Below are positions 1 through 64,000 of a DNA stretch of 64,000 nucleotides, one piece after another. The position numbers and the translations under genes were made by a program. The stretch is from IMG/VR virus record IMGVR_UViG_3300024503_000332. The stretch is one strand, 5' to 3'. The notes under the pieces were generated by a model that saw nothing but the letters and a program-made list of their open reading frames with translations, was not told the DNA's origin and ran no database searches. The number at the start of each line of letters is the position of its first letter. The stretch's first letter is position 1. This stretch comes from a virus.

Positions 1-216
1 GCCCATGCTGTGTAGAGCGCCGATAGTAACGACTAGAATGTCAACTAGCGCATCTGCTACTTCTACTTTATCAACATTATCGATCGCGACATTAAGCTCT
101 TTCCATTCTTCTTCTATGAGCTTAACGTAAAGATTGAACTGATCAACGTTCCAGGTATCTACAGTCTGATCACAGGCCCGCATAAACTTTTCTTGATCAC
201 GAAATGGATTAGTCAT
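1..216 (-). CDS. MazG-like / PRA-PH family NTP pyrophosphohydrolase (runs off window edge)
   Basis: Manual translation from ATG at 216: MTNPFRDQEKFMRACDQ...LIEEEWKEL...EVADALVDILVVTIGALHSMG, with the EExxE...ExxD acidic pattern of all-alpha NTP-PPases. Confidence 0.8.
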   Translation of the reverse strand, partial: MTNPFRDQEKFMRACDQTVDTWNVDQFNLYVKLIEEEWKELNVAIDNVDKVEVADALVDILVVTIGALHSMG

Positions 217-1009
217 TGGTTATTTTCCTATGTTTTTTATTGATATCTTCTACTCTGCCGAGTAGTTCCATGTCTACACCTAGATCAATAGCTTCTTCTT
301 GTATGGCAGCTATGTCTTTAGGAAAGCACATTCCTCCCCAGCCAAACTCACCGTCGGGCCCAGGAACATCTAGGTGTGTACGACCTATTCGGTCATCCCA
401 GATTGTCAACTCTTTGAGTTGATTAAAATCGATATCAGATGCTTGAGATAACTTATAAAACTCGTTCATAAAAGTTACCTTGGTAGCCAAATATGTATTC
501 ATCATGTACTTATACATGGCAGCGGTCTTGATATCTGTGATCAAAAACTTTTCATGAACTAACGGAACACCTGTTCGTATAATCTCACGTGCTTGCTCGC
601 ACCATGCCTTACCGCCACCTAATACAAAGTAGTCGCTATTTTGGTAGTCAGTGTTTGCATCAGCCGCAGTAATAAACTCTGGGCAGTGTACGATATTAGG
701 ATATTGTTTCCACAACTTTTCGTATACACTAGGCGGAGCAGTAGATTTACAAATGATAGGGATTTGTTTGTTGATAGTAACAAACAATAGTTCTTTGAGA
801 GTCTGTTCTAGAATAGTCGAGTCACAGTGACCATCATCAGTGCTAGGTGTAGGCACACAGACATAGACCGCATCGCAGGTATTAAACTGGTCCATGCTGG
901 CGCTATTTTCTAGTTTTGGATCTCTAATAATGAGGTCTTGACTGCGGTGTGCCCATGTAATGGCACCACCAACATGTCCAAAACCTATGATACCGATACG
1001 CAAAATCAA
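209..1009 (-). CDS. ugd: UDP-glucose/GDP-mannose dehydrogenase family protein
   Basis: GIIGFGHVG Rossmann motif; VCVPTP, KST, CPEF; catalytic GGMCFPKD. Confidence 0.9.
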   Translation of the reverse strand: MILRIGIIGFGHVGGAITWAHRSQDLIIRDPKLENSASMDQFNTCDAVYVCVPTPSTDDGHCDSTILEQTLKELLFVTINKQIPIICKSTAPPSVYEKLWKQYPNIVHCPEFITAADANTDYQNSDYFVLGGGKAWCEQAREIIRTGVPLVHEKFLITDIKTAAMYKYMMNTYLATKVTFMNEFYKLSQASDIDFNQLKELTIWDDRIGRTHLDVPGPDGEFGWGGMCFPKDIAAIQEEAIDLGVDMELLGRVEDINKKHRKITND

Positions 1010-1018
1010 ACCTTTCTA

Positions 1019-1258
1019 TTATGATTTTAGTATCTTTATTATACGCTTTTTTTCTTGTTCTGTCAACCAAGTCTGCTCTTGTTGTCCAAAATCTGGAGCA
1101 TCATTGAGTGCTTGGTCTACTATGTGCTTGATTAGATAGAGTTCTTTTTTACATTCAAAAGCGGCAAAACCATCATTATATGGACTGGCGCATTCTCTTG
1201 CGAGAGAATGTAACTGACTAGATATGTCAGCTACATCCCAAGATTTTTTGAAACCCAT
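1019..1258 (-). CDS. hypothetical protein
   Basis: 79-aa ORF whose start overlaps the groES stop. Confidence 0.7.
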   Translation of the reverse strand: MGFKKSWDVADISSQLHSLARECASPYNDGFAAFECKKELYLIKHIVDQALNDAPDFGQQEQTWLTEQEKKRIIKILKS

Positions 1259-1659
1259 TACCTAATAAAGTCTTCTGGACGTATAGTCGCAGTGGATCCG
1301 TGTCCAAACTCTTGTCCGATATAAAAATCATTTGGACGTTCGTTGGCAACAGCGATGATGCTGTCAACTTCAACTTTCTGAAACTCTTTAACACCCTCGC
1401 CGTCATCGATCTTAATCTTTCGAGTCCATCGACCGTGCTCGATAAGAATCCATTGTCCCACTTCTACATCAAGGTCGACCTTATCGCCTTTCTTGTAGAC
1501 CTGAGCCCAACGAGGTTTAACACCGTGTGCCTTACCGTCATCACTTTGGATGATAAGACCACCTGCGGTTTTCATCTCTCCCATATCCATATTAATGACT
1601 AATATGTCTTTTGGTAATGGACGTACTTTTATGTTCTTAACGCCGAATGCGCCACTCAT
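1258..1659 (-). CDS. groES: GroES-like co-chaperonin
   Basis: VRPLPKDILV...EMKTAGGLII mobile loop and VEVGQWIL, matching the Cpn10 pattern. Confidence 0.85.
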   Translation of the reverse strand: MSGAFGVKNIKVRPLPKDILVINMDMGEMKTAGGLIIQSDDGKAHGVKPRWAQVYKKGDKVDLDVEVGQWILIEHGRWTRKIKIDDGEGVKEFQKVEVDSIIAVANERPNDFYIGQEFGHGSTATIRPEDFIR

Positions 1660-1660
1660 A

Positions 1661-1885
1661 TTAGGCCCTTCTGCTAATAGATTTCTCGTCTACAGATTTT
1701 TGATTATTGGCATAATAATCCTGTAGAACCTGTTCGCGGGTGCGTACAACTTTGCCCCCGGGTCCTAGTTCATCGCCTCGAGCATTAACCTTGGCATTTC
1801 CTACAGCAGGTACAGTTTCGTTCTGGAGAGATAGTTTCTCCATGTCGATTTCTGAACCTCTGATACTGGTATAAGTTTTACCCAT
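1661..1885 (-). CDS. hypothetical protein
   Basis: 74-aa ORF with AGGAG SD and a VNARGDELGPGG motif. Confidence 0.7.
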   Translation of the reverse strand: MGKTYTSIRGSEIDMEKLSLQNETVPAVGNAKVNARGDELGPGGKVVRTREQVLQDYYANNQKSVDEKSISRRA

Positions 1886-1986
1886 TATTTTCTCCTTTTG
1901 AGATTTGTTTTTGGAGTCTTGCGACCCGCAAGAATTCTTTTTGCATTTCTGCTTGCAACACTTTTTGGACTTCTTCGTTTAGACAT
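1885..1986 (-). CDS. 33-aa highly basic peptide (not in ORF track)
   Basis: MSKRRSPKSVASRNAKRILAGRKTPKTNLKRRK*; GGGGG SD-like run; fills the gap exactly, with a TAATG overlap into the next gene. Confidence 0.6.
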   Translation of the reverse strand: MSKRRSPKSVASRNAKRILAGRKTPKTNLKRRK

Positions 1987-2454
1987 TTATACCCCCTTAA
2001 AGAACTCTTCTATTGGTAAGTTGTATTTAATACTATCTATCTTATGTATCCCTATCAAATAGAGTACATAACTGGCCACGGAACTACCTCGTCCTACACC
2101 CCAAACAATGTTGTTTTCTCTTAAAGTATCTACTATATATTTTATGACATGAAGTATATCATACATTCCGTTCTTGATAAACAGTTCTAGTTCTTGGCTT
2201 ACTCTATTCCGCTGTTCTTCGGTTTCACACATTCCATACAACATTTCCACTAGATTTGGACAATAGTCTTTGGGTATAAACCAATGACCTGTGTCTATAG
2301 TTTTTGGAGGGATTGGATAATCTAGATACTCGGATTGTAGACGAGAAAGGTATTGATTCAGATCATCGGAGCAATAGCAATGTTCCAGAATATCTGGACC
2401 ATATTTCATGATTCCTTTGATAAGTTGTTCTTGGGTGTTATTTTCAGTCCACAT
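1987..2454 (-). CDS. stand-alone fragment of DNA polymerase III alpha (DnaE)
   Basis: RVSQELELF...WGVGRGSSVASYVLYLIGIHKID matches the DnaE GxGRGSxAGSLVxYxLGITxVD motif; only 155 aa. Confidence 0.85.
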   Translation of the reverse strand: MWTENNTQEQLIKGIMKYGPDILEHCYCSDDLNQYLSRLQSEYLDYPIPPKTIDTGHWFIPKDYCPNLVEMLYGMCETEEQRNRVSQELELFIKNGMYDILHVIKYIVDTLRENNIVWGVGRGSSVASYVLYLIGIHKIDSIKYNLPIEEFFKGV

Positions 2455-2674
2455 TGATCAGTTGATCCAAATCGCCATCAAGTTGTTGTTTGTTACGTGC
2501 ATATCTAAGAGCGAGCTCATCTTTATATATTGTAACAAAAGTAGCGATCTGTGTCAAGAGTTCAAGTTTACCTAACCGTGCCGCAGCATAGTATTTTTTA
2601 TTGAGCTCTATGACCTTGTCTTCGATTTCTTGATCTTTGAGCTCTGAAAGATCTTTTGAAAGAGGATGGAACAT
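2444..2674 (-). CDS. hypothetical protein
   Basis: 76-aa ORF overlapping both neighbours. Confidence 0.7.
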   Translation of the reverse strand: MFHPLSKDLSELKDQEIEDKVIELNKKYYAAARLGKLELLTQIATFVTIYKDELALRYARNKQQLDGDLDQLINVD

Positions 2675-3300
2675 TAACTGAATTGGCCCACGTATCTCAT
2701 GAAGAACTCGGACTCTCTCCTACGCCAAATTTCTACGATAGTTGCTGTAGATGTAGATGTTGGTAGAGCGACTGGCTGTTGGCTGTTTCCGATCTTAGAA
2801 AGAGGAAACCCATTGGCCTTAATAACTGCTATTCCTGAAGTTTGGAATGTAGCTGTCCTTGCCGATCCATCGCTGTAGAGTTCTAAGGTAACTTTGCCCA
2901 TACCACCGGCGGTATCGGATAGTCCTGGGTCACCTGGAAACGAGCTAAAGGTAAAAGTAATATCCGCGCCGAGTCTAATAACCTGATAGTTTCCTTGGAT
3001 GTAATCGATCGATTGGGGTGTAGCTGTTAGAGGGTTACTAAAATCCCAAACAACATTTCTATTATTCTGCAACATAGCTTTAGTGATGTAGGAAAACCCT
3101 AGATCGTTCGTTGCTGGCGTTGTGCCTCCTAGTGCAGAGTTTAAAACAGACTTGCTTTGTAGTGCTGTTATTTCGCTGGCTGCGGCCTGGAAGTTTGTTT
3201 TGATACTAGAAAAGTTATCTCTAAAAGTCTGTGTATCATTATCCTGCCCTGCTACAGGATAGTTTTCGTTTATTGTTAGATAGTTTATATTGCTCGTCAC
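2674..3300 (-). CDS. virion structural protein (baseplate/tail)
   Basis: INENYPVAGQDNDTQTFRDNFSSIKTNF N-terminus; lies in the tail block. Confidence 0.65.
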   Translation of the reverse strand: MTSNINYLTINENYPVAGQDNDTQTFRDNFSSIKTNFQAAASEITALQSKSVLNSALGGTTPATNDLGFSYITKAMLQNNRNVVWDFSNPLTATPQSIDYIQGNYQVIRLGADITFTFSSFPGDPGLSDTAGGMGKVTLELYSDGSARTATFQTSGIAVIKANGFPLSKIGNSQQPVALPTSTSTATIVEIWRRRESEFFMRYVGQFS

Positions 3301-5894
3301 GGTAATTTTTCTCCACGTTGCGGAAATGCTAGATATTTATCCTCTATAGTTCCGTCGATAATATCTATGATGTAGCGATCTGCTACGAAGTCAAATACTT
3401 TGAAATCGAAGTTTTCATCGCGGATTTTGGCTTTGATTCTAGAAATGATGTATTGAGCTTTGTCTGGTTTTGCATAGCATAACACTAATGCTTTGATATA
3501 TCCGGGCTCATAGTTCTGTTCGTCTTGTATGCTTCTCATCCATAAAGGCAGGAACTCGCGATCTCTTTCGCCTACAGTGGATATCCTTTTCCTCATATTT
3601 TTTATGCTGTTAGGAAATATTCTTTGATGATCTGCATCACTGACTAAGGGAATATCACTGTCTATTTTTATAGAATCGTAGCTTATCAACACTTTGCTAT
3701 TGATCTTGTCTGGTAGCTGCACAGTTTGACTGATACTTTTACCGTTCTTTTCTAGGTCATCTTTTATTTCTACGTATACTACTTCGTAGACGGTGTTCTG
3801 TGTTAACGGATCTTTAGCTTTGGCATATTTTAAATCACCAAACTTTAATCTCTTATTATAGTGATTCCTGCTCATAGCCTGGACATATTTTATAGCTTCA
3901 GTGCTTTCTATTCCTGCAAAGACTAGCATCTTTAGCTCAGTCTGAACACTGAAGTTAACGTCACCGTATCTATAAAGATCGTCTGCTCGGAATATGTTAG
4001 CATCGGTAATAAAGTTAAACCATTCTAATCTCTTGTTTTTGCTCTGGAAGGCTTTTACATAGAGGTTGGCAAAAGTTTTAGTAGTTTCAGCAACTACAGT
4101 AATGCTAAAGTCCTTGAAGCTTTCAGTAAAGTTTACAGAATCTCTGGCCTTAACTGTAAAGGTATACTTTTTATCAAAGCTGGTAGTTTCACCATCAAAT
4201 GTTATATTAAACTCTCGAGTACTACCGTTTAGATCAAAAAATCTTGTTAATCCGGGAGAGTTTACATCAGCAAACTGTTTGACCTTTCCAATAATATTAC
4301 CATTGCTGGTAAAACTGAGTCCTGGAGGCAAGTTGCCATTGACCAGTTCGTAGATCACACTTCCGCCATAGAGTAAACTCTTGGCTTCTACTGATTTAGT
4401 ACTTGGTTGATTGGGTTTGATAGATCCTAGATCAGATCCGCTAATCCAAGAGATACCACTTTCTATCTCTCCGATGATATCTATGGTAAAGGTTTTTTCA
4501 GTATCTGAAACTGTGCTATACCAATAGGTAGTATCGATAGGTAATATATTTTTACAGATTTTAATACAGATATAGATAGTATTATCGTATCTAACTGCAT
4601 CGCCGACCTGATATATAGTTGTTGATGACCAGTCTCCTCTCAACGTGTAATCGGTTGTATAAGGGTTATCATCAAAACTTACCGCGTCAATAGTGAACTT
4701 GAAGTTTCTTGTCACTCTTGCCTGGTACGGAATGCGGCCAGCTATCTCACCAGTGATCTGATCTAGTTCAAGCCCTGGCGGCAGGTCGGATGCTGTTTCG
4801 GGAGTTATAACATCCCAATCGCCTGCTTGTGTGAGTCTATTAAGTTGTTTTTCTGCTAAAGGAAAACGTGGCATATTGCCTGATATTTCCCATCGTCCGA
4901 AATAATAATATTCGTCAGTGTACTTAGATTTATAAGTTCCTGGATTAGTTTTTAGGAAGTAACTGATATAACCGTTTAATGAACTAGGGTGATATACTTC
5001 TAAAAATATAGTAAGGTAGTTGTTGGCTCTATGTCGTCCCAGATAGCTTTCAGTGATCCATATAGGAAATCTACGTCCGTCTGAGCTAGCTTGGAAAAGA
5101 TTAGTGTCAACCTGTAGGAGTGTGTTGTCTGCTTTTAAGAACTCTTCGGATACTACATATATCTTGAAAACTCTGGTAACAGTATTGATACCATCAGTGA
5201 CTGCAATAGCAAAGGTATAGATTCTACTTAGTTTCTTAGGATCTCTGCTAACAAGACTATAATCGTAGATAGTATCGTCGTAGAGATAAGAATCGTAGCC
5301 TCTTGACTTAGCATCGCTAAAATCTAAAGGAATATTGTCATAGGGATATGTGTCGTATGCTCCCGAAGTTAACGCATTGTATTCTACAGAAAATACTGGA
5401 TCAGTGAATCCAAATATACGTCCATCTTCACTTAGAGATAGGCCGGGAGGCAGAGAACCGCCTGTAGGCACGAGATAATATTTCAACACATCACCAGCTA
5501 TAGTATCTGGGTCAGTTACTTCGAGTTGAAAATCTACTTTAGCATTATCTAAAATAAAGTAAGCATTATCGGGACCTACATTTAAGAATCCTTCTTTGGT
5601 TACCCATGACGGTACATCTGATCCGTCAATGCTTAAACTGAATGTTCTATCTTCAAGGTCTACCCCGTCAGAAGCACGTATAACAAATCTACTGATCGCT
5701 AACTTGTTAACTTCAGAAGGACTACCTACTATGAGATTATTTTTTAATCTAAGACCTCTGGGAAGTTTTCCAGAAATAAGACTAAAGGTTACAGGATTAG
5801 AAGTCGTAGAAGAAGCTAGCAAAGGAATACTGATGGTTATCCTTTCTGTTAGTAGTCCTAAACTTCCTGCCGGTGTGGCCCAAGTTAATGCCAT
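3297..5894 (-). CDS. baseplate-associated structural protein with putative Ig-like repeats
   Basis: Repeated G.LP.GL.L..G.I.G (He_PIG-like) units; WSSTTIYQVGDAVRY carbohydrate-binding-like insert. Confidence 0.7.
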   Translation of the reverse strand: MALTWATPAGSLGLLTERITISIPLLASSTTSNPVTFSLISGKLPRGLRLKNNLIVGSPSEVNKLAISRFVIRASDGVDLEDRTFSLSIDGSDVPSWVTKEGFLNVGPDNAYFILDNAKVDFQLEVTDPDTIAGDVLKYYLVPTGGSLPPGLSLSEDGRIFGFTDPVFSVEYNALTSGAYDTYPYDNIPLDFSDAKSRGYDSYLYDDTIYDYSLVSRDPKKLSRIYTFAIAVTDGINTVTRVFKIYVVSEEFLKADNTLLQVDTNLFQASSDGRRFPIWITESYLGRHRANNYLTIFLEVYHPSSLNGYISYFLKTNPGTYKSKYTDEYYYFGRWEISGNMPRFPLAEKQLNRLTQAGDWDVITPETASDLPPGLELDQITGEIAGRIPYQARVTRNFKFTIDAVSFDDNPYTTDYTLRGDWSSTTIYQVGDAVRYDNTIYICIKICKNILPIDTTYWYSTVSDTEKTFTIDIIGEIESGISWISGSDLGSIKPNQPSTKSVEAKSLLYGGSVIYELVNGNLPPGLSFTSNGNIIGKVKQFADVNSPGLTRFFDLNGSTREFNITFDGETTSFDKKYTFTVKARDSVNFTESFKDFSITVVAETTKTFANLYVKAFQSKNKRLEWFNFITDANIFRADDLYRYGDVNFSVQTELKMLVFAGIESTEAIKYVQAMSRNHYNKRLKFGDLKYAKAKDPLTQNTVYEVVYVEIKDDLEKNGKSISQTVQLPDKINSKVLISYDSIKIDSDIPLVSDADHQRIFPNSIKNMRKRISTVGERDREFLPLWMRSIQDEQNYEPGYIKALVLCYAKPDKAQYIISRIKAKIRDENFDFKVFDFVADRYIIDIIDGTIEDKYLAFPQRGEKLP

Positions 5895-5903
5895 GCCTAC
5901 TCC

Positions 5904-6458
5904 TTATTGGATCGAACCAAGGTCTAGACTTACAGAGGATGGGTTAGTTATAGTACCAAAGTCGATGTTTGTAAACGCTAATGCTAACTGTTCAGTGTAC
6001 TGGAATGAAGAACCTATAGGACCGAAATCAAACGTAGTCATGATCTTTGTAACAGGTAGTATGGTGTTGACCGTAATAACAGTACCTAGAGAAGTGACAT
6101 CAACATCATCACCGCCTTGTAGTGTGATACGACCGTTGTTTCCATCAGTGGCCTGTACATAACCTGAGTTAGTTTCGATCCTTGTCAGAGCAGCGTCGGC
6201 ATCGTTGTTGATTACTACAGAAGTTAGTGTATCATCTAATGATACTTTTCTTCCAGCTACTATATTTTTAAACTCTAGATTAGATCCATTTTTTTGCTTA
6301 AACAACCCTACTCCAGTAGTTCCTATGTTTAGGCCAGTAACCGCTAGCTCGGAGTTTAATGCAGTAAAGTTAGAGTTGACTTTTTGGAAGGCAGTGCGTA
6401 GATCATCACCTAGACCATCATTGACTACATTACCGATATTGATTGTTTGTATAGACAT
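5904..6458 (-). CDS. baseplate/tail fibre protein (gp9/gp10-like N-terminus)
   Basis: INIGNVVNDGLGDDLRTAFQKVNSNF motif. Confidence 0.7.
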   Translation of the reverse strand: MSIQTINIGNVVNDGLGDDLRTAFQKVNSNFTALNSELAVTGLNIGTTGVGLFKQKNGSNLEFKNIVAGRKVSLDDTLTSVVINNDADAALTRIETNSGYVQATDGNNGRITLQGGDDVDVTSLGTVITVNTILPVTKIMTTFDFGPIGSSFQYTEQLALAFTNIDFGTITNPSSVSLDLGSIQ

Positions 6459-6481
6459 AGTTTGCGCTCTCTTTTACATAT

Positions 6482-9400
6482 TTACCAGGAGCCGTTACTC
6501 CAAGCCACACGCTTCCAGATATCACCGCCCGGACTGACGAATGTAAAGGTGTTGGTTAAAGTGAAAGTTACGTTGTTGCTAAAATTCAGTCCTGTTTGTG
6601 TTCCGTTGTTTAGGTTTTGGTCCACATTTGTCACTGTTACTGATGCGCTCTGACCTGGAACCACCAAAGTCCACCCTAGGATGTCAGTGTTGATTTTGTT
6701 GAAACCATAGTTGACGCCGAAATCAAAGTGGTCGTGGTTGCTGCCAGTAGTGCCTACCACATTAAGCATTTCAAAGTTCTGTACGCAGTAATAGATGTAA
6801 TCACCGTCGAAGGCCATCATACCAATGCGGTCTCCCTCGGCACCATAGCTGTGTGCGGGCGGAATGGCCTTGACATTTAGATAGCCACCGCCGGGGAATC
6901 TCAGCATACCATAGTTTTTAAACTCCCAGGTGTGGGTATAGATATTTGAGTAATCATAGGTTCCTGTAGGTGCTATACTGCCCAATGGTGGGTTGGTGTC
7001 CCACTGTTCATATGGTGTGTTCAACGGTCCTGTGTTGACATACAGTGCTTGATTAAATCCAGGAACCCAAATCCCATATCCGTTATCGTACTGTATGTAC
7101 GGATCGGTAGCAGGGTTATAACCAGCGGGAATCCAAGCATTAGGATCGCTGATAGATTGAGTGTAGGTTAGATTCACCGCGACGAAGTCAGCGCCGAGGA
7201 TGGTTATGTGTGTGGGAGGCGCAGTTGGATTTTCGTTCGTCTCTATCGCGAGGCCGTGTGTGTTGTCGGACTTGATCTTGTCATCAGGGAACTTGGTCCT
7301 GCCATCGCTGGTAAAGGTCCAGTTGTAGTGATTGTTTCTAAGCAAATCGTGTGTGTAGAAATCTACCACTCCAGTGAGATCATTCTGGCCACTGCCATAG
7401 ACCATTATAGAAGATAACTCTGTGCCTCTATTGCTGACATTGCTGGAAACGCTGGCTATCGAGATCGGACTTTGTTGATCTGTGGTGTTAGTGATGCCAG
7501 TCCAGCCCATACCATAGGTGCCTATCTTGGTATGGTTAGGCAACAGCAAGCTGCCGTCGTTGCCAAAGACCCATTCTGCGCTACGATTACTATTGGCATC
7601 AGGAATGTTTACCTGCCAGATGCTGGCATAGTCTGCGGGGACTTGATTATTGACCCTTCCAGATATCCTAGCTCTAGATGGATTTTCTGGATCGCCTTGT
7701 GCTATGGTCTGGAATGCTTGGCTGACATAACCTATGATATCTGCTCGTCCTGCACCTACCTTGTTGTAGGTGAACTCGATCTTGGCGCCTATTGATAGGC
7801 CTAACAGCGTACCTCCCAGTTCACCATTAGGATCTGTGAAGATGTTGACTTCTATCTCACTCTGATTTCTCTGTGATAGACCCGGTATCAGCACGTTAGG
7901 GCTGGTCAAGGTCACTTCATTGCTGAAATCCTGTCCATTGGTATAAACGTGTGATACCTGTTCTCTGGATGAGTAGATGACCACGCGGTCTCCGCTGTTG
8001 GGTTGACCTTGTTGTCCTTCGCTGCCTTCTACTCTTATGTGCGATCCATAGCTGCCGTAACCAAAGCCCAAGGCCGCACCTTTCTTCCTGCTTAGGGGTC
8101 TTAGATGCGTGTCGTTGTCAAAGCTGTAGTACAGCTCTAATCCATAATCCTCACTCCAGGCAAAGTCTTGATCTGCTTTAAGGATGAGGCTGTTTTCTAC
8201 GCCATAGATCCTGCCTGTGTTGTTGGATATCTCTATGCGATTGTCTACTAGTCTTAGCTGTATGTTATCGCCGTTTGTGATCTGCGATTTATTTAGGTAT
8301 CTACACACAGTGGTTATGTAGGAACCCACATAGTTTATGTCAGCGATATCTGCTAGATTGATCCTAGTCGTGTTATATGTGGTAGTGGTATCTAAGGATC
8401 CTGATATAGCTCTGTAGACACCTGGAGCGTCCTGTAACAGTCTGACCATCACCGTGACATTAGGACCTGCGAGACCGTCGACTTCATTGAAGAAATCTAA
8501 GCCGCGTACTTCTACCCAGTATTCTTCCGTTTCAGTGTCACGATGATAAGCAGTGATCACATATCTGCTGGGGTTGGTATTATAGATATAAGATAGGCCA
8601 CCGCCACCGCCACCTAGCACACTTGTGCCATCGCTATTGACGATATCTCCACCTGAGGGTAGCTGTAGCTTACCGTCATTCTTAAACTGCCATTGACTGG
8701 CTCCAGCATTTATCAAAACTTTGCCATAATAGCTGAGCCCTCCAGCCGATTGTCCGCCTGTGATAGTGACATCGCCGCCTGGTCCGTCTGTGCCATAGCC
8801 GCCAGCGAGGCTGATATAACCTCCAGTTGTTCCCTGGCCACCTTGACTTTGAATATATCCGCCGGTGCCGATGTTGACATCGCCGCCCTTTTGATAAATG
8901 TAGCCTGGTGTTCCTGAACCTTGCACATCACCGGCTTCTACTCGAATATAGCCACCCTGCCCATCGCCAGGGCCATAGCCGCCACGTATCTTGATATCGC
9001 CACCATTGCCGTTGGTATCACCGCCGCGGCCTGCCCATAAGTAGATGTCGCCACCTTCACCGCCGGTGCCGTCTTGGCCTTTACCAGGATTGATTACCAG
9101 TCGTTGTGCATTGTAACTGGTGGCGTCGGGTGTGGTGATAATAGCTTCTTGTTGGCCGTCACCTATGTTTAGAGTATATCCTGTGATTGTACCGTTGGCA
9201 GTGTCACCGCGAGCCACTGAAATGAAAGGCAACACAGTCTGGCCATTGGCTTTGAAAAGCCAGTTGTTGCCAGTGTAAAGTCCTATACCGCTGCCAGCTG
9301 TGCTGTAGATCTGCACAGGCTGTGTGGACGCATTGGCTGAACCAGGTAGAGTTATACCAGTAGAGCCTTCTATGGCAGGATCGATGCGTATGCCCACTGT

Positions 9401-10201
9401 GCCGCCGACGCCGTTGCCACTGAACTCACCTATGGTCCATTCGCCGTCTAACCAGGCACCTATATTGCCCATACCAAAACGCTGTTCGTTTATAGGCCAA
9501 CCATCTCCGCTGTTATCTGGGAATGTCAATGTTCCGTCTGTGCCAAATGTCCAAGTATTGATTCCTGGTCCAAATGTCGCTGTCTTAGGTCCATCGGAAA
9601 ATCCAGTGATTACATTTTGATTAAAAGTGAACACCCAATAGCCAGCGCCAGTGTCGTGTATGACAGTCTGTACTGTGGCAGTGACTGGTGTACCCCACGC
9701 TGTCCTCACCGTAGCACCTGCTGTAACAGTCGTGCCCAATGTTGGGTAATCGCTGTCTAACACAAACAGGCGCCAAACGCCAGGACCAAAAGTGTCTGCA
9801 GCAAATATTGTAACACTCTGTACCAGTGGATGAGATCCCACGGTAATGTCTATGGCAGAGTTACTTTGTAAGTTGCTGCCGCTGCCACCTTGTACTGGAT
9901 CGCCATCTACTGTAAGATTGCCATTACCATCTAAGCTGATAGGAACATTGTTGATGTAGAGTGTGTTAAGACCCACGTACATGCTACGCCATTGGCGTGT
10001 AGGACTTCCAATATCATAGGTATTGTTAGTCTTAGGTAAAAGATGTGTATCTACGTTTGATGGATCAAATATTGTTCCATCAGCTGCCAATGTGCTGTAC
10101 AGTTCATTAAAGTTTGAGTTGACTTTGTTAAAGGCCGTCCTTAGGTTATCGCCTGTGCGATCGTTAGCGGTTTGTCCTATGTTGATTGTTTGTTTTGCCA
10201 T
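6482..10201 (-). CDS. tail fibre protein (mosaic, 1239 aa)
   Basis: INIGQTANDRTGDNLRTAFNKVNSNF N-terminus; Gly-rich repeats; recurrent W.F..DG...P motifs; C-terminal YIYYC...IWKRVAW. Confidence 0.75.
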   Translation of the reverse strand: MAKQTINIGQTANDRTGDNLRTAFNKVNSNFNELYSTLAADGTIFDPSNVDTHLLPKTNNTYDIGSPTRQWRSMYVGLNTLYINNVPISLDGNGNLTVDGDPVQGGSGSNLQSNSAIDITVGSHPLVQSVTIFAADTFGPGVWRLFVLDSDYPTLGTTVTAGATVRTAWGTPVTATVQTVIHDTGAGYWVFTFNQNVITGFSDGPKTATFGPGINTWTFGTDGTLTFPDNSGDGWPINEQRFGMGNIGAWLDGEWTIGEFSGNGVGGTVGIRIDPAIEGSTGITLPGSANASTQPVQIYSTAGSGIGLYTGNNWLFKANGQTVLPFISVARGDTANGTITGYTLNIGDGQQEAIITTPDATSYNAQRLVINPGKGQDGTGGEGGDIYLWAGRGGDTNGNGGDIKIRGGYGPGDGQGGYIRVEAGDVQGSGTPGYIYQKGGDVNIGTGGYIQSQGGQGTTGGYISLAGGYGTDGPGGDVTITGGQSAGGLSYYGKVLINAGASQWQFKNDGKLQLPSGGDIVNSDGTSVLGGGGGGLSYIYNTNPSRYVITAYHRDTETEEYWVEVRGLDFFNEVDGLAGPNVTVMVRLLQDAPGVYRAISGSLDTTTTYNTTRINLADIADINYVGSYITTVCRYLNKSQITNGDNIQLRLVDNRIEISNNTGRIYGVENSLILKADQDFAWSEDYGLELYYSFDNDTHLRPLSRKKGAALGFGYGSYGSHIRVEGSEGQQGQPNSGDRVVIYSSREQVSHVYTNGQDFSNEVTLTSPNVLIPGLSQRNQSEIEVNIFTDPNGELGGTLLGLSIGAKIEFTYNKVGAGRADIIGYVSQAFQTIAQGDPENPSRARISGRVNNQVPADYASIWQVNIPDANSNRSAEWVFGNDGSLLLPNHTKIGTYGMGWTGITNTTDQQSPISIASVSSNVSNRGTELSSIMVYGSGQNDLTGVVDFYTHDLLRNNHYNWTFTSDGRTKFPDDKIKSDNTHGLAIETNENPTAPPTHITILGADFVAVNLTYTQSISDPNAWIPAGYNPATDPYIQYDNGYGIWVPGFNQALYVNTGPLNTPYEQWDTNPPLGSIAPTGTYDYSNIYTHTWEFKNYGMLRFPGGGYLNVKAIPPAHSYGAEGDRIGMMAFDGDYIYYCVQNFEMLNVVGTTGSNHDHFDFGVNYGFNKINTDILGWTLVVPGQSASVTVTNVDQNLNNGTQTGLNFSNNVTFTLTNTFTFVSPGGDIWKRVAWSNGSW

Positions 10202-10213
10202 TTATCGCTCCGA

Positions 10214-12190
10214 TTAACCAAATGTCTCTAACTTACCATGCACACTGATAACACCGCTTGCATTATAGAAAGTAAATGTAACTATGTCTCGTTTGTTAGC
10301 ATTGCCTGTGGGTGGCGATCCACCTTGCCAGTACAGTGTAACACCAGTGTTACTACCATCTAGTAGAACGGCGTTTGGTATTCTTCCAGTAGCACCTTGT
10401 ACTAAGATAAGAGTTACCACGGTATATTGTCCATCTAGCAGGTTCATATTAGTGAAGTCTGCGTTGAAGTTACCTTGTAGACTAGTATGTACGAATGTAT
10501 CACTTAATCTATAATCATGTTCTACTGTAGCTGTAGCACCAGCTATTGGTGCGTATACTCTTTTTACACCTTTAGCTATAGTAGTGTTTCTGATTGTCGT
10601 TGTTCCAACACCATTTGCACCCATGGTCAGTGCTGTGGCAGCACCACCTAAGGTCAATGTGGTTGGAGTACCCAATGCTGCAAATGTTGCGGCATTAGAA
10701 TCTAGAGAACTGGTGCCCCAGTTAGCATTGGTTGGAATGACACTATGTAGGTCCCATGACCCATTGCTAGTACCGTTGTTATAAAGTACAGCTCTTTTAT
10801 TACCGCCTGCTATGACACTGCCCACCTGTGTGGCATCATTGTACTGTATAGTCAGTGTACCTGTGGAGTTGTTATTGAATACAAACAATGTTCCTGTAGG
10901 TAATGTAGTAGCATCTGGCAGCTTAAATGTATGATTGCTACTTCCAGAAAGTAGCTGCTGTTGATTTGAAGTTGATGTTAGTGTGGTAGTACCACCTGAA
11001 CTGGTTGTTGCTGTAACTCCATTGACGAAGTTTTTAGCACTACCCCAGTTAGAGATTGTCAAGCTACCTAGTGTACCAACTGATGTTAGGCTTGAACTAA
11101 CAACATTTGATGCTAGAGTAGTTCCGGTCAACAATCCGGCAGGAGCAGTTCCTGAAACGTTACCAGTTACGTTACCAGTTACATTACCAGTAACGTTTGC
11201 AAATACAGGACCGACGATACGTCCCATTACAGCATCTACTAGCAGTGTTGAATCGTCGGCAAAGATACTGCCATTGAGGTCTATCTTGTTGTTCAATGAA
11301 AGTACCATTGAACGTCCACTAGCATTAGTACTGATGTTTATTCCATAGCCAGGAGTAATGCTTAGTGTATCTGTATTATTAGTAGCAGCGATCAGCGGTT
11401 GTCCTGGAACTGATACGTTTCTAAATGTAAACAGTCCGCTGGCAGGTGATGTATTATTAAGTGTAGCTATCTTTGTAGTAGGATCAACGCTGACACTTAA
11501 ACCTGTGATAACGCTTATACCTCTAATACCACTGTTGGTGATAGTTACATTACCTGTTGAGCCGCTAACTGTAATACCACTGCCAGCAGTGATCTGAGTC
11601 ACTCCAGTGTTAGTAAAAATCACATTGCCGGTAGACGAGCTAACTCCAATACCGGTTCCTGCTACAGCACCAGTGACTCCACTGTTACTAACAGTTAGAG
11701 TCTTAGTTGTTGGATTTGCTGTCAGTGTTATAGCTGTTCCTGACAACAGTTTTAAGGTATCATTGAACTGTCCTGCAACGATATTGCTGCTGTTATCGAC
11801 ATTAAAAGTCTTGAAAAATGTTTTAGATGGATCAATGATCAGTTCACCGCCTAAGGTAGTCGATGCTGGAAGTTCTACAGTACCGTTACTGCTCTTGATC
11901 TGCGCAGACCCTAGCCATATACCATTGTTTTCAGAACCAGGTGTTAGACTTTGATCCTCTATGTACAATGATTTAAACGCTTTTCCACTATCACCTAACT
12001 GTAATGTGTTAGTTGCTGTTGGTATGATTGAACTATTAAAGTTGGTAAAATCAGCCAGAGAAACATTATTTTCTGATAATGCTGTGCTGATCAGTGTGAA
12101 GTTTTGGCTGACTGCTTTTAGAGCATCGTCGACGTTGCTCCAAAGTAAGGGAGGACTTCCTGCGGTGATGTTTGTGTTTATTCCTGACAT
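10214..12190 (-). CDS. tail fibre protein
   Basis: Ser/Thr/Gly-rich, with GV..I.AG.GI.VS and VTGN repeats. Confidence 0.75.
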   Translation of the reverse strand: MSGINTNITAGSPPLLWSNVDDALKAVSQNFTLISTALSENNVSLADFTNFNSSIIPTATNTLQLGDSGKAFKSLYIEDQSLTPGSENNGIWLGSAQIKSSNGTVELPASTTLGGELIIDPSKTFFKTFNVDNSSNIVAGQFNDTLKLLSGTAITLTANPTTKTLTVSNSGVTGAVAGTGIGVSSSTGNVIFTNTGVTQITAGSGITVSGSTGNVTITNSGIRGISVITGLSVSVDPTTKIATLNNTSPASGLFTFRNVSVPGQPLIAATNNTDTLSITPGYGINISTNASGRSMVLSLNNKIDLNGSIFADDSTLLVDAVMGRIVGPVFANVTGNVTGNVTGNVSGTAPAGLLTGTTLASNVVSSSLTSVGTLGSLTISNWGSAKNFVNGVTATTSSGGTTTLTSTSNQQQLLSGSSNHTFKLPDATTLPTGTLFVFNNNSTGTLTIQYNDATQVGSVIAGGNKRAVLYNNGTSNGSWDLHSVIPTNANWGTSSLDSNAATFAALGTPTTLTLGGAATALTMGANGVGTTTIRNTTIAKGVKRVYAPIAGATATVEHDYRLSDTFVHTSLQGNFNADFTNMNLLDGQYTVVTLILVQGATGRIPNAVLLDGSNTGVTLYWQGGSPPTGNANKRDIVTFTFYNASGVISVHGKLETFG

Positions 12191-15100
12191 TATGTTCTCC
12201 CTACCGCTATTTCAACAGTGCCAATATGATCACTGTCATAATCTTTTAGAGCCTTACCTACTACAGTTCCGACTTTAACATCGCCTGTGGCAGCTACAGC
12301 TACTCCTGGAATTCCTGATGTAATCAAGATGTCTCCTTTTTTAATCTTTCCAACTACTTTGCATGGAACACGACCTTGCAGCGCGACCAAGTTTTTAAAT
12401 CCTGGACATGCTTCATACATGGTATAAGCAGCAGTATTAGATACAACACCTGCTACTCTTGTATCTCCTTTGATATTAGAAGTTGTAACTTCTTTTTCAC
12501 CACCAAACACAAGAACTGTACCTACTTCATATTCTTTATCACCTTCATAGTTTTCTGCAAGGTCAGCGGAATATGTTGCCTGCAATCTTGATTCGTTCGG
12601 TGAAGTGCCAGTCAATGTCCAACGTCCTGTTATAGTACCACTATTAGTATTACCACCTGTGGTGATCGCGGTTACTTGGATGCTCGATGCTGTTATAGGA
12701 GCATCGGTACCACCGTCTTTGGTCTTAAACTGGTGTGTATCATTCCAATACAATGATTTGTTATCAGTAGATACTGTACCAGATTGTACTAGTATACCAC
12801 CTACGCTGTTCCAGCCATAGTATCTAATATAGCCACCACTACCTGCTGTGGCAGTATCAATACTGGTATTGTTATCAACGTTGACCTTGCTGACGTTAAT
12901 CTCATTGGCAGAGAAGTTACCGCTCGAGTCTCTGTTAATAAGTTTGTTGTTATCGGAGGATCCTGTATAGGCCGCTGACATTTCAACAACGGTATAATCA
13001 CCGTCGCCGGTTCCGGTACCACCTGTCCTTCTCAAGAAACCTGTAGTTGAATATTGAGATTTCTTAATGGATCCGCCACTGTCAACTACAGTGGTAAAGT
13101 TTACCGCAGTAATATTGCCTGTGCTGATACTAGAGTTACCTAGTACAGTGTTAGACGCTATCTGTGAAATAGATGTCAACGGCAATGAGTTAGTTTTGAT
13201 AGTGATCCAACCGTTGGTTGAAACAAACAGTGCATCATCGAAACTAGCAAGTCCTAGAGCTGCTTGGTTTATACCAGTAGCATTTGTTCTGGTAGTGGCA
13301 GCATTCATGTTTAACTTGCTTTGATCGATAGCTGCCGATCCTGAAACTTTACTGTTTGTGATAGTTCCTGCACCTACTGATGCAGTGATTAATCTAGTTG
13401 TAGGATTCAACGATAGTGTGATATCGCCAGTTACTGTGGCGTTAACAGCACCAAAGCCTGTTCCTGTGAAACTTAACAGTTGACCGCTTGCGATGCTAGC
13501 ACCAGAGAAGTCTTGGAAGTTGGCAAAGGTCATGCTCTGTAAGTTTACTGCGTCTAACGGGTTGACTGGGTTAGCGATATTGATAACCTTTTGGTTACCC
13601 ATATCTAAGTTGGCCTTCATCTTCAAGGCGCCGTTAAGTGGTAGGAAACCGCCTGTGTTGATCGGAATAACCTGGCTAGGATCAACCACCGCACCGTTGT
13701 GTGTTAGGCCCAATCTACGTTCGAGATAGATACGTGTCGCGTTTTGTGTTGGAACGGTATCTGTAGCGTTGTTGGCAAATGATGAGTCTGTTGAGAACTC
13801 ACTGATTGGAACACCACGTTTAAATCCTAGACCGTCTAGGTTACTCAACGCAATAGCAGCTGAGAACGACACCTTACCAGTACCTTGGTCAACGCTAAAG
13901 TATGGACCGACTCTAAAGTTACCATATTGGTCTGTGGTCACATAGAACACACGACCTACTGTTTTTTCAATAACTTCCCCTGCTGCGTTTCTGGCGTTTA
14001 CGGCTGGACCATAGATTTCGTTTGGATAGTTAGTATCTGCGTATGAACCAGTACCAATGTCCAGCAAATCGTGTCCTGTAACACGGGTCAACGCAATACG
14101 AATGGTCAGTGTACCGTTGGCGTTGGTAGTTCCTCTACGCACACCTGCTTTGAGAGTGATAGCTGAAGTATAAGATATTACACTGTCATTCAAACCAACT
14201 CCAGACTGCACACCAGTGACTAGATTGATCTGGCTAACATATACGCGACCAAATGCTGTGTTAGTAACAGTTTCTGGATCGTACTTGGTGATTACATAGT
14301 TTACACCTTTCCAGTTAAACACAGAACCAGCTGCTCTTGATCGATCATATGGACCTAGAGCGACCACAGCAAACCACGTATCTCCCACTCTGCCTCGTAC
14401 TTTACTGACAGAGTGTGTACCTGCATTTAGTAAAGATGTCTGGATCGCAGTACCGCCTGGAGTTAGAGAAAGAGTAAAAGAAGTAGTAGTTAATCCTGAT
14501 GCCAATACAAAGTAATGGGTTGTCGCGAGCAGTCCTGTAGGCAATGTTCCAGATGTTTCTAACTTGACTACATCACCGGCTGATAGTCCGTGTGCATAGG
14601 TTGATGTCAAGACGGCAGGTGAAGCTACACTTATAGTAACCGGAGTACCTCCTCCGAACACGGTATTAATAGTCCCAGATGCTGATGATACTGTAACAGG
14701 GTTATGTTTCGCTATACCTGGGATAGATCCTGAAGCATTAGATATCTGGAATATCGAAGTTAGTGCAGATGTGGCACTCAATGCTAGAGATGTGCTGCTT
14801 GGTATAGCCGCGATATAGTATTGTGTACCACTGGCTATGTTACCAAAGCCTGTACCAGTAAATGCTATAGGCTGTCCAATGCTCATTAGCCCACTGTTGG
14901 TTACAGTGACCGTATAAGCGGTAGCACTCATACTAGTTGATGCAACAGTCTGTGCGGTGTTAACGATCCACGATGCACCCGATCCGCTGACTATGTATGT
15001 GTTAGCTGCGATGCCGCTGCCACTCAATACCATACCTGCTATAATAGTACCTGATGCAAGATTGGTAACTGTTAAAATGCTACTGCTGATACTACCTGTA

Positions 15101-18100
15101 AATGAAGCAGTAGTGATAGTAGTGGCGGTTGCAGTAGTAGTTACATGCGGAGTCGTTGATAATGTTATCTTACCACTAGATGGAATCGATCCAACATAAT
15201 ATTGTTGACCTGCTGTGATACCACCAAACGCACCGGTGGTCAACACGTTCATCAACCCTGCGCTAGTAGTGACAGAAAGTACTGATCCTCCGTTAGTAGC
15301 ACTAATAGTTAACTGGGTACCGCTAATAATAGAGCTAACGTAGTAAGTAGTTCCAGAAGTCAGCCCACCGATCGGTGACGAACCCTGGGCTGTAGTGAAC
15401 GATACTGGCATGTTTACAACCATACCTAGTGTACTAGTCACTGTGATATAGTTTGTTAGTGCATCTGAGTTAGTTGCTTGAGTACTAATACCAAACTTGA
15501 TCGGTGTGTTTACAGTCATGCCTGTAGTTGAACTTAATGTCACTTGGTTGCTAGTACCAGTGATAGTTGTCGAACTTACAGTTTGACTGATGCTGACGGT
15601 CCATGTTGAGCCGTTGCCGCTACCGCTGATATTGGAAACGATATATGTTCCAGAAGCAGTAGTTCCTCCACTTAATACCATTCCTGCTGAGATAGTACCT
15701 GACGATAGAGTTCCGACAGTTAATGTTGTGCCACTAATACTAGAACCAGTCATAGTCGCTGTGGTCTGTGCTGTGGCAGTGGCTGTTGTTTCTACAGTAG
15801 CGTAATCATTTGGCTGATACACTGTCATAGAAATATATTGATAGTTTTCTCTTAGTAGAGTGGTTGTTAACCCAGTTGGAGTATAAGAGAATGTTCCAGA
15901 GCCTGCTGAAGTCGTGGTAACTGCTCCACCGCCTTTAACTGTAGATATCTGGAAGGTATTTGATGTAGGGTTAATAACATAATACACCTGCCCTGCAGTA
16001 ATACCAGTAGGTAATGTAGCTGTGCTACTAAAAGTCAACGAATAGTTTGTTAATAAACCGTGGTTATTTCTTGTAACGACTGCAGGACTTGCATTGCTAA
16101 TAGTACAAGTAAACGGTGCATTAGGATCGTTATAGTCTGTGAACTGTAGAACACGATAAACGTTATTAGCAGCTTCAGTTAACACAAGACCAGTCGATGG
16201 TCGAACACTAACTCCAGACAGTGTACCAGTCAACATCAGTGCTTGGTTCTGTCTCACCGTCATTAATGTGCCATCATTGATCTGTGCATACAGACCAGAT
16301 AGACCGCTGGCACCTGTAGTAGAGCCTAGCGTTAGACGTGCAACACCGGAAGGTAAGTCAGCACCTGTGTAGGCACTATTGATCGGATAACGATACAATA
16401 TACCACTGCCATGATCGACTTCTAGTTCTGAGTTTGGAAGTGGAACATATGTATAGTTGTTAATATAGACAATAACGCCTTGTGCAGAGTTTGCATAGTT
16501 TCCGCTAGGATAATAACAGGTCACTGATTGTGCTAGGTCATAGTATAAATCTGTGGGTGTTGGAACTTCTAATGGATCGCTGCCTTCTGCGACAAGAGCA
16601 TATACACCGTGCGCACTTGAACCTGCGATAGAACGTATCTGACCACCGTTGATAGAATAGTAAGATACTTGACAGTAGTAGGTAAACATTGACACAGCTT
16701 CTGTCAAACCGCCGTTGGTTACCATCACACCGTAGCCTAGGTCAGCGACTTGTGTAAAGTCGTTTGACAGCATACTACGGTTACCCGGCATCAATAGTTC
16801 ATAGACACGATTATAGGTATGTGTTCCTGAACCTGCCGAAGTTGTTGCTACAGGAGTGATACTTCCTAATGTATCAGTGACCTGGAAAGAGTTCGCTCCA
16901 AGTCCGATTAAAAGCACATAATATCTCTTGCCCACAGACAGACCGGTTGGTAATGAACCTGTGGTTGTAAAGGTAATAGTGGCGCCGGCCTGAAGACCGT
17001 GATCGACTTTGGTAATGACCGCAGGGCTGCCGTTGCTGATGGTACAGGTCTGTACACCAACGTCTTTGGTATAAGGTGTTCCTGGATCAAACACGAATGT
17101 AGCCGTAGAACCGTTTACATTGTAGACCCAATCTCTAACGTAGTTTATTCTGTAAACACTGCCAGTGATAATAACTGAAGCAGGTAAGTTAGGGAATCTC
17201 TGAAGACCAGTAACAACGATTCTAGTTGAACTGATCTTGCTGACCATGGTAAATTCTAGGTTGCCTGCGAAGCCGTCGACAAACATACCGCCGGCAAACT
17301 GCTTGCGTCCAGTGGATCCGATAAATGAAGCACTTTCTTGACAGTATGGAGATTTAGCAAGGATTTGACCTGCAGGATCAAGAATCATCATGAACCCGCC
17401 TTGTCCTTGTGCTGTCATTCGACGTAGCATCGTAGCGTCGTTCATCATGAACACGTCAATCTTGTTATTATCTTTTGGAAGATTAACTAATGTTGATCCA
17501 CTGACAATATCGATAATAGCATTAACTAAGTTAGTTACGATGGCTCTAGTACCACCTTCTGCTATGTAAGCATTATCGATGATCTGGGGTACTAGTTCTT
17601 GTGTGCTGTTGGTATAGAGAATGTTCTGTAGAACATAGTCAGTCAAGACGATTAAATGATTCCACGCTGCCACGGTTTGATCTAACTGATCAGTGATGGC
17701 TTTTAGAGCACTAGCACTTTGGAAGTACTTTAACGCTGCTGAAATAGTTCTATTATACCCACCGTATCTAAGATCAAATATTAATGCTTCAACAATCAGA
17801 CCCACGTCTCTCTTACATAGTTTTCTGTTGTAGGTAAATGTACCTGGACTGTATGTTGCATTAAGATAAGAAATAACTTGATTTTGTATACTAACTGAAG
17901 CTGCTAAAGTAACAGTTCTATCGTTGGCCGCTACAATATTAGCGGCGTTAGCATCAATGGTTGGATCTACAGGAGAAGCTGCTGATGCTGCACCAACACC
18001 GTTGATAATGATATCTTTGATGATGTCAAACGCACTAGTAAGTGTGGTAGCTGATACACCGCTAGATGAAGCCGCAGGTAGAGTGGTCGTCTGTGAAGTA

Positions 18101-20760
18101 GTGTTAGAAGCTGATTTACCAGTCCATGATGTTTGATTTGATATTACAGCAGGAAGAATTATCTTTAACTGATTAAGTACACTAGTAAATGCACTGGTTT
18201 CTCCGCCGACGGTTGTTGCATTGAGCGCATCATAGTAAGCAAGTCCTGCTTTAATAGTCTGACTGGTGCCGCCATAGATTAGGTCATAGACCATGGCATC
18301 AATGATAAATCCTACATCTCTTCCACACTTGTCTGCGTCATATCCAGGAATGCTTCCAGGATTGAGTTGATCGGTGATATAGCCTAAGACTTCATTTTGT
18401 ATAAATGTCCTATTGGCAATGATGATATCTTTAGCATATGATTTATCAGTTACCAACCCTCCTGGATTAGTATAGGTAATAACAGTCGACGGCGTACCTG
18501 ATTCTATGATATAAACGATCTTGTTGAACAGTGTGGTCACAGTCGCAGCACTGGCCACATAGGTAGTGCTACCATAGATAGTATTCAAGACAAGGTCTCT
18601 TACTTTCTTGATAGCAGCAAGTGTCTGACCTTTCTGATAGCTAGTTACCACTCCTGAGTAAGATCTTAGATATGCATTGGCTGCGGTCACGGTTCGATAT
18701 GTAGATCCTAGTACTAGGTCATCCATGACCGCATTAATCATGAGATCCACGTCTCTCTTACATTTTACTGTATCAAATGTAAAGTTTCCATCGAATGGTT
18801 CTATGTCTGCGGCTATCTGCGCATCGATCCAACCGACGATTTCTTCTTGGAACCATTGTTTGTTTAGATATAGTAACTGTGCTGCTGCCTTGTAGTTTCC
18901 AGCGTTAGAAATAGCAGGATATACTCTATTGGCAGGATCTGTTAGATAATGTCTTGCAAATAGTTGTGTTGACGTAGTGATGCTGTCAATAGTAGAATCT
19001 CTACGGAATATATCAAATGCCCAAGGACTTGAACTAGGTCCTGATCTAGGCTTAACTAAGACACGTCTGAACTCGTCACCGATCAATGAAACGTTCTGTG
19101 ATACTTTCAAAGGAAAGTTTTCTTCGTAGATACCACTTTCGATAAAAATAGTGATCTGTATATTTTTAGTAATGTCACCATAGCTTATAGCTTCACCAAT
19201 CTGGAAAGACCCATATTTGATGTCAACGTCAAACAGTTCATTTCCCTGATTATCCATAGCACCAGTATGTGTTAGAATCTGTGCTAATGCTCCCGAGGTT
19301 TCGCCTCGCATGTATAATCCAGGTCTAATATCTCTAGTTGCTAGAGCAGTAGGCGTATCTACCGAATAGTTTCCAGTAAAGTCTGTGAGCTTACCTGCTG
19401 TATAGATAGCGAACGTTGGAAGGTTAGCCACGACACTAGGAACGCTGGTAAAACCAGAACCTGGATCAGTGATCGTAACGCTTTGGATAACTCCGCCGAC
19501 TACGTTTGCAGTACCAAATGCGCCAGATCCTCCACCGCCAGTAATACGTACAGAAACAAGTCCAAACCCACTACCACCATTGGAAATAGCGATGTTGTTG
19601 ACCTTATAGGTTACATCAAATGTTGCGCCTGCGCCGAATGTTACTTTGGTTGTGTTTGAGGCAGTACTAGCTACTGATAAGTTACCTGGAATCGCACTAT
19701 AAACACCTGAACTTAGTATCTTAAATGTTATTAGAGAACCCGGAGTGGATGCTGTACTGAGCACCTGTATCTTACAAGGCTGGCCACCGGAGGCGACTGT
19801 ACCACCATCTAGGGTAATAATATCGCCAACCCAATAGTTTGAACCAGGAGCGTTGATCGTTATCTTATCAACGCTCATTAGGGCAGCGCCAACGAAGCCC
19901 GAACCGGAATCGTTTGAAATACTGATATTGCTTAGAGTACAGGTTCCTGCGCCATTATTATAAGTTAATAGCTTTTTGTATGGTCCTATCTCTACTCTAG
20001 ATTCGTTTACTAGTTCTTCTGCACGTTTTAATGCAGCTTCTATTGTGCGATAGGCATAGGCAAGAGCTCTACCTTGTAGTTCGTCGCTGACTCCAGGACG
20101 TGCATCAGCACCGCTAGTTGCGACATATAAGTTTGCGACAGAACCAAAAGCACTGCTGTCTACGTAGGATTTTGTTGCTGCGATCAATCCATCATAGGTT
20201 TGATCATCTTCAGGCTGTGGGTTTCTTGACAAAATCAACGGACCAGTCATTCTTCCGAATGCTTCGTTGACTTCACCTGTGGCAGGATCTATAGCATTAA
20301 TACCTGCTCTAGCGATCTTGCTGTCTACGTATCCTTTGTTTGCTGCTTCGCCAGATGCAACAGGAGTTGTAAGATCAACGATTCTGTATTGATTACCACC
20401 TGATGTTGCGCTAAGATTTCCACCTAGCTGTGGATATCTATCTGCTGAAATCGCAGAGAAAATAGCGTTAAGTCTGATTTCATTAGGATTAGATGTTTGA
20501 TCTACGCTAATGCCAACGCCCGGAACTAGCTGTTTAAACTTTAAACCTGTAGTAGTTTGGTTAACAGTTACTAGCGCACCTTCTTGACCTACATAGGAAG
20601 TAGGAGCGTCTGATAGTCCTGTAAACTTTAGTCTTTCACCGAGACCTAAAGAACTGTATAGTTCGAGAAAGTTGTCGTTGACTTTACTAAAGGAGTCGCG
20701 AATACTATCGCCTGTGCCGTCATTACCAACCGCACCAATATCAATGATTTTTCTTGCCAT
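12190..20760 (-). CDS. giant tail fibre/structural protein (2856 aa) with a C-terminal intramolecular-chaperone-like domain
   Basis: IDIGAVGNDGTGDSIRDSFSKVNDNF N-terminus; three KC.RDV repeats; FCCH-like repeats; ADLAENY...GRVPCKV C-terminus. Confidence 0.8.
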   Translation of the reverse strand: MARKIIDIGAVGNDGTGDSIRDSFSKVNDNFLELYSSLGLGERLKFTGLSDAPTSYVGQEGALVTVNQTTTGLKFKQLVPGVGISVDQTSNPNEIRLNAIFSAISADRYPQLGGNLSATSGGNQYRIVDLTTPVASGEAANKGYVDSKIARAGINAIDPATGEVNEAFGRMTGPLILSRNPQPEDDQTYDGLIAATKSYVDSSAFGSVANLYVATSGADARPGVSDELQGRALAYAYRTIEAALKRAEELVNESRVEIGPYKKLLTYNNGAGTCTLSNISISNDSGSGFVGAALMSVDKITINAPGSNYWVGDIITLDGGTVASGGQPCKIQVLSTASTPGSLITFKILSSGVYSAIPGNLSVASTASNTTKVTFGAGATFDVTYKVNNIAISNGGSGFGLVSVRITGGGGSGAFGTANVVGGVIQSVTITDPGSGFTSVPSVVANLPTFAIYTAGKLTDFTGNYSVDTPTALATRDIRPGLYMRGETSGALAQILTHTGAMDNQGNELFDVDIKYGSFQIGEAISYGDITKNIQITIFIESGIYEENFPLKVSQNVSLIGDEFRRVLVKPRSGPSSSPWAFDIFRRDSTIDSITTSTQLFARHYLTDPANRVYPAISNAGNYKAAAQLLYLNKQWFQEEIVGWIDAQIAADIEPFDGNFTFDTVKCKRDVDLMINAVMDDLVLGSTYRTVTAANAYLRSYSGVVTSYQKGQTLAAIKKVRDLVLNTIYGSTTYVASAATVTTLFNKIVYIIESGTPSTVITYTNPGGLVTDKSYAKDIIIANRTFIQNEVLGYITDQLNPGSIPGYDADKCGRDVGFIIDAMVYDLIYGGTSQTIKAGLAYYDALNATTVGGETSAFTSVLNQLKIILPAVISNQTSWTGKSASNTTSQTTTLPAASSSGVSATTLTSAFDIIKDIIINGVGAASAASPVDPTIDANAANIVAANDRTVTLAASVSIQNQVISYLNATYSPGTFTYNRKLCKRDVGLIVEALIFDLRYGGYNRTISAALKYFQSASALKAITDQLDQTVAAWNHLIVLTDYVLQNILYTNSTQELVPQIIDNAYIAEGGTRAIVTNLVNAIIDIVSGSTLVNLPKDNNKIDVFMMNDATMLRRMTAQGQGGFMMILDPAGQILAKSPYCQESASFIGSTGRKQFAGGMFVDGFAGNLEFTMVSKISSTRIVVTGLQRFPNLPASVIITGSVYRINYVRDWVYNVNGSTATFVFDPGTPYTKDVGVQTCTISNGSPAVITKVDHGLQAGATITFTTTGSLPTGLSVGKRYYVLLIGLGANSFQVTDTLGSITPVATTSAGSGTHTYNRVYELLMPGNRSMLSNDFTQVADLGYGVMVTNGGLTEAVSMFTYYCQVSYYSINGGQIRSIAGSSAHGVYALVAEGSDPLEVPTPTDLYYDLAQSVTCYYPSGNYANSAQGVIVYINNYTYVPLPNSELEVDHGSGILYRYPINSAYTGADLPSGVARLTLGSTTGASGLSGLYAQINDGTLMTVRQNQALMLTGTLSGVSVRPSTGLVLTEAANNVYRVLQFTDYNDPNAPFTCTISNASPAVVTRNNHGLLTNYSLTFSSTATLPTGITAGQVYYVINPTSNTFQISTVKGGGAVTTTSAGSGTFSYTPTGLTTTLLRENYQYISMTVYQPNDYATVETTATATAQTTATMTGSSISGTTLTVGTLSSGTISAGMVLSGGTTASGTYIVSNISGSGNGSTWTVSISQTVSSTTITGTSNQVTLSSTTGMTVNTPIKFGISTQATNSDALTNYITVTSTLGMVVNMPVSFTTAQGSSPIGGLTSGTTYYVSSIISGTQLTISATNGGSVLSVTTSAGLMNVLTTGAFGGITAGQQYYVGSIPSSGKITLSTTPHVTTTATATTITTASFTGSISSSILTVTNLASGTIIAGMVLSGSGIAANTYIVSGSGASWIVNTAQTVASTSMSATAYTVTVTNSGLMSIGQPIAFTGTGFGNIASGTQYYIAAIPSSTSLALSATSALTSIFQISNASGSIPGIAKHNPVTVSSASGTINTVFGGGTPVTISVASPAVLTSTYAHGLSAGDVVKLETSGTLPTGLLATTHYFVLASGLTTTSFTLSLTPGGTAIQTSLLNAGTHSVSKVRGRVGDTWFAVVALGPYDRSRAAGSVFNWKGVNYVITKYDPETVTNTAFGRVYVSQINLVTGVQSGVGLNDSVISYTSAITLKAGVRRGTTNANGTLTIRIALTRVTGHDLLDIGTGSYADTNYPNEIYGPAVNARNAAGEVIEKTVGRVFYVTTDQYGNFRVGPYFSVDQGTGKVSFSAAIALSNLDGLGFKRGVPISEFSTDSSFANNATDTVPTQNATRIYLERRLGLTHNGAVVDPSQVIPINTGGFLPLNGALKMKANLDMGNQKVINIANPVNPLDAVNLQSMTFANFQDFSGASIASGQLLSFTGTGFGAVNATVTGDITLSLNPTTRLITASVGAGTITNSKVSGSAAIDQSKLNMNAATTRTNATGINQAALGLASFDDALFVSTNGWITIKTNSLPLTSISQIASNTVLGNSSISTGNITAVNFTTVVDSGGSIKKSQYSTTGFLRRTGGTGTGDGDYTVVEMSAAYTGSSDNNKLINRDSSGNFSANEINVSKVNVDNNTSIDTATAGSGGYIRYYGWNSVGGILVQSGTVSTDNKSLYWNDTHQFKTKDGGTDAPITASSIQVTAITTGGNTNSGTITGRWTLTGTSPNESRLQATYSADLAENYEGDKEYEVGTVLVFGGEKEVTTSNIKGDTRVAGVVSNTAAYTMYEACPGFKNLVALQGRVPCKVVGKIKKGDILITSGIPGVAVAATGDVKVGTVVGKALKDYDSDHIGTVEIAVGRT

Positions 20761-20829
20761 GGTTTATCCCAAGAATAGCTTATATCCATTATTTAGCCTA
20801 AACTTTTATAAGCCTAATGTAAATACCAT

Positions 20830-21117
20830 ATGTACTTGGGAAAAGAAACAGAATTAAATCAATATGTAAGAACCAGCAAGCTCGGTAATGAGCATGTTTA
20901 TTATCGTCGAAAGACTCTGGCTATCTTCCGTTGTGATAACTGTGACGAAATCTTTAAAAGAGATCTAAAAAAGATGCATAAGAAAAGATTGAGCAACAAT
21001 TTTTTCCATTGCTGTTCGAAGTGTGACTCTAAACGTTTTGCGCAGAAAAAAGGAGTAGAACAGAAAAAGATATGGGATATGCCTGCCAGTACAGAACTTC
21101 CTGTGGCCAAGTATTGA
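20830..21117 (+). CDS. Cys-rich putative zinc-binding protein
   Basis: CDNC...CCSKC; TAAATA motif directly upstream. Confidence 0.65.
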   Translation: MYLGKETELNQYVRTSKLGNEHVYYRRKTLAIFRCDNCDEIFKRDLKKMHKKRLSNNFFHCCSKCDSKRFAQKKGVEQKKIWDMPASTELPVAKY

Positions 21118-21146
21118 CAACTAAATAAAGCACAAGGAGATTTACT

Positions 21147-21386
21147 ATGTTAAAGCTATTAGCCAAACTTTTTGGAGCCAAGAATACAGCACCAGCTGAG
21201 CCAGAGGCACCCTATAAAGTAGAAGCACCTGCTCCAGCACCAACGCCGGTCGCAGAACAGGCAGCTCAGGCTGTGGTAGAAAGCATTGCACCTGCCAAAA
21301 AGAAAGCACCTGCCAAAAAGACTGGTGCTCCTAAGCAAGGTGCTGCTAAAAAACCACGTAAGCCTAAATCAAAGCCCCAAGCGTAA
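21147..21386 (+). CDS. small Lys/Pro/Ala-rich protein
   Basis: AGGAG SD, TAAATA upstream, PAKK repeats. Confidence 0.7.
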   Translation: MLKLLAKLFGAKNTAPAEPEAPYKVEAPAPAPTPVAEQAAQAVVESIAPAKKKAPAKKTGAPKQGAAKKPRKPKSKPQA

Positions 21387-22394
21387 GGCTTGCTGATGTA
21401 GAGCAAAACTAGCTAGATTTTTAGCTTTGCTCTCACACATAATATCAAAGCTGTCTCGGAAACTCAGAGCCCATTCATTAACTGCTGTATTCCAGTAGAA
21501 GTTAGAGTGAGCTCTGAGTTTCGCTTTTTTGTAACCTTCGGAAAGTAGTTTGTGATAGTCGGGCAATGTTTGATCGCAATGATCTACGAGAACATCTTCA
21601 CGACTAATAGAATAATGCATGACAGGCCTAACACCCCGCCAGCTCTCAACCACCATTTGAACACGCGAGTCCATGGGTTGTATATATTCCCCGCTATGTA
21701 CCCAATGGTGATGTACATCCATAACCACAGGAACGATATCGCTAATACTAAGGCAAGTTTCAAGTCCATGCGTCATTTCCTCATTTTCGATAGTGATAGT
21801 GTTACGTGCTTCGGGTGTTAAGCGGCCCAATACAGCACGTATTCCATCGGGGCCTCGTCGACCCGCGATATGAACGTTGATTTTAAAGTCCTGAAACGTT
21901 TGGCCAAATCCCATCCAGCGAGCCATGTCCACATGATATTCAAACTCCTCTATAGATCGGCTGACAATATCATCGTTATCACTTGCCAGCACAGTAAACT
22001 GACCAGGATGAAAACTGAGCCTAACACGATTCTTGCGAGCCAAATCACCGACGGCTCTGAAATGTCTTTCGGCGTAATCTCGCACATCGGGAGTCCGCCA
22101 AAACCAAGACCAGCTTGGCTCAGTGTACACAGGAAGTATATCGCTGCTGAGTCGTACCATTCTAAGATCTTCATCAAGTGCTCCTACACGTTCTACAAGA
22201 AGACGTGTGGACTCAATGTTTTGTTTCATGAGAGACCATAGTTTATCTACAGCCACGTCCTTGGTTTGTCTATTTAACCAAGCTACGGTAGTAGTTCCGG
22301 TGTTGTAGATCTTGCACTCATCTTTAGGCTTAATGCCATCTACCTGATGAGGGTGATCGATCCATTTGCAAGCGAAGCCAATACGTTTAGTCAT
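21369..22394 (-). CDS. uvsE: UV damage endonuclease
   Basis: RIGFACK, RLSSD, RLSFHPGQF, ITIENEE, DVHHH, HS, DIMCESKAKN. Start moved to ATG 22394 because the upstream extension is the promoter. Confidence 0.9.
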   Translation of the reverse strand: MTKRIGFACKWIDHPHQVDGIKPKDECKIYNTGTTTVAWLNRQTKDVAVDKLWSLMKQNIESTRLLVERVGALDEDLRMVRLSSDILPVYTEPSWSWFWRTPDVRDYAERHFRAVGDLARKNRVRLSFHPGQFTVLASDNDDIVSRSIEEFEYHVDMARWMGFGQTFQDFKINVHIAGRRGPDGIRAVLGRLTPEARNTITIENEEMTHGLETCLSISDIVPVVMDVHHHWVHSGEYIQPMDSRVQMVVESWRGVRPVMHYSISREDVLVDHCDQTLPDYHKLLSEGYKKAKLRAHSNFYWNTAVNEWALSFRDSFDIMCESKAKNLASFALHQQALRLGL

Positions 22395-22400
22395 AGTATT

Positions 22401-22430
22401 ATTATACAATAAATCAACGCCAGTTGTCAA
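22401..22430 (-). promoter_or_regulatory. sigma70-type promoter for uvsE (probably leaderless mRNA)
   Basis: TTGACA-18nt-TATAAT with TG in the spacer; ATG 6 nt after the -10 box. Confidence 0.75.
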
Positions 22431-23100
22431 TGATGAAAGGATCCATTACATCTTCTGGTTTTGGATCTCCGTGGAATACTAATACGCTACATTGTGCAGG
22501 TATAGCGATGTCTTTTACTTCTTTGAATACACGTTTGGCGTTTATATAGACTAGCTCTTCTTTGGTTCTTATTTCCCATTTATAGCTCATGATCCATTCT
22601 AATGGCCAATATTTGATATAAGACTTAGATATGCTGTAGATCCAATCTTGATCCCCGGGCATAGACAATGCTTCTCCGGGATTTTCTTTAAACTTTGCCC
22701 ATATGATAGACTGTGATCCTTTAGTCCAACTCATTACTGAACTGTTTAACACACACCAGTCCTTATGGAATGCTCGGTTGAAGTCTCTTATTCCATAAAA
22801 ATCTTCGCCGCCAAGTAACTTTTCTATGTTACCACAGACTACAACATCGAGATCAAAATAAAGTATGCGGCCTTGTATGTCCAACGACGGATCGAACATA
22901 TGAACTTTATGCCACCAACCTTTGGCATATCCGGCATTTGATTGCACTATCAGTCTTACACCTTCGATGGGTTCGGGATCGTCCGTTAGGCAAACAAAAT
23001 CGTAAGGTATCGTAATATGTCGAGAGACCATATTTCTCAATCTCTCGACATATTCTTTTCCGTATTTGTTTCCAAATCTAACGCAGAGTATAGTTACCAA
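22414..23100 (-). CDS. glycosyltransferase (GT-A fold)
   Basis: FVCLTDD, WWHK, LYFDLDVV (DxD), NSSVM, GDQDWI, VFHGDPKP. Confidence 0.8.
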   Translation of the reverse strand: MVTILCVRFGNKYGKEYVERLRNMVSRHITIPYDFVCLTDDPEPIEGVRLIVQSNAGYAKGWWHKVHMFDPSLDIQGRILYFDLDVVVCGNIEKLLGGEDFYGIRDFNRAFHKDWCVLNSSVMSWTKGSQSIIWAKFKENPGEALSMPGDQDWIYSISKSYIKYWPLEWIMSYKWEIRTKEELVYINAKRVFKEVKDIAIPAQCSVLVFHGDPKPEDVMDPFIIDNWR

Positions 23101-23252
23101 TGTCGTATCACTCCTGCTACAATAAAAATATTAGTGATAATGTAGATCAGGATGATTACAGTACGGACAAGTGCTATTTTATCAGCTTCCTGATCATTAG
23201 CACCTGCCTTTTCACCTAGGGCCTTTGCCCATAGTCTCCATATGTTACGCAT
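23094..23252 (-). CDS. 52-aa membrane protein (not in ORF track)
   Basis: MRNIWRLWAKALGEKAG...IILIYIITNIFIVAGVIRHW*; overlaps both neighbours. Confidence 0.7.
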   Translation of the reverse strand: MRNIWRLWAKALGEKAGANDQEADKIALVRTVIILIYIITNIFIVAGVIRHW

Positions 23253-23787
23253 CACCCTCATAGATCGCTGAGTTTCCTGCGTGTTCGAAAACTTCTACAC
23301 TTCTCAGTTTTACACCTTGTCCAACCGGATATCTGGCAGTGAAAGTATTTTTAGGTCCTTGAGTACCGTGCAGTATCCAATGATCACCTCTCTGAAAGGT
23401 CTTAAGAATATCATCCATGGTCTTGTATGCGAGTTCTGCAAACTTTTCACAACCTACAGCTTCGACAACTCGTAGGTCACACATACCTCCTTGGTCCTGC
23501 AATCCATATGCCGCCATGCCTCGGAAAATATCTAGATAAGGGTCGTCTTGTGCGATAATCAGAGTATGATCAAACATATGTTCTGACCATTCTTTAAATG
23601 CTTTAAGACCGCCGAAGTCCATTACCCAGTTACGATCATCTAGTGTTTCTGATTCAAATATTAGTTTGATACCGATAGAATAACCGTGGAGCAATGAACA
23701 ATGACTATGGGTGCTACGCCATTGTCTGAAACAACAACTGAGCCCTCTGTCGTTGCCGTATGTTTTAGTTGAAATATATTTCGCCAT
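23245..23787 (-). CDS. queD: 6-pyruvoyl tetrahydropterin synthase / QueD family
   Basis: HCSLLHGY, DFGGLK, FDHT, CEKFAE, VEVFEH; AGGAGG SD before ATG 23787. Confidence 0.85.
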   Translation of the reverse strand: MAKYISTKTYGNDRGLSCCFRQWRSTHSHCSLLHGYSIGIKLIFESETLDDRNWVMDFGGLKAFKEWSEHMFDHTLIIAQDDPYLDIFRGMAAYGLQDQGGMCDLRVVEAVGCEKFAELAYKTMDDILKTFQRGDHWILHGTQGPKNTFTARYPVGQGVKLRSVEVFEHAGNSAIYEGDA

Positions 23788-23822
23788 CTCTTGCCTCCTG
23801 TAAAAATAAGCGAGTAAGTTTG

Positions 23823-23870
23823 ATGACACGCAGAGTATTTAGAGAGGGGTGAGCGTCATTCGAGTCCTCT
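23823..23870 (-). promoter_or_regulatory. candidate preQ1-I-like riboswitch/pseudoknot in the queD leader
   Basis: AGAGG-ACUCGAAUGACGCUCACC-CCUCU-CUAAAUACUCU-GCGUGUCAU: P1 stem, loop ending CACC, A-rich linker, loop-tail pairing. Confidence 0.5.
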
Positions 23871-23889
23871 TTGTGTATGTGTGTTTATT

Positions 23890-23918
23890 AATATACTATT
23901 TTTAGTTACCTTTGTCAA
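23890..23918 (-). promoter_or_regulatory. sigma70-type promoter upstream of queD
   Basis: TTGACA-17nt-TATATT. Confidence 0.6.
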
Positions 23919-24513
23919 CCACAAAATCATTTATGTTCTGGAAATGTACATGGTCATGTCGCCATTCTTCTGGTATTTTCCAACCTTCATTATTCAGTAC
24001 TGTGAACTCTACGAACGGATTGATTTTGAAGATCATTCCTATTTGATAAATCCAATATGCTGGATCGACTGCATCGGCAGTCTCTGGAAGATAATGTTGT
24101 GTGCCTTTGTAGATGTTATTGATTTTTCCATTAGATGGATACAAGTCAAAACCTGCTAATACTATTTTTGGAAATCCAAGTTCAGTAGCCAACAATACAG
24201 CATAAGGACCACTACCCCAATGCTCGGCACGATCTTGTTTTTGTGTGCCTACATATGGAATATTCGGAAGAGGTTTGAATATTTCAACACGATTGAGCGC
24301 GACCATGTTTTGTGGTCTAACAAATATCCCTACTCGATGTTGATTAATGCGACTAGCTTCTTGTGCCATACGGACATCGCAGCATACAACATAGTCCATT
24401 GGATGGTCGCGGACGATGGCATTACAACCGATCGTAGTGAAATGGTTTGAAAGATTTTCAATGTCAAGGCTTTTACGGCTCTCACCGTTGCCTAATACCA
24501 ATGCTTGCAACAC
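23902..24513 (-). CDS. MptE/MAF_flag10/GT29-like nucleotide-binding protein
   Basis: LVLGNGESR, IGCNA, WGSGPYAV, LAGFDL motifs. Confidence 0.6.
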   Translation of the reverse strand: MLQALVLGNGESRKSLDIENLSNHFTTIGCNAIVRDHPMDYVVCCDVRMAQEASRINQHRVGIFVRPQNMVALNRVEIFKPLPNIPYVGTQKQDRAEHWGSGPYAVLLATELGFPKIVLAGFDLYPSNGKINNIYKGTQHYLPETADAVDPAYWIYQIGMIFKINPFVEFTVLNNEGWKIPEEWRHDHVHFQNINDFVVDKGN

Positions 24514-25341
24514 TTATTTTATTTCGCCGAATGGTTTCCATTGTCCCGGAGTTCCGCCTTGCACACAGACCCAACCCATATAGGATCCTGTTGCAGGTTC
24601 CGAGTTCCATACGACATCTCCTCTATTGTATGTACCATCAATAGGGAAAGTGTTATCTTTAAAGTGAGCGACACCGTTGAATTTGATTGGCCCTGCAGCA
24701 TCGAGGCTCATACGAGAATCGATATTATTAACACCGATACCTACAGCACCATGTACTTTGACTTTTATAGGACCACTTTGTTTGTTTCCTAGATCGATAT
24801 TTCCATTAGCACCAACAGTGATTCTTGTTTTGTTATCAGTGACTATGCTAAGATCACTGCTGTTATATGTTCCGATAAGGCCGTTAACAAAGTCTTGGCT
24901 TCCAATAACGATTTCTGTTTGACCGTCAGCTACTGTAAATGTAGCGTGGGGAGTTTCTGTTCCGATGCTAAGACTGTCTAGTCCTGCATTATAGAACATG
25001 TATTGGTTGACACTAAACGAACCGTCAACATCGAGATTTTTTAATCTACCAACTTCTCGAAGATTACTCTTAACGACATTTTTACCTAGTCCGTTTTGAT
25101 TTATAACTTCAATGCCGTTTATGTTTAGACTTTTACCTTCTGCTAGTTCTAGAGTTTCTGATAAAAATATTCTATCGGGATTGCTTCTAAACACTAACTG
25201 CTTATTGTAATCGTCTCTTAGCCAAAGTATACCTTTGTTTTCGATATCCTCAAACTCTATGAAGTCGTTGACTATTGTGGCCTTTGTCGAAACAAGGTCC
25301 TTGATTTGTTGTACTACTGAATCTACTTTATCGTTGGCCAT
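24514..25341 (-). CDS. putative structural/tail-associated protein (paralogue of next gene)
   Basis: Shares NPDR.F.SE.L.L, VVKSNL..GRL and GDV.WN..P..G.Y.GWVC...G.PG.W.PFG.I with 25343-26149. Confidence 0.6.
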   Translation of the reverse strand: MANDKVDSVVQQIKDLVSTKATIVNDFIEFEDIENKGILWLRDDYNKQLVFRSNPDRIFLSETLELAEGKSLNINGIEVINQNGLGKNVVKSNLREVGRLKNLDVDGSFSVNQYMFYNAGLDSLSIGTETPHATFTVADGQTEIVIGSQDFVNGLIGTYNSSDLSIVTDNKTRITVGANGNIDLGNKQSGPIKVKVHGAVGIGVNNIDSRMSLDAAGPIKFNGVAHFKDNTFPIDGTYNRGDVVWNSEPATGSYMGWVCVQGGTPGQWKPFGEIK

Positions 25342-25342
25342 A

Positions 25343-26149
25343 TTATTGATTTCCAATCTTACCAAATGGTTCCCAACGTCCGGGATTTCCTGAGGTAATA
25401 CATACCCAACCGACGTATGAACCTTCTCTAGGTTGTGTATTCCATATTACATCACCTACACCATGTATACCTGACGTAGGCGGAGCATTATTATATCGAT
25501 GTACTCTGCCTTCGTATTTTATAGCACCGGCAACATGAAGATCAACATCTGTATCCGGATTAGCGACTCCAACAGCTAGTTTTCCATTTACTATTACTTG
25601 TACTGGTTCTTCGTTTGGGCTACCGAAAGAGACGTTTCCTTTTTCATCTATCAGTATTCGTGTTGTCGACAAAGTACCAATAGAAAGGGGACCTGAGCTC
25701 GTTCCAATGCGTCCAGGGTTTAAGTTTAGGTCTGCTCCTGATTCTTCTAAGGTTATGAATCCTTTAGGATCACTGGTTCCTAGACCTACTTTTTTATTAA
25801 CATTATCAAAGTAAACAAACTGATCCAACACTACTGGACCGTCAACTATTAGTCCAGTTAATCTTCCTAGCTGTTCTAGATTGCTTTTAACTACGTTATC
25901 GCCCAGCGAATCTGCAGATAACACTGGAGTGCCATTTATTGAGAAAACTTTATCTTTTCCTAGATCAAGGCTTTCTGTAGACAGAAAACGATCTGGGTTT
26001 ACTGTGAATAAGAACTGTTTTGTAGGTCCGTCGCCGGCCCAAACAAAACCTTTTCCGACGATATCTCCGTCGAAAGTTTTATGGTCAGTTAATAGCTCAC
26101 GCAACGACTTCGCTAGGTCTTCCATTTGTTTAGACATATTGGGTTCCAA
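25343..26149 (-). CDS. putative structural/tail-associated protein
   Basis: Paralogue of 24514-25341; TAAATA upstream. Confidence 0.6.
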   Translation of the reverse strand: MEPNMSKQMEDLAKSLRELLTDHKTFDGDIVGKGFVWAGDGPTKQFLFTVNPDRFLSTESLDLGKDKVFSINGTPVLSADSLGDNVVKSNLEQLGRLTGLIVDGPVVLDQFVYFDNVNKKVGLGTSDPKGFITLEESGADLNLNPGRIGTSSGPLSIGTLSTTRILIDEKGNVSFGSPNEEPVQVIVNGKLAVGVANPDTDVDLHVAGAIKYEGRVHRYNNAPPTSGIHGVGDVIWNTQPREGSYVGWVCITSGNPGRWEPFGKIGNQ

Positions 26150-26177
26150 ATACTTATTAGATATTTATCCCCAAAAG

Positions 26178-26203
26178 AAAAAGCAGGCCGAAGCCTGCTT
26201 TTT
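26178..26203 (-). terminator. intrinsic terminator
   Basis: GCAGGC-UUCG-GCCUGC followed by a U-tract, just after the 26221 stop. Confidence 0.85.
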
Positions 26204-26220
26204 ACTGAGCCATTACTTTG

Positions 26221-27432
26221 TTATTGTACTTTAAGCAATACAGTATCTTCATTAATGCGCCCGTTGAGCTTGATATCTACTGCTTTAATGTCTTCTAAGA
26301 ACTTACGCAGAGCTACTTTTCCTGAACTCTTAAACTCTTTAAGTTGTTCATCGGGCTTGCGCAGAGTTTTTTGTACGCTCTTGTTCTCGTCAAACCCAAT
26401 CAATGTAGTTCCTTTTACACGGATATCGTTGTAGGCAGCAGCCACATACTTTCCTAGCTTACGAGTTTTGGTGTTATAGACCCACACTTCTTGTGATCCA
26501 ATGATGTCCGCAGGATTGATAGACACTAGTTTGAGCTGGTCGTCGGTCTTTTTGTACTTCAACTTAGCAACAAGTTTGTCTTTGCTAACAGCTTTCTTAG
26601 CACGTGGTTTGCGATTGACTTTACCTTCTTGCTGTAGCATTTCGCAGGCACTAAGGATTTCATGATAGAAATCGTAGAGCTTCTTGAGATTCTTTTTACC
26701 TAGCCAAGCATAACCTTCTTTAAGCTGATCGTCTTTGCCCTCGATAGCTTCTGCTACTTCGTCATGAGCACGTTGATACAAATCCTTAATAACTCGAGCA
26801 TGTGCCCCTTTGCATTCGCGACCTTTGAGCAGATTAACGATCTTGATGGCTTTAGGATCAAAGCTATCCGGATCTAGTAAGAAGCTTTCGTGAGCATCTT
26901 CGATTTCTGTAGTCATAGCGTAGGCAGCTTCACGAAGTCGATCTTGGATAGAAAGCACAACTCCAGTATCTTTTTTCTCAGTAACTTCTTCCTCTTCTTT
27001 GATAGTCTTACCACGTTCGATGGCGTCAGCGATACGTTCACGGAGAAATATAGTTACAGGTTTGAGCTCGCCCATGGTTCCGGGAAGTTCTTCCCAATGT
27101 TTGGCTTCTTTTTCGTTAAGATCGGGCATACCGGTGCGCAGACAACGAGCGATGATAGCAGCCTGCGTGAGGTTGAATCCGCCTGATTGTTTGATATATT
27201 TGATATCTTCTGCGCTATACTTGTTTTCTTTCATCCAAGCATAGACATCTGGCAGGAGATCTGCTGTTTTGTATTCAGCATAGTAATAGGCTACAGCATT
27301 ACGACGGAAGCGATGATACTCCTCACCGGTCATCTTTTCCCAATCAGCCCACTTCGGATCAGGATTCGCACCGCGGCGAGTACCTGCCGAAACAGAAACT
27401 TTCTTGGGTTTTGCTTTAGTCACAGCCATCAC
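26221..27432 (-). CDS. phage hypothetical protein (403 aa, basic C-terminal domain)
   Basis: Long ORF with AGGAG SD, its own promoter and terminator. Confidence 0.8.
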   Translation of the reverse strand: MMAVTKAKPKKVSVSAGTRRGANPDPKWADWEKMTGEEYHRFRRNAVAYYYAEYKTADLLPDVYAWMKENKYSAEDIKYIKQSGGFNLTQAAIIARCLRTGMPDLNEKEAKHWEELPGTMGELKPVTIFLRERIADAIERGKTIKEEEEVTEKKDTGVVLSIQDRLREAAYAMTTEIEDAHESFLLDPDSFDPKAIKIVNLLKGRECKGAHARVIKDLYQRAHDEVAEAIEGKDDQLKEGYAWLGKKNLKKLYDFYHEILSACEMLQQEGKVNRKPRAKKAVSKDKLVAKLKYKKTDDQLKLVSINPADIIGSQEVWVYNTKTRKLGKYVAAAYNDIRVKGTTLIGFDENKSVQKTLRKPDEQLKEFKSSGKVALRKFLEDIKAVDIKLNGRINEDTVLLKVQ

Positions 27433-27462
27433 ATGCTCCTATGTAAGTTAAACAATACATAT

Positions 27463-27491
27463 ATTATACGGCCAAAAAAGAGATTTGTCAA
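27463..27491 (-). promoter_or_regulatory. sigma70 consensus promoter
   Basis: TTGACA-17nt-TATAAT. Confidence 0.85.
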
Positions 27492-27493
27492 CC

Positions 27494-27682
27494 TTATTCA
27501 AATCGTTCTACTTCGTCCAAATCGCCGTCTTCATTTTCTTTATATATGATAGTTTGGATATAATCGGTTCCAATACTATCTTCGGCTAACTTAACCGCTT
27601 CTTTTCTACTGCTAGTCGTTTCGATCAACTCTTCGTGACCCCGTTCGTCGACTCCCCAAACTTCATAGAGTTCGAAGTTCAT
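27494..27682 (-). CDS. hypothetical protein
   Basis: 62-aa acidic ORF with AGGAG upstream. Confidence 0.65.
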   Translation of the reverse strand: MNFELYEVWGVDERGHEELIETTSSRKEAVKLAEDSIGTDYIQTIIYKENEDGDLDEVERFE

Positions 27683-27706
27683 TTTATTGCCATTTCTCCT
27701 ATTAGG

Positions 27707-28255
27707 TTAAACAAACTTTTTCCAATCTCCATCAGGCGCAACTGCCCAACCAAGACGTTGGAGATCATTCCGGATCTCGTCGGTTATGCACCCTTCTGCA
27801 ACATAGTTTCTACCATCCCAAAGTTTGTTCTCTTCTTCATCATGTGATACATCACGAATACCAGAACAATACCAATCGATATAATCACCTTTCTGTTGCA
27901 TGTCGGCGATTATGCCACCAGCATATCGCCAAGAGCAACTCCATTCTTCTTGTTTGAGCACAGGTATAACTTCCAAACGGATAAAGCCATTGTTGCACAT
28001 TGCCGCATATAAGTTTTGAGCGTAGGCATCATTGTTTCGAGCTTTCTCCAAAATCCAATCAGTAGTCACAAGATCGTACTCCAAATTGTTAATACGAGAT
28101 TCTGGATCGTCAAACTTGCGGTTGTCATCATCTAGGATTTTTTGAAAGTAATCTAGATACGCTTCGTTAGGCTCTTCGCCTTTTTCTTCCATGCGTTTGA
28201 TATAACCTTCTTTTTGGAAAGTATGTCTTTCAGGGCTTTTTGAAACCTTTGACAT
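27707..28255 (-). CDS. hypothetical protein
   Basis: 182 aa; YAQNLYAAMCNN, WSCSWR, DYIDWYCSG motifs. Confidence 0.75.
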   Translation of the reverse strand: MSKVSKSPERHTFQKEGYIKRMEEKGEEPNEAYLDYFQKILDDDNRKFDDPESRINNLEYDLVTTDWILEKARNNDAYAQNLYAAMCNNGFIRLEVIPVLKQEEWSCSWRYAGGIIADMQQKGDYIDWYCSGIRDVSHDEEENKLWDGRNYVAEGCITDEIRNDLQRLGWAVAPDGDWKKFV

Positions 28256-28643
28256 CTTCTACGGCTTTCTTAAGAGTTTCTGCATAGTTAAGAGCTTGTT
28301 GCTCAGTCATAGCGATAGTAGTTTCACACTGCACGTATCCTTTAGTCCAGATTCTCCATGTAAGGCGAAGTCTAGTTACAAGGCCATTCCAGAGATCTTT
28401 CCAGAACCAATCAAACTCTTGTTGCCAAGGACTATCGATATCATAACGCTTTTTAACTGATTCAGTCCAATAATCAGTCTTAGCGGTAACATAGGTGTTG
28501 ACATTGACACCGGTTTCGTCTGCTTCTACTTCTACAGTTAGAGAATGATCGGGCTGACCACAGCCACAGACGACGCTGTACCATTTTGAATCACCCCAAT
28601 CGTGGGTTTTCAAGATTCCTTCTGCTGGTTCTTGTGCTTTCAT
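28230..28643 (-). CDS. hypothetical protein
   Basis: 137 aa; CGC..H motif; coupled to neighbours. Confidence 0.7.
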   Translation of the reverse strand: MKAQEPAEGILKTHDWGDSKWYSVVCGCGQPDHSLTVEVEADETGVNVNTYVTAKTDYWTESVKKRYDIDSPWQQEFDWFWKDLWNGLVTRLRLTWRIWTKGYVQCETTIAMTEQQALNYAETLKKAVEDVKGFKKP

Positions 28644-28888
28644 TGTAGTGTCCTATCGTTGCCTTTACCAAAGGCACGAACTAATCTTTCTCTATCATCG
28701 TCATCCATCTCGTCGAAATCTTCTTCGGTTAAAGGACGACCGATGCTTTCTAGTTCTTCTTTGGTCTTACCTTCAAACATATTTTTGATTTCGTTTATGA
28801 ACTCATCGAGTTCTTCTTGTGTCCCCTCGAATCCGTCGAAAGCACCTGGTGCAAACTCGACTTTCAGGATTTTCTTTTCTTCAGTCAT
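28640..28888 (-). CDS. hypothetical acidic protein
   Basis: 82-aa ORF with ATGA overlap. Confidence 0.7.
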   Translation of the reverse strand: MTEEKKILKVEFAPGAFDGFEGTQEELDEFINEIKNMFEGKTKEELESIGRPLTEEDFDEMDDDDRERLVRAFGKGNDRTLQ

Positions 28889-29107
28889 TTATGCTTCTAT
28901 CCTTTTAACTTTGTCACGCGAGTCGTAGATTGATTTAACCATGCGTTGGTATTCATCTTCGTCCAAGATTGTCCGGTAGTATGTAAGTCCTTGCGTAACC
29001 ATAATGGCTGCTACTTCTAATGGGCTATGATCTTCCATCATGAGAGTATTAAAAGACATAAACTTCTCATAAAGACTTTCTAGACTACCATCGCGTTCTG
29101 TCAGCAT
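28889..29107 (-). CDS. hypothetical protein
   Basis: Likely start MLTERD at 29107, after AAGGA. Confidence 0.6.
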   Translation of the reverse strand: MLTERDGSLESLYEKFMSFNTLMMEDHSPLEVAAIMVTQGLTYYRTILDEDEYQRMVKSIYDSRDKVKRIEA

Positions 29108-29270
29108 TGTTGTTCCTTTGATGTTTGTATTCTCTCTTGAGCCACCATTTAAACTTCTGGAAATATTCTTCATATGTGTATTTAGGTATCCTGGATTCAA
29201 AATGCTCGTCGCAGTTATCTAACCAAAGGTTTCTAACCCAGTTCCTAAATGGTGAAGATTTCATGTCCAT
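29085..29270 (-). CDS. hypothetical protein
   Basis: 61-aa ORF filling the gap between neighbours. Confidence 0.6.
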   Translation of the reverse strand: MDMKSSPFRNWVRNLWLDNCDEHFESRIPKYTYEEYFQKFKWWLKREYKHQRNNNADRTRW

Positions 29271-30076
29271 AGTGATTGACGTATTTTAATAAGACGAATC
29301 ATCATTTCTTCGTCTTCGTTCTCATATTGTAGTTCCAGTTTGTTGATTGTGTCAAGAGCTTTTCGTGATTCGGTTTTTTCTTTTTTAGTTTCGTCTTCTG
29401 GAAATATTTCGTCTGGATACTGTTTACGGCGACGTTCGCAGATATCATGCCAACCAGAAACTTCATAAGGATCCGGACGCTTTGGGCGTTCGTACTTCCA
29501 CCACTTATAAAGGATTTCGATTTCCTTAGCAGCTTCTGCCTGTGCAGTAGGTACAGCTTCGTGCTTCTTATCCTCGTCCAAAAACTCTGCATTGGTCAGG
29601 GTTTTAGCCCAAGCACAGTAGGCCATAGCGGCTTCTTCCGAACGCCAGTTACGATACCATCGGCGCCACCAAGGATAGCTATACTTCTTGCGAGCTTCGC
29701 TGTCCCATACACAGTAGTTCCATGCTAGTTCCACTTCAACAAAATCAACCAGCTCATTGAATAAGCAAGGCAAAAAGCGGTTCCCCACGTCTTGCCAGCT
29801 GCCAGGTTTAATATCCCTGGGATGAGCGGTAAGAGCATGAGTGCGAGTAACAAAGCGGTTGTTAATGTAGTATCGAACATCGTTAATCCTATCAGGAATC
29901 CACATCCAAACGTCCTGGATGTAGTCAAGCCCTTCCTCTGCTAACCAATAGCGGAAAGGGTGTTTTTCTTTGGAGGCACGTTTCCACTGAGCCCATCCTT
30001 TAGATGTCTCAGCTGTAGGTTTATTTGAACCACGCAACCAATCTGCGAATCGTGAACAAGTCCAATAGTTTCTCAT
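29261..30076 (-). CDS. hypothetical Trp-rich protein
   Basis: 271-aa ORF after a consensus promoter; ends EMMIRLIKIRQSLWT. Confidence 0.75.
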   Translation of the reverse strand: MRNYWTCSRFADWLRGSNKPTAETSKGWAQWKRASKEKHPFRYWLAEEGLDYIQDVWMWIPDRINDVRYYINNRFVTRTHALTAHPRDIKPGSWQDVGNRFLPCLFNELVDFVEVELAWNYCVWDSEARKKYSYPWWRRWYRNWRSEEAAMAYCAWAKTLTNAEFLDEDKKHEAVPTAQAEAAKEIEILYKWWKYERPKRPDPYEVSGWHDICERRRKQYPDEIFPEDETKKEKTESRKALDTINKLELQYENEDEEMMIRLIKIRQSLWT

Positions 30077-30103
30077 AGTCTTTTCTCTTAGCTGAACAAC
30101 TTA

Positions 30104-30132
30104 ATTATATGATAAAACAAAAAACTTGTCAA
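30104..30132 (-). promoter_or_regulatory. sigma70 consensus promoter
   Basis: TTGACA-17nt-TATAAT. Confidence 0.85.
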
Positions 30133-30149
30133 GATGGTTCAAAAACGAA

Positions 30150-30536
30150 TCAAAACTTTTTTTGGTATCCTGCTAGATTGAGCATGATAGAATACTGTTC
30201 ATAGGCTTTTTGGACTGCGGCATTTTGATGTCTGATAGTAGCTTCTTCCCGTTCTTTGCTCATTAGCATATCAAAGAAGTCAACTTCATGTTTAGTGTGC
30301 TGTTGCCATTTAAAAAACCTCTTCTCGAGTTCTATCAAGGTTCTTAAACGACTTTCAGGTATTTCTAGTGTGAACACACGTTCAGTTTCGTATTCCACTA
30401 CATCATTTCTAATAATACTGGCGTTCTCAGGTTCAGTAAAAAACCGGGGAGGATGGTACCTCGCCCGGCGCTTAGTGTCATTGAGAACCCTAACTTCGTA
30501 GTTCTTGCAGAACTCGTCTAGGTGTTCTTTTTCCAC
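30150..30536 (-). CDS. hypothetical protein
   Basis: 128-aa ORF; AVQKAYEQYSIMLNL C-terminus. Confidence 0.7.
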   Translation of the reverse strand: MEKEHLDEFCKNYEVRVLNDTKRRARYHPPRFFTEPENASIIRNDVVEYETERVFTLEIPESRLRTLIELEKRFFKWQQHTKHEVDFFDMLMSKEREEATIRHQNAAVQKAYEQYSIMLNLAGYQKKF

Positions 30537-30537
30537 A

Positions 30538-31215
30538 TCAGTCCCTTTTGACTCCGATAATCTGTAGTAGATTGATAAAGAGGTTGATGAAATCCATATA
30601 AAGAGTCAATGCTCCTAAGACTTCTTCACGGCCTGTATCTGAGTCTACACTGACCATTTCGCGGATTTGTTGTGTATCGTAGGCAGTTAAGCCTAAGAAG
30701 ATCACGATGGCCAATGCGGAGATCACCATCTGCATCACGGTGCTACCAATAAAGATGTTAACAATACTGGCAATACAAATGGCGATCAAACCAATAAACA
30801 TAAACTGACCGACACTTTCAAGGCTACGTTTAGTAAAATATCCATACCCGCTCATAGTTACGAATAAGATACTAGCACCAAAGAAAGCCGATACTACAGA
30901 ACCTAGCGTGAATACTGCGAAGAAGGCGCTGATACTCAGCCCCATCAACGCGGCAAACGCCATTAGGAATAACTGTAGCTGTGTCTTATTAAAGTTTTCC
31001 TGTGCAAAGGCAAACGCTAGAATAGCGACCAGTGGCAGGAAAATAGTTACATACTGCATAAAACCTGTGAAAAAGAATGATAACAGTGCAGGTGAGCTTG
31101 CGACTCCTGCAGCGGTCAACATACTGATAATCACAGCAGTGAGCATATTATTATAGACACGCAACATAGCTGAGTTAACGGCTGCTGCATCTCTATATGT
31201 ACTTGTTGCAAACAT
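30538..31215 (-). CDS. Bax inhibitor-1/YccA family membrane protein
   Basis: About 7 hydrophobic segments; GLTAYDTQ and ALTLYMDFINLF motifs. Confidence 0.9.
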   Translation of the reverse strand: MFATSTYRDAAAVNSAMLRVYNNMLTAVIISMLTAAGVASSPALLSFFFTGFMQYVTIFLPLVAILAFAFAQENFNKTQLQLFLMAFAALMGLSISAFFAVFTLGSVVSAFFGASILFVTMSGYGYFTKRSLESVGQFMFIGLIAICIASIVNIFIGSTVMQMVISALAIVIFLGLTAYDTQQIREMVSVDSDTGREEVLGALTLYMDFINLFINLLQIIGVKRD

Positions 31216-31229
31216 GATATCTCCTTAAG

Positions 31230-31898
31230 TTAATCACTAATAAAGTCTACACTCATTGGGAACACTTGGGCAATGACCTGAGCACACATTTGGGCGATTT
31301 CCCTGTGTTCTTTTTGGGTTCCATTGCCCGAACGCAGTTCGATGAAGTGTACCCAACTGCGAAGAGTCCCATTCATATATAGTCTGCTTTCGATCAAACC
31401 CTCTGGTAATACAGCGCGAGCTTGTTCTTTGGCTATGCCATTAGCGATAGCCCACTCGTATTCTCGTTTGGCTGCATAGATGACTCGTTGCTGAGCTCGG
31501 TACCATTCGTTTTGTAACAGTTGATCATCCACTTCGACGCTATTCTGTCTGTTTTTGTCGTCTTGAAGTCGTGCTTCTCTTGTAACAAAGTTAAGGTCTT
31601 TAGTTGGGTCAGCATAGCGTTGACTGAACTCTTGGAAGCTAAAGCTTCTGTGTCGCAGGATTTGTCTTGCGATGTCTCTGGTTGTTGTGATTTCGACACA
31701 GGCTGAGACCATTTCGAGTGGTGACCAGTGTTTGTGTTTGACCAAGTATCTGATGAGTTTTTCTGATGTCTCGGTGTTAAACTGATTGCTGGGATTGCTG
31801 ACACGGGCGCAATACGCAATGAGTTCCTGCGCATCTTCGATGCCCATGCCTGCAAACTCTGATGTTGGTTGTGAATAGGAGACCAAACGTACATTCAT
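31230..31898 (-). CDS. thyX: flavin-dependent thymidylate synthase
   Basis: HWSPLE, RHRSFSFQEFSQRY signature, AKEQARAVLP, TQKEH. Confidence 0.95.
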   Translation of the reverse strand: MNVRLVSYSQPTSEFAGMGIEDAQELIAYCARVSNPSNQFNTETSEKLIRYLVKHKHWSPLEMVSACVEITTTRDIARQILRHRSFSFQEFSQRYADPTKDLNFVTREARLQDDKNRQNSVEVDDQLLQNEWYRAQQRVIYAAKREYEWAIANGIAKEQARAVLPEGLIESRLYMNGTLRSWVHFIELRSGNGTQKEHREIAQMCAQVIAQVFPMSVDFISD

Positions 31899-32386
31899 TA
31901 CTTTTCCCTTAGTATGTCCATGATTTTTTCTTTTTCGATGATATCCCTCTCTAGTTCTTCGTATTGTCTACGAAGTTCCTTGAGCTGTTCCCACTTGGCC
32001 TCTAGCTGTGGGTTAGGATGAAGGATGGCTAGTCGGTCTTCGATATTTTTTAATGTTTCGAACAGACTGATATTGCCTTTTTTGATATCACAGTTATTGT
32101 CTAGATCGATACCCGCAGAAGTTATCTTGACATTAGCTTGGCTAGTGACACTATTGTTGATCCAGTTATAACTAGTTCCGGCCCCACCGCTACCTCCACC
32201 TGTTATAGTGTAGCCTGTGGCTGAACCGAGAGCACCATAACCACCGCTACCTACGGGTAGTGTAACAGTGGTCGTGGAAGGCACAGTAATGGAACCAGTA
32301 GTATAGCCAGTTCCATTAATAGTAATAGTGTCTGTACCGAGATAAGAACCAGTCATGGAATCATAACTGACGGTATCATCAGCCAT
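31898..32386 (-). CDS. hypothetical protein (Gly/Thr-rich N-terminus, coiled-coil C-terminus)
   Basis: Probable start MADDTV at 32386, right after the stop of the Hc1-like gene. Confidence 0.65.
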   Translation of the reverse strand: MADDTVSYDSMTGSYLGTDTITINGTGYTTGSITVPSTTTVTLPVGSGGYGALGSATGYTITGGGSGGAGTSYNWINNSVTSQANVKITSAGIDLDNNCDIKKGNISLFETLKNIEDRLAILHPNPQLEAKWEQLKELRRQYEELERDIIEKEKIMDILREK

Positions 32387-32387
32387 C

Positions 32388-32582
32388 TTAGGCGGCCTTG
32401 GCTTCTTTGCGGGCGTTCTTTTCTTCTGTGATTTCATTGCGGCGAGCCTTAACTGCTTTGCCAACTTCTTGAAGTGCTTTACGAGCACGAGTACCTGCTG
32501 CATTATTGCCTGCTGCGAACTTAGCATCCTCTGCTAAAAATGCTTCGAATGCTTGTTTGAGTTGTTCTACTGTGTTTGACAT
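32388..32582 (-). CDS. histone H1-like (Hc1-type) protein
   Basis: KFAAGNNAAGTRARKAL...K..R.EI motif. Confidence 0.75.
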   Translation of the reverse strand: MSNTVEQLKQAFEAFLAEDAKFAAGNNAAGTRARKALQEVGKAVKARRNEITEEKNARKEAKAA

Positions 32583-32624
32583 AATAAATCCTTATAGTTA
32601 TGTGTCTCTATATATCTTAGAGAT

Positions 32625-32738
32625 TGGTGTGGTCGGTAGGATTCGAACCTACAAAGGCTGTGACTAAGTCGGCGCCCCGGTCCCGAGCATCGTTTCCCAA
32701 CGAGCTGGAGGTCTACCATTATTTCCACTCACGACCAC
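32625..32738 (-). ncRNA. 114-nt tRNA-like RNA with aberrant anticodon arm
   Basis: Acceptor GTGGTCG/CGACCAC + ACCA; T arm GTAGG-TTCGAAT-CCTAC; D loop with GG; no 7-nt anticodon loop. Confidence 0.75.
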
Positions 32739-32744
32739 ATGTAC

Positions 32745-32773
32745 ATTATATAACCTTGTTCTACAGTCTGCAA
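32745..32773 (-). promoter_or_regulatory. sigma70-type promoter of the tRNA-like RNA
   Basis: TTGCAG-17nt-TATAAT, ending 6 nt before G1. Confidence 0.7.
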
Positions 32774-32792
32774 CCTTTTATGGCTTAAATAT

Positions 32793-33782
32793 GTGCAGTT
32801 TATGACACAAGACTTTCAAAATATACCATTCCAAAATATCGTTCGATTTGGACAAAGACCAATGCTGGAAAGCCCTTTGTTCTCTGTGAGTTGGATCCTG
32901 GGTAGGTTCTGCAACTACAACTGTAGTTATTGCTGGCCTTATGCTAGGTCAGACAAACTAGACTATCAAGATCTAGATGTATATAAAAGGACAGTAGATC
33001 AAATAAAAGAGCAGGCCAAACGAAACGGTTTTGATCAGTTTCATTGGAGTTTTAGCGGCGGTGAACCTACAGCCTACAAACATTTGAACGATCTTATTAA
33101 ACACCTTGATGAAAAAGAAAGTTCCTATCAAAGTGTGCATATGACTACAAACCTAAGTCCAGGATCGAAATGGTGGAACACATGGTGCAATAATACAGCC
33201 ATGTTACAGCGCAGAAGTATCACGGCCAGCTATCACGAAGAGTTCGCTAAAGAACAAGAGTTTGGAGACAAGTGTCTGCAACTATTAAATGAGTATGTAC
33301 ACGTCACTATTAATCAGGTGATGGTTCCTGAGAGATTTTACGATCTCTACGAACGTTGCCAAAGATTCTATAAAAGGGGAATCAATGTTACACTCAAACC
33401 GCAGAGCGATCCTACTGCGAGTTTTGTTGTAGAAGGTTACACTGAAGAAATGATCAATCTTATGCAAACTGGTTTCCCTCAAGAATCTTTTGGAGAAGAA
33501 CTGTATCAGATAGCTTTGTATGATCAAGAAGGTCGAGAATATCTTTTCGATCAGGCAGAAAGATTTAACAGCTACGGATTTAATAACTTCAAAGGATGGA
33601 CTTGTAATAGTGGATATCAAAGTGTTATAATAAGAAGTAATGAAGTTAAGAGGAGTTATAGTTGTCATGATGTTCCATTGGGAACACTCACGGACGGATT
33701 TGAGTTATTTAAAAATCCACAGATATGTGTAACCCCTAGTTGTGTTAGTTCAGCAGACAGCAAGATACCAAAATACAAATGA
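32793..33782 (+). CDS. radical SAM protein
   Basis: CNYNCSYC, SGGEPT, C-terminal Cys cluster. Confidence 0.9.
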   Translation: MQFMTQDFQNIPFQNIVRFGQRPMLESPLFSVSWILGRFCNYNCSYCWPYARSDKLDYQDLDVYKRTVDQIKEQAKRNGFDQFHWSFSGGEPTAYKHLNDLIKHLDEKESSYQSVHMTTNLSPGSKWWNTWCNNTAMLQRRSITASYHEEFAKEQEFGDKCLQLLNEYVHVTINQVMVPERFYDLYERCQRFYKRGINVTLKPQSDPTASFVVEGYTEEMINLMQTGFPQESFGEELYQIALYDQEGREYLFDQAERFNSYGFNNFKGWTCNSGYQSVIIRSNEVKRSYSCHDVPLGTLTDGFELFKNPQICVTPSCVSSADSKIPKYK

Positions 33783-34399
33783 AAATAGATCTAGAACATC
33801 TCCACTATTGGATGCAGGCCATCCGCGAAAGCAAAGATCATATGCGGACATTAGATGCCTTTTGGCGTGGACAACTACGCAGCAAAGAGTGGCTAGTCGA
33901 TACACTGGTGTATCACATCTATCCAGAACGTAACAAGGTATTGGACTTCCCGGTGTCGGTGGATGTACACGGTGGTTGGGTAGGTGTACTATCTAGTATG
34001 CTGTTTCAAAGTGCCATTCCTATCAAACATATCCGTAGCATCGACATAGATCCGGAATGCGAAGATGTGGCAAGAGTAATGAACAAAGGTGAAGAAGTAG
34101 TTGGAAAGTTCAGTGCCATTACCGCAGATATGTGTGACATAGTCAGTGAAGCTGATATAGTCATTAACACCAGCTGTGAACATATTACACAATCACAATA
34201 TGATTCTTGGTTAGAAGGGCTACGTGACGATAGCATAATAGTATTACAGAGCAATAACTATAGACTTCCTGAACATATCAGGCACGCAGACAGCCTAGAA
34301 CATTTTAAAGAACAATCACACATCGCCGTAGAATGGGCCGGCGAAATAGATTTGCCCTTGTATAAGCGTTTTATGATTATAGGAAAGAAACATGTATGA
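33779..34399 (+). CDS. class I SAM-dependent methyltransferase-like protein
   Basis: VHGGWVG, SIDID, ADM, VINTSCEH. Confidence 0.7.
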   Translation: MKIDLEHLHYWMQAIRESKDHMRTLDAFWRGQLRSKEWLVDTLVYHIYPERNKVLDFPVSVDVHGGWVGVLSSMLFQSAIPIKHIRSIDIDPECEDVARVMNKGEEVVGKFSAITADMCDIVSEADIVINTSCEHITQSQYDSWLEGLRDDSIIVLQSNNYRLPEHIRHADSLEHFKEQSHIAVEWAGEIDLPLYKRFMIIGKKHV

Positions 34400-35381
34400 T
34401 TATAAAGATATAAGAAACATACATCTTGAAGTAACATCAAAATGCCAAGCAAGATGCCCTATGTGTCCTAGAAGGCTTGCCGGCGGCCCGATGCAGCCCT
34501 TTGTTGAACTGGCCGAAATAGATCTCGACACATTTAAAAAATGGTTTCCTATAGATTTTATCAAGCAGTTAGGCCATCTAAACATGTGCGGCAATCTAGG
34601 TGATCCTATCATAGCTAAAGATACACTAGAGATTTTTAGATACCTTCGTGAAGTTAATCCCAATATTGGTTTACAGATGCATACTAACGGCAGCGCAAGG
34701 TCTGAGAAATGGTGGCGTGAGCTTGCAGGCTTAGAAGTATTCGTGGTATTCGGCATTGACGGTCTAGCAGATACACACTCTATATACAGAATAGATACTG
34801 ACTGGGATAGGATCATAACCAATGCAAAGATCTTTATTGAGAATGGAGGTTCTGCAAGATGGGATATGATCGTTTTTTCTCATAACGAACATCAAGTAGA
34901 TGCCTGTAAAGAGTTGAGTCAACAACTAGGGTTTAAAGATTTTACGGTAAAGCACACTAGTCGTTTCAAAGATGGCGAGTTTCCAGTGCTAGACGACCGA
35001 GGAAAAAAGATATACACTCTTTATCCTACATCAAAGAGTGAATCAATGATACCTAAGATAAAATCTTCTATAAAGGAAGAGCTACCCACTATAAGCTGCA
35101 AGGCTAAATCAGATAGTATGCTTTATATCAGCGCCACTGGAAACGTCACACCTTGCTGTTGGTTGGATCTAGAATGGGTTCCTCCGACTAGTTTTTCTAG
35201 GATAGACTACTTAGATAAGATAGATGTATTTCCTAATCTCAATGATCAAAGTCTGCAGGAAATATTCGACAGTGATTATTTCAACAAAATAGAACGCACC
35301 TGGAATACATGTGGACTAAAAGAGTGTGGAAAGCAATGCGGCTCATTTGATAGACAAAAGGCACAGTACGTAAATGAATAG
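34392..35381 (+). CDS. radical SAM/SPASM protein
   Basis: CQARCPMC, GNLGDP, C-terminal C..PCC..C...C. Confidence 0.9.
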   Translation: MYDYKDIRNIHLEVTSKCQARCPMCPRRLAGGPMQPFVELAEIDLDTFKKWFPIDFIKQLGHLNMCGNLGDPIIAKDTLEIFRYLREVNPNIGLQMHTNGSARSEKWWRELAGLEVFVVFGIDGLADTHSIYRIDTDWDRIITNAKIFIENGGSARWDMIVFSHNEHQVDACKELSQQLGFKDFTVKHTSRFKDGEFPVLDDRGKKIYTLYPTSKSESMIPKIKSSIKEELPTISCKAKSDSMLYISATGNVTPCCWLDLEWVPPTSFSRIDYLDKIDVFPNLNDQSLQEIFDSDYFNKIERTWNTCGLKECGKQCGSFDRQKAQYVNE

Positions 35382-36672
35382 TTCTACATTCTGTCCTTTA
35401 CCATGGATACATCTAGCAACAAGACCCAACGGTGATGTGCGAGTATGCTGTACCGCCAACGCCAGTGGTGCAGGTCCTGATGACGTGAAAGATGCAGGTT
35501 TGGTTAAGAGAGATGGTAGGGTGATGAATCTGAGAGATAATACTATAGAAGAAGTATGGAACTCAGATTATATGAAATCTATTAGACTTAAGATGCTGGA
35601 TGGCGGCATTCCTAGTAGTTGTACAAAATGTTTCGAAGAAGAATCTAACGGTATTATTAGCAAACGTGTATGGGAAACTATAGTTTGGAAGGATCGTATA
35701 GATATACAGTCAGTAGTCGATAAAACATCAACGGATGGAAGTCTTCCTGTTGACATTCCTTACTTTGATCTTAGGCTAGGAAATCTTTGCCAACTAAAAT
35801 GTGTTATGTGTAGTCCACATGATAGCAGCAGTTGGATTAAAGATTGGAAACAACAGTATCCTAAGTACAAGACTTTTGAACTGAAACAAGATCAGGACTG
35901 GGATCGAAGCTTTGATTATACATGGTATCAGAAAGGTAGCTTCCTTGATACGATGAAATCACAAGCTCACAATATCAAGGAGCTCTATTTTGCAGGTGGC
36001 GAACCTTTACTAATCCCAGAACACTATAAAATATTAGAGTTTATGGTCGATTCGGGTAATGCTAAAAACTGTATCCTTAGATACAACAGCAACGGATTAG
36101 AGCTGCCTAGTAAGCTATTTGATCTATGGAAGCATTTTAAACAGGTAAAGTTTAATTTTAGTATTGATGCTTTAGGCGAACAAAATGATTATATACGTTA
36201 TCCTAGCAAGTGGGCTGATGTAGAAAAGAATATAAGACTTTTAGATCAAACCGACGATAACATTGTTGTTAACATAGCCTGTGCAGTACAACTATTAAAT
36301 GTTCTATATCTTCCAGATCTGGCTATGTGGAAAAAAGAATCTAACTTCCGTAAAATAAACCTAGCACCATTTGGCGGAGGACTCATAGGACTACATATGG
36401 TATACCTTCCAAGCTATCTTAATATAAAAGTTCTACCAATGGAAATTAAAGAGTTAGCTAAACAACGGATAGAAACATTTTTAGATCATCACCAAAGTTT
36501 AGAGTTCTTGGTCGGACCTACTGGTCGCAAACGGTGGGAAGGAATAATTAGTTACATGATGTCTGAGGATTGGTCAGATAAACTAACCTCTACAGTAGAA
36601 TATTTAGAAGTCTGCGACAGTACTCGCGGTACAGATTTTAGAAAGATATTTCCGGAGTTGAGAAGTCTATAA
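35374..36672 (+). CDS. radical SAM protein with N-terminal twitch/SPASM-like domain
   Basis: FCPLPW..VCC..CTKC, then CQLKCVMC and AGGEP. Confidence 0.9.
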   Translation: MNSSTFCPLPWIHLATRPNGDVRVCCTANASGAGPDDVKDAGLVKRDGRVMNLRDNTIEEVWNSDYMKSIRLKMLDGGIPSSCTKCFEEESNGIISKRVWETIVWKDRIDIQSVVDKTSTDGSLPVDIPYFDLRLGNLCQLKCVMCSPHDSSSWIKDWKQQYPKYKTFELKQDQDWDRSFDYTWYQKGSFLDTMKSQAHNIKELYFAGGEPLLIPEHYKILEFMVDSGNAKNCILRYNSNGLELPSKLFDLWKHFKQVKFNFSIDALGEQNDYIRYPSKWADVEKNIRLLDQTDDNIVVNIACAVQLLNVLYLPDLAMWKKESNFRKINLAPFGGGLIGLHMVYLPSYLNIKVLPMEIKELAKQRIETFLDHHQSLEFLVGPTGRKRWEGIISYMMSEDWSDKLTSTVEYLEVCDSTRGTDFRKIFPELRSL

Positions 36673-37328
36673 TGACACAAGAAGAACTAGAAAGAGCAGC
36701 ACTTTGGTATAGTTTAGTCAATCTAGGTGCCGTGGTTAAAACTAAATGGCGCTTAGATCCCCACGGAGTTGAGCAACAGATATCAAAGTTCAAAGATAAC
36801 TGGTGTCCTTATAATGCAAAAAAAGACACAGTAAACAATCGTTGGGGTTTGCCAGTAACAAGTCAAACAGGTGAAGTTATGGATAACTTCCATCTTAATA
36901 GTTTTGGTTACATGCAAAGGTACCATGATTCTTCTCTAAAGGAATCTGACTTTACCACACCGACTGATGTTTATCATTCGGTCCCTGATATTAAAAATCT
37001 AGTTGATGTTTTTAGACCAGACATTGGAAGAGTGCATCTTTTACGTGTTGACAAGGGAGGTTTCTTTCCGCCGCACAGAGACTTCCACGGTGTTAGCCCA
37101 GAGTACTTTAGATTGATTGCTGTGTTTGGTAGATGCAGTCCAGAGAACTATGTACAGATGATAGACGGTCGACCTGTGTATCTAGAACCTGGTTGGTTAT
37201 ATTTTGTAAACTTCCAACTTGATCATAGCGTGTTTAGCTTTAGTGATAATCTGTATTCATTGATACTTACAGTCAAACTCAATGAACGGACTCACGAGTT
37301 AATAATGAATAACACAATGTCAGAATGA
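36672..37328 (+). CDS. 2OG-Fe(II) oxygenase (Asp/Asn beta-hydroxylase-like)
   Basis: PPHRD...HSV facial triad. Confidence 0.75.
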   Translation: MTQEELERAALWYSLVNLGAVVKTKWRLDPHGVEQQISKFKDNWCPYNAKKDTVNNRWGLPVTSQTGEVMDNFHLNSFGYMQRYHDSSLKESDFTTPTDVYHSVPDIKNLVDVFRPDIGRVHLLRVDKGGFFPPHRDFHGVSPEYFRLIAVFGRCSPENYVQMIDGRPVYLEPGWLYFVNFQLDHSVFSFSDNLYSLILTVKLNERTHELIMNNTMSE

Positions 37329-38239
37329 AACTGCTATATCAAAATCCCTCTAAAGAAGATTGGTTTCTTGTAGCATGGACACTGTCGAATAAATGCAACT
37401 ATAGATGCGATTATTGTCCTAGTTTTCTGCATGACGGTAGCACTGGTCATCCTAAATGGGAAACGGTAAAACATTTTATAGAAAACTTCAAGGTAGACAA
37501 AAAAGATATCTGCTACCGTATCAGCGGAGGAGAACCTACCTATTGGAAGCACTTCATTGATATGGCCAGACTGATCAAACAGCAAGGTCACTATTTTAGC
37601 TTTCTAAGCAATGGTAGCCAGTCAGTAGAATATTACAAAGAAATAAGCAGATACAGCGATGGGATTATGTTGAGTTTTCATGAAAAATATTCTGACCCAG
37701 ATCATTTCATAAACATCGCCAATGCTGTAGAGTGTCCTGTTGTAGTTAATCTAATGCTAGTCAAGGATAAGTTTGACGAACTAATAAAGATAGCAGAACA
37801 CCTATATAACAATACTTCTAGCCTGGCTGTGTGGCCAAAAGTTGTATTGGACAAAACATCAGTAGATTATGTTACTAATGATGTCAGTGATTATGATCAG
37901 AATCAAAAAAACATAATCAAACAATGGCCTTATTTTAGAAAGATCAACGACGATAAAATCCATCGAGGAGAGCTAATGCTTGATGGTAACAAAATCACAG
38001 GTAATGATATAATAATCAAGGGATTGAACAATCACCAAGGCTGGCAATGTTGGGGAGGTCTTCATATGATCAGTATCGACATGTGGGGAGACATTTATAG
38101 ATCCGAATGCCGGCAAGGCGGCAAACTAGGAACCTTAGAGCAATATCAAATGCCTACAGAAGTGTTAACGTGCGGAGCTACTAGATGTAGCTGTCTTAGC
38201 GACATTTATCTTAGAAAAGAATCCAAAGACATAATATAA
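37325..38239 (+). CDS. radical SAM protein
   Basis: CNYRCDYC, SGGEPT, C-terminal Cys cluster. Confidence 0.9.
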   Translation: MKLLYQNPSKEDWFLVAWTLSNKCNYRCDYCPSFLHDGSTGHPKWETVKHFIENFKVDKKDICYRISGGEPTYWKHFIDMARLIKQQGHYFSFLSNGSQSVEYYKEISRYSDGIMLSFHEKYSDPDHFINIANAVECPVVVNLMLVKDKFDELIKIAEHLYNNTSSLAVWPKVVLDKTSVDYVTNDVSDYDQNQKNIIKQWPYFRKINDDKIHRGELMLDGNKITGNDIIIKGLNNHQGWQCWGGLHMISIDMWGDIYRSECRQGGKLGTLEQYQMPTEVLTCGATRCSCLSDIYLRKESKDII

Positions 38240-39336
38240 CTTTCTTTGTCTTTGAAACTGTAGGCCATAGTCTTGACGATTCCCTCGTGTTTTATAGGCC
38301 TACCTAAAAGATAATCACTGCAATATTCTTTAGCTATTATTTCACCATCAGTATCTATCAACAATATAGGGCAGCTTGGAGTTCCGGTGGGAAGAAACAT
38401 GGCCTTACCTTGATAGTTGATTCCTGATCTAAATCGATATTTTCCACCAAAGTTGATTCCTATATCAAAAGTTTTATATTTCTTAGTTTCTACATCAAAT
38501 ATTAAACCTAGATTACTGTCATGTTGATGTTCGTCGCCGTATGGCAATGCGATTATAGAACTATCAACCAATACACCTGTATTAAACTTTTTTGCAAAGT
38601 CTGGTATATCTAGTTCGTGTAGCTTATAGGTTTCTGTAAATGTATCAAACTCGATGATCTCTGTAATGCCAGGTTCTTCTCCGTAGGGCAGACAAAAAAG
38701 GCTGTTACCGTAAACTATGATATCTGTGTATTTCCTAGTGACATTAGGGTTCTTGATCTTAATATCATATCTAGTTATTTCATACCCATCAAATCTGACT
38801 AGATCACAATACCCAGGAGTATCACCTCTGGGCGCACTCCAATAGCTACCATTGCAATATACGGTGCCCATATGAAGCTTAGTATGATTCTTTTTATCAA
38901 AGTCTATGGTATGCACTTTATCATTCTCTATGTAGATTCCATAGCCAGTGTCTTCGTACCCTAAAGGAAAACTGAACGCGGTATTACCGTTAGTGGCCAT
39001 TCCATAGAACTGCCCCTTGCCTGGTCTATCTATATTGTGATAAATCGCTTCTCCGTTTTTTATTTGGACGATGACGTTGAAGTCGTCCCATATCCCATAG
39101 GGAATGAACCACACGCTATCTCCGATGCTGGCCACAGCATTAAACTTACTAGTAGCCGAAGGCAATGTAAGATTTATGAATGATATATCATCATTATACA
39201 TAAACATCGCTTTACTATAATCTTTGCATTTCTCAGTGGCAAACGGAGGGCTGACCAACACACCGTTATGATTATGTAGTAGAAGATGCTTGATAGGTTC
39301 TTCGTGATAAAAATCTTGAAAGGCCTTATATGACAT
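38206..39336 (-). CDS. beta-propeller (kelch-like) repeat protein
   Basis: Recurrent (F/L)..PYG/PRG units every ~50 aa. Confidence 0.6.
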   Translation of the reverse strand: MSYKAFQDFYHEEPIKHLLLHNHNGVLVSPPFATEKCKDYSKAMFMYNDDISFINLTLPSATSKFNAVASIGDSVWFIPYGIWDDFNVIVQIKNGEAIYHNIDRPGKGQFYGMATNGNTAFSFPLGYEDTGYGIYIENDKVHTIDFDKKNHTKLHMGTVYCNGSYWSAPRGDTPGYCDLVRFDGYEITRYDIKIKNPNVTRKYTDIIVYGNSLFCLPYGEEPGITEIIEFDTFTETYKLHELDIPDFAKKFNTGVLVDSSIIALPYGDEHQHDSNLGLIFDVETKKYKTFDIGINFGGKYRFRSGINYQGKAMFLPTGTPSCPILLIDTDGEIIAKEYCSDYLLGRPIKHEGIVKTMAYSFKDKESYIMSLDSFLR

Positions 39337-40549
39337 TTAGATCTATTTCCTTGATTACTTTTTCTTGTATCGTGTCAAATACTAAAACTGTTTGAAACTC
39401 TTTGCTCTGCCCATAAGGGAAGGTGAATATTTTATCATCTAATATTACACTGGCATTAAATTTTTCTATAGTAGTCGTATCGGTGAAATGATCACTGATA
39501 TCTACAGTATAATGGCTGTCATCTTTAGTATCAATAACTAATACTTCTGCAAGGTCTCCGTTTCTTTTCCAACTATCTCTGGGTTCACAGACACATCCGC
39601 CTCTGGGGATGTAGTAGATCTTACCCTGGCTATTTTCCCAACCGGTAAAATATTTTTTGCTTTCTTTTCCTAGTCCTAATGATATAGTTTTCCAAGTGTC
39701 GTCGTTGGAGTTTATAACTAACAGATCACTCCAGTCGTCCTCATGACCTGCAGGCGGGCAATAGATTTTTCCATTACGTGCTGTAGTATGGCTGTAATAT
39801 TTTCTTGAAGTTTCTTTTAGCCCAGTTCTTTCATAATGCCAGTTAGTGTCGAATCTTAACATAATATCGAACTCTGGATTTTCACTATACGGTGGAGCAT
39901 AGAGTTTATTATTAGCTTTGGCTAATGTAGTAAACTTTTTATTTGTGTAAGACTGTTGATCATAATCCTGCCACAGGAAAGATAGATCATATAACTCATA
40001 TTCCAATGTGTCACAGTCTAAACGCACAGCATACGGAAAATAGTTTTCCAACCATCTTTCACCCCGAGGCACAGCATATATCTTTCCGTTGAGATATTGA
40101 CTAGTGTGCCATTTCTTTTGATCGTTGGGATTACAGATTATGTTTTTGAATCGAAGATCACCGGTATCAACATCAAAGGAAACAGCAAAGTTGAAGTTGT
40201 TGTTTTCTCCATATGGCAACGCCAATACCTTTCCTTCGTGTAGATGAGAACATATATATTTTCCTTTAGAATCAAAGGGAAGTTCTACATAGGATACAGT
40301 ATCGTGATCCGTGTCTACGATTAATATATTCCTTTCATTGTAAGGAAGAAAGACTATTTTGTTTTTATAGGCGACACCGAACTGCCATTTTTCAAAACTT
40401 CCATCTACTTTCAAAGGTATTTTTGTTACCTCGTAAGTGATAGGATTTACTTTGATCATATAGTCAATAACTTCGTTCAACCCGTAAGGAGGAACGTAGA
40501 TCATTCCGTTATTACCTACGGTTGGAAAACTAAAAGCCTGCGGGGTCAT
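39326..40549 (-). CDS. beta-propeller (kelch-like) repeat protein
   Basis: Recurrent NGKIY..P(Y/R)G units; paralogue of its neighbour. Confidence 0.6.
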   Translation of the reverse strand: MTPQAFSFPTVGNNGMIYVPPYGLNEVIDYMIKVNPITYEVTKIPLKVDGSFEKWQFGVAYKNKIVFLPYNERNILIVDTDHDTVSYVELPFDSKGKYICSHLHEGKVLALPYGENNNFNFAVSFDVDTGDLRFKNIICNPNDQKKWHTSQYLNGKIYAVPRGERWLENYFPYAVRLDCDTLEYELYDLSFLWQDYDQQSYTNKKFTTLAKANNKLYAPPYSENPEFDIMLRFDTNWHYERTGLKETSRKYYSHTTARNGKIYCPPAGHEDDWSDLLVINSNDDTWKTISLGLGKESKKYFTGWENSQGKIYYIPRGGCVCEPRDSWKRNGDLAEVLVIDTKDDSHYTVDISDHFTDTTTIEKFNASVILDDKIFTFPYGQSKEFQTVLVFDTIQEKVIKEIDLNVI

Positions 40550-41012
40550 AACCTATTACCTTGTAAAATCTATCACCAAATGCAGAGTGTAGATCTCTAT
40601 GCATCTTATCTAAACTTAGTTCTTCTGCATACATTCCTACATTGTCCCAATCACAAAAATGTAGTTGATCACCTTCTATGTAGATATTACTTAACACCCA
40701 ATCGCCATGAGAGTAAGGTGCTGTTTCTTTTATATTTTTCAAACATCCTTCGTAGACAAACAACATAAACTCGTCTGTATGTTCTCTGAGGTTAGCAGGA
40801 AAACCTTTTAGTTGTTTGAACACAGCCCAAGCACCTTTTAAATCAGTTCCGTGGTCTAATACATAACCGGGCATGATCTTGTTTAAGATTTCTACGTGTC
40901 TGTATATCCAATAGAGATCTTTATCGTACCAATACTTTTTATAGTTTCCATCGTCGAGTTTATATACTGCTCGATGTTTGTCTTTATTTTCTTTAATTAA
41001 TTCCATATGCAT
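40530..41012 (-). CDS. small kinase-like (APH/choline kinase fold) protein
   Basis: HGDWVLSNI...FCDWD catalytic and metal-binding motifs. Confidence 0.65.
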   Translation of the reverse strand: MHMELIKENKDKHRAVYKLDDGNYKKYWYDKDLYWIYRHVEILNKIMPGYVLDHGTDLKGAWAVFKQLKGFPANLREHTDEFMLFVYEGCLKNIKETAPYSHGDWVLSNIYIEGDQLHFCDWDNVGMYAEELSLDKMHRDLHSAFGDRFYKVIGYDPAGF

Positions 41013-42030
41013 CTGCTACCTCGGGTAGATAGTCTCTGATATTCACATGCCGCCATAAATCTAACTTGTTGATGTTGTCAACAAAATCTTTCTGTTTAAT
41101 AGTATCGGAAGGTGCGTCCATCCAGTTATGGAAATATTTTATTTTAGATTTAAGAGAATCTGGAGCATTCTTTATATCTAACCATTCGGGTGCAGATAAC
41201 ATGATAGGCTGATAAAGTTTGATTTTGTTTTTATCACACCATTCTATTAACTCATCATGATAGAGTGCGTTAAGCACACTGATGCAGGGAGCAACATCGA
41301 CTTTACAGAACTCTGCATAACGTAGAGCATTAGTTTCCACCTCCGACCACTTAGCTCCGTACCTAATATATTCTATACGTTTTCCTACAGCATCTATGCT
41401 CATAGTCATGATGACTTTTTTAAACTTCTTAAGAACATTCACTACCTTAGGATTATAGATTGTGGTGTTAGTCGTAAATCTTACAATAACATCTGGATCC
41501 AATCTTTCTAGAAACTCAGGAAGATATTTGATCATCATAGGCTCCCCGCCAGCGAATGATACTTCTTTCAAAGGTAGATTTTCAAAATATTTTAGATATT
41601 TTTCATCGTACCAGTTTGACACTGAGTTTGGAAATATTGGATGTAACGGAATGATAGAGTTCTTTTTCATCTCTATCGCTTCTTCATTTAAGCTGCTACT
41701 CGAACCACTCCAACAACTTATACATTTTAGATTACAACTGTTTGACCATCGAAGATCTATGTGGGTAATCCCTGGACCATAAAACTGTCTATCCAACCTC
41801 CTGCTTCTAATACCAGCAGCTTCTTCAGTCTTGCAGCGTACACAGGCATCAGGCCACTCGTTTCTTGCAAACTGTTCTCTGGCTGTTTTTACTCTTTCAC
41901 TGTTGAGCCATTCCTCTGGAGTATGAGTCCATATAGTTTCTTTACCAGATGGCTCCATGCTGGTGCAACAGAATCTATATTCACCTGTCGTGGCCACATA
42001 CACTTGATTTTCTAACAGTTTACATTCCAT
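40993..42030 (-). CDS. radical SAM protein (twitch-like N-terminus)
   Basis: C..FCC..CVRC, CNLKCISC, AGGEP. Confidence 0.9.
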   Translation of the reverse strand: MECKLLENQVYVATTGEYRFCCTSMEPSGKETIWTHTPEEWLNSERVKTAREQFARNEWPDACVRCKTEEAAGIRSRRLDRQFYGPGITHIDLRWSNSCNLKCISCWSGSSSSLNEEAIEMKKNSIIPLHPIFPNSVSNWYDEKYLKYFENLPLKEVSFAGGEPMMIKYLPEFLERLDPDVIVRFTTNTTIYNPKVVNVLKKFKKVIMTMSIDAVGKRIEYIRYGAKWSEVETNALRYAEFCKVDVAPCISVLNALYHDELIEWCDKNKIKLYQPIMLSAPEWLDIKNAPDSLKSKIKYFHNWMDAPSDTIKQKDFVDNINKLDLWRHVNIRDYLPEVADAYGIN

Positions 42031-42067
42031 GGAGTTTCTTTATTAAAATAGTAGCATATTATTCAGA

Positions 42068-42077
42068 TAAATATTTA
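42068..42077. promoter_or_regulatory. palindromic TAAATATTTA, putative bidirectional late promoter
   Basis: TAAATA on both strands between two divergent radical SAM genes. Confidence 0.5.
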
Positions 42078-42089
42078 GCTGATGGAGAT

Positions 42090-43301
42090 TTGGATACTGT
42101 GTCTATAGATTTTACTCAAACCAAAAAATGTATATTACCCTGGATACATTTTAATGTAGAGACTGATGGTAATGTCTATCCTTGCTGTGAAGCGGATCAA
42201 AGGTTAGAACCACTAGGTAATATCAATGAAATGAAGTTTGACGATATATGGAACGGCGATCGTTATCTCAAACTTAGGAATCAGATGATCAACGAGGAAG
42301 AACCTGAATATTGTAAAGGGTGCTATCATAGAGAAAAAAATCTTCCTCCTGTTGTTAGAAGCAAACGAATCAGAGAAAATACAACATGGTCGCAGTATTG
42401 GGCTAGAACGACTAGCGCCAGGGTCAACTCTACTATTCCTTATGTTGATCTAAGATTTAATAATCTATGTAATCTAAAATGTAGATTCTGTTATCCTACT
42501 GCTAGTAGCTCTATCGCTTCAGAACAAAAGCAGATAGGACTCATACCAGAAGATAGTTCTTTGCTGCGTCAGACAGACTCTGCCAATGTTTTTGAAATGC
42601 TAGAAAAAAACATCAACGATCTAGAAGAAATCTATTTCGTGGGCGGAGAACCGCTAATCATGGAGCAGCATTATAAGTTACTCAAAATGTTGATCGATTC
42701 AGGGAACACTAATGTTAGACTAAGATACAACACTAATGTTAGTAGATTCCATTATAAGTCAGAAAATGTTTTAGATTACTGGAAACATTTTGATAACATA
42801 TCGGTTAATGCTAGTGTTGATCATTATGGAAAAAAACTAGAATATATCAGGCACGGTGTAGTATGGAATGAAATATTATCTAATCTACAGATCATTTCTA
42901 GAATGCCCAATATAACTTTAAAGATACATTGTCTTTTATGTGTGTTTAACGCACTAGATATATTTGAAATATTCCAGACTTTTGTTTCTCTAGGAATAGT
43001 CAAAGAAAAAAACTTTGATATCGGTTTACTTTTTGAACCAGAATACTATTCTGTACAATCACTAAATCCTAGTTTAAAACCGTTAGTTGAAGAGAGTGTT
43101 AATAAAATTATTTCAGATTTTCCTAATGTAGATGAATATTTTAAGATGAACCTGTCTCGTATCGTAAAACATATGCATGAAGAAGATAAATGGGTACAGA
43201 ATCTTAATCGTTTCAAAGAGAATACTAATACTCTAGATAAGATCAGGAATGAAAACTTTTTAATAACTTTTCCAGAGTTAAGAGCACATATCTATGGATA
43301 A
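42090..43301 (+). CDS. radical SAM/SPASM protein
   Basis: CILPWIH..PCC..CKGC, CNLKCRFC, VGGEP; start probably TTG 42090 or GTG 42099 after GGAG. Confidence 0.88.
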   Translation: MDTVSIDFTQTKKCILPWIHFNVETDGNVYPCCEADQRLEPLGNINEMKFDDIWNGDRYLKLRNQMINEEEPEYCKGCYHREKNLPPVVRSKRIRENTTWSQYWARTTSARVNSTIPYVDLRFNNLCNLKCRFCYPTASSSIASEQKQIGLIPEDSSLLRQTDSANVFEMLEKNINDLEEIYFVGGEPLIMEQHYKLLKMLIDSGNTNVRLRYNTNVSRFHYKSENVLDYWKHFDNISVNASVDHYGKKLEYIRHGVVWNEILSNLQIISRMPNITLKIHCLLCVFNALDIFEIFQTFVSLGIVKEKNFDIGLLFEPEYYSVQSLNPSLKPLVEESVNKIISDFPNVDEYFKMNLSRIVKHMHEEDKWVQNLNRFKENTNTLDKIRNENFLITFPELRAHIYG

Positions 43302-44007
43302 CGATCACAAGAAAATATTAGAAAAGTTTTTCCAGGATAATCTAGATACCTTTTATGCTAGATATCCTGATCTGTTCGATCCTAAGTGGCTGGTAACTGA
43401 ATCTGGGTGGCCGTACTTCAGGGTTAGTTCTCTAGATAACCAGCCCTACAAAAAAATGTACGATGAAGCATTTGCGCTCATGGACCACTTCCATGATCAC
43501 CGAGAGGATTATGGACACGGATGGAAGAGTCTTACTATACACGGACTCAACGAAGATACACAAAGTTTAAATCAGTATGGCACTGATCGTAACGCTGTGC
43601 TAGATCAGTTAGATTGGACATGGGTAGCAGATCGCTGTCCTGAGACTAAAAAGTTTTTAACAGATGTTTGGCCAGCTGAGTTTTTAAATCGAGTTAGATT
43701 TATGCTACTAGAACCGGGCGGTTATATATTGCCGCATCAGGACCGACCTGATGATCAACGTAGACTTAGTGTATGTAATATCAGTCTCAATAATCCCGAA
43801 GGATGTGAGTTTGTTTTTAAAGGACATGGAAGAGTTCCCTTTGACGATCGGGGAAGTGCTTTCCTTATGGATATTTCAAATGTTCACGCTGTATGGAACC
43901 GAAGTGACAAACCTAGATTGCATATGATCATACATTATGAGATGGGACGTAGGATCAGAGATTTTTTCTATGTGCTAAGAAGCAGTTACTATACCAATAG
44001 AGGATGA
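43294..44007 (+). CDS. 2OG-Fe(II) oxygenase (Asp/Asn beta-hydroxylase-like)
   Basis: RVRFMLLEPGGYILPHQD...HAVWN...RLHMI. Confidence 0.85.
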   Translation: MDNDHKKILEKFFQDNLDTFYARYPDLFDPKWLVTESGWPYFRVSSLDNQPYKKMYDEAFALMDHFHDHREDYGHGWKSLTIHGLNEDTQSLNQYGTDRNAVLDQLDWTWVADRCPETKKFLTDVWPAEFLNRVRFMLLEPGGYILPHQDRPDDQRRLSVCNISLNNPEGCEFVFKGHGRVPFDDRGSAFLMDISNVHAVWNRSDKPRLHMIIHYEMGRRIRDFFYVLRSSYYTNRG

Positions 44008-44008
44008 T

Positions 44009-45490
44009 ATGAGAGATTGGAATAGCATAACCTCTGATCGATACATAGATGATAAGTTGTCTACTGTTCCTGTTGGTCTGGGGATATTGGATATATCTAG
44101 GGACATACCTAGCGAAAAAGTCAGGAAACGTAGTTTTGATATGACCTTCTGGATGACCAATCAGAGTCTTAAGATCAATATGGGGACCTATAGAGGGTTT
44201 CATGAACGTATTGAAGACATTCTAGAAGAAAGTTTATTACAAGGTGACGAGATCTGCATCATACAATGTCAAGGAATGATGAGCTTCAGACTAGCTGAAA
44301 TAGTTTCATCTATGGTCGACTATTTTAAAAACAATCCTGATAGATTTGTAGTTGGGCATATAATGGCAAGGAAAGGAAGGTATCCAGGTCTGCATAGACA
44401 GATGCTAGCCGTAAATCTAAAAACTTGGGTAAGACTAGGAAAGCCACCTTATCTAGAACAAGGAGTTTTTTGGGATAGAAAACAAAACTATATTAACTTT
44501 GAAGTCAGCGAAAATAAAATGGCCGCAGACTATACACCGGAATGGATTGGTCCAGCGATGGGCACCGGTCTATGGGCCGAAACCGAAGATGGTGCTAACT
44601 GGGTTGATGCTGCTCTAAGAAACAACATAGAGATAGAAAATTTTAGTATGTCGATGAGAGAATGCAAGGCATTCTTATATCCTTATGAGGACACTGAACA
44701 ACTAGAGCGTTGTTGGAATAATCTCCAGAATGAAACAGAGCTAGACAAGCTAAAAAACTATACTGCTCGAGCATGGTTACGTAAACTAGGATATCAAGAG
44801 TTTATAGAAAAAGATCGTGTATATGCGTTCAACACTGAAAGACTAAGTGCCGAAGGTGTAAGAAGTCCTGGACCTATAGATGCATTATTTTGCGCAGCGG
44901 CAGGATTTAAACCTTTAGCTCTGCTGAGAAATAATACCTTCCATGAGGGCACGGTCGTACATTATTATGATTGGTGTGATTCCAGTCTAAGATTTAAAAA
45001 ACATCTTTTAGAAACATGGGATGGCATAGACTTCCATCAATGGCTCTTAAACCATGATCTCGAATACAACTTTTCTAGTACCTATAGAGGAAACTATGAT
45101 CAGTTCTGGAAGATGGAAGTAGAAAAAGAGTTTGGCTCATATAAGCAGTTTAAAGAGCTCTGGGATCGGTATAGAAAACTAGAGCATCATTACCATGTTA
45201 TTGATATTGTTAACGAGCCAGAAAAACTTTTTGACATCGTAGGTAATCATACAGGAAACAGAGTGTTATGGACTACCAACATTTGGGCCAGTCTTGCCCT
45301 GCACTGGAATGTCGAACCAGAAATATTAGAACAAAAATATCTTAGATTTGAATCAATGATACCTAACGATATGATCTTATACGGTCAAGATTATATGGCT
45401 AGAGATATGTCACACCGTATCAGAGACAATGTTCCTTACACTCATCCACGCTATAAAACCACCAATAAATACATCACCGCAGGGGTGTAA
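44009..45490 (+). CDS. hypothetical protein (493 aa) in the modification island
   Basis: Long ORF with GAGG SD; no confident motif. Confidence 0.8.
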   Translation: MRDWNSITSDRYIDDKLSTVPVGLGILDISRDIPSEKVRKRSFDMTFWMTNQSLKINMGTYRGFHERIEDILEESLLQGDEICIIQCQGMMSFRLAEIVSSMVDYFKNNPDRFVVGHIMARKGRYPGLHRQMLAVNLKTWVRLGKPPYLEQGVFWDRKQNYINFEVSENKMAADYTPEWIGPAMGTGLWAETEDGANWVDAALRNNIEIENFSMSMRECKAFLYPYEDTEQLERCWNNLQNETELDKLKNYTARAWLRKLGYQEFIEKDRVYAFNTERLSAEGVRSPGPIDALFCAAAGFKPLALLRNNTFHEGTVVHYYDWCDSSLRFKKHLLETWDGIDFHQWLLNHDLEYNFSSTYRGNYDQFWKMEVEKEFGSYKQFKELWDRYRKLEHHYHVIDIVNEPEKLFDIVGNHTGNRVLWTTNIWASLALHWNVEPEILEQKYLRFESMIPNDMILYGQDYMARDMSHRIRDNVPYTHPRYKTTNKYITAGV

Positions 45491-45491
45491 G

Positions 45492-46223
45492 ATGAGCGAC
45501 AGAATAATAAAAAACTATGACCCAACCAACCATGGGATAACTCATGATTTTCTCTATAACTCCAATGATTGGGATTTGATAGAGTTAAACTATAATATCG
45601 ATGCAGCTAGATTGCAGCAATGGTGGAATGAAATACTAAATGATCATTCGTATATGCTGTTTAACTTTAATGAAAACTATCAATCTCTTGAGCTTGAAAA
45701 AAGCAAAGAGATGGTTGAGAAAGGATACTGCGGCTATTACTGCGGTCCTATAGATGGTGTAACCCTAGCTTGGCCCAAGGAACGATATGAGCCGTTGCCA
45801 CCGCCGGTGCAGGCAAATCTTGACCTATACCCAGAAGTTAATCGAGATACATTTTTTGATGATGCAAAACTAATGCCTAGATTTAGATTTGGATATTTTA
45901 ACGAGCTGATTAACATATTCGGTGAAGACAGTTTCAGACAGGCTATCGTGACTAGACATCATCCAGGTATGTATATCAGACAGCATAGAGATAGCAAAGT
46001 ATTAAAGTTGCACATACCTATCGAGTCTGATGAAAACTCTTTTTTCCATTTTGGAGAAAATAAAGAAAGAGGCAAGTATCATCTCAAGCCCGGAAAAGTC
46101 TATATATTAAACACAGGTGATTGGCACGGTACTACAAACGAATCCGAAAAGTTTAGATCACATATTATCACAAGAATAGCAGACTGGCATATATTAAAAG
46201 TCATAGGAATGGTCAATGACTAA
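45492..46223 (+). CDS. 2OG-Fe(II) oxygenase (Asp/Asn beta-hydroxylase-like)
   Basis: QHRD..LHIPI..HGTTN..RSH; start MSDRII at 45492. Confidence 0.8.
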   Translation: MSDRIIKNYDPTNHGITHDFLYNSNDWDLIELNYNIDAARLQQWWNEILNDHSYMLFNFNENYQSLELEKSKEMVEKGYCGYYCGPIDGVTLAWPKERYEPLPPPVQANLDLYPEVNRDTFFDDAKLMPRFRFGYFNELINIFGEDSFRQAIVTRHHPGMYIRQHRDSKVLKLHIPIESDENSFFHFGENKERGKYHLKPGKVYILNTGDWHGTTNESEKFRSHIITRIADWHILKVIGMVND

Positions 46224-46872
46224 GATTATGAAAAGGTATATAGAGCAGTTTGATCCTATTGACCTAGGATTCACTGTGTTACCTTGGGTTAAAGTTGATG
46301 TGGATGCTATTAGAGAATGGTATACTGATCTAGAAAAAAACTTCTCTGATTGGAAGTTTGTTGTGGGCGAAAATCATCATGTATGGGAAATCCCTATCAG
46401 CGATCCAACTGGTGAAACTGGTCATGTATTGCCCGATGATACTTTTTACTACACGCTATGTTGGAACAGCGACGAGCCCGGCCCTAAGCCATTTGAACAA
46501 GGCTGTGCAAAACCAGAGTATAGAGACGATGACAATGATCAACTTAATCCTAGAAAATGTTTCTATGGTTACGGACTAGAAGTAGTTAAGTCTTTACCAC
46601 TGAGAAGTAAGAAGTGGCTGATATCGGCTCATACACCTGGAACTAAACTTATTACACATCAAGACGCTACTGATAAGATACGAGTACACATTCCGATCTA
46701 CACCAATGAACAGAGTTTATGGACCATCGGGGAAAAAGATTATCACTTAGAACCTGGGTGGGCATATTTGATTAATACTACATTACCACATAGTCTCGAA
46801 AATAAAGGTAGCACACCAAGGATACATCTTTACGGTAAAGTATGGACTGATGATGTAAGGGCGTTGCTATGA
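46216..46872 (+). CDS. 2OG-Fe(II) oxygenase (Asp/Asn beta-hydroxylase-like)
   Basis: THQD..RVHIPI..PHSLEN..RIH. Confidence 0.8.
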   Translation: MTKIMKRYIEQFDPIDLGFTVLPWVKVDVDAIREWYTDLEKNFSDWKFVVGENHHVWEIPISDPTGETGHVLPDDTFYYTLCWNSDEPGPKPFEQGCAKPEYRDDDNDQLNPRKCFYGYGLEVVKSLPLRSKKWLISAHTPGTKLITHQDATDKIRVHIPIYTNEQSLWTIGEKDYHLEPGWAYLINTTLPHSLENKGSTPRIHLYGKVWTDDVRALL

Positions 46873-47468
46873 AAGTCGTTATAACAGGATCAAGGATTTC
46901 GTCAACGCCCGGACATGTTATTAATGGGTGGATGTATGACTACTTTAAAAAACATGAAGTCGTTCAGCTTAGTAGATCTACAGGATACGATTTTAATACC
47001 GACTACGACAAAGCATTAGAAATAGCTCGTAGTGCTGATGTATTTGTAAACAGCGCAGCAGTCAATGATTGCCAGATAAGATTTTTAAATGATCTATATG
47101 GAGTCGTTCCTAAGATTATTTCTATAGGTAGTATTGCAGGCGATTTTAAAGACGCCTTAGATGATTTTTATCCTAAGATGAAATATCAACTAAAACAGGA
47201 TAATAAGTTGCTACCCTTAAAGAATCTAGGGGTTCACTCGGATCTATTACATCTAACCTTAACAGAGGTAGAAAATAAAGAAGAAAATCTAAAAGGATTG
47301 ACCTACGATCATTTTTCAAAGATATTAGATTTTTGGTTCGAAATACCAATGTTCACTAACATAGATCTGAAATATTTTATCAATGAAGAATATCACAGTA
47401 CTGATAAAAAAGAAAAAATACAACGTGTGTTAGAATATTATGCAAATAGTAAGATTGGCTCGAGATAA
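46869..47468 (+). CDS. short-chain dehydrogenase/reductase-like protein
   Basis: VVITGS, FVNSA, ISIGS, YPKMK (YxxxK). Confidence 0.65.
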   Translation: MKVVITGSRISSTPGHVINGWMYDYFKKHEVVQLSRSTGYDFNTDYDKALEIARSADVFVNSAAVNDCQIRFLNDLYGVVPKIISIGSIAGDFKDALDDFYPKMKYQLKQDNKLLPLKNLGVHSDLLHLTLTEVENKEENLKGLTYDHFSKILDFWFEIPMFTNIDLKYFINEEYHSTDKKEKIQRVLEYYANSKIGSR

Positions 47469-47892
47469 GTTTAAGGCATTGATGATATCTAAAGATATCA
47501 ATGACAGCAATGTCGCCGATTCTAACGACTTTTATATATGTATCAACAGCACAGGCTGGATACACGGAGTACCGTACTTCAAAGAATCTCATAAGAATGT
47601 TATTAATCTATATTTTGACGATGTAGAAATATCAGGACCGAAAGAAATACAATGGTTCGGTGGTTCGACTAAAACCATAGATGCTGTTGCAATGGACAAG
47701 AGTCAGGCTACAGAGTTATACGACTTTATTAAAGAGATTCCCGAATCATCGATAGTATATGTTTACTGTGCCAAAGGTAAATCAAGATCAGGAGCGGTAG
47801 AAGATTTCCTTGAAGGCCTTACGACACCTAGAGAAGGTTCTAATGCACATGTTTTTAATAGTCTTAAAAAGGTAAAAGATGCTAGACTTTGA
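47440..47892 (+). CDS. protein tyrosine/dual-specificity phosphatase-like protein
   Basis: FDD loop and YCAKGKSRS (CX5R). Confidence 0.7.
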   Translation: MQIVRLARDKFKALMISKDINDSNVADSNDFYICINSTGWIHGVPYFKESHKNVINLYFDDVEISGPKEIQWFGGSTKTIDAVAMDKSQATELYDFIKEIPESSIVYVYCAKGKSRSGAVEDFLEGLTTPREGSNAHVFNSLKKVKDARL

Positions 47893-49054
47893 TATAAAAG
47901 AACTGCCTAACATCAAGTTTTCTTATAAAGCTCTTCTTGACTACTATAATGAAGTAGTCTCAGATTATCCACATTTGATGTGGCGACCCAATGACGTCGA
48001 CAGACTAAATCACAAAGTAGATAATATCTATAGTTGGGCTATACAGACAAATCTAAAAGATTCATCAATGCCCTGTCCTCCTTATGATATCAAACATGAT
48101 GACGAAGTTATCGGCACGTTTGATAGTCCTACTGATCTTGTTTTTGGATTTGCAAAGATAGTCATTGATGCATTTCCGAAAATAAGACAGACGGTTATAA
48201 GCGCACACCCTCCGGGCACAATAATACAAGAACACATAGATAATGACCAGTTTTTAAAAATACATATACCTATTAAATCTAACAAGAATAGTTTCTTTGT
48301 ATTCGGAGATCAGAAATATAATCTAGAAGAAGGAAAAGCCTACCTAGTGAATACCACAAGGCCCCATGGAACTTCCAATGATGGCGAAACTGATCGTATA
48401 CATTTTATTTTTAAGTTTCCGATAGAGCTATCGGATGAAATCATTAATAGTGAATGGATATTAGATCCTTCTCAGATAGACTTTGATCTACTAGTATTAG
48501 ATAATATAAAATTTAATCTAACAGACTTATCTGCCTATTATCAAGATATAAAGAATAACTTTGATTATCTAAAATGGACTATGCCGGACGTTCAAGAAAA
48601 AATGTTGACAGGTGTATATGGCTATGGAATTTTAACAAATAAAGATAATGTTGATGAAGCAGTTGATCCCCCGGGTACACGCAGAGATAAGAAAAGATAT
48701 GAACCTCTGATTAAACCGACTAAGATGCTAAAAGGATTTGCAAAAACTATATACGAAAAGATTAGCTATGCTGAAGAAATAGTTATTACAGGACATCCTC
48801 CTTTTACGGGTATCCCACCGCATGTAGATAAGGATGAACATATTAGAGTACATCTTCCGATTGAGGCCAACGATAAATCCTATTTTATTATTAACAATAA
48901 TAGATATGTGCTGGAATCAAAAAAAGCATATCTTGTTAATACTAAACGACTACATACAACTATAAATGAAGGTAATAATGATAGGATACATTTGCATTTT
49001 AAAATACCTATCGGAAAAATAAATCAGTTTTTAAAAACAGAGATAACTTTATGA
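47879..49054 (+). CDS. tandem two-domain 2OG-Fe(II) oxygenase
   Basis: Two copies of H.D..H.PI..AYLVNT..H..N.G..DRIH. Confidence 0.8.
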   Translation: MLDFDIKELPNIKFSYKALLDYYNEVVSDYPHLMWRPNDVDRLNHKVDNIYSWAIQTNLKDSSMPCPPYDIKHDDEVIGTFDSPTDLVFGFAKIVIDAFPKIRQTVISAHPPGTIIQEHIDNDQFLKIHIPIKSNKNSFFVFGDQKYNLEEGKAYLVNTTRPHGTSNDGETDRIHFIFKFPIELSDEIINSEWILDPSQIDFDLLVLDNIKFNLTDLSAYYQDIKNNFDYLKWTMPDVQEKMLTGVYGYGILTNKDNVDEAVDPPGTRRDKKRYEPLIKPTKMLKGFAKTIYEKISYAEEIVITGHPPFTGIPPHVDKDEHIRVHLPIEANDKSYFIINNNRYVLESKKAYLVNTKRLHTTINEGNNDRIHLHFKIPIGKINQFLKTEITL

Positions 49055-50226
49055 AAATATCTATAATAGGTGGCGGATCTGCAGGATGGATGGTTGCGAG
49101 TTATATATCGGCCAAGACCTCTCATGAAGTTGTTTTAGTCGAAAGCCCTAATTTTCCTATTGTAGGCGTAGGAGAAAGTACTATTCCGAGCATAGTTGAT
49201 TTCATGAATGATGTTGGTCTGACTGAACAAGATCTGATAGATGAGTGTGGAGCTATAAGAAAATATGGAATACAACATAACGGGTGGAAAAACTATAATG
49301 ACAGTTGGTGGCACATGTTTTGCTTTGATGAATCTGAGCACGATGAGCAGTTTAGCTGGATGGAAAATCTAACATTACCAAAGAAAAAGTGGCGTCTTGC
49401 TTATCATTTAGATGCTACTAGGTTAGGAATATTGCTTAAAGAAAAAGTAGCTATTCCTAATGGTGTAAAACATATCTTAGATGATATCATTCATGTTGAA
49501 GTAAATGAGAATGGTATCAAAGAAGTCAAAGGAAAAAAACAAACATATACTTCAGATCTTTTTATCGATTGCACAGGTTTTAAAAGTTTACTAAACAAAG
49601 AGCTAGGTGGTAAAAGAAGTCAACACCCTGGGCTAATCAACAACTATGCTGTCGCAGGACCTGGCGTTTTTAAAGAATCTTTAGTAAACTATAGTCAGAC
49701 ATATGCTATGGATTATGGTTGGAGATGGAGGGTTTGCCTACAGCATAGGACAGGAAACGGTTATGCTTTTAATAAAGATATCATTAGCGTTGATCGTGCA
49801 GTAGATGAACTTATAAAGAAAACACCCGGTATAGATGTAGGTAAGATATTTGAAGTTCCTATCAATAATAGTGTTGATTACGAACCATGGAAAAAGAACT
49901 GTGTCTCTATGGGATTAAGTTGCGGATTTTTAGAACCGCTCGAAGCCACCGGTTTATTTTTAATACATGCTCCGTTAAAGTTGCTTGTAAGGTTGTTATC
50001 AGATGATCAGAGACAGACTAAGTTTAATAGAGTATGGAGAAGAATGTATCATCACATAGCTGATTTTCTTAGTCTACATTATAGAACTAGCCAGCTTGAT
50101 CATACCGAATATTGGAGAAGTATTCCAAAAATAGATAAGATTATTTTGCCTCAGCCTAATCAAGTTTTATTCGAAAGATACAACTATAGGCAGTTGGCAA
50201 TATCTAGGAACATAGACTATCTATGA
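49051..50226 (+). CDS. flavin-dependent tryptophan halogenase-like protein
   Basis: GGGSAG, VGVGESTIP, FIDCTGF, GWRWRV (WxWxI-like), GFLEPLEATG. Confidence 0.85.
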   Translation: MKISIIGGGSAGWMVASYISAKTSHEVVLVESPNFPIVGVGESTIPSIVDFMNDVGLTEQDLIDECGAIRKYGIQHNGWKNYNDSWWHMFCFDESEHDEQFSWMENLTLPKKKWRLAYHLDATRLGILLKEKVAIPNGVKHILDDIIHVEVNENGIKEVKGKKQTYTSDLFIDCTGFKSLLNKELGGKRSQHPGLINNYAVAGPGVFKESLVNYSQTYAMDYGWRWRVCLQHRTGNGYAFNKDIISVDRAVDELIKKTPGIDVGKIFEVPINNSVDYEPWKKNCVSMGLSCGFLEPLEATGLFLIHAPLKLLVRLLSDDQRQTKFNRVWRRMYHHIADFLSLHYRTSQLDHTEYWRSIPKIDKIILPQPNQVLFERYNYRQLAISRNIDYL

Positions 50227-50778
50227 TTCTCTCCATTGTTTATAGGTGTCTACATTTAATCTCCATAAAGTCTGTGTAGTATACATATAATAGAAGTTAT
50301 CCTGTATCTTGGTGCATAGACCAATTTTCTGCATCTTGGGGGCCATTACCGTATCCATGCTATGGCTCTTAGCATTTGTAGAAGATTTTTCAGCATTAGT
50401 TGTAAAATAAAACTCTGCCGTTGGATTTTTTTCTAAGATGAAATCTACCTGCATGTTTAGTGATATCATTAGTTGTAAGCTACCTTTTATTCCTCCCCTG
50501 CCAGTATGATATCCTGGAAGGCCAACACCGCGATAGAATACTCTATATGCATTATTGTTAATATCAGGTATATGATGTACTCCGCAGAGATTGATAATAA
50601 TATTTTTATCTAAATCTAATCCTATAAAATATTGCCCGTGAGGCATCTTCATTTCTGATAGTTTGATAGCCTCGAACGATTGATTATTATAATAACCTAG
50701 TTCTTTACATCTATTACAGAAATCAGAAAGAAGATTAAGTTCATCTTCTAAAGGTTTGAAAATAATTTTAGAATGCAT
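50221..50778 (-). CDS. hypothetical protein, possibly GNAT-like
   Basis: 185-aa ORF; fold is a guess only. Confidence 0.6.
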   Translation of the reverse strand: MHSKIIFKPLEDELNLLSDFCNRCKELGYYNNQSFEAIKLSEMKMPHGQYFIGLDLDKNIIINLCGVHHIPDINNNAYRVFYRGVGLPGYHTGRGGIKGSLQLMISLNMQVDFILEKNPTAEFYFTTNAEKSSTNAKSHSMDTVMAPKMQKIGLCTKIQDNFYYMYTTQTLWRLNVDTYKQWRES

Positions 50779-51442
50779 TTTTCCAAGTTTTGTTACTGGC
50801 TGATTTATTTCTTGCTACAAACTCTAATGTTTCGATATTAAAATAATCTCCTGTAGGATTATTGTTAATGTAACATTCTACTAAAGGTTCGACGCTGTCT
50901 ATCACTGTTTCAAATGTAACCTTGTAATCCTCTGGAACTGTTGAAAGATCAAAAGATGTAGAGTTGTACCCGATCATCACCGGAGGTGGTGCTTCAGTCA
51001 TTCCATACCAGTTAGCTACGATCTGCACTCCTCTTTCTCGGAATGTATCGATAAACTCTTGTGTGATTTTACCGCTACCGGCGACCATATATCTTACACA
51101 GTTCATATCTAAATCTTTAAATCCCTTGGTGGATTTTAAAAGTTCTAGATGTCTAGGAATAAGTGATATGTATGTAGGTTGCACTTCTTTAAAGAGTTCT
51201 ATGTAACTATAGGGATTAAAGTTTGCGGATACCAAATGGGCACCACTGATAATAGAAGGATATGCTGTGACAGTATAGTGAGCTATAGTGTTTGCTGGAA
51301 ACACATCTAGTACACGATCATTGGGAGTCAGTCCTATTTCTTGAGCAGACCTCAATGCACACTGTTTGATATATTCCCAACTATGAAAAACTTTTTTAGG
51401 CTCAGACGTACTACCAGACGTGAACAAAGTAATGCCACTCAT
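50768..51442 (-). CDS. AMP-binding (adenylate-forming) enzyme, short form
   Basis: FTSGSTSEPK, YGMTE, TGD. Confidence 0.8.
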   Translation of the reverse strand: MSGITLFTSGSTSEPKKVFHSWEYIKQCALRSAQEIGLTPNDRVLDVFPANTIAHYTVTAYPSIISGAHLVSANFNPYSYIELFKEVQPTYISLIPRHLELLKSTKGFKDLDMNCVRYMVAGSGKITQEFIDTFRERGVQIVANWYGMTEAPPPVMIGYNSTSFDLSTVPEDYKVTFETVIDSVEPLVECYINNNPTGDYFNIETLEFVARNKSASNKTWKNAF

Positions 51443-52266
51443 TATACAACCTCTAATATTTTTTCTGTAGTTATCCTATGGACACCTATGCCTGGATGTG
51501 CGGATATACCGTCGTGGCGGTGTATGATATCTCTAGCATAACGCTGATCAATATTTGTTCGATCGATCAAGTCCATATCTATAACTACGGTATTTTCTTT
51601 AGCAAACTCGTCATTATGATTATAAGATATTTCTATTAATTTACAACCTATGTTTTTACAATACTGTCGAAGGATATTCGAATATACTAATGCTTCAGAT
51701 CTAAAGTAATCGGTCTCTTTAAGAATATCATATGCATCTATGTATTTTTGATAGTTTCTAGGATAATGACTTCCTCCTGTAAAGGTAAGGGCATGTTCCT
51801 TGTCTAAGAAAGTATAACCGGTAAGTATTGGATATTCAAAGACGCATATCTTAGGTATCTGATATTTCTGTATATAGTTGAAAAATGTATAGACCTGTAA
51901 CTTGATACTGAAGGTAGGACCAGAATAGTTAATATAGTCTAAAGATAACTTATTGGCTAAAATGTCCGAATATCGATCTTCTTCGGCTAGACCTATGCCC
52001 ATAGAAAAACTAGTACCCGAAACATATAATATATCTTTCTTTAGCTCATCAAGATCTTTAGACATCCTGAGACCCAATTTATTAAATCTGTATTCTATAT
52101 TTTTATTTCTATAAATCCAATCTAATGGCTGGTACTTTAGATTACGTTCAAAGAGGTTTAAGTTGTCCGGACCATAAAACTTTTCTCGAACGGATGGTAC
52201 CATACTATCGTGTAGATATGGCCAGCTTCCGTGTTTATATAGTTGTTCAGTGTTTAGCTTGGTCAT
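51442..52266 (-). CDS. SGNH/GDSL-like protein
   Basis: YRFNKLGLR, GTSFSMGIG, RD..HPG..H. Confidence 0.6.
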   Translation of the reverse strand: MTKLNTEQLYKHGSWPYLHDSMVPSVREKFYGPDNLNLFERNLKYQPLDWIYRNKNIEYRFNKLGLRMSKDLDELKKDILYVSGTSFSMGIGLAEEDRYSDILANKLSLDYINYSGPTFSIKLQVYTFFNYIQKYQIPKICVFEYPILTGYTFLDKEHALTFTGGSHYPRNYQKYIDAYDILKETDYFRSEALVYSNILRQYCKNIGCKLIEISYNHNDEFAKENTVVIDMDLIDRTNIDQRYARDIIHRHDGISAHPGIGVHRITTEKILEVV

Positions 52267-52982
52267 TTTATCTTTATTAAAGATTCTAAATCTTCTCTAT
52301 TAGGAGTTCCATAAAGTATAACCCAATCCGGGCCGCCGTGATTTATCACAGAGTGAAAAACTGCTGTGTTGGCTAGATATACCTTACCTGGTTCCATCAC
52401 ATACTGTCGCTCAGCACTATGTCCGAAATACCATACGCAGTTTTCGTGGATATTAAGATTCATATGCATACGAGGTATAACATCCGGATATGGCATATCT
52501 ACATGTAGATGTAGTCCAGCACCTTCTGGAATAACCTGTATTCTCATATTAAGAAGGTATCTATCTAGCCTTTTATATAACTCTTCGAAAGCACCAAACC
52601 TGTAACGAGACAATATTGAGTTTGTCTGGTCGCTGTGATTAGAATCTAATACTTCTGGATATATCTGCCTATTAGCTAAAAAGCTAAATGGTAAGGGATC
52701 ATACCTTTCTATAGACCAGTTTAGAAACCACCAATGCGATGGTCTATTTTTGTAGAAAGCAGAGTTGGCCGCTTTCCATCTACGTAGCATAGATTGTTCT
52801 AGATATTTTTCATCTTCTTCATCTACATTGAACTTTGAGCTCTGCATAGTTTCTTTAATGGTTTCGTACCATTGCATGAGACTGATGTGATCTACCGTGA
52901 ATCCAAGTTCTATTAGATCCCATTCTGTGTTACAAAGTTTATCGTAGTCTAGATTTTTTAAATCAGTGATATATCGTTCCAT
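52263..52982 (-). CDS. 2OG-Fe(II) oxygenase (Asp/Asn beta-hydroxylase-like)
   Basis: LHVD..RMH..HSVIN; WDLIEL N-terminus shared with 45492-46223. Confidence 0.8.
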   Translation of the reverse strand: MERYITDLKNLDYDKLCNTEWDLIELGFTVDHISLMQWYETIKETMQSSKFNVDEEDEKYLEQSMLRRWKAANSAFYKNRPSHWWFLNWSIERYDPLPFSFLANRQIYPEVLDSNHSDQTNSILSRYRFGAFEELYKRLDRYLLNMRIQVIPEGAGLHLHVDMPYPDVIPRMHMNLNIHENCVWYFGHSAERQYVMEPGKVYLANTAVFHSVINHGGPDWVILYGTPNREDLESLIKIK

Positions 52983-53010
52983 TAATGACCTCTATGGGTA
53001 TTTAATGGTC

Positions 53011-53043
53011 AAAAAAATAGCCCACTGGTAAAGTGGGCTATTT
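53011..53043 (-). terminator. intrinsic terminator
   Basis: ATAGCCCACT/AGTGGGCTAT inverted repeat plus T7 on the minus strand. Confidence 0.8.
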
Positions 53044-53055
53044 GTTTTATTTTGA

Positions 53056-54432
53056 TCAGTTATCTAACTGTTTCCATTGTGTACCGTTGTACCCATAGAA
53101 ATGATTATTACTGCTGTCAAATATAATCATTCCTGCCGCAGGGCTAGGATAATAACTGCTGCCATTGTAACTGCCTACTTTTACAGCAGGTGCTGCAAAA
53201 GTTCCTGCCGCGTCAAAACTATAGGTTTTAGCATTTGCTAGATTTGGACCATTCAGTAGTGTAACATCAATCCTAGCTGAAGGGTCTAGTAGTCCTGTAC
53301 CTTGTTGTGTCAATACGGCGTTGATGGATGCTACTGATGCTTCTTGATTACCACCGGTAGTAGTAAGGAATGCGTTGAAACGAAGACCACCAATACTGTC
53401 GTTGACATTGATCACCGAAGGACTGCTTAGGCTGTTTCCTGCCGCATAGAACTTGACCTGTGGTCCGTTAATACCACTAGTGATCTGTTGGATTTCTATA
53501 CCGGGGTCGGTGTTATCGTTTTGGATAACAAGCCCGGGACCTAGATCACCTAGGCCGTCGATGGTAACAACACCTGATACACTCTTAAGAGTTGAGTTAG
53601 TGATACTTAAAATAGTATTGCTGATATATGGTGTTGTAGCACTATGTAAAATAGTACCATCTGCTTTTTTCAATGTACCACGCACATCACCTACGACATT
53701 ACCTGTAACATCTGCAAACACAGGACCAGTGATTCTACCCATGACAGCATCTACTAGTAGTGTAGAATCGTCAGCAAATACAGAACCTTGTATATCACGC
53801 TTGATAGAAGTTGCGCCTGCATTGCTGATAATAGGCACTCCCCCTACAGTCGTTCCTGCTGGAAGGTTTAGGCTCGATCCGCTAACGCTAATAGCATAAC
53901 CGCCGATATCAAGTCCTGTGCCCAGATATAGTTCACGGAATCTTTTAGAAATAGTTCCTAGATCGTTTACGTTGGTTGTTCTTGGTACTGCGTGGTCGTC
54001 GATAGTATTGTTTAGATTAACGGTACCTAGGTATCCGTTAATGATGTTTGTTGAATCGTCAGCATACAACGATCCTTGGAAATCGGCTTTTACATTACCG
54101 CTGATAACGATGTTACCTGTGCCTGTAATGTTATGACCGTTTAATGCTATATTTTGTGATAGCCCGTTTAATGTAGCTACGATTTTGTCTTGTGCATCGT
54201 ATTTGGTAAAAGTTATACCTGTATTGTTAGCGTTGCCCGCTTCTAGTGCTGTCCCTATAGCGTCTCTGGCGTCTTCATCGGTATATCCTGTGATACCTAT
54301 ACCGCCCATGGTCGTGCCATCGCCTATGTATAAACGATGTCCGTCGGTGGTGTATACTAGCTCGCCAGCAGCTAATGGCTGTGTCAAGGCTAATCTTTCA
54401 GCATCAGTGCCTCTGCGAATCTGTAATGGCAT
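53056..54432 (-). CDS. tail fibre protein
   Basis: LQIRRGT...LAAGEL.YTTD..LYIGDG N-terminus; GS.FADDST repeats; GMIIFD..FYGYNGTQW C-terminus. Confidence 0.8.
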   Translation of the reverse strand: MPLQIRRGTDAERLALTQPLAAGELVYTTDGHRLYIGDGTTMGGIGITGYTDEDARDAIGTALEAGNANNTGITFTKYDAQDKIVATLNGLSQNIALNGHNITGTGNIVISGNVKADFQGSLYADDSTNIINGYLGTVNLNNTIDDHAVPRTTNVNDLGTISKRFRELYLGTGLDIGGYAISVSGSSLNLPAGTTVGGVPIISNAGATSIKRDIQGSVFADDSTLLVDAVMGRITGPVFADVTGNVVGDVRGTLKKADGTILHSATTPYISNTILSITNSTLKSVSGVVTIDGLGDLGPGLVIQNDNTDPGIEIQQITSGINGPQVKFYAAGNSLSSPSVINVNDSIGGLRFNAFLTTTGGNQEASVASINAVLTQQGTGLLDPSARIDVTLLNGPNLANAKTYSFDAAGTFAAPAVKVGSYNGSSYYPSPAAGMIIFDSSNNHFYGYNGTQWKQLDN

Positions 54433-54479
54433 AGTGTAAAACTCCTGGTTTCAAGATACTCATTATATTTATGCCAGCC

Positions 54480-54508
54480 AAAAAAATAGGACTCCGAAGA
54501 GTCCTATT
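54480..54508 (-). terminator. intrinsic terminator
   Basis: AATAGGACTC-TTCG-GAGTCCTA-TTTTTTT. Confidence 0.85.
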
Positions 54509-54524
54509 AAGTACGTAGATAATG

Positions 54525-55127
54525 TCACATCGTAGGACCGTTTCCGTTCCTGAACCCTACTTCACCGCCCTCTGCTTTGATACGTGCTATAACGTCTTCA
54601 AACAAGATAGGAGCAAAGTCCGGTGTTTGTTCTACGCAAACACAGTGATAACGAGTATCGATTTCATCGCTGTACAAAACTTCTCCTGTACGAGCATCAA
54701 CACCACGAGCCTTTTTTACACGACCTGCGTGTAAGTGACCGTGTATGTTTACACCAAATCGACCTAACGATGCTTCGTGTACTGGAATATGGCTTAATAT
54801 CATTCCGTTCATAACGTGGTAAGCACGTAACTCTCGGAAGTATTGTCCGTATTCTGTATCACGAAAAATATCGTGATTACCACGGATTAACACCTTGTCA
54901 CCGTTCAATCTGCGTAACGTTGACAAGGCCTTGCGGTTGATAACAACATCTCCCAAATGGTAGACCTTATCCGTGGGCTTAACTCTTTCGTTCCAAGCCT
55001 TAACCATAGCTTCGTCCATTTCTGCAGGATCGGTCCACGGTCTCAACTTAGAGCCATCTTCTCGAGTGAAACGGCACACGCCAGCGTGGCCAAAGTGCGT
55101 ATCACTGACTAAAAACACGCTAGGCAT
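54525..55127 (-). CDS. calcineurin-like metallophosphoesterase
   Basis: SDTHFGH, HLGD, GNHD, SH, HGHLH. Confidence 0.9.
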   Translation of the reverse strand: MPSVFLVSDTHFGHAGVCRFTREDGSKLRPWTDPAEMDEAMVKAWNERVKPTDKVYHLGDVVINRKALSTLRRLNGDKVLIRGNHDIFRDTEYGQYFRELRAYHVMNGMILSHIPVHEASLGRFGVNIHGHLHAGRVKKARGVDARTGEVLYSDEIDTRYHCVCVEQTPDFAPILFEDVIARIKAEGGEVGFRNGNGPTM

Positions 55128-55137
55128 AGTGCCCTCC

Positions 55138-55386
55138 TTACATCTTTAACAGAGCCATAGTAGCAGTTGATTCGTTTTTCATTCCTACATAGTAGGGTCT
55201 GCTATCATAGCCCCAGGCGTTCTTCTTTGGCTTGCCCCAGAATGTCATATCCCAGCGCCAACCTTCTAACTCTTTTACAGCCTTTTCTATCTTGTTAGAT
55301 TCTTCAGTAAATCTGTTGATCAAGAAGGCATAGCGATAGCCTTTGTGATACAGATTGTGTCTGCGGTCTAGTTTTATGACCTTCAT
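55138..55386 (-). CDS. hypothetical protein
   Basis: AGGAGG SD; promoter upstream. Confidence 0.7.
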   Translation of the reverse strand: MKVIKLDRRHNLYHKGYRYAFLINRFTEESNKIEKAVKELEGWRWDMTFWGKPKKNAWGYDSRPYYVGMKNESTATMALLKM

Positions 55387-55415
55387 TATGCCCTCCTTTC
55401 ATTGTTTAATATCCT

Positions 55416-55444
55416 ATTATACTATGGTGTGCTCAAAATGTCAA
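55416..55444 (-). promoter_or_regulatory. sigma70 consensus promoter
   Basis: TTGACA-17nt-TATAAT. Confidence 0.8.
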
Positions 55445-55721
55445 CCACACGTTGTTTTTGGTACCACTGGAATCTCTCACCGCGATTAACCCAATCTTGA
55501 TAGAGCTCCGGACTACCGTAACTACCTCTAGGTGCGTTATGTACAATATAGTACACAATATGTCCAAGAGACTCTTTGTTCCACGGGTCAGCGCGAACAA
55601 TAGCATTATAGACATCCCCACAGAGTAGAGCGGCTAAAAAACTACCAGGTTCATACCCGTGAGTCCAATATCGATCTAGTGCTTCAATGGTGTGACTAGG
55701 AACACTATTATCTTTTTCCAT
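55422..55721 (-). CDS. hypothetical protein
   Basis: 99 aa; PGSFLAALL..D...A..RAD motif. Confidence 0.7.
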   Translation of the reverse strand: MEKDNSVPSHTIEALDRYWTHGYEPGSFLAALLCGDVYNAIVRADPWNKESLGHIVYYIVHNAPRGSYGSPELYQDWVNRGERFQWYQKQRVVDILSTP

Positions 55722-55725
55722 ATTG

Positions 55726-55971
55726 TCAACTTCCTGTATTCTTAATCAAATACATTGTAACTTCGGGACCTTCTAACAAAACTAGATCGCTAGGATATTT
55801 GTTGCTAGGTCCCCAACCTTTTTGTCCTACTCTGGCCACTCCGATCATCTTGGGATTCAGTTTTTTAACGGTTCCAATGATCAGTGTATTGCTACCAGGG
55901 TAAGCAACACAGTCGCCTACCTTGAGTAAACGACCAAGTTTGTCACGATGTTCCGGAAGTTCTTTAGCCAT
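55726..55971 (-). CDS. hypothetical protein (SH3-like)
   Basis: DKLGRLLKVGDCVAY motif. Confidence 0.65.
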   Translation of the reverse strand: MAKELPEHRDKLGRLLKVGDCVAYPGSNTLIIGTVKKLNPKMIGVARVGQKGWGPSNKYPSDLVLLEGPEVTMYLIKNTGS

Positions 55972-55972
55972 A

Positions 55973-56281
55973 TTAAACCTTAAACAGAGCCCAAAATGCA
56001 GTCTTTTCCAAATCTTCTTGAAACTCAGGATAGACTGTATCTAACTGGTTGCGATCGATCTTCTTGTAACCTTTGTCTTCTTTCTTTTCTGCAAGACGTA
56101 GCATTTGCCAATCAGACTCATCTTTGTGCATTTTAGTCTGTAGCTTTTTACCACGACGACCCCAGAAGCTTACATAGTCCCCATCCCAACGATCGCCTGT
56201 GAGCTTGATGATACCCCAGACTTTATCGTGATTTTCAAAATCGTCTTTGCACCAACCAATGAACTTATACTCGATAGCCAT
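55973..56281 (-). CDS. WGR-like domain protein
   Basis: DKVW...FWGRRG...K.DKGY. Confidence 0.6.
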   Translation of the reverse strand: MAIEYKFIGWCKDDFENHDKVWGIIKLTGDRWDGDYVSFWGRRGKKLQTKMHKDESDWQMLRLAEKKEDKGYKKIDRNQLDTVYPEFQEDLEKTAFWALFKV

Positions 56282-56456
56282 TTGCTGCTCCGATCATAGA
56301 AATTAAAAAATACAAACTAGATAGGCCTAGTCCTATGCTCCAGATTAACATCTTGCGATTGAACTTGCCTTCGACACGATCGATCTTATATGCGCTGTAA
56401 AACATTCCGCTTTGGAACATCATTGCAGTACCGATTATCAAATAGACCAATATCAT
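56265..56456 (-). CDS. small membrane protein
   Basis: Two hydrophobic segments; coupled to neighbours. Confidence 0.6.
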   Translation of the reverse strand: MILVYLIIGTAMMFQSGMFYSAYKIDRVEGKFNRKMLIWSIGLGLSSLYFLISMIGAANGYRV

Positions 56457-56457
56457 T

Positions 56458-57135
56458 TTATCTCCAGAGTAGATCTAGGTTGCCTTTGAGGACCTGAGAA
56501 CATTTAGCTCTCTTGCCCGTCAAGTGATCTTGGACATTGTCATCTTGGAAACGATATGTGCGGATTTTGTCACCTCGCATACCAGAACCAACCTGCTGGC
56601 GTCTATCACTTGCTATGCTATTATTATACGATCTTTTCAGCTCGGAGTCAATGCGTTGTTGTAGACTAGCCACAGCTTCTGCTAGGCTATTTTGGCGACT
56701 ACGACATTCTGCTTTGGATATAATACCTGTAGGAAGGTGTGTGATACGGCAGCTATTTTGGTGCTTGTTCCGATATTGCCCACCGGCACCTGTTCCGCTA
56801 TACCATTCAATCTTTAGATCATTTTGGTTGATAGCTACGGATTCGATTTCCGTAGTGCGGTCTATGACGGCAACGGTTACGGTGCTGGTATGGACACGAC
56901 CTTTTCGTTCGGTCGGAGGCACTCGCTGGATTCTATGACCACCGGGCTCGTTGTCTAAGCCGGATAGATCTGCGCCCTCTACAAGTATTGAACACTCGCC
57001 AGGACGTACATCTATCAGGCGAGCTGTTCAGCCCAGTTTCATTCCTAGTTTTGTGTATGCCTGCGCGAGATCGCTGACAAACAGTTTACTATCTTCTCCG
57101 CCCTCTGCGGCACGGATTTCAATCACTCGTTTCAT
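56458..57135 (-). CDS. class-I peptide chain release factor (RF1-type, lacking domain 1) with in-frame UGA at codon 36
   Basis: AGGAG SD and ATGA overlap at 57135; MKRVIEIRAAEGGEDSKLF...KLG*TARLI...GGHRIQRVPPTERKGRVHTST...GAGGQYRNK...RSRQNS...IRTYRF, all in one frame. Confidence 0.9.
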
Positions 57136-57350
57136 TGCCGTCTCCTTTTCATCCATGTGTAATCTGTACCGTCCGGTAGTTTACCGTCCTTGACAGAATC
57201 TGTTCCAAATACACCAACCAGTTCGAAATCGTCGCCGTTTATTTTTACAAATAAGCCTATTTCTTTAGATCTTGTTAGTGCCAGTGATAGTGTTTCTACT
57301 TCTTCCTCGCAGGCTCTACCCCCTGCGTCATTCCATTTTACTTTATACAT
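57132..57350 (-). CDS. hypothetical protein (probably leaderless)
   Basis: Start MYKVKW at 57350, 6 nt after TATAAT. Confidence 0.7.
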   Translation of the reverse strand: MYKVKWNDAGGRACEEEVETLSLALTRSKEIGLFVKINGDDFELVGVFGTDSVKDGKLPDGTDYTWMKRRRQ

Positions 57351-57356
57351 ACTGCT

Positions 57357-57385
57357 ATTATATAGCCAATATGCATATTTGTCAA
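57357..57385 (-). promoter_or_regulatory. sigma70 consensus promoter for the release-factor operon
   Basis: TTGACA-17nt-TATAAT. Confidence 0.85.
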
Positions 57386-57389
57386 CCAT

Positions 57390-57593
57390 TTACCAGTCTT
57401 CGATTCCGCTGATTTCTACAGAAAACTCTCCACGTATACCTTCGATATTAGTATTGAGTTTTAATGTAGTAATGTCACCGATTCCAGATGAGTTATCTTG
57501 TTCTATAGAGAAACTATTAACTTCTGGAAACTTGTCTAAGATTTTTGAAACTTGTTCTAGATCTTTCCTGTTTAGATATACAGTTTTGGTCAT
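57390..57593 (-). CDS. hypothetical protein
   Basis: 67 aa; ATGA overlap. Confidence 0.65.
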   Translation of the reverse strand: MTKTVYLNRKDLEQVSKILDKFPEVNSFSIEQDNSSGIGDITTLKLNTNIEGIRGEFSVEISGIEDW

Positions 57594-58177
57594 ATATCAC
57601 CTTCTCTTTCTCTACGCTCTCTACGCTCTGCAGCCAGTGTAAAGACCTTTTCGTTGTCGTCGGTCCAATCTACAGTCTTAGGAAGAACGATCCCAAACTC
57701 GGTCGTGTAACCGTTGATGGTGTGGGGCTCGTTCTCGTCGTAACTCCATCCTAGCTTCTTCATCATCTTGTGCTTGACTAAGAGATTAGGTGAGCGAAAA
57801 GCTTCAGTATCACGGAATCCCATCATAACACCGACTTCACAGACAGCACCTGAGCGACAAACACCTGCTACACAGTGAACAACAACATTCGTACGATTTT
57901 CAAATGCACGTTGTAGAAGTTCTACCAGTTGATCGGCCTGTGCCTGTGTGATAGCGAACTCGCTCATGTCGACCATTTTACCGTCGCCGAAGTTAGTCAT
58001 TCCATCTTCCTCGATGTCAAGGAACTCGAACTGATGCACTTCTCTGAACTGGTAGCTAGGAGTAGGAAACTCCATAGCAGGATCGACGATCTGAATCAGC
58101 ATAGAGTTAATACCCGCATCGATGTGATGACCTTTCTTAACATCGCTGAGAGACACATTTTGGATCCACGGATTCAT
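57590..58177 (-). CDS. protein tyrosine/dual-specificity phosphatase-like protein
   Basis: FLD loop; VHCVAGVCRSGAV (CX5R). Confidence 0.8.
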   Translation of the reverse strand: MNPWIQNVSLSDVKKGHHIDAGINSMLIQIVDPAMEFPTPSYQFREVHQFEFLDIEEDGMTNFGDGKMVDMSEFAITQAQADQLVELLQRAFENRTNVVVHCVAGVCRSGAVCEVGVMMGFRDTEAFRSPNLLVKHKMMKKLGWSYDENEPHTINGYTTEFGIVLPKTVDWTDDNEKVFTLAAERRERREREGDI

Positions 58178-58178
58178 T

Positions 58179-58616
58179 TTACAATCCTCTCTGGTTGATG
58201 AACTTCATTAGACGATAAAGTACCTTTTCGCCATTAGGACAAGCACGAGCGATTTCATCACTATTTTCGTGCAGCCTTACGTCTTTAACGACCTTAGGCT
58301 TTAGGCGTGTGCCTGGATGTGTAACTTCAATAGACCAGTCAGTCCTATAAGCCCAGCGATCCCAGTGGCGCTTACCTTTGCATTCAAAGACACGGCCCTT
58401 CTGGTTTTTAATCACGTAGTGAAGATAATCTTTCTTCTCGAAAGTAAAATCGGCACAGTACTGATCTACAGTCCTTTTGAACTCACGCTCTGTGTCGAGA
58501 GCTCTCATTCGGTTTGCGATTTTGATCATATCACTGGTACCTAGTCCCATTAGTTGGCTCTGCACCATGATACGTTCTTGTTTGTCAGTTAGTTGAGCTC
58601 GACCTCGTGCCATCAT
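58179..58616 (-). CDS. hypothetical protein
   Basis: 145 aa; AGGAG SD. Confidence 0.7.
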   Translation of the reverse strand: MMARGRAQLTDKQERIMVQSQLMGLGTSDMIKIANRMRALDTEREFKRTVDQYCADFTFEKKDYLHYVIKNQKGRVFECKGKRHWDRWAYRTDWSIEVTHPGTRLKPKVVKDVRLHENSDEIARACPNGEKVLYRLMKFINQRGL

Positions 58617-58628
58617 TTACTCCTTAAG

Positions 58629-58871
58629 TCATTTGCCGTAAAGCCTCTTCATACGCTCGCTGTGTTCTTGACAGTAGATACACATAGTAACTCCTGGCAC
58701 AGCGACCTGTCTTTCTTTGGGGATAGCTTCCCCACATTCTTCACACTCTTCCAAACTCGGACCCTTGGGCATTTTGGCACGATGTTCGGCCAATGCTTTT
58801 GCGTTTAGTTGTAGAGCAAGGATCTGAGCGATCTCAGCTTCTTCCTCGTTGTTGTATTCAAAGTCATTCAT
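58629..58871 (-). CDS. DksA/TraR C4-type zinc finger protein
   Basis: CEECGEAIPKERQVAVPGVTMCIYCQ. Confidence 0.85.
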   Translation of the reverse strand: MNDFEYNNEEEAEIAQILALQLNAKALAEHRAKMPKGPSLEECEECGEAIPKERQVAVPGVTMCIYCQEHSERMKRLYGK

Positions 58872-58908
58872 AGTAAATCCTCGGGATGAGTTTATTTAAC
58901 GAAACAAT

Positions 58909-58937
58909 ATTATAACACACCATTTTGGATTTGTCAA
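58909..58937 (-). promoter_or_regulatory. sigma70 consensus promoter
   Basis: TTGACA-17nt-TATAAT. Confidence 0.85.
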
Positions 58938-58938
58938 G

Positions 58939-59015
58939 TGGTGCCCTAGGCGGGATTCGAACCCGCAAAACCTACGACCTCAACGTAGTGCGTATACCGA
59001 TTCCGCCACCAGGGC
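58939..59015 (-). tRNA. tRNA-Leu(GAG), short variable loop
   Basis: Cloverleaf; CTACG-TTGAGGT-CGTAG; CCA end. Confidence 0.85.
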
Positions 59016-59016
59016 T

Positions 59017-59091
59017 TGGTGCGCGATGAGAGATTCGAACTCCCGACATCCGTCGAGTCAGGACGGAACTCTACCACTGAGTTAATCGCGC
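59017..59091 (-). tRNA. tRNA-Val(GAC)
   Basis: CCGTC-CTGACTC-GACGG; CCA end. Confidence 0.85.
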
Positions 59092-59101
59092 TGAAGATTT
59101 T

Positions 59102-59177
59102 TGGTGCTGGTGAGTGGGATTGAACCACCGACCCCTTCCTTACCAAGGAAGTGCAACTACCACTGTGCTACACCAGC
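59102..59177 (-). tRNA. tRNA-Thr(GGT)
   Basis: CTTCC-TTGGTAA-GGAAG; CCA end. Confidence 0.9.
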
Positions 59178-59294
59178 CTTATATGAGGATCATGAGCCCC
59201 GCCACGCCTGCTCACAACCGATGACCTGCGGACTTGCTCGACGCTGGTCCCCGCACTTCTTTTACATGGAGGTGCCTTCCATGTTCTATTTATT

Positions 59295-59377
59295 TGGTGC
59301 GAGTGGTGGGACTCGAACCCACAAGCCGAAGCGGGAGATTTTAAGTCTCCTGAGTTTACCAATTTCTCCACACTCGC
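59295..59377 (-). tRNA. tRNA-Leu(TAA)
   Basis: GGAGA-CTTAAAA-TCTCC; variable arm; CCA end. Confidence 0.92.
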
Positions 59378-59382
59378 ATGTA

Positions 59383-59460
59383 TGGCCTGCCCGGAGGGAT
59401 TCGAACCCCCGACCCACAGCTTAGAAGGCTGTTGCTCTAATCCGGCTGAGCTACGGGCAG
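59383..59460 (-). tRNA. tRNA-Arg(TCT)
   Basis: ACAGC-CTTCTAA-GCTGT; CCA end. Confidence 0.92.
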
Positions 59461-59467
59461 AAAAAGT

Positions 59468-59543
59468 TGGAGCGGGCGACGAGGTTCGAACTCGCGACAT
59501 TTAGCTTGGAAGGCTAATGCTCTACCAACTGAGCTACACCCGC
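59468..59543 (-). tRNA. tRNA-Gly(TCC)
   Basis: TTAGC-CTTCCAA-GCTAA; U73-CCA. Confidence 0.92.
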
Positions 59544-59544
59544 A

Positions 59545-60249
59545 TTATAACCATTTACGATTCGATAACATCCTTTTTGCCATTTCATACCTGTAACGCA
59601 AACTCTTACGCGGTACGAATGTCTTAGAAGCTAGACAAGCTTCAGCGACGTGTTGTAGTTCCTTACTGTAGTCTATGTGTTTAAGCACAGCCTTTTTATC
59701 AGTTTTAAAACGAACAGCGAACATGGGTTCACCTCTTTTAAGTTCGATAGGCTTAGACAGGTCTTGGATTTCAAAAGTAAAATCCACCGGTCTAATCCAA
59801 CGATGTATATTCATCGTTCCTGGAATCATTTTTATATTCCTTGTCAAACTATTAGAGATCAACGGTACATCAAAACTCTCTATCTCCACATCTTGATCTG
59901 CTACAAACAGATAGTTGATGCGTAGTGTGATACAGGCACTAACTAACTTGCCATCTTTAAGAATAGGAAATCTTGGATAAAATGTTTCATCATACCAATC
60001 TTGTCCTAGCCTGTCAGTGACATATCTGTCATTGTCTGCATCATAGTTTATTATAACATCATAAGGGCAGCGGACAACAAAAATATTGGAAAAATAGTCC
60101 GAAACAGCCGGACATTTGGTATAATCCGCAGTGCCTCTTTCTTTTAATATCAGTGGCCAAATAGGTTCGGGTTCGTAGAAAACGATATCCTTCCATTGGC
60201 TGGATTGTTGATATTTTGGATCGTTGTAGATAGTCCAACCGATATTCAT
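59545..60249 (-). CDS. hypothetical protein (possible dUTPase-like beta fold)
   Basis: KCPAV..F.VRCPYD, IPG...I..W.RP, LKRGEPM. Confidence 0.7.
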   Translation of the reverse strand: MNIGWTIYNDPKYQQSSQWKDIVFYEPEPIWPLILKERGTADYTKCPAVSDYFSNIFVVRCPYDVIINYDADNDRYVTDRLGQDWYDETFYPRFPILKDGKLVSACITLRINYLFVADQDVEIESFDVPLISNSLTRNIKMIPGTMNIHRWIRPVDFTFEIQDLSKPIELKRGEPMFAVRFKTDKKAVLKHIDYSKELQHVAEACLASKTFVPRKSLRYRYEMAKRMLSNRKWL

Positions 60250-60815
60250 ACTTGTATGCCAATATCAGCAGCTAATATAAATCTGTACTTGTTGCTTTGT
60301 ACGATCCCGGGGCGGTGCCAAGTACGACTAGGATATATTAGCCAGTTAAAATCAGTGGGTCTCACAAAAAACTTTGGATCATTTTGAGGGCCATTTGGAG
60401 CCATTTCTGTTCCGCAGTAATCTCTATCTTTAACATCATCAGGGATGCGTAGATAGAATATTCCACTGAGCATTTCTATGTCATCTCGTTTCTGATGATG
60501 ATGCCAAAGATTTTCACGATCTTCTGCACCATCGAGATTTGTCATAAAACTCCAAGCCATCATGTCTGATACTTTAACTTCTCGTCCAACATACATAAAG
60601 ACGCTAAACAAAAAACTCATACGGTATTTTAACCATATAGGCTCAGGTCTAGCAAAAATATTTTCTTTAGTTTGAAACTTTGGACTATTGGTAAAATAGT
60701 TTCCAGATGCGATAATGCCTTCTATGACCTTGCAGGCTTCGTCATTATCTTCTTGTGTGATAATGCTACTAAAATCAAACTTCCTACACATTGGGTCTTG
60801 ATCTATAACCTGCAT
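60246..60815 (-). CDS. putative 2OG-Fe(II) oxygenase
   Basis: WHHH..SGIFYL..IYPS..H..RFILA; start MQVIDQ at 60815 (the ORF-track extension lies inside a tRNA). Confidence 0.7.
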   Translation of the reverse strand: MQVIDQDPMCRKFDFSSIITQEDNDEACKVIEGIIASGNYFTNSPKFQTKENIFARPEPIWLKYRMSFLFSVFMYVGREVKVSDMMAWSFMTNLDGAEDRENLWHHHQKRDDIEMLSGIFYLRIPDDVKDRDYCGTEMAPNGPQNDPKFFVRPTDFNWLIYPSRTWHRPGIVQSNKYRFILAADIGIQV

Positions 60816-60827
60816 AACGTCCTCTAT

Positions 60828-60903
<76 letters not shown>

Positions 60904-60921
60904 ATATTTCTACTTATCTTA

Positions 60922-60997
60922 TGGCCTCTCTACCATGACTCGAACATGGATCTTGACCTTAGGAGTGTCGTGTTCTATCCAGTTGAACTATAGAGAG
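60922..60997 (-). tRNA. tRNA-Arg(CCT), weak anticodon stem
   Basis: Loop CTCCTAA, A20, G73-CCA; two anticodon-stem mismatches. Confidence 0.8.
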
Positions 60998-61001
60998 AAG
61001 T

Positions 61002-61079
61002 TGGTCGGAGTAGTAGGATTCGAACCTACGACCCTCTGCTCCCAAAGCAGATGCGCTAGCCAGACTGCGCTATACTCCG
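61002..61079 (-). tRNA. tRNA-Pro(TGG)
   Basis: TCTGC-TTTGGGA-GCAGA; C1-G72; CCA end. Confidence 0.92.
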
Positions 61080-61083
61080 ATAA

Positions 61084-61157
61084 TGGTTGCGGGTGACAGA
61101 GTCGAACTGCCAACTAGAGCTTATGAGACTCTCGAGATACCGTTTCTCTAACCCGCT
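61084..61157 (-). tRNA. tRNA-Met(CAT), initiator-like 1-72 mismatch
   Basis: AGAGT-CTCATAA-GCTCT; A1xA72; CCA end. Confidence 0.8.
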
Positions 61158-61162
61158 ATAAT

Positions 61163-61368
61163 AAGTGTCTAGCTACTTCCACCACAGAAGCCCTAGACTG
61201 AGTTGTTCCCCTGTCCACACGTTTTATTGTTCTGGAAGGACTGTAGTTGTCCACCTACGGTTGTTTTCGTTTCCCCAAAACGAGGGCGTAAGGTCAAGTC
61301 CGTATGTACCTAGCCGTTTCTTTGGTGATGGCCCCACCCACTTTATCACGGAAAAGTGTAACCGGGTT
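61163..61368 (-). ncRNA. putative structured non-coding RNA
   Basis: About 200 nt with no credible ORF; several hairpins (CACTTT/AAAGTG, TCGTTT/AAACGA, GTCTAG/CTAGAC). Confidence 0.5.
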
Positions 61369-61369
61369 G

Positions 61370-61942
61370 TTAGATCAATCCTTCTGCTTGTAGCGTTGCC
61401 ACTACTTCATCGCTGAGAGGAATCTCAGTCTTGATGTTGAGCTCAAGGATCTCATCATTGATCTTTTGCTTCTGCTTCTTGAGATTTAAGATCTCAGCCT
61501 TAGCTTGATCAATCTGCTCCTGTGTTACCACAGAAGTATTGACGGTGTCACTGTAGCCGTAGAGTCGGCTGCGTGTTTCGCCTTTGTCGTTCTTGATCTT
61601 TTCTAGCTTGCCCTTAATCACATCGATCTCTACCATCTTGGTCAGGCCAGCGATTTCCTCCAACTGACCAATGCGCTTGTCTAGGAAAGCCGCAGTGGCC
61701 AACTTAAGATCAACACCAGAGTTGTTGTTGGCAGCGCCAACAAGTCCGCGAATGTTGTAGAGAGCCAGTGTCAACTTTTGACGACGAGCATCATTGGCAA
61801 ACAGCTTGTCGTTATGTGCCTTGAGCTCTGCTTCCACATTCTGGAACTCGTTGAGTTCGATGCTGGTCTCCATTCTAATGCTCTTGACAGCATCATTGAT
61901 TGCGTTTTGTACAGCGTTTGCCTTACGAAGTGTGATGTTCAT
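61370..61942 (-). CDS. coiled-coil protein, DIP1984-like
   Basis: MNITLRKA...LKKQKQKINDEILELNIKTEI; family resemblance judged by eye. Confidence 0.7.
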   Translation of the reverse strand: MNITLRKANAVQNAINDAVKSIRMETSIELNEFQNVEAELKAHNDKLFANDARRQKLTLALYNIRGLVGAANNNSGVDLKLATAAFLDKRIGQLEEIAGLTKMVEIDVIKGKLEKIKNDKGETRSRLYGYSDTVNTSVVTQEQIDQAKAEILNLKKQKQKINDEILELNIKTEIPLSDEVVATLQAEGLI

Positions 61943-61964
61943 TTCTATGTCTCTCTTTTAAAAT

Positions 61965-62207
61965 AACGGGTTGGTAAAAGGTCAAGTAATAGACCGGACA
62001 ACTTGCAAATAGCAACTTTCAACATGCAGGCTACAGAGGCCTGAATATTTCCGATCAGCAACAAACAGGTATAAGTGGATACCGGATCACTCAAGCACGG
62101 ACAGTTTTCAAGACTGTTTGCCAGTATTGGAGCTTCGGCATGAGGCCGAAACAGTGTCTATCCTCGTCTACCCTTTACCTCGCCGGTCACGTAGTTTCCT
62201 ACGCAAC
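61965..62207 (-). ncRNA. large structured 5' leader/ncRNA
   Basis: Long-range helices GGTAAAGGGT/ACCTTTTACC and ATAGAC/GTCTAT enclose several hairpins; 5' hairpin capped by GAAA. Confidence 0.6.
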
Positions 62208-62213
62208 AAACTT

Positions 62214-62242
62214 ATTATTGCATTATTGTTTCGTTGTGTCAA
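62214..62242 (-). promoter_or_regulatory. sigma70-type promoter
   Basis: TTGACA-17nt-AATAAT; predicted start near 62207. Confidence 0.55.
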
Positions 62243-62855
62243 CCTTACGATCAACCAATCTGCAGTCCCAAGCTAAACTTACTCGATGTCCAGTGCCATT
62301 CCACGGATATACACAATGCGGAATGTTACTAGGGAATACCAGCATCTTAGCCTTCTCGGGCATAAATCTCCACGAGTCTGTAAAGATAAGATGTGCGATA
62401 TTCTTTGACACAGGCAGTTTAAACTCGATGTTTGCATCTGATACTTTGCTAGCCTCATCTAACTTAGGAACATCGATATAGATGTTTCCGCTGATGTTAG
62501 CTTCATGACTATGAAGTACCTGATAGTCTCCAGGACCTTGTTTGATGGTCCAAGCACTGATTAGTTCTGGTGCCACTTGACTAAGGTCAACCATAGGGTT
62601 TTGCTGTTGTATAGCTTTAAGATATTCTTCTACGGATTTCTCTACGAAATCTTTAAGAACGTTGTAGTCTAGTCCAAAATCATTAGGAGCGATTTGGATT
62701 TGCTGTCCTCCCCTAATACTGATAGCCGGATTTCCTTCATCATTTAGCTCATTGTGTGTATGTGCTAGTTTAACGATTTTTTCCAACTCATCGAAGACGT
62801 CCGCTGGGACATCATCTAGTGCTATCACTGTAGGGTTCAAGAACGCAAACTTCAT
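62223..62855 (-). CDS. putative 2OG-Fe(II) oxygenase (TIGR02466-like)
   Basis: SAW..Q.PGDYQ.LHSH..ISGNIY..VFPS..PHCVYP..RVSLAW. Confidence 0.8.
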   Translation of the reverse strand: MKFAFLNPTVIALDDVPADVFDELEKIVKLAHTHNELNDEGNPAISIRGGQQIQIAPNDFGLDYNVLKDFVEKSVEEYLKAIQQQNPMVDLSQVAPELISAWTIKQGPGDYQVLHSHEANISGNIYIDVPKLDEASKVSDANIEFKLPVSKNIAHLIFTDSWRFMPEKAKMLVFPSNIPHCVYPWNGTGHRVSLAWDCRLVDRKVDTTKQ

Positions 62856-62872
62856 ATCTATCCTCAATAAAA

Positions 62873-62948
62873 TGGTGCTGCTTGTCGGATTCGAACTGAC
62901 GACCTACTGCTTACAAGGCAGTTGCTCTACCGGCTGAGCTAAAGCAGC
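62873..62948 (-). tRNA. tRNA-Thr(TGT)
   Basis: ACTGC-CTTGTAA-GCAGT; CCA end. Confidence 0.92.
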
Positions 62949-62990
62949 GTATTTTTACTTAGTAAGAAAATAAAATTTCTTATACAAAGT

Positions 62991-63067
62991 TGGCTCCCCG
63001 AGCTGGGCTCGAACCAGCGACACCTTGATTAACAGTCAAGTGCTTCTACCAACTGAGCTATCGGGGA
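62991..63067 (-). tRNA. tRNA-Asn(GTT)
   Basis: CTTGA-CTGTTAA-TCAAG; G73-CCA. Confidence 0.92.
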
Positions 63068-63072
63068 ATAAA

Positions 63073-63249
63073 TCAATCTTCTTTTTTACTGCGATCTTTT
63101 TTAGACGAGTGTTTAACAGCAATCGAAGCAGTCCACTCTGCATCAATCATAGCACGTTTCCATGCATTACGTTGTTCTTTAGTTTTAAAGTGTCCTAGAC
63201 CTAACATACGTTTAGTGGTCTTAGATAGTCTGAATGCTGATGTTGTCAT
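63073..63249 (-). CDS. 58-aa basic hypothetical protein (not in ORF track)
   Basis: MTTSAFRLSKTTKRMLGLGHFKTKEQRNAWKRAMIDAE...; AGGA SD. Confidence 0.65.
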   Translation of the reverse strand: MTTSAFRLSKTTKRMLGLGHFKTKEQRNAWKRAMIDAEWTASIAVKHSSKKDRSKKED

Positions 63250-63264
63250 AATGATCCTAGTAAA

Positions 63265-63340
63265 TGGTGGAGGATATCGGACTCGAACCGATCACCCCTA
63301 GCTTGCAAAGCTAGTGCTCTCCCAGATGAGCTAATCCCCC
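63265..63340 (-). tRNA. tRNA-Ala(TGC)
   Basis: CTAGC-TTTGCAA-GCTAG; G3-U70; CCA end. Confidence 0.92.
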
Positions 63341-63344
63341 AATA

Positions 63345-63439
63345 TGGCGGAGCGTATTAGATTCGAACTAATGATACAGGTTTTTGCCCGTATGCCTTCT
63401 TAGCAGGAAGGTGCCTTCGACCAACTCGGCCAACGCTCC
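63345..63439 (-). tRNA. tRNA-Ser(GCT)
   Basis: CCTTC-CTGCTAA-GAAGG; long variable arm; G73-CCA. Confidence 0.92.
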
Positions 63440-63447
63440 GTAAAACT

Positions 63448-63523
63448 TGGTGGGTCCTGACAGTCTCGAACTGCCGACCTACACGGTGTAAACGTGCCGC
63501 TCTACCAACTGAGCTAAGGACCC
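63448..63523 (-). tRNA. tRNA-Val(TAC)
   Basis: GCACG-TTTACAC-CGTGT; CCA end. Confidence 0.92.
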
Positions 63524-63589
63524 AAATGTCTTTTCTGAAACACACTATGCCACGCTCTGAACCTGGACTCTTAGTAATGTGTTTTAGAA

Positions 63590-64000
63590 AAGTGCTAACG
63601 CTGAGATTACACGTTAGCCATAAGCACCTCTAGCATTATAGTCCGCCTTGCGAGCAAACCTTCTCTAGACATCCACATAAGCCCTTGCGGTACCTATGTC
63701 TGCTTACAGCATCGCCGTTTTTAAAGCCAGGCAGTAGGCTTGTCGTCACCAGCTATTCTGCGCCTTCTTTTCCGTTGATCTTGCGAACCATTAAGCCTTG
63801 CGAGCTACGAAACTTCTAGCACAAACAGATTTCACCTTGCGAGTTACGTCTGACTTGATTCACTTGCGTGTCAAGCATTAGATGCTTTTCACTGATGACC
63901 GAGGCAGTCTTTGCGTTTTTGTTTACATAGAAGGAGTTGAACCTTCAGCAGTTTCTTTAACAGAGAAATACTCTACCATTGAGTTATATGCAACCTACAA
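63590..64000 (-). ncRNA. GOLLD-like large ncRNA, 3' portion (5' end probably outside window)
   Basis: No credible ORF; six CGCAAG (GCAA tetraloop) hairpin caps; terminal GCTAACG-TGTAATCTCAG-CGTTAGC hairpin; within a tRNA array. Confidence 0.6.
63922..63993 (-). tRNA. tRNA-Asn(GTT)-like cloverleaf without CCA, within or next to the large ncRNA
   Basis: TTGCATA/TATGTAA acceptor; TTTCT-CTGTTAA-AGAAA; GAAGG-TTCAACT-CCTTC; A73 and no CCA. Confidence 0.7.

Follow-up and report, generated by a model that had tools for sequence, protein, structure and literature searches.

Release factor genes are a classic setting for regulation by recoding, as in prfB of bacteria and the eRF1 gene of Mimivirus. 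In bacterial prfB, which encodes RF2, an SD-like element and the sequence CUU UGA C accompany a programmed +1 frameshift, and output rises when RF2 activity is low. In-frame bypass of UGA is known from the Qbeta coat/A1 gene, where normal tRNA-Trp reads the stop codon as Trp at low frequency and gives rise to a C-terminally extended minor coat protein, a read-through that, to our knowledge, needs no conserved 3' hairpin. In bacteria, the SECIS element is the known case of a UGA paired with a hairpin.

In Mimivirus and Megavirus, a class-I release factor gene contains one read-through and one frameshift event and no other gene of that genome is recoded (PMC3521657). In the Jade phages, which use code 4, the RF1 gene is written in the standard code without an internal stop and lies within a 'code change module', many late genes carry in-frame TGA codons, and both tRNA(UCA) and TrpRS are present (bioRxiv 10.1101/2021.08.26.457843). 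Viral read-through stimulators combine the stop codon with a spacer of ∼8 nt and a 3' pseudoknot or extended stem-loop (PMC13517186), and among the class-I release factor homologues of bacteria, PrfH (RFH) is a domain-1-less RF2 paralogue that is paired with RtcB (PMC1586002). Recoding-gated synthesis of a release factor is already known; as far as the literature searched goes, its occurrence in a phage RF1-type gene is apparently undescribed. We found no description of an internal UGA in such genes in the literature, and the huge-phage paper mentions RF1 and RF2 merely as present.

Here, we describe such a gene in a 64,000-nucleotide stretch of viral DNA (IMG/VR record IMGVR_UViG_3300024503_000332), referred to as the window. 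The whole short RF1-type release factor gene (56458..57135, minus strand, as for all features located below) encompasses 225 codons, including a UGA at codon 36, plus a TAA stop, and encodes PCRF and RF-1 domains. Its frame opens with the ATG at 57135-57133, 6 nt downstream of a Shine-Dalgarno sequence AAGGAG (57142..57147) that is found as (A)AGGAG at the same distance in nearly all relatives, and closes with the TAA at 56460-56458. The start codon overlaps, as ATGA, the TGA stop (57132..57134) of an upstream gene of 85 codons, so that TGA acts as an ordinary stop within the same operon. The sole in-frame TGA of the release factor gene itself lies at 57030-57028 (feature 57028..57030), in the context GGC TGA A. 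On its 5' side, codons 1-35 (57031..57135) align to RF1 and carry an EGGED tip, the counterpart of the helix tip with which RF1 reads U1; on its 3' side follow the PPT tripeptide (56911..56919), the PxT 'anticodon' motif of RF1 inside HRIQRVPPTE, and an intact GGQ peptidyl-tRNA hydrolysis motif (56776..56784). The standard ORF list reports only 56458..56922, a 154-aa frame with a GTG start, and gene callers give ORFs of 154-189 aa 3' of the UGA. The earlier note had read this anatomy from the letters, from the start codon, the Shine-Dalgarno sequence and the ATGA overlap to the truncated ORF, the single TGA at codon 36 and the intact release factor motifs, and each of these elements was found where it had been placed. 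The gene is surrounded by small unknown ORFs, a phosphatase-like gene and a DksA/TraR zinc-finger gene, with no rtcB-like partner among these neighbours. Upstream, on the same strand, an array of 16 tRNA genes (58939..63993) continues beyond the window end, and in relatives the release factor gene always lies beside or within such an array.

With the TGA read as a residue, the protein matches the C-terminal half of the Pfam PCRF domain (positions 103-194 of 194, E 3e-21) and the RF-1 (GGQ) domain (E 6e-20). Among NCBIfam models, it reaches 199 bits with prfA, 120 with prfB and 38 with prfH; the prfA match spans profile positions 107-334 of 347, showing that domain 1 is absent, and its score lies below the equivalog cut-offs of 400 and 423. 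Searches with phmmer against RF1 structures gave an E-value of 3e-42 over residues 2-222, the best matches being RF1 of Thermotoga maritima and Escherichia coli (E about 1e-42 to 1e-39), and the alignments show no gap at the site, so that codon 36 falls on the Trp that is conserved in RF1 and RF2 (GW in T. maritima, RRW in E. coli), as the earlier note had stated. The RF1-type recognition segment HRIQRVPPTE..GRVHTS is intact, with its PPT, Gln and Thr determinants, and both HRIQRVPPTERKGRVHTS and GAGGQ are found in the window protein, corresponding to the RF1-type flanks HRxQRVPxTE..GRxHTS and to the GGQ motif. By these scores and determinants, which uphold the proposed PxT (RF1-type) assignment, the protein is of RF1 type, but not a canonical prfA orthologue, and is predicted to read UAA and UAG only. 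It resembles PrfH in being a class-I release factor homologue that lacks domain 1 and retains GGQ, but differs in its RF1 PxT-type motif, in scoring 199 bits with prfA vs 38 with prfH, far below the TIGR03072 cut-off of 166.65, and in having no rtcB-like partner. Domain 1 is unneeded for stop-codon recognition or peptide release, truncated RF1 being active in vivo, and its main role is to couple the factor to RF3 (PMC1586002); a factor without it should thus work without RF3.

The stop codon is invariant among relatives. A scan of IMG/VR returned 34 full-length relatives with 61-88% identity, all 34 with TGA at the same codon (28/28 when only distinct sequences are counted), and a metagenome scan with database look-ups added 81 further loci (72 distinct genes, 60-88% identity), again with TGA in 81/81. 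TGG, the codon expected at this position from the RF1 homology and used at the gene's other two Trp codons (111 and 224), was found at codon 36 in no relative, neither among the 28 distinct IMG/VR sequences nor at the 81 other loci. The context among relatives is GGY UGA R: codon 35 reads either GGC or GGT over the 28 distinct sequences, and six forms of codon 37 occur. Both sides of the UGA are conserved as protein in the same frame, with synonymous divergence around it saturated, and codons 1-35 show a pS of 0.72, a pN of 0.18 and a median dN/dS of 0.10 over the 28 sequences, which indicates that they are translated and constrained. The purifying selection that the earlier note had asked about is thereby seen, with a dN/dS of about 0.1, as is the persistence of TGA rather than TGG. 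Judged from these alignments, UGA36 is selected, and is neither an error nor a private mutation. No conserved start codon or Shine-Dalgarno sequence follows the UGA in the 28 sequences, and codons 37-45 vary (ACT, ACA, GCT, AAG and others, with GTA, GTT and GTG). A dip in synonymous variability 3' of the UGA was not used as evidence, being confounded by amino-acid variability. Loci L038-L060 are phage proteins that match the GGQ domain only and were set aside as not comparable short RF1 genes; a megablast of the locus against the phage collection gave no match.

An extended RNA hairpin (56960..57019) begins 8 nt 3' of the UGA, with a minimum free energy of -33.5 kcal/mol and a z-score of -3.6. 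Its outer stem of 10 bp (57019-57010 with 56969-56960, alignment columns 27-36 with 77-86) encloses a middle stem. Of 11 divergent representatives, nine form the long hairpin in minimum-energy folds, and the other two, the relatives L029 and L030, form different hairpins. The outer stem is 84% paired in the 28 sequences, with compensatory changes in six pairs, and over 87 distinct sequences 85% of cells are paired and 8 of the 10 pairs show compensatory changes, compared to none as good among 500 shuffles and to 18-44% pairing in slid controls. The middle stem covaries as well: pair 39:74, between the synonymous wobble position of a Val codon and the middle position of an Ala/Val/Lys codon, is found as U-A, A-U or G-C, and pairs 38:75, 41:72 and 44:69 likewise switch type. 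The apical stem and loop are variable in sequence and poorly paired. No Rfam family matches the region. Other candidate structures were rejected: a short local hairpin (CUCGCC/GGCGAG) and the RNAalifold consensus around the UGA were weak or without covariation, and a small hairpin enclosing the UGA itself is just 75% paired, with little covariation.

The earlier note had attributed the leakiness of the stop to its UGA-A context, an argument that we find weak, as A follows 32% of the ordinary TGA stops in these genomes. The conserved hairpin, which the earlier note had overlooked, is more likely to be the recoding signal than this context. We found no established bacterial precedent for a hairpin-stimulated UGA-to-Trp read-through in the literature.

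Reassignment of TGA across the genome does not account for the locus. Greedy selection of ORFs in the window yields 78, which together account for 96% of the sequence and of which 27 have TGA as their stop; coding coverage is 0.947 under code 11 vs 0.940 under code 4. For code usage, we read two complete relatives, G001 (364 kb) and G002, which measures 223 kb and has terminal repeats. Under the standard code, 93-96% of either genome is coding, and TGA makes up 35% of stops, many of them in ATGA overlaps; UAA ends 57% of phage genes. Taking TAA as the null, read-through candidates at TGA (19 in G001, 13 in G002) and at TAG are fewer, not commoner. Neither coding density nor gene length improves under alternative codes for TGA or TAG and TGA is a frequent stop, so genome-wide recoding, which the earlier note had also denied, was rejected: the window and its two complete relatives use the standard code. 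We screened for further conserved in-frame TGAs with a coding-frame filter, as a six-frame search for stops within HSPs was too noisy, off-frame and antisense translations of closely related DNA aligning too; in the window, G001 and G002, the release factor gene is the only one with homology across a conserved in-frame TGA. A second apparent TGA read-through in the window (22430..21369, extended to 21159) was discarded: its extension shows no conservation at the protein level, the corresponding stretch of G001 contains another TGA as well as indels, and most of the differences sit at the first codon position.

ARAGORN identified 32 and 40 genes in the two complete relatives, including tRNA-Trp(CCA), an amber-suppressor-like tRNA(CUA) and tmRNA, and found neither tRNA(UCA) nor tRNA-Sec in G001 and G002. 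The two genomes encode one release factor domain gene each. The relatives' phage tRNA-Trp(CCA) genes carry A24 in 4/5 cases, C27.U43 in G002 and C9 in G003, states for which increased decoding of UGA in E. coli is reported (PMC13092985); we treat these features as a lead and not as diagnostic, as A24 appears common in natural bacterial tRNA-Trp. The tRNA-Trp of the window phage, if any, lies outside the window, and one relative, L029, contains an unusual tRNA-like gene left unassigned by ARAGORN. That relatives carry an amber-suppressor tRNA(CUA) alongside a UAG-reading factor is an observation that we count against the explanation preferred below.

Short RF1-type genes with UGA devices are also found in other huge phages. 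By NCBIfam, the short release factor genes of LR745206, LR756501, LR756511 and LR745208 are all four RF1-type and domain-1-less. LR745206, LR756502, LR756504 and LR756501 contain one or two in-frame TGAs each, and the 49-kb surroundings of the gene appear to use the standard code in LR756501 and LR745206; single-sequence folds 3' of the TGAs in the AT-rich, >600-kb phages gave z-scores of -0.6 to -2.0. In LR745208, the sequence reads AGG GGU CUU UGA CCU and homology resumes in the +1 frame, a prfB-type frameshift cassette that lies one codon beyond the homologue of codon 36. The gene of LR756511 is free of internal stops. As read from these genes, UGA-dependent bypass recurs in phage RF1-type genes, apparently in three mechanistic forms: Trp read-through with a hairpin, several UGAs, and a prfB-like +1 shift.

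The explanation that we favour, and hold to be probable though by no means assured, is that a programmed UGA-to-Trp read-through would gate the RF1-type factor on weak UGA termination. The full-length factor would require in-frame read-through of UGA36, with near-cognate tRNA-Trp(CCA), of the host or of the phage, decoding the codon as Trp and thereby restoring the ancestral residue, and with the hairpin, standing at the mRNA entrance while the UGA is in the A site, raising the frequency of the event. Otherwise, RF2 would terminate at UGA36 and release a 35-aa peptide, so that competition between RF2 and tRNA-Trp at codon 36 would set the yield of the factor. When the capacity for UGA termination is low, or phage tRNA-Trp abundant, the RF1-type factor would be made and take over UAA and UAG, leaving RF2 free for UGA. 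The supply of the factor is probably tied to the performance of host RF2, whose sensing we infer; the feedback would be indirect, because an RF1-type factor cannot itself relieve UGA termination. That the phage thereby senses and rebalances RF2-dependent termination, as the earlier note had suggested, is plausible, and the repeated occurrence of UGA devices in phage short RF1 genes is in line with it. More tentatively, and with somewhat less than even confidence, the short RF1-type factors in general may be the output of a repeatedly evolved cross-regulatory circuit that senses termination capacity, responding to faltering RF2-dependent termination at UGA or to the build-up of a phage tRNA-Trp apt to misread UGA, and provides an RF3-independent takeover of UAA and UAG.

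Among the closest described systems, prfB likewise encodes a class-I release factor and has, early in its frame, a UGA at which bypass competes with RF2 termination. Here, however, there is no frameshift, slippery CUU or SD-like element, but a zero-frame bypass with a 3' hairpin: no SD-like element is conserved, and the homology is continuous and gap-free in the zero frame, with one residue corresponding to the UGA, in agreement with the earlier proposal of a gate without frameshift. The site also lies in domain 2, not in domain 1 as in prfB, and since the product is RF1-type and predicted to be unable to read its own UGA, the outcome would be cross-regulation, from RF2 to the RF1-type factor, and not autoregulation. 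Like the Mimivirus gene, the locus is a virus-encoded termination factor whose own synthesis would need stop-codon recoding, but that gene is of the eukaryotic/archaeal eRF1 type, belongs to giant eukaryotic viruses and requires two events, whereas the window has a bacterial RF1-type factor in a phage, with one UGA and a hairpin. The Jade phages likewise associate a phage RF1-type factor with UGA read as Trp (bioRxiv 10.1101/2021.08.26.457843), but the phage group of the window is standard-code, with TGA as a frequent stop, no tRNA(UCA) found and an in-frame TGA in the release factor gene only. The arrangement of a stop, an 8-nt spacer and a long conserved structure within the downstream coding sequence is shared with viral read-through signals such as that of MoMLV gag-pol and with extended stem-loops (PMC13517186), and the hallmarks of programmed read-through, same-frame coding conservation around the stop and a covarying structure after an 8-nt spacer, are both found here; those signals, in contrast, act on eukaryotic ribosomes and eRF1, mostly with UAG or UGA between two protein modules, whereas the window presents a bacterial system in which the stop lies inside a single folded domain and the near-cognate amino acid is the ancestral one. 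Unlike in the Qbeta coat/A1 gene, the whole functional protein would depend on the read-through.

The same anatomy would be expected if the UGA and the hairpin were a fixed throttle, giving constant low read-through that keeps an extra, potentially toxic release factor at very low levels without sensing RF2 or tRNA-Trp, and strong buffering against over-expression has indeed been proposed for the doubly recoded release factor of Mimivirus (PMC3521657). A weak Shine-Dalgarno sequence or start codon would be a cheaper way to this end, yet a strong AAGGAG is found in nearly all relatives, and UGA-dependent devices were chosen repeatedly by different phage lineages, including an RF2-dependent prfB-type site, which points to UGA termination efficiency as the input; we therefore regard a constant throttle as unlikely, if worth keeping in mind. 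Improbable to a greater degree is a dedicated suppressor or timed code switch, in which a true UGA-reading tRNA, either of the phage and missed by ARAGORN or borne by the host, would allow the factor to be made only after its own expression. Phages with code-change modules of suppressor tRNA, TrpRS and RF1 do exist (bioRxiv 10.1101/2021.08.26.457843), the release factor gene adjoins large tRNA arrays, and the unassigned tRNA-like gene of L029 could be read in the same sense; but tRNA(UCA) is absent from the two complete relatives, a conserved in-frame TGA is seen in no other gene of the window, G001 or G002, and an efficient suppressor would be costly where TGA is the stop of ∼35% of phage genes, often within an ATGA overlap.

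Selenocysteine insertion would account for the hairpin, which is real, since a bacterial SECIS likewise places a conserved hairpin shortly after the UGA, residue 36 then being Sec. We give this very little credence, as RF1 and RF2 homologues have Trp here rather than Cys, the apex of the hairpin is variable in sequence and poorly paired, tRNA-Sec is absent from the phage genomes of the complete relatives, and the region has no Rfam match. The chance is just as slight that translation simply stops at UGA36 and that the 35-aa peptide and a re-initiated C-terminal fragment act separately or assemble non-covalently: the ORFs of 154-189 aa that callers find 3' of the UGA would be in keeping with it, but a conserved start codon or Shine-Dalgarno sequence after the UGA is absent, codons 37-45 are variable, and codons 1-35 hold the U1-reading helix tip, which belongs to the same domain fold as the downstream part. 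Finally, a sequencing error, a private nonsense mutation or a decaying pseudogene has nothing in its favour but the bare presence of the stop codon, and is refuted by the identical TGA in about 100 distinct sequences from many samples and by purifying selection on both sides.

About 100 distinct sequences share the device, which includes a covarying RNA element and which the largest known phages have in other forms. If the circuit reading of read-through gated by RF2 performance is true, the locus would represent the first natural feedback loop from RF2 to RF1 and, for bacterial systems, the first UGA-to-Trp read-through signal stimulated by a structured RNA; jumbo phages would monitor and tune host translation termination, and a natural, compact UGA read-through cassette for bacteria would be at hand for synthetic biology and genetic code expansion.

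On the same condition, the locus also bears on annotation: gene callers would be systematically truncating the release factor gene or mistranslating it under code 4, an error worth correcting in virome catalogues. Protein databases hold apparently intact versions of 222-231 aa with Trp at position 36; four of these were checked at six places, and in 6/6 they match the DNA solely 'with_TGA=W'. These proteins are code-4 gene calls on short contigs.

In public protein catalogues, the window's release factor gene is represented either by a truncated product of 154-189 aa or by a seemingly full-length protein with a tryptophan at position 36 (P0001-P0035 and others; loci L100-L105). The full-length Trp36 proteins exist solely because genetic code 4, in which TGA is read as tryptophan, was used on short contigs, and both catalogue versions of the gene are a systematic annotation artefact.

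In-frame TGAs are also found in the short, PPT-type RF1 genes of four phages of more than 600 kb, with one or two per gene: LR745206.1 (at about positions 715 and 739 of locus L092), LR756502.1 (about L093:730), LR756504.1 (about L094:724) and LR756501.1 (about L096:697 and 736). A single TGA, in the context SI*L or SI*I, is common to three of these four genes, and the 49-kb regions examined around two of them (LR756501.1 and LR745206.1) look to be in the standard code. A different arrangement is found in the 485-kb huge phage LR745208.1, whose domain-1-less, RF1-type gene (L095:589-1243) carries an internal prfB-like +1 frameshift cassette, AGG GGU CUU UGA C (L095:690-705); homology in the +1 frame restarts one codon past the position homologous to the window's in-frame UGA at codon 36, and a 4-residue deletion has left the recognition loop of this factor without the PxT segment. 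In another set of phage genes (IMG/VR loci L038-L060), the alignment to the window's factor covers the GGQ domain only; the loci yielded no PCRF homology, and a motif from domain 3 of that factor, SGTGAGGQYRNKHQN, recurs in their genes.

A second read-through candidate in the window, a 353-aa gene on the minus strand (21159-22430) whose TGA stop is followed by an open 70-codon extension, aligns with the complete relative G001 across the stop, but was rejected, as the extension shows no conservation at the protein level.

Genes for tRNA-Trp(CCA) are encoded by the complete relatives G001 (237314-237387, minus strand) and G002 (216458-216531), at loci L021 (3854-3927) and L186 (3817-3893), and by the further relative G003 (8999-9088 of L187+L188). 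Four of these five carry U11-A24, as the Hirsh suppressor does. That of G002 has an additional C27.U43 mismatch, which leaves an anticodon stem of 4 bp, and the 90-nt gene of G003 has C9 together with a long, unusual variable arm. Within the window, a minus-strand array of 16 tRNA genes with small ORFs between them (58939-63993) is cut by the window end, and the part inside contains no Trp or suppressor tRNA. In the tRNA array of a relative, ARAGORN reports an 89-nt tRNA-like gene (L029:1137-1225) with an unassignable two-base 'anticodon' (ca).

Both complete relatives further encode, outside the window, a tRNA with a CUA anticodon, of the amber suppressor type and labelled 'Pyl' by ARAGORN (G001:339529-339603; G002:130-204), which coexists with the RF1-type factor predicted to read UAG. 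No conserved in-frame TAG was found, and TAG makes up only 8% of stops. The tmRNA genes of the two relatives (G001, 298488-298862, minus strand; G002, 113486-113987) encode the tag peptides ANDNVYALAA and ANDSKFALAA, respectively, and are both asterisked by ARAGORN, which we take to mean that they are permuted (two-piece).

Upstream of the window's release factor gene and on the same strand (minus) lie genes for a DksA/TraR-type C4 zinc-finger protein (58629-58871; E 1e-11) and for a protein that weakly matches dual-specificity phosphatases (57590-58177), and downstream lies a calcineurin-like phosphoesterase (54525-55127).

What the first reader, a model, noticed from the sequence alone, without database searches (positions are those of the whole stretch)
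61370..62242. Large structured leader with a tRNA-Ser(UGA) anticodon-arm mimic upstream of a DIP1984-like gene
Seen: a promoter (62214-62242) is followed by ~265 nt of non-coding RNA. It has a 5' GAAA hairpin (62186-62207), a 10-bp long-range helix (62170-62179 with 61973-61982), a second helix (62156-62161 with 61989-61994), inner hairpins and UUG-rich stretches. One hairpin, ACAGU-CUUGAAA-ACUGU (62101-62117), is a perfect 5-bp/7-nt anticodon arm with the tRNA-Ser(UGA) loop, with no tRNA body around it. The downstream 190-aa coiled-coil protein resembles DIP1984-family proteins by eye. Inference: an RNA-protein module, either an autoregulatory leader, a sensor or decoy for anticodon nucleases, or an RNP scaffold.
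Basis: partly seen in the sequence, partly recalled or inferred. Interest (0 to 1): 0.75.

Follow-up and report, generated by a model that had tools for sequence, protein, structure and literature searches.

The report
New phage RNA paired with small protein
A roughly 265-base folded RNA of no described family always sits next to one small helical protein gene, on either side of it, inside the tRNA gene clusters of many large freshwater phages, which points to a new RNA-protein pair of unknown job.

Summary
Window 61955-62219 (minus strand) holds a near-consensus promoter followed by a ~265-nt structured RNA. It recurs in more than 130 distinct phage sequences.

- **Structure:** 55 base pairs in 9 helices. 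On 75 sequences, 97.7% of cells pair and 30 pairs show compensatory changes. On a wider 31-sequence set, 46 of 55 pairs do. Rfam 15 gives no match.
- **Not a simple leader:** in three distant lineages the RNA lies directly after the 190-aa gene instead of before it. Caulobacter and Brevundimonas jumbo phages probably show the same order. In 6 of 6 lineages tested with the model the RNA touches the gene; the cultured-phage group adds a weaker seventh case.
- **tRNA context:** 127 of 131 distinct copies have tRNA genes nearby on the same strand.
- **Hallmark:** six unpaired UG words spaced exactly 7 nt apart.
- **"Anticodon" hairpin:** it is conserved, but its loop varies (CUUGAAA, CUGAACA, 9-nt forms). 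A tRNA-Ser(UGA) mimic is therefore not supported.
- **Protein:** confidently folded, and a homodimer prediction passes its controls. Its best solved match is 3KDQ, with only faint sequence signal for DIP1984/DUF6847.

Best reading: a dedicated RNA-protein pair, function unknown. First readers of this scan noted the same RNA on other genomes; none of those notes was followed up.

The parts
62214..62242 (-). Sigma-70-type promoter, TTGACA-17-AATAAT with a TG-extended -10. The predicted start is near 62207.
   Evidence: 11 of 12 consensus positions. A TATAAT box is conserved at the same place in most relatives.
61955..62219 (-). The structured RNA ('RNA-X'): the full match to covariance model R1, including the -10 box at its 5' edge. 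The RNA proper runs from about 62207 to 61960.
   Evidence: 237.7 bits. Covariation. No Rfam match.
62186..62207 (-). P0: the 5' hairpin, 9 bp with a GAAA loop.
   Evidence: Helix 1: 6 of 7 pairs show compensatory changes.
62156..62185 (-). 5' strands of the closing helices: P1 (62183-62185), P2 (62170-62178) and P3 (62156-62166).
   Evidence: Several G-U pairs are invariant, which fixes the folded strand.
61967..61994 (-). 3' strands of P3 (61983-61994), P2 (61974-61982) and P1 (61967-61969). This stretch contains the near-invariant ACUUGACCUUU.
   Evidence: In relatives that carry rpoZ, the TTGACC here lies 17 nt before a TATAAT.
62134..62150 (-). P4 hairpin. The loop is CUCAU here and UUCAU in most relatives.
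62101..62117 (-). P5 hairpin: a 5-bp stem with the 7-nt loop CUUGAAA.
   Evidence: All stem pairs covary. Loop spectrum.
62039..62096 (-). P6/P6a arm (62081-62096 with 62039-62055), with conserved internal loops and two further UG words in its terminal loop.
61997..62038 (-). Unpaired tract of six UG words at exact 7-nt spacing. It runs into the 3' strand of P3.
   Evidence: lag 7 gives 349 observed against 28.6 shuffled, and lag 14 gives 187 against 25.7. The window coordinates are read.
61370..61942 (-). 190-aa helical protein gene, the constant neighbour of the RNA.
   Evidence: 903 clusters at 50% identity; pLDDT 95.6; fold nearest 3KDQ / DUF6847; homodimer prediction passes.
61158..61369 (-). 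Second conserved structured RNA ('RNA-Y'), between the gene and tRNA-Met. It is present in this clade only.
   Evidence: 35 pairs, 19 with compensatory changes in 19 sequences. No Rfam match.

Best explanation
RNA-X is a new family of ~265-nt structured RNA. Together with the adjacent 190-aa helical protein it forms one self-contained two-gene module in phage tRNA islands. My committed reading is that the two products work together as an RNA-protein complex.

Shown:
- The fold: three nested closing helices (P1-P3) bring the RNA's two ends together and enclose hairpins P4-P6.
- The six single-stranded UG heptads.
- The strict linkage to the gene, in either gene order.
- The embedding among tRNA genes.
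- The protein's confident fold.

Predicted, not measured: the protein's homodimer.

Inferred:
- The protein, as a dimer or higher oligomer, binds the RNA.
- The periodic UG tract is the most likely binding platform. This would parallel the way HutP or TRAP read triplets at fixed spacing.
- The pair acts on the expression or use of the phage's tRNA and translation genes.
For: (1) The RNA is real and under selection for structure.
- 55 pairs; 97.7% of cells paired; 30 pairs with compensatory changes on 75 MAFFT-aligned sequences.
- 0 of 500 shuffles reach the observed values. Slid controls give 28-42% paired.
- 46 of 55 pairs show compensatory changes on a wider, model-fitted set of 31 sequences.
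- Invariant G-U pairs show that this strand is the folded one.

(2) Linkage to the gene.
- A scan for an RNA-only motif found 111 stretches. In every copy with enough DNA downstream, the gene follows at 17-34 nt, or at about 220-360 nt where an rpoZ-like gene was seen in L001.
- Each locus has exactly one RNA. The exception is one contig that carries two complete RNA+gene modules.

(3) The order flips while adjacency holds.
- RNA before gene: the window clade, L191/L192 and L193, the last two with gene identity 36-38%.
- Gene before RNA, with the RNA starting at or within about 45 nt of the stop codon: L195/196/199 (90-94 bits), L203/204 (81 bits) and L201/202 (40 bits).
- In L196 the unit has its own promoter, then the gene, the RNA and a U6 tract. 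A fresh promoter for the next tRNA follows.

(4) Cultured jumbo phages CcrColossus, CcrPW, Domovoi and Kabachok.
- Each has a 285-312-nt unannotated gap right after the gene homologue.
- In CcrColossus it folds strongly (z = -5.0). It has a covarying closing helix and 5-6 UG words at 7-nt spacing.
- Model hits are weak but fall at that position.

(5) The UG heptad periodicity is extreme.

(6) The protein.
- pLDDT 95.6.
- Homodimer score 0.73 against a best control of 0.38. The runs agree in at least 97% of contacts, and partner pLDDT is at least 90. In calibration the mark was reached by 20 of 30 proteins solved as pairs of one chain and by 1 of 23 solved as single chains. A crystal of a fold relative with several chains exists, so part of this pass may come from likeness to it.
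- Fifteen alignment positions are at least 70% Lys/Arg.

(7) 127 of 131 distinct RNA copies have tRNA genes within -2/+2.5 kb, all on the RNA's strand.
Against: - Nothing here measures binding.
- The protein has no recognised RNA-binding domain and a near-neutral pI (median 6.2).
- Adjacency and co-transcription could reflect shared regulation, or a shared pathway without physical contact.
- In the window's own clade the RNA lies 20 nt ahead of the start codon behind its own promoter. Taken alone, that looks like a cis-acting leader.
- The link to the cultured Caulobacter and Brevundimonas phages rests on weak model scores (E 0.002-0.11, and none for Brevundimonas) plus architecture.
- The expression data I asked for could not be obtained.
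Confidence: 0.5

Rival explanations
1. Cis-acting transcription attenuator or antiterminator. The closing helices followed by a U-rich tail would act as a conditional stop. A factor bound to the UG heptads, which run into the 3' strand of P3, would open it, as HutP does on the hut terminator. That factor could be the 190-aa protein or a host protein. The RNA would then gate read-through into whatever lies downstream: the gene, or tRNAs.
For: - U-rich tails follow P1 in most copies, and a U6 tract in L196 is followed by a new promoter.
- The heptad tract abuts P3.
- HutP reads XAG triplets with 4-nt spacers, a 7-nt repeat, at two sites on a hexamer (PMC2425495).
- This works in either gene order, because genes always follow on the same strand.
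Against: - The scan finds no canonical intrinsic terminator here.
- A helix that closes a 200-nt domain is an unusual terminator.
- The amount of conserved structure (P4-P6, invariant internal loops) far exceeds what an attenuator needs.
- In rpoZ-type loci the RNA's 3' end carries its own TTGACC-17-TATAAT, so downstream genes need not depend on read-through.
Confidence: 0.2
2. A free-standing ornate non-coding RNA of the phage tRNA island, in the manner of GOLLD or ROOL, acting without the neighbouring protein. The linkage would be only inherited synteny.
For: - A GOLLD RNA lies 1.4 kb upstream in the same tRNA island (174 bits).
- The RNA has its own promoter in most copies.
- 127 of 131 copies sit among tRNA genes.
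Against: Adjacency survives a swap of order and a complete turnover of the other neighbours: oxygenase, tRNAs, an RNaseH-like gene, an Rv2179c-like gene and an AdoMet_dc gene. It holds across 36-100% protein identity. One contig carries a second complete copy of the RNA together with the gene.
Confidence: 0.15
3. The P5 hairpin mimics a tRNA anticodon arm and serves as a decoy or sensor for an anticodon nuclease or an anticodon-loop modification enzyme.
For: - A 5-bp stem with a 7-nt loop is the commonest form, and its first two bases fit a YUNR U-turn.
- A UGA(A) core is nearly invariant, even in distant members: L191 CUUGAAA, L193 CUGAAAA, L196 AUUGAAA.
- The element lives among tRNA genes.
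Against: - The would-be anticodon changes register: UGA in 38 sequences, GAA in 25.
- Position 37 is C in 20 sequences, and 10 sequences have 9-nt loops.
- No tRNA body is present by ARAGORN or the Rfam tRNA model.
- Most of the RNA's conservation lies elsewhere: the closing helices, the P6 loops and the heptads.
Confidence: 0.07
4. An RNA aimed at RNA polymerase, like 6S RNA or the put antitermination RNA. The suggestion comes from the phage omega-subunit gene inserted next to it in some phages.
For: An rpoZ-like gene (PF01192, E = 1.6e-13) sits between the RNA and the gene in L001. A gap of matching size recurs in many other loci. The element lies directly behind a promoter.
Against: rpoZ is absent from the window and from all distant lineages examined. 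The fold is neither a 6S-like rod nor a put-like pair of hairpins, and Rfam finds nothing.
Confidence: 0.05

Closest known systems
GOLLD and ROOL RNAs (large ornate RNAs of phages, often beside tRNA genes)
   Same: A phage-borne, elaborately folded non-coding RNA located in a tRNA gene cluster. A GOLLD copy lies 1.4 kb away in this window.
   Different: There is no sequence or structure match to RF02032 or any other Rfam family. RNA-X is about half the size or less. It has a constant protein-gene partner and a UG heptad tract. From my own knowledge, neither feature is described for GOLLD or ROOL.
OLE RNA with its Oap partner proteins, and Y RNA with Rsr (structured RNAs encoded beside their protein partners)
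   Same: A conserved structured RNA whose gene stays beside the gene of a small partner protein. This is the logic I use to propose an RNP. The comparison rests on my own knowledge of these systems.
   Different: Both the RNA and the protein families are unrelated to these. The setting is a phage tRNA island. Binding is not shown here.
HutP on the hut terminator, and TRAP on the trp leader (oligomeric proteins that read triplets at fixed spacing)
   Same: Short words repeated in single-stranded RNA at a fixed period. HutP reads XAG triplets with 4-nt spacers, a 7-nt repeat, three at each of two sites (PMC2425495). RNA-X has six UG words at 7-nt spacing, in many relatives split 4+2 by a hairpin.
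   Different: The word is UG/UUG, not XAG. No HutP or TRAP gene is known here. The neighbouring protein is an all-helical dimer-type fold rather than a ring. No terminator function is shown.
DIP1984 / DUF6847 (PF20935, NF038048), for which I take the 3KDQ crystal to be the founding structure
   Same: 3KDQ is the best solved-structure match for the 190-aa protein: Foldseek probability 0.99 at E = 0.078, and VIA Z = 10.7, rmsd 7.2 A over 141 residues. An Atlas cluster in which 19% of members carry DUF6847 aligns at TM 0.65/0.80.
   Different: The window's protein hits neither HMM, and only 1 of 101 relatives does so, weakly. It is about 40 residues longer. The family has no known function, so the likeness gives no mechanism. 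The PDB title does not say 'DIP1984'; that identification is from my own knowledge.
thrS operator and other anticodon-arm mimics in mRNA leaders
   Same: A hairpin with a 5-bp stem and a 7-nt U-turn-type loop inside a long RNA ahead of a gene.
   Different: No aminoacyl-tRNA synthetase or tRNA enzyme gene is controlled. The loop register is not conserved. The RNA is not always a leader.

Membership tests
Any Rfam 15 family (including GOLLD, ROOL, 6S, tRNA, tmRNA, T-box) | A covariance-model match at or near the family's gathering score | tested here: not met
   No match in 61140-62240 even at E <= 10, and none in the 8-kb scan at E <= 1. GOLLD and 16 tRNAs nearby were found in that same scan.
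tRNA or tRNA-like structure | A cloverleaf or L-shaped body with acceptor and T arms | tested here: not met
   ARAGORN and Rfam RF00005 call nothing between 61158 and 62872.
tRNA-Ser(UGA) anticodon-arm mimic | A conserved 5-bp stem and 7-nt loop with a fixed anticodon and a purine at position 37 | tested here: not met
   The stem is conserved and covaries. The loop is CUUGAAA in 38 of 85 sequences, CUGAACA in 18, CUGAAAA in 5, and 9 nt long in 10.
Cis-regulatory 5' leader of the 190-aa gene | The element always lies upstream of the gene it regulates | tested here: not met
   The RNA lies directly downstream of the gene in L195/196/199, L203/204 and L201/202.
DIP1984 / DUF6847 protein family | A match to NF038048 or PF20935 above the curated cut-off | tested here: not met
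   The window's protein gives no hit at E <= 1 (NCBIfam) or E <= 0.1 (Pfam). One of 101 relatives hits at E = 0.0026 and 0.0024.
DIP1984 / DUF6847 protein family | The same fold as the solved member (3KDQ) | tested here: inconclusive
   3KDQ is the top PDB match by both Foldseek (probability 0.99, E = 0.078, TM 0.46/0.55) and VIA (Z = 10.7, rmsd 7.2 A, 141 residues). Atlas DUF6847 clusters align at TM 0.65/0.80 and 0.49/0.58. For long-helix proteins a Z below about 13 can be generic.
HutP/TRAP-type periodic-triplet operator | Several short words at fixed spacing in single-stranded RNA | tested here: met
   Six UG words at 7-nt spacing. Lag 7 gives 349 observed against 28.6 shuffled.
HutP/TRAP-type periodic-triplet operator | A cognate ring-shaped oligomeric binding protein, and an overlapping terminator | not tested
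   I did not search for HutP or TRAP homologues. The pattern scan finds no canonical terminator.
Type III toxin-antitoxin (ToxIN-like) | Tandem direct repeats of about 36 nt of antitoxin RNA ahead of an endoribonuclease toxin | tested here: not met
   The RNA is a single non-repetitive fold. The protein is an all-helical fold nearest 3KDQ. The gene order is not fixed.

The most novel reading that the evidence does not exclude
A previously undescribed phage ribonucleoprotein. Dimers of a DUF6847-like helical protein would read six UG heptads displayed by a ~265-nt ornate RNA, and the particle would act on tRNA supply or translation during infection. The module is conserved from uncultured freshwater jumbo phages to, probably, cultured Caulobacter and Brevundimonas jumbo phages. 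That would give the DIP1984/DUF6847 superfamily its first function and provide a genetically tractable system.
Probability: 0.35. Interest if true: 0.85.

Novelty: new variant of a known kind. Interest (0 to 1): 0.72.

Why it matters
Large, heavily conserved non-coding RNAs of unknown function are rare. Each class solved so far has revealed new biochemistry.

This one has three features that make it tractable:
- A deep, strongly covarying alignment that already defines its fold.
- A constant protein neighbour that suggests an RNP.
- Probable relatives in cultured Caulobacter phages (CcrColossus, CcrPW) and Brevundimonas phages, whose hosts can be manipulated genetically.

It sits in phage tRNA islands beside GOLLD RNA, a release-factor-like gene and, in some phages, a phage-borne RNA polymerase omega subunit. 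Its function may therefore bear on how jumbo phages take over host gene expression. It would also give a first functional handle on the DIP1984/DUF6847 fold.

Tried and rejected
- **Rfam.** Searched at relaxed thresholds on the 8-kb region and on the 1.1-kb region alone. Nothing was found for RNA-X or RNA-Y.
- **blastn of the locus against cultured phages.** No match.
- **Whole-genome search.** No genome is held for this window.
- **Expression data.** No transcript ends or levels could be obtained, and read laying was not used.
- **Profile search of the protein family against PDB sequences.** Only a marginal hit to HP1242/DUF465 on one helix (E = 0.016). 3KDQ was not found by sequence.
- **Pfam, NCBIfam and PHROGs on the protein.** Nothing meaningful.
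- **Kissing interaction between the P4 loop (UUCAU) and the P5 loop (UGAA).** The loops are complementary in most sequences, but the cross-table shows no covariation, so I left it open.
- **Scan of bacterial genomes with the protein alignment.** One distant homologue gave no viral loci.
- **A second, broader covariance model.** I used a sequence-only HMM instead, which gave only weak hits in CcrColossus and CcrPW.
- **Catalogue of 10,006 candidate viral structured RNAs (PMC10690425).** I could not check it for this element, because no supplementary files are held. The element may be listed there unnamed.
- **Literature searches for 'DIP1984' and 'DUF6847'.** No functional study was found.
Full report
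**What is at the site.** All genes at this end of the window lie on the minus strand. The region is a tRNA island:
- 16 tRNA genes between 58939 and 63993, and none in the first 55 kb.
- A GOLLD RNA at 63598-63978 (Rfam, 174 bits).
- Two 2OG-Fe(II) oxygenase-like genes.

Between the oxygenase gene (62223-62867) and a 190-aa ORF (61370-61942) lie 280 nt without a credible ORF.
- A promoter, TTGACA-17-AATAAT with a TG before the -10, at 62242-62214.
- A GAAA-capped hairpin at 62186-62207.
- The long-range helices 62170-62179/61973-61982 and 62156-62161/61989-61994.
- The hairpin ACAGU-CUUGAAA-ACUGU at 62101-62117.

The single-sequence fold has z = -3.0.

**It is a conserved structured RNA.** The 190-aa protein has 1,892 relatives in the metagenomic protein collection, and 903 clusters at 50% identity. 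Eighty IMG/VR loci that encode it all carry the upstream non-coding stretch at 65-78% nucleotide identity.

A MAFFT alignment of 75 distinct copies gives a structure of 55 pairs in 9 helices. I built it from the RNAalifold consensus plus seven added pairs. The measures are:
- 97.7% of cells pair, and 30 pairs have compensatory changes.
- No shuffle out of 500 reaches any of the observed measures.
- Sliding the partners by 1-3 columns drops pairing to 28-42%.

On a more diverse, model-fitted set of 31 sequences, 46 of 55 pairs show compensatory changes. That alignment leans towards the model's structure. Several G-U pairs are invariant, and they would be C-A on the other strand. The minus-strand transcript is therefore the folded molecule.

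A covariance model built from this alignment (R1) finds exactly one copy per locus. The only exception is one contig with two full RNA+gene modules. Rfam 15 has no match, even at E <= 10 on the isolated region.

**Anatomy in window coordinates.**
- Predicted start near 62207.
- P0 hairpin, 62186-62207.
- P1-P3 closing helices: 62156-62185 with 61967-61994.
- P4 hairpin, 62134-62150 (loop usually UUCAU).
- P5 hairpin, 62101-62117.
- P6/P6a arm, 62039-62096, with near-invariant internal loops.
- An unpaired tract, 61997-62038.

In the unpaired tract the G of a UG word falls at 62034, 62027, 62020, 62013, 62006 and 61999. That makes six words exactly 7 nt apart. Across the family, UG-UG distances of 7, 14 and 21 nt occur 349, 187 and 104 times. 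Shuffled sequences give 29, 26 and 21. Many relatives carry a variable hairpin between the fourth and fifth word. The window, L191 and L193 do not.

**The 'anticodon arm'.** The P5 stem covaries at every pair. A hairpin with a UGA(A)-containing loop is found even in the most distant members. So this hairpin matters. Among 85 distinct sequences, however, the loop is:
- CUUGAAA in 38.
- CUGAACA in 18.
- CUGAAAA in 5.
- Nine nucleotides long in 10.

The 'anticodon' register therefore shifts, position 37 is often C, and there is no tRNA body. The first two loop bases fit a YUNR U-turn, a common device for presenting bases to a partner (my own knowledge). What that partner is remains open. The P4 loop is complementary to the P5 core but does not covary with it. 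A specific tRNA-Ser(UGA) mimic is not supported.

**Leader or partner?** In the window's clade the RNA ends 17-34 nt before the start codon. In a second group of loci the gap is about 220-360 nt. In L001 that gap holds a 76-aa gene that matches RNA polymerase omega (PF01192, E = 1.6e-13). There the RNA's near-invariant TTGACC lies 17 nt before a TATAAT.

A scan for an RNA-only motif, made independently of the protein, returned 111 stretches. Every copy with enough downstream DNA has the gene.

The decisive result came from distant homologues of the protein, at 36-39% identity:
- In L191/192 and L193 the RNA is upstream, at 76-89 bits.
- In L195/196/199 (90-94 bits), L203/204 (81 bits) and L201/202 (40 bits) the full-length RNA lies directly downstream. 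It starts at or within about 45 nt of the stop codon.
- In L196 the unit reads: promoter, gene, RNA, U6 tract, then a new promoter for tRNA-Trp.

So in 6 of 6 lineages tested with the model the RNA touches the gene, on either side, while the other neighbours change completely. A simple 5' leader cannot explain this. A two-gene functional module can.

**Cultured phages.** Weak protein homologues (24-31% identity) exist in Caulobacter phages CcrColossus and CcrPW and in five Brevundimonas jumbo phages. BFVD confirms the CcrColossus protein as a fold relative at TM 0.88. In each of the four phages examined the gene is followed by a 285-312-nt unannotated gap.
- The CcrColossus stretch folds with z = -5.0.
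- It is about 97% identical between CcrColossus and CcrPW, while the hairpin just before it is rewritten.
- It aligns with the Brevundimonas versions, with compensatory changes in a long closing helix.
- It carries six UUG words at exact 7-nt spacing.
- Model scores are weak but fall at this position. R1 gives E = 0.0023 (CcrPW) and 0.11 (CcrColossus). The sequence HMM gives E = 0.0055 and 0.09. Neither detects the Brevundimonas copies.

I regard these as probable distant members, not proven ones.

**The protein.** AlphaFold2 with 101 relatives gives pLDDT 95.6. The model is mostly long helices, with two short strands at residues 2-4 and 173-175.
- The best solved match by two methods is 3KDQ, an uncharacterised Corynebacterium diphtheriae protein. 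I take it to be DIP1984, from my own knowledge. Foldseek gives probability 0.99 at E = 0.078. VIA gives Z = 10.7, rmsd 7.2 A over 141 residues, about two units above generic coiled coils.
- ESM Atlas clusters that carry PF20935 (DUF6847) align at TM 0.65/0.80 and 0.49/0.58.
- By sequence the link is faint. The window's protein hits neither model, and 1 of 101 relatives hits at E about 0.002.
- A homodimer prediction passes: 0.73 against a best control of 0.38. Runs agree in at least 97% of contacts, and partner pLDDT is at least 90. In calibration, 20 of 30 proteins solved as pairs of one chain reached the mark, against 1 of 23 solved as single chains. A related crystal with several chains exists, so likeness may contribute to the pass.
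- The family pI is near neutral, and fifteen positions are mostly Lys/Arg.

None of this establishes RNA binding.

**Context.** 127 of 131 distinct RNA copies have at least one tRNA gene within -2/+2.5 kb, always on the same strand. The module belongs to the phage tRNA island.

**Mechanism.** I commit to an RNA-protein pair (confidence 0.5). The six UG heptads are the likeliest protein platform, by analogy with HutP. HutP is a hexamer that reads XAG triplets with 4-nt spacers at two sites (PMC2425495).

Rivals:
- A HutP-like attenuator that gates read-through (0.2).
- A free-standing ornate RNA with only syntenic linkage to the gene (0.15).
- An anticodon-arm decoy (0.07).
- An RNA aimed at RNA polymerase (0.05).

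Shown: the fold, the periodic tract, the linkage in both orders, the tRNA context and the protein fold. Inferred: binding, the binding site and the biological role.

**Novelty.** I found no Rfam family and no paper that describes this RNA. It may be an unnamed entry in a bulk catalogue of viral candidate RNAs that I could not inspect. First readers of this scan noted the same element on other genomes, and none of those notes was followed up. I rate it a new variant of a known kind: an ornate phage RNA of tRNA islands, here with a dedicated protein partner and a heptad tract.

Noticed in passing
window 61158-61369 (minus strand): A second conserved non-coding RNA lies between the 190-aa gene and tRNA-Met. 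It is 69-75% identical across many relatives. RNAalifold predicts 35 pairs, 19 of them with compensatory changes in 19 sequences. There is no Rfam match. It is absent from distant lineages such as L191.
   Followed up: partly
window 63598-63978 (minus strand): A GOLLD RNA (RF02032, 174 bits, E = 4e-48). A tRNA-Asn-like gene (63921-63993) overlaps its 5' part. It lies 1.4 kb upstream of RNA-X in the same tRNA island.
   Followed up: no
L001:2774-3004, and the same-sized gap in many related loci: In L001 a 76-aa RNA polymerase omega-like gene (PF01192, E = 1.6e-13) sits between RNA-X and the 190-aa gene. There the RNA's 3' strand and the next bases read TTGACC-17-TATAAT, a second promoter embedded in the RNA gene.
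   Followed up: partly
L024:172-459 and 2700-2988 (same contig as L123): One 6.9-kb phage contig carries two complete RNA+gene modules 2.5 kb apart. The encoded proteins are 68% and 73% identical to the window's. The pair seems to have been duplicated, or acquired twice, as a unit.
   Followed up: no
L201:2188-2388: A called 66-aa 'gene' lies wholly inside the RNA-X match (2069-2359). It is probably a spurious call.
   Followed up: no
protein encoded at window 61370-61942: BFVD lists fold relatives in Vibrio phage Vp_R1 (TM 0.78/0.85) and Erwinia phage pEa_SNUABM_47 (0.82/0.81), and weaker ones in the giant viruses Catovirus and Yasminevirus (about 0.66-0.69 by query). I did not check whether an RNA lies next to those genes.
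   Followed up: no
L085:6262-6711: ARAGORN calls a permuted tmRNA about 2.5 kb downstream of the module in one related phage contig.
   Followed up: no
window 62223-62867 and 60246-60860 (minus strand): Two 2OG-Fe(II) oxygenase-like genes (PF13759; PHROG 81) are interleaved with the tRNA genes and flank the module.
   Followed up: no
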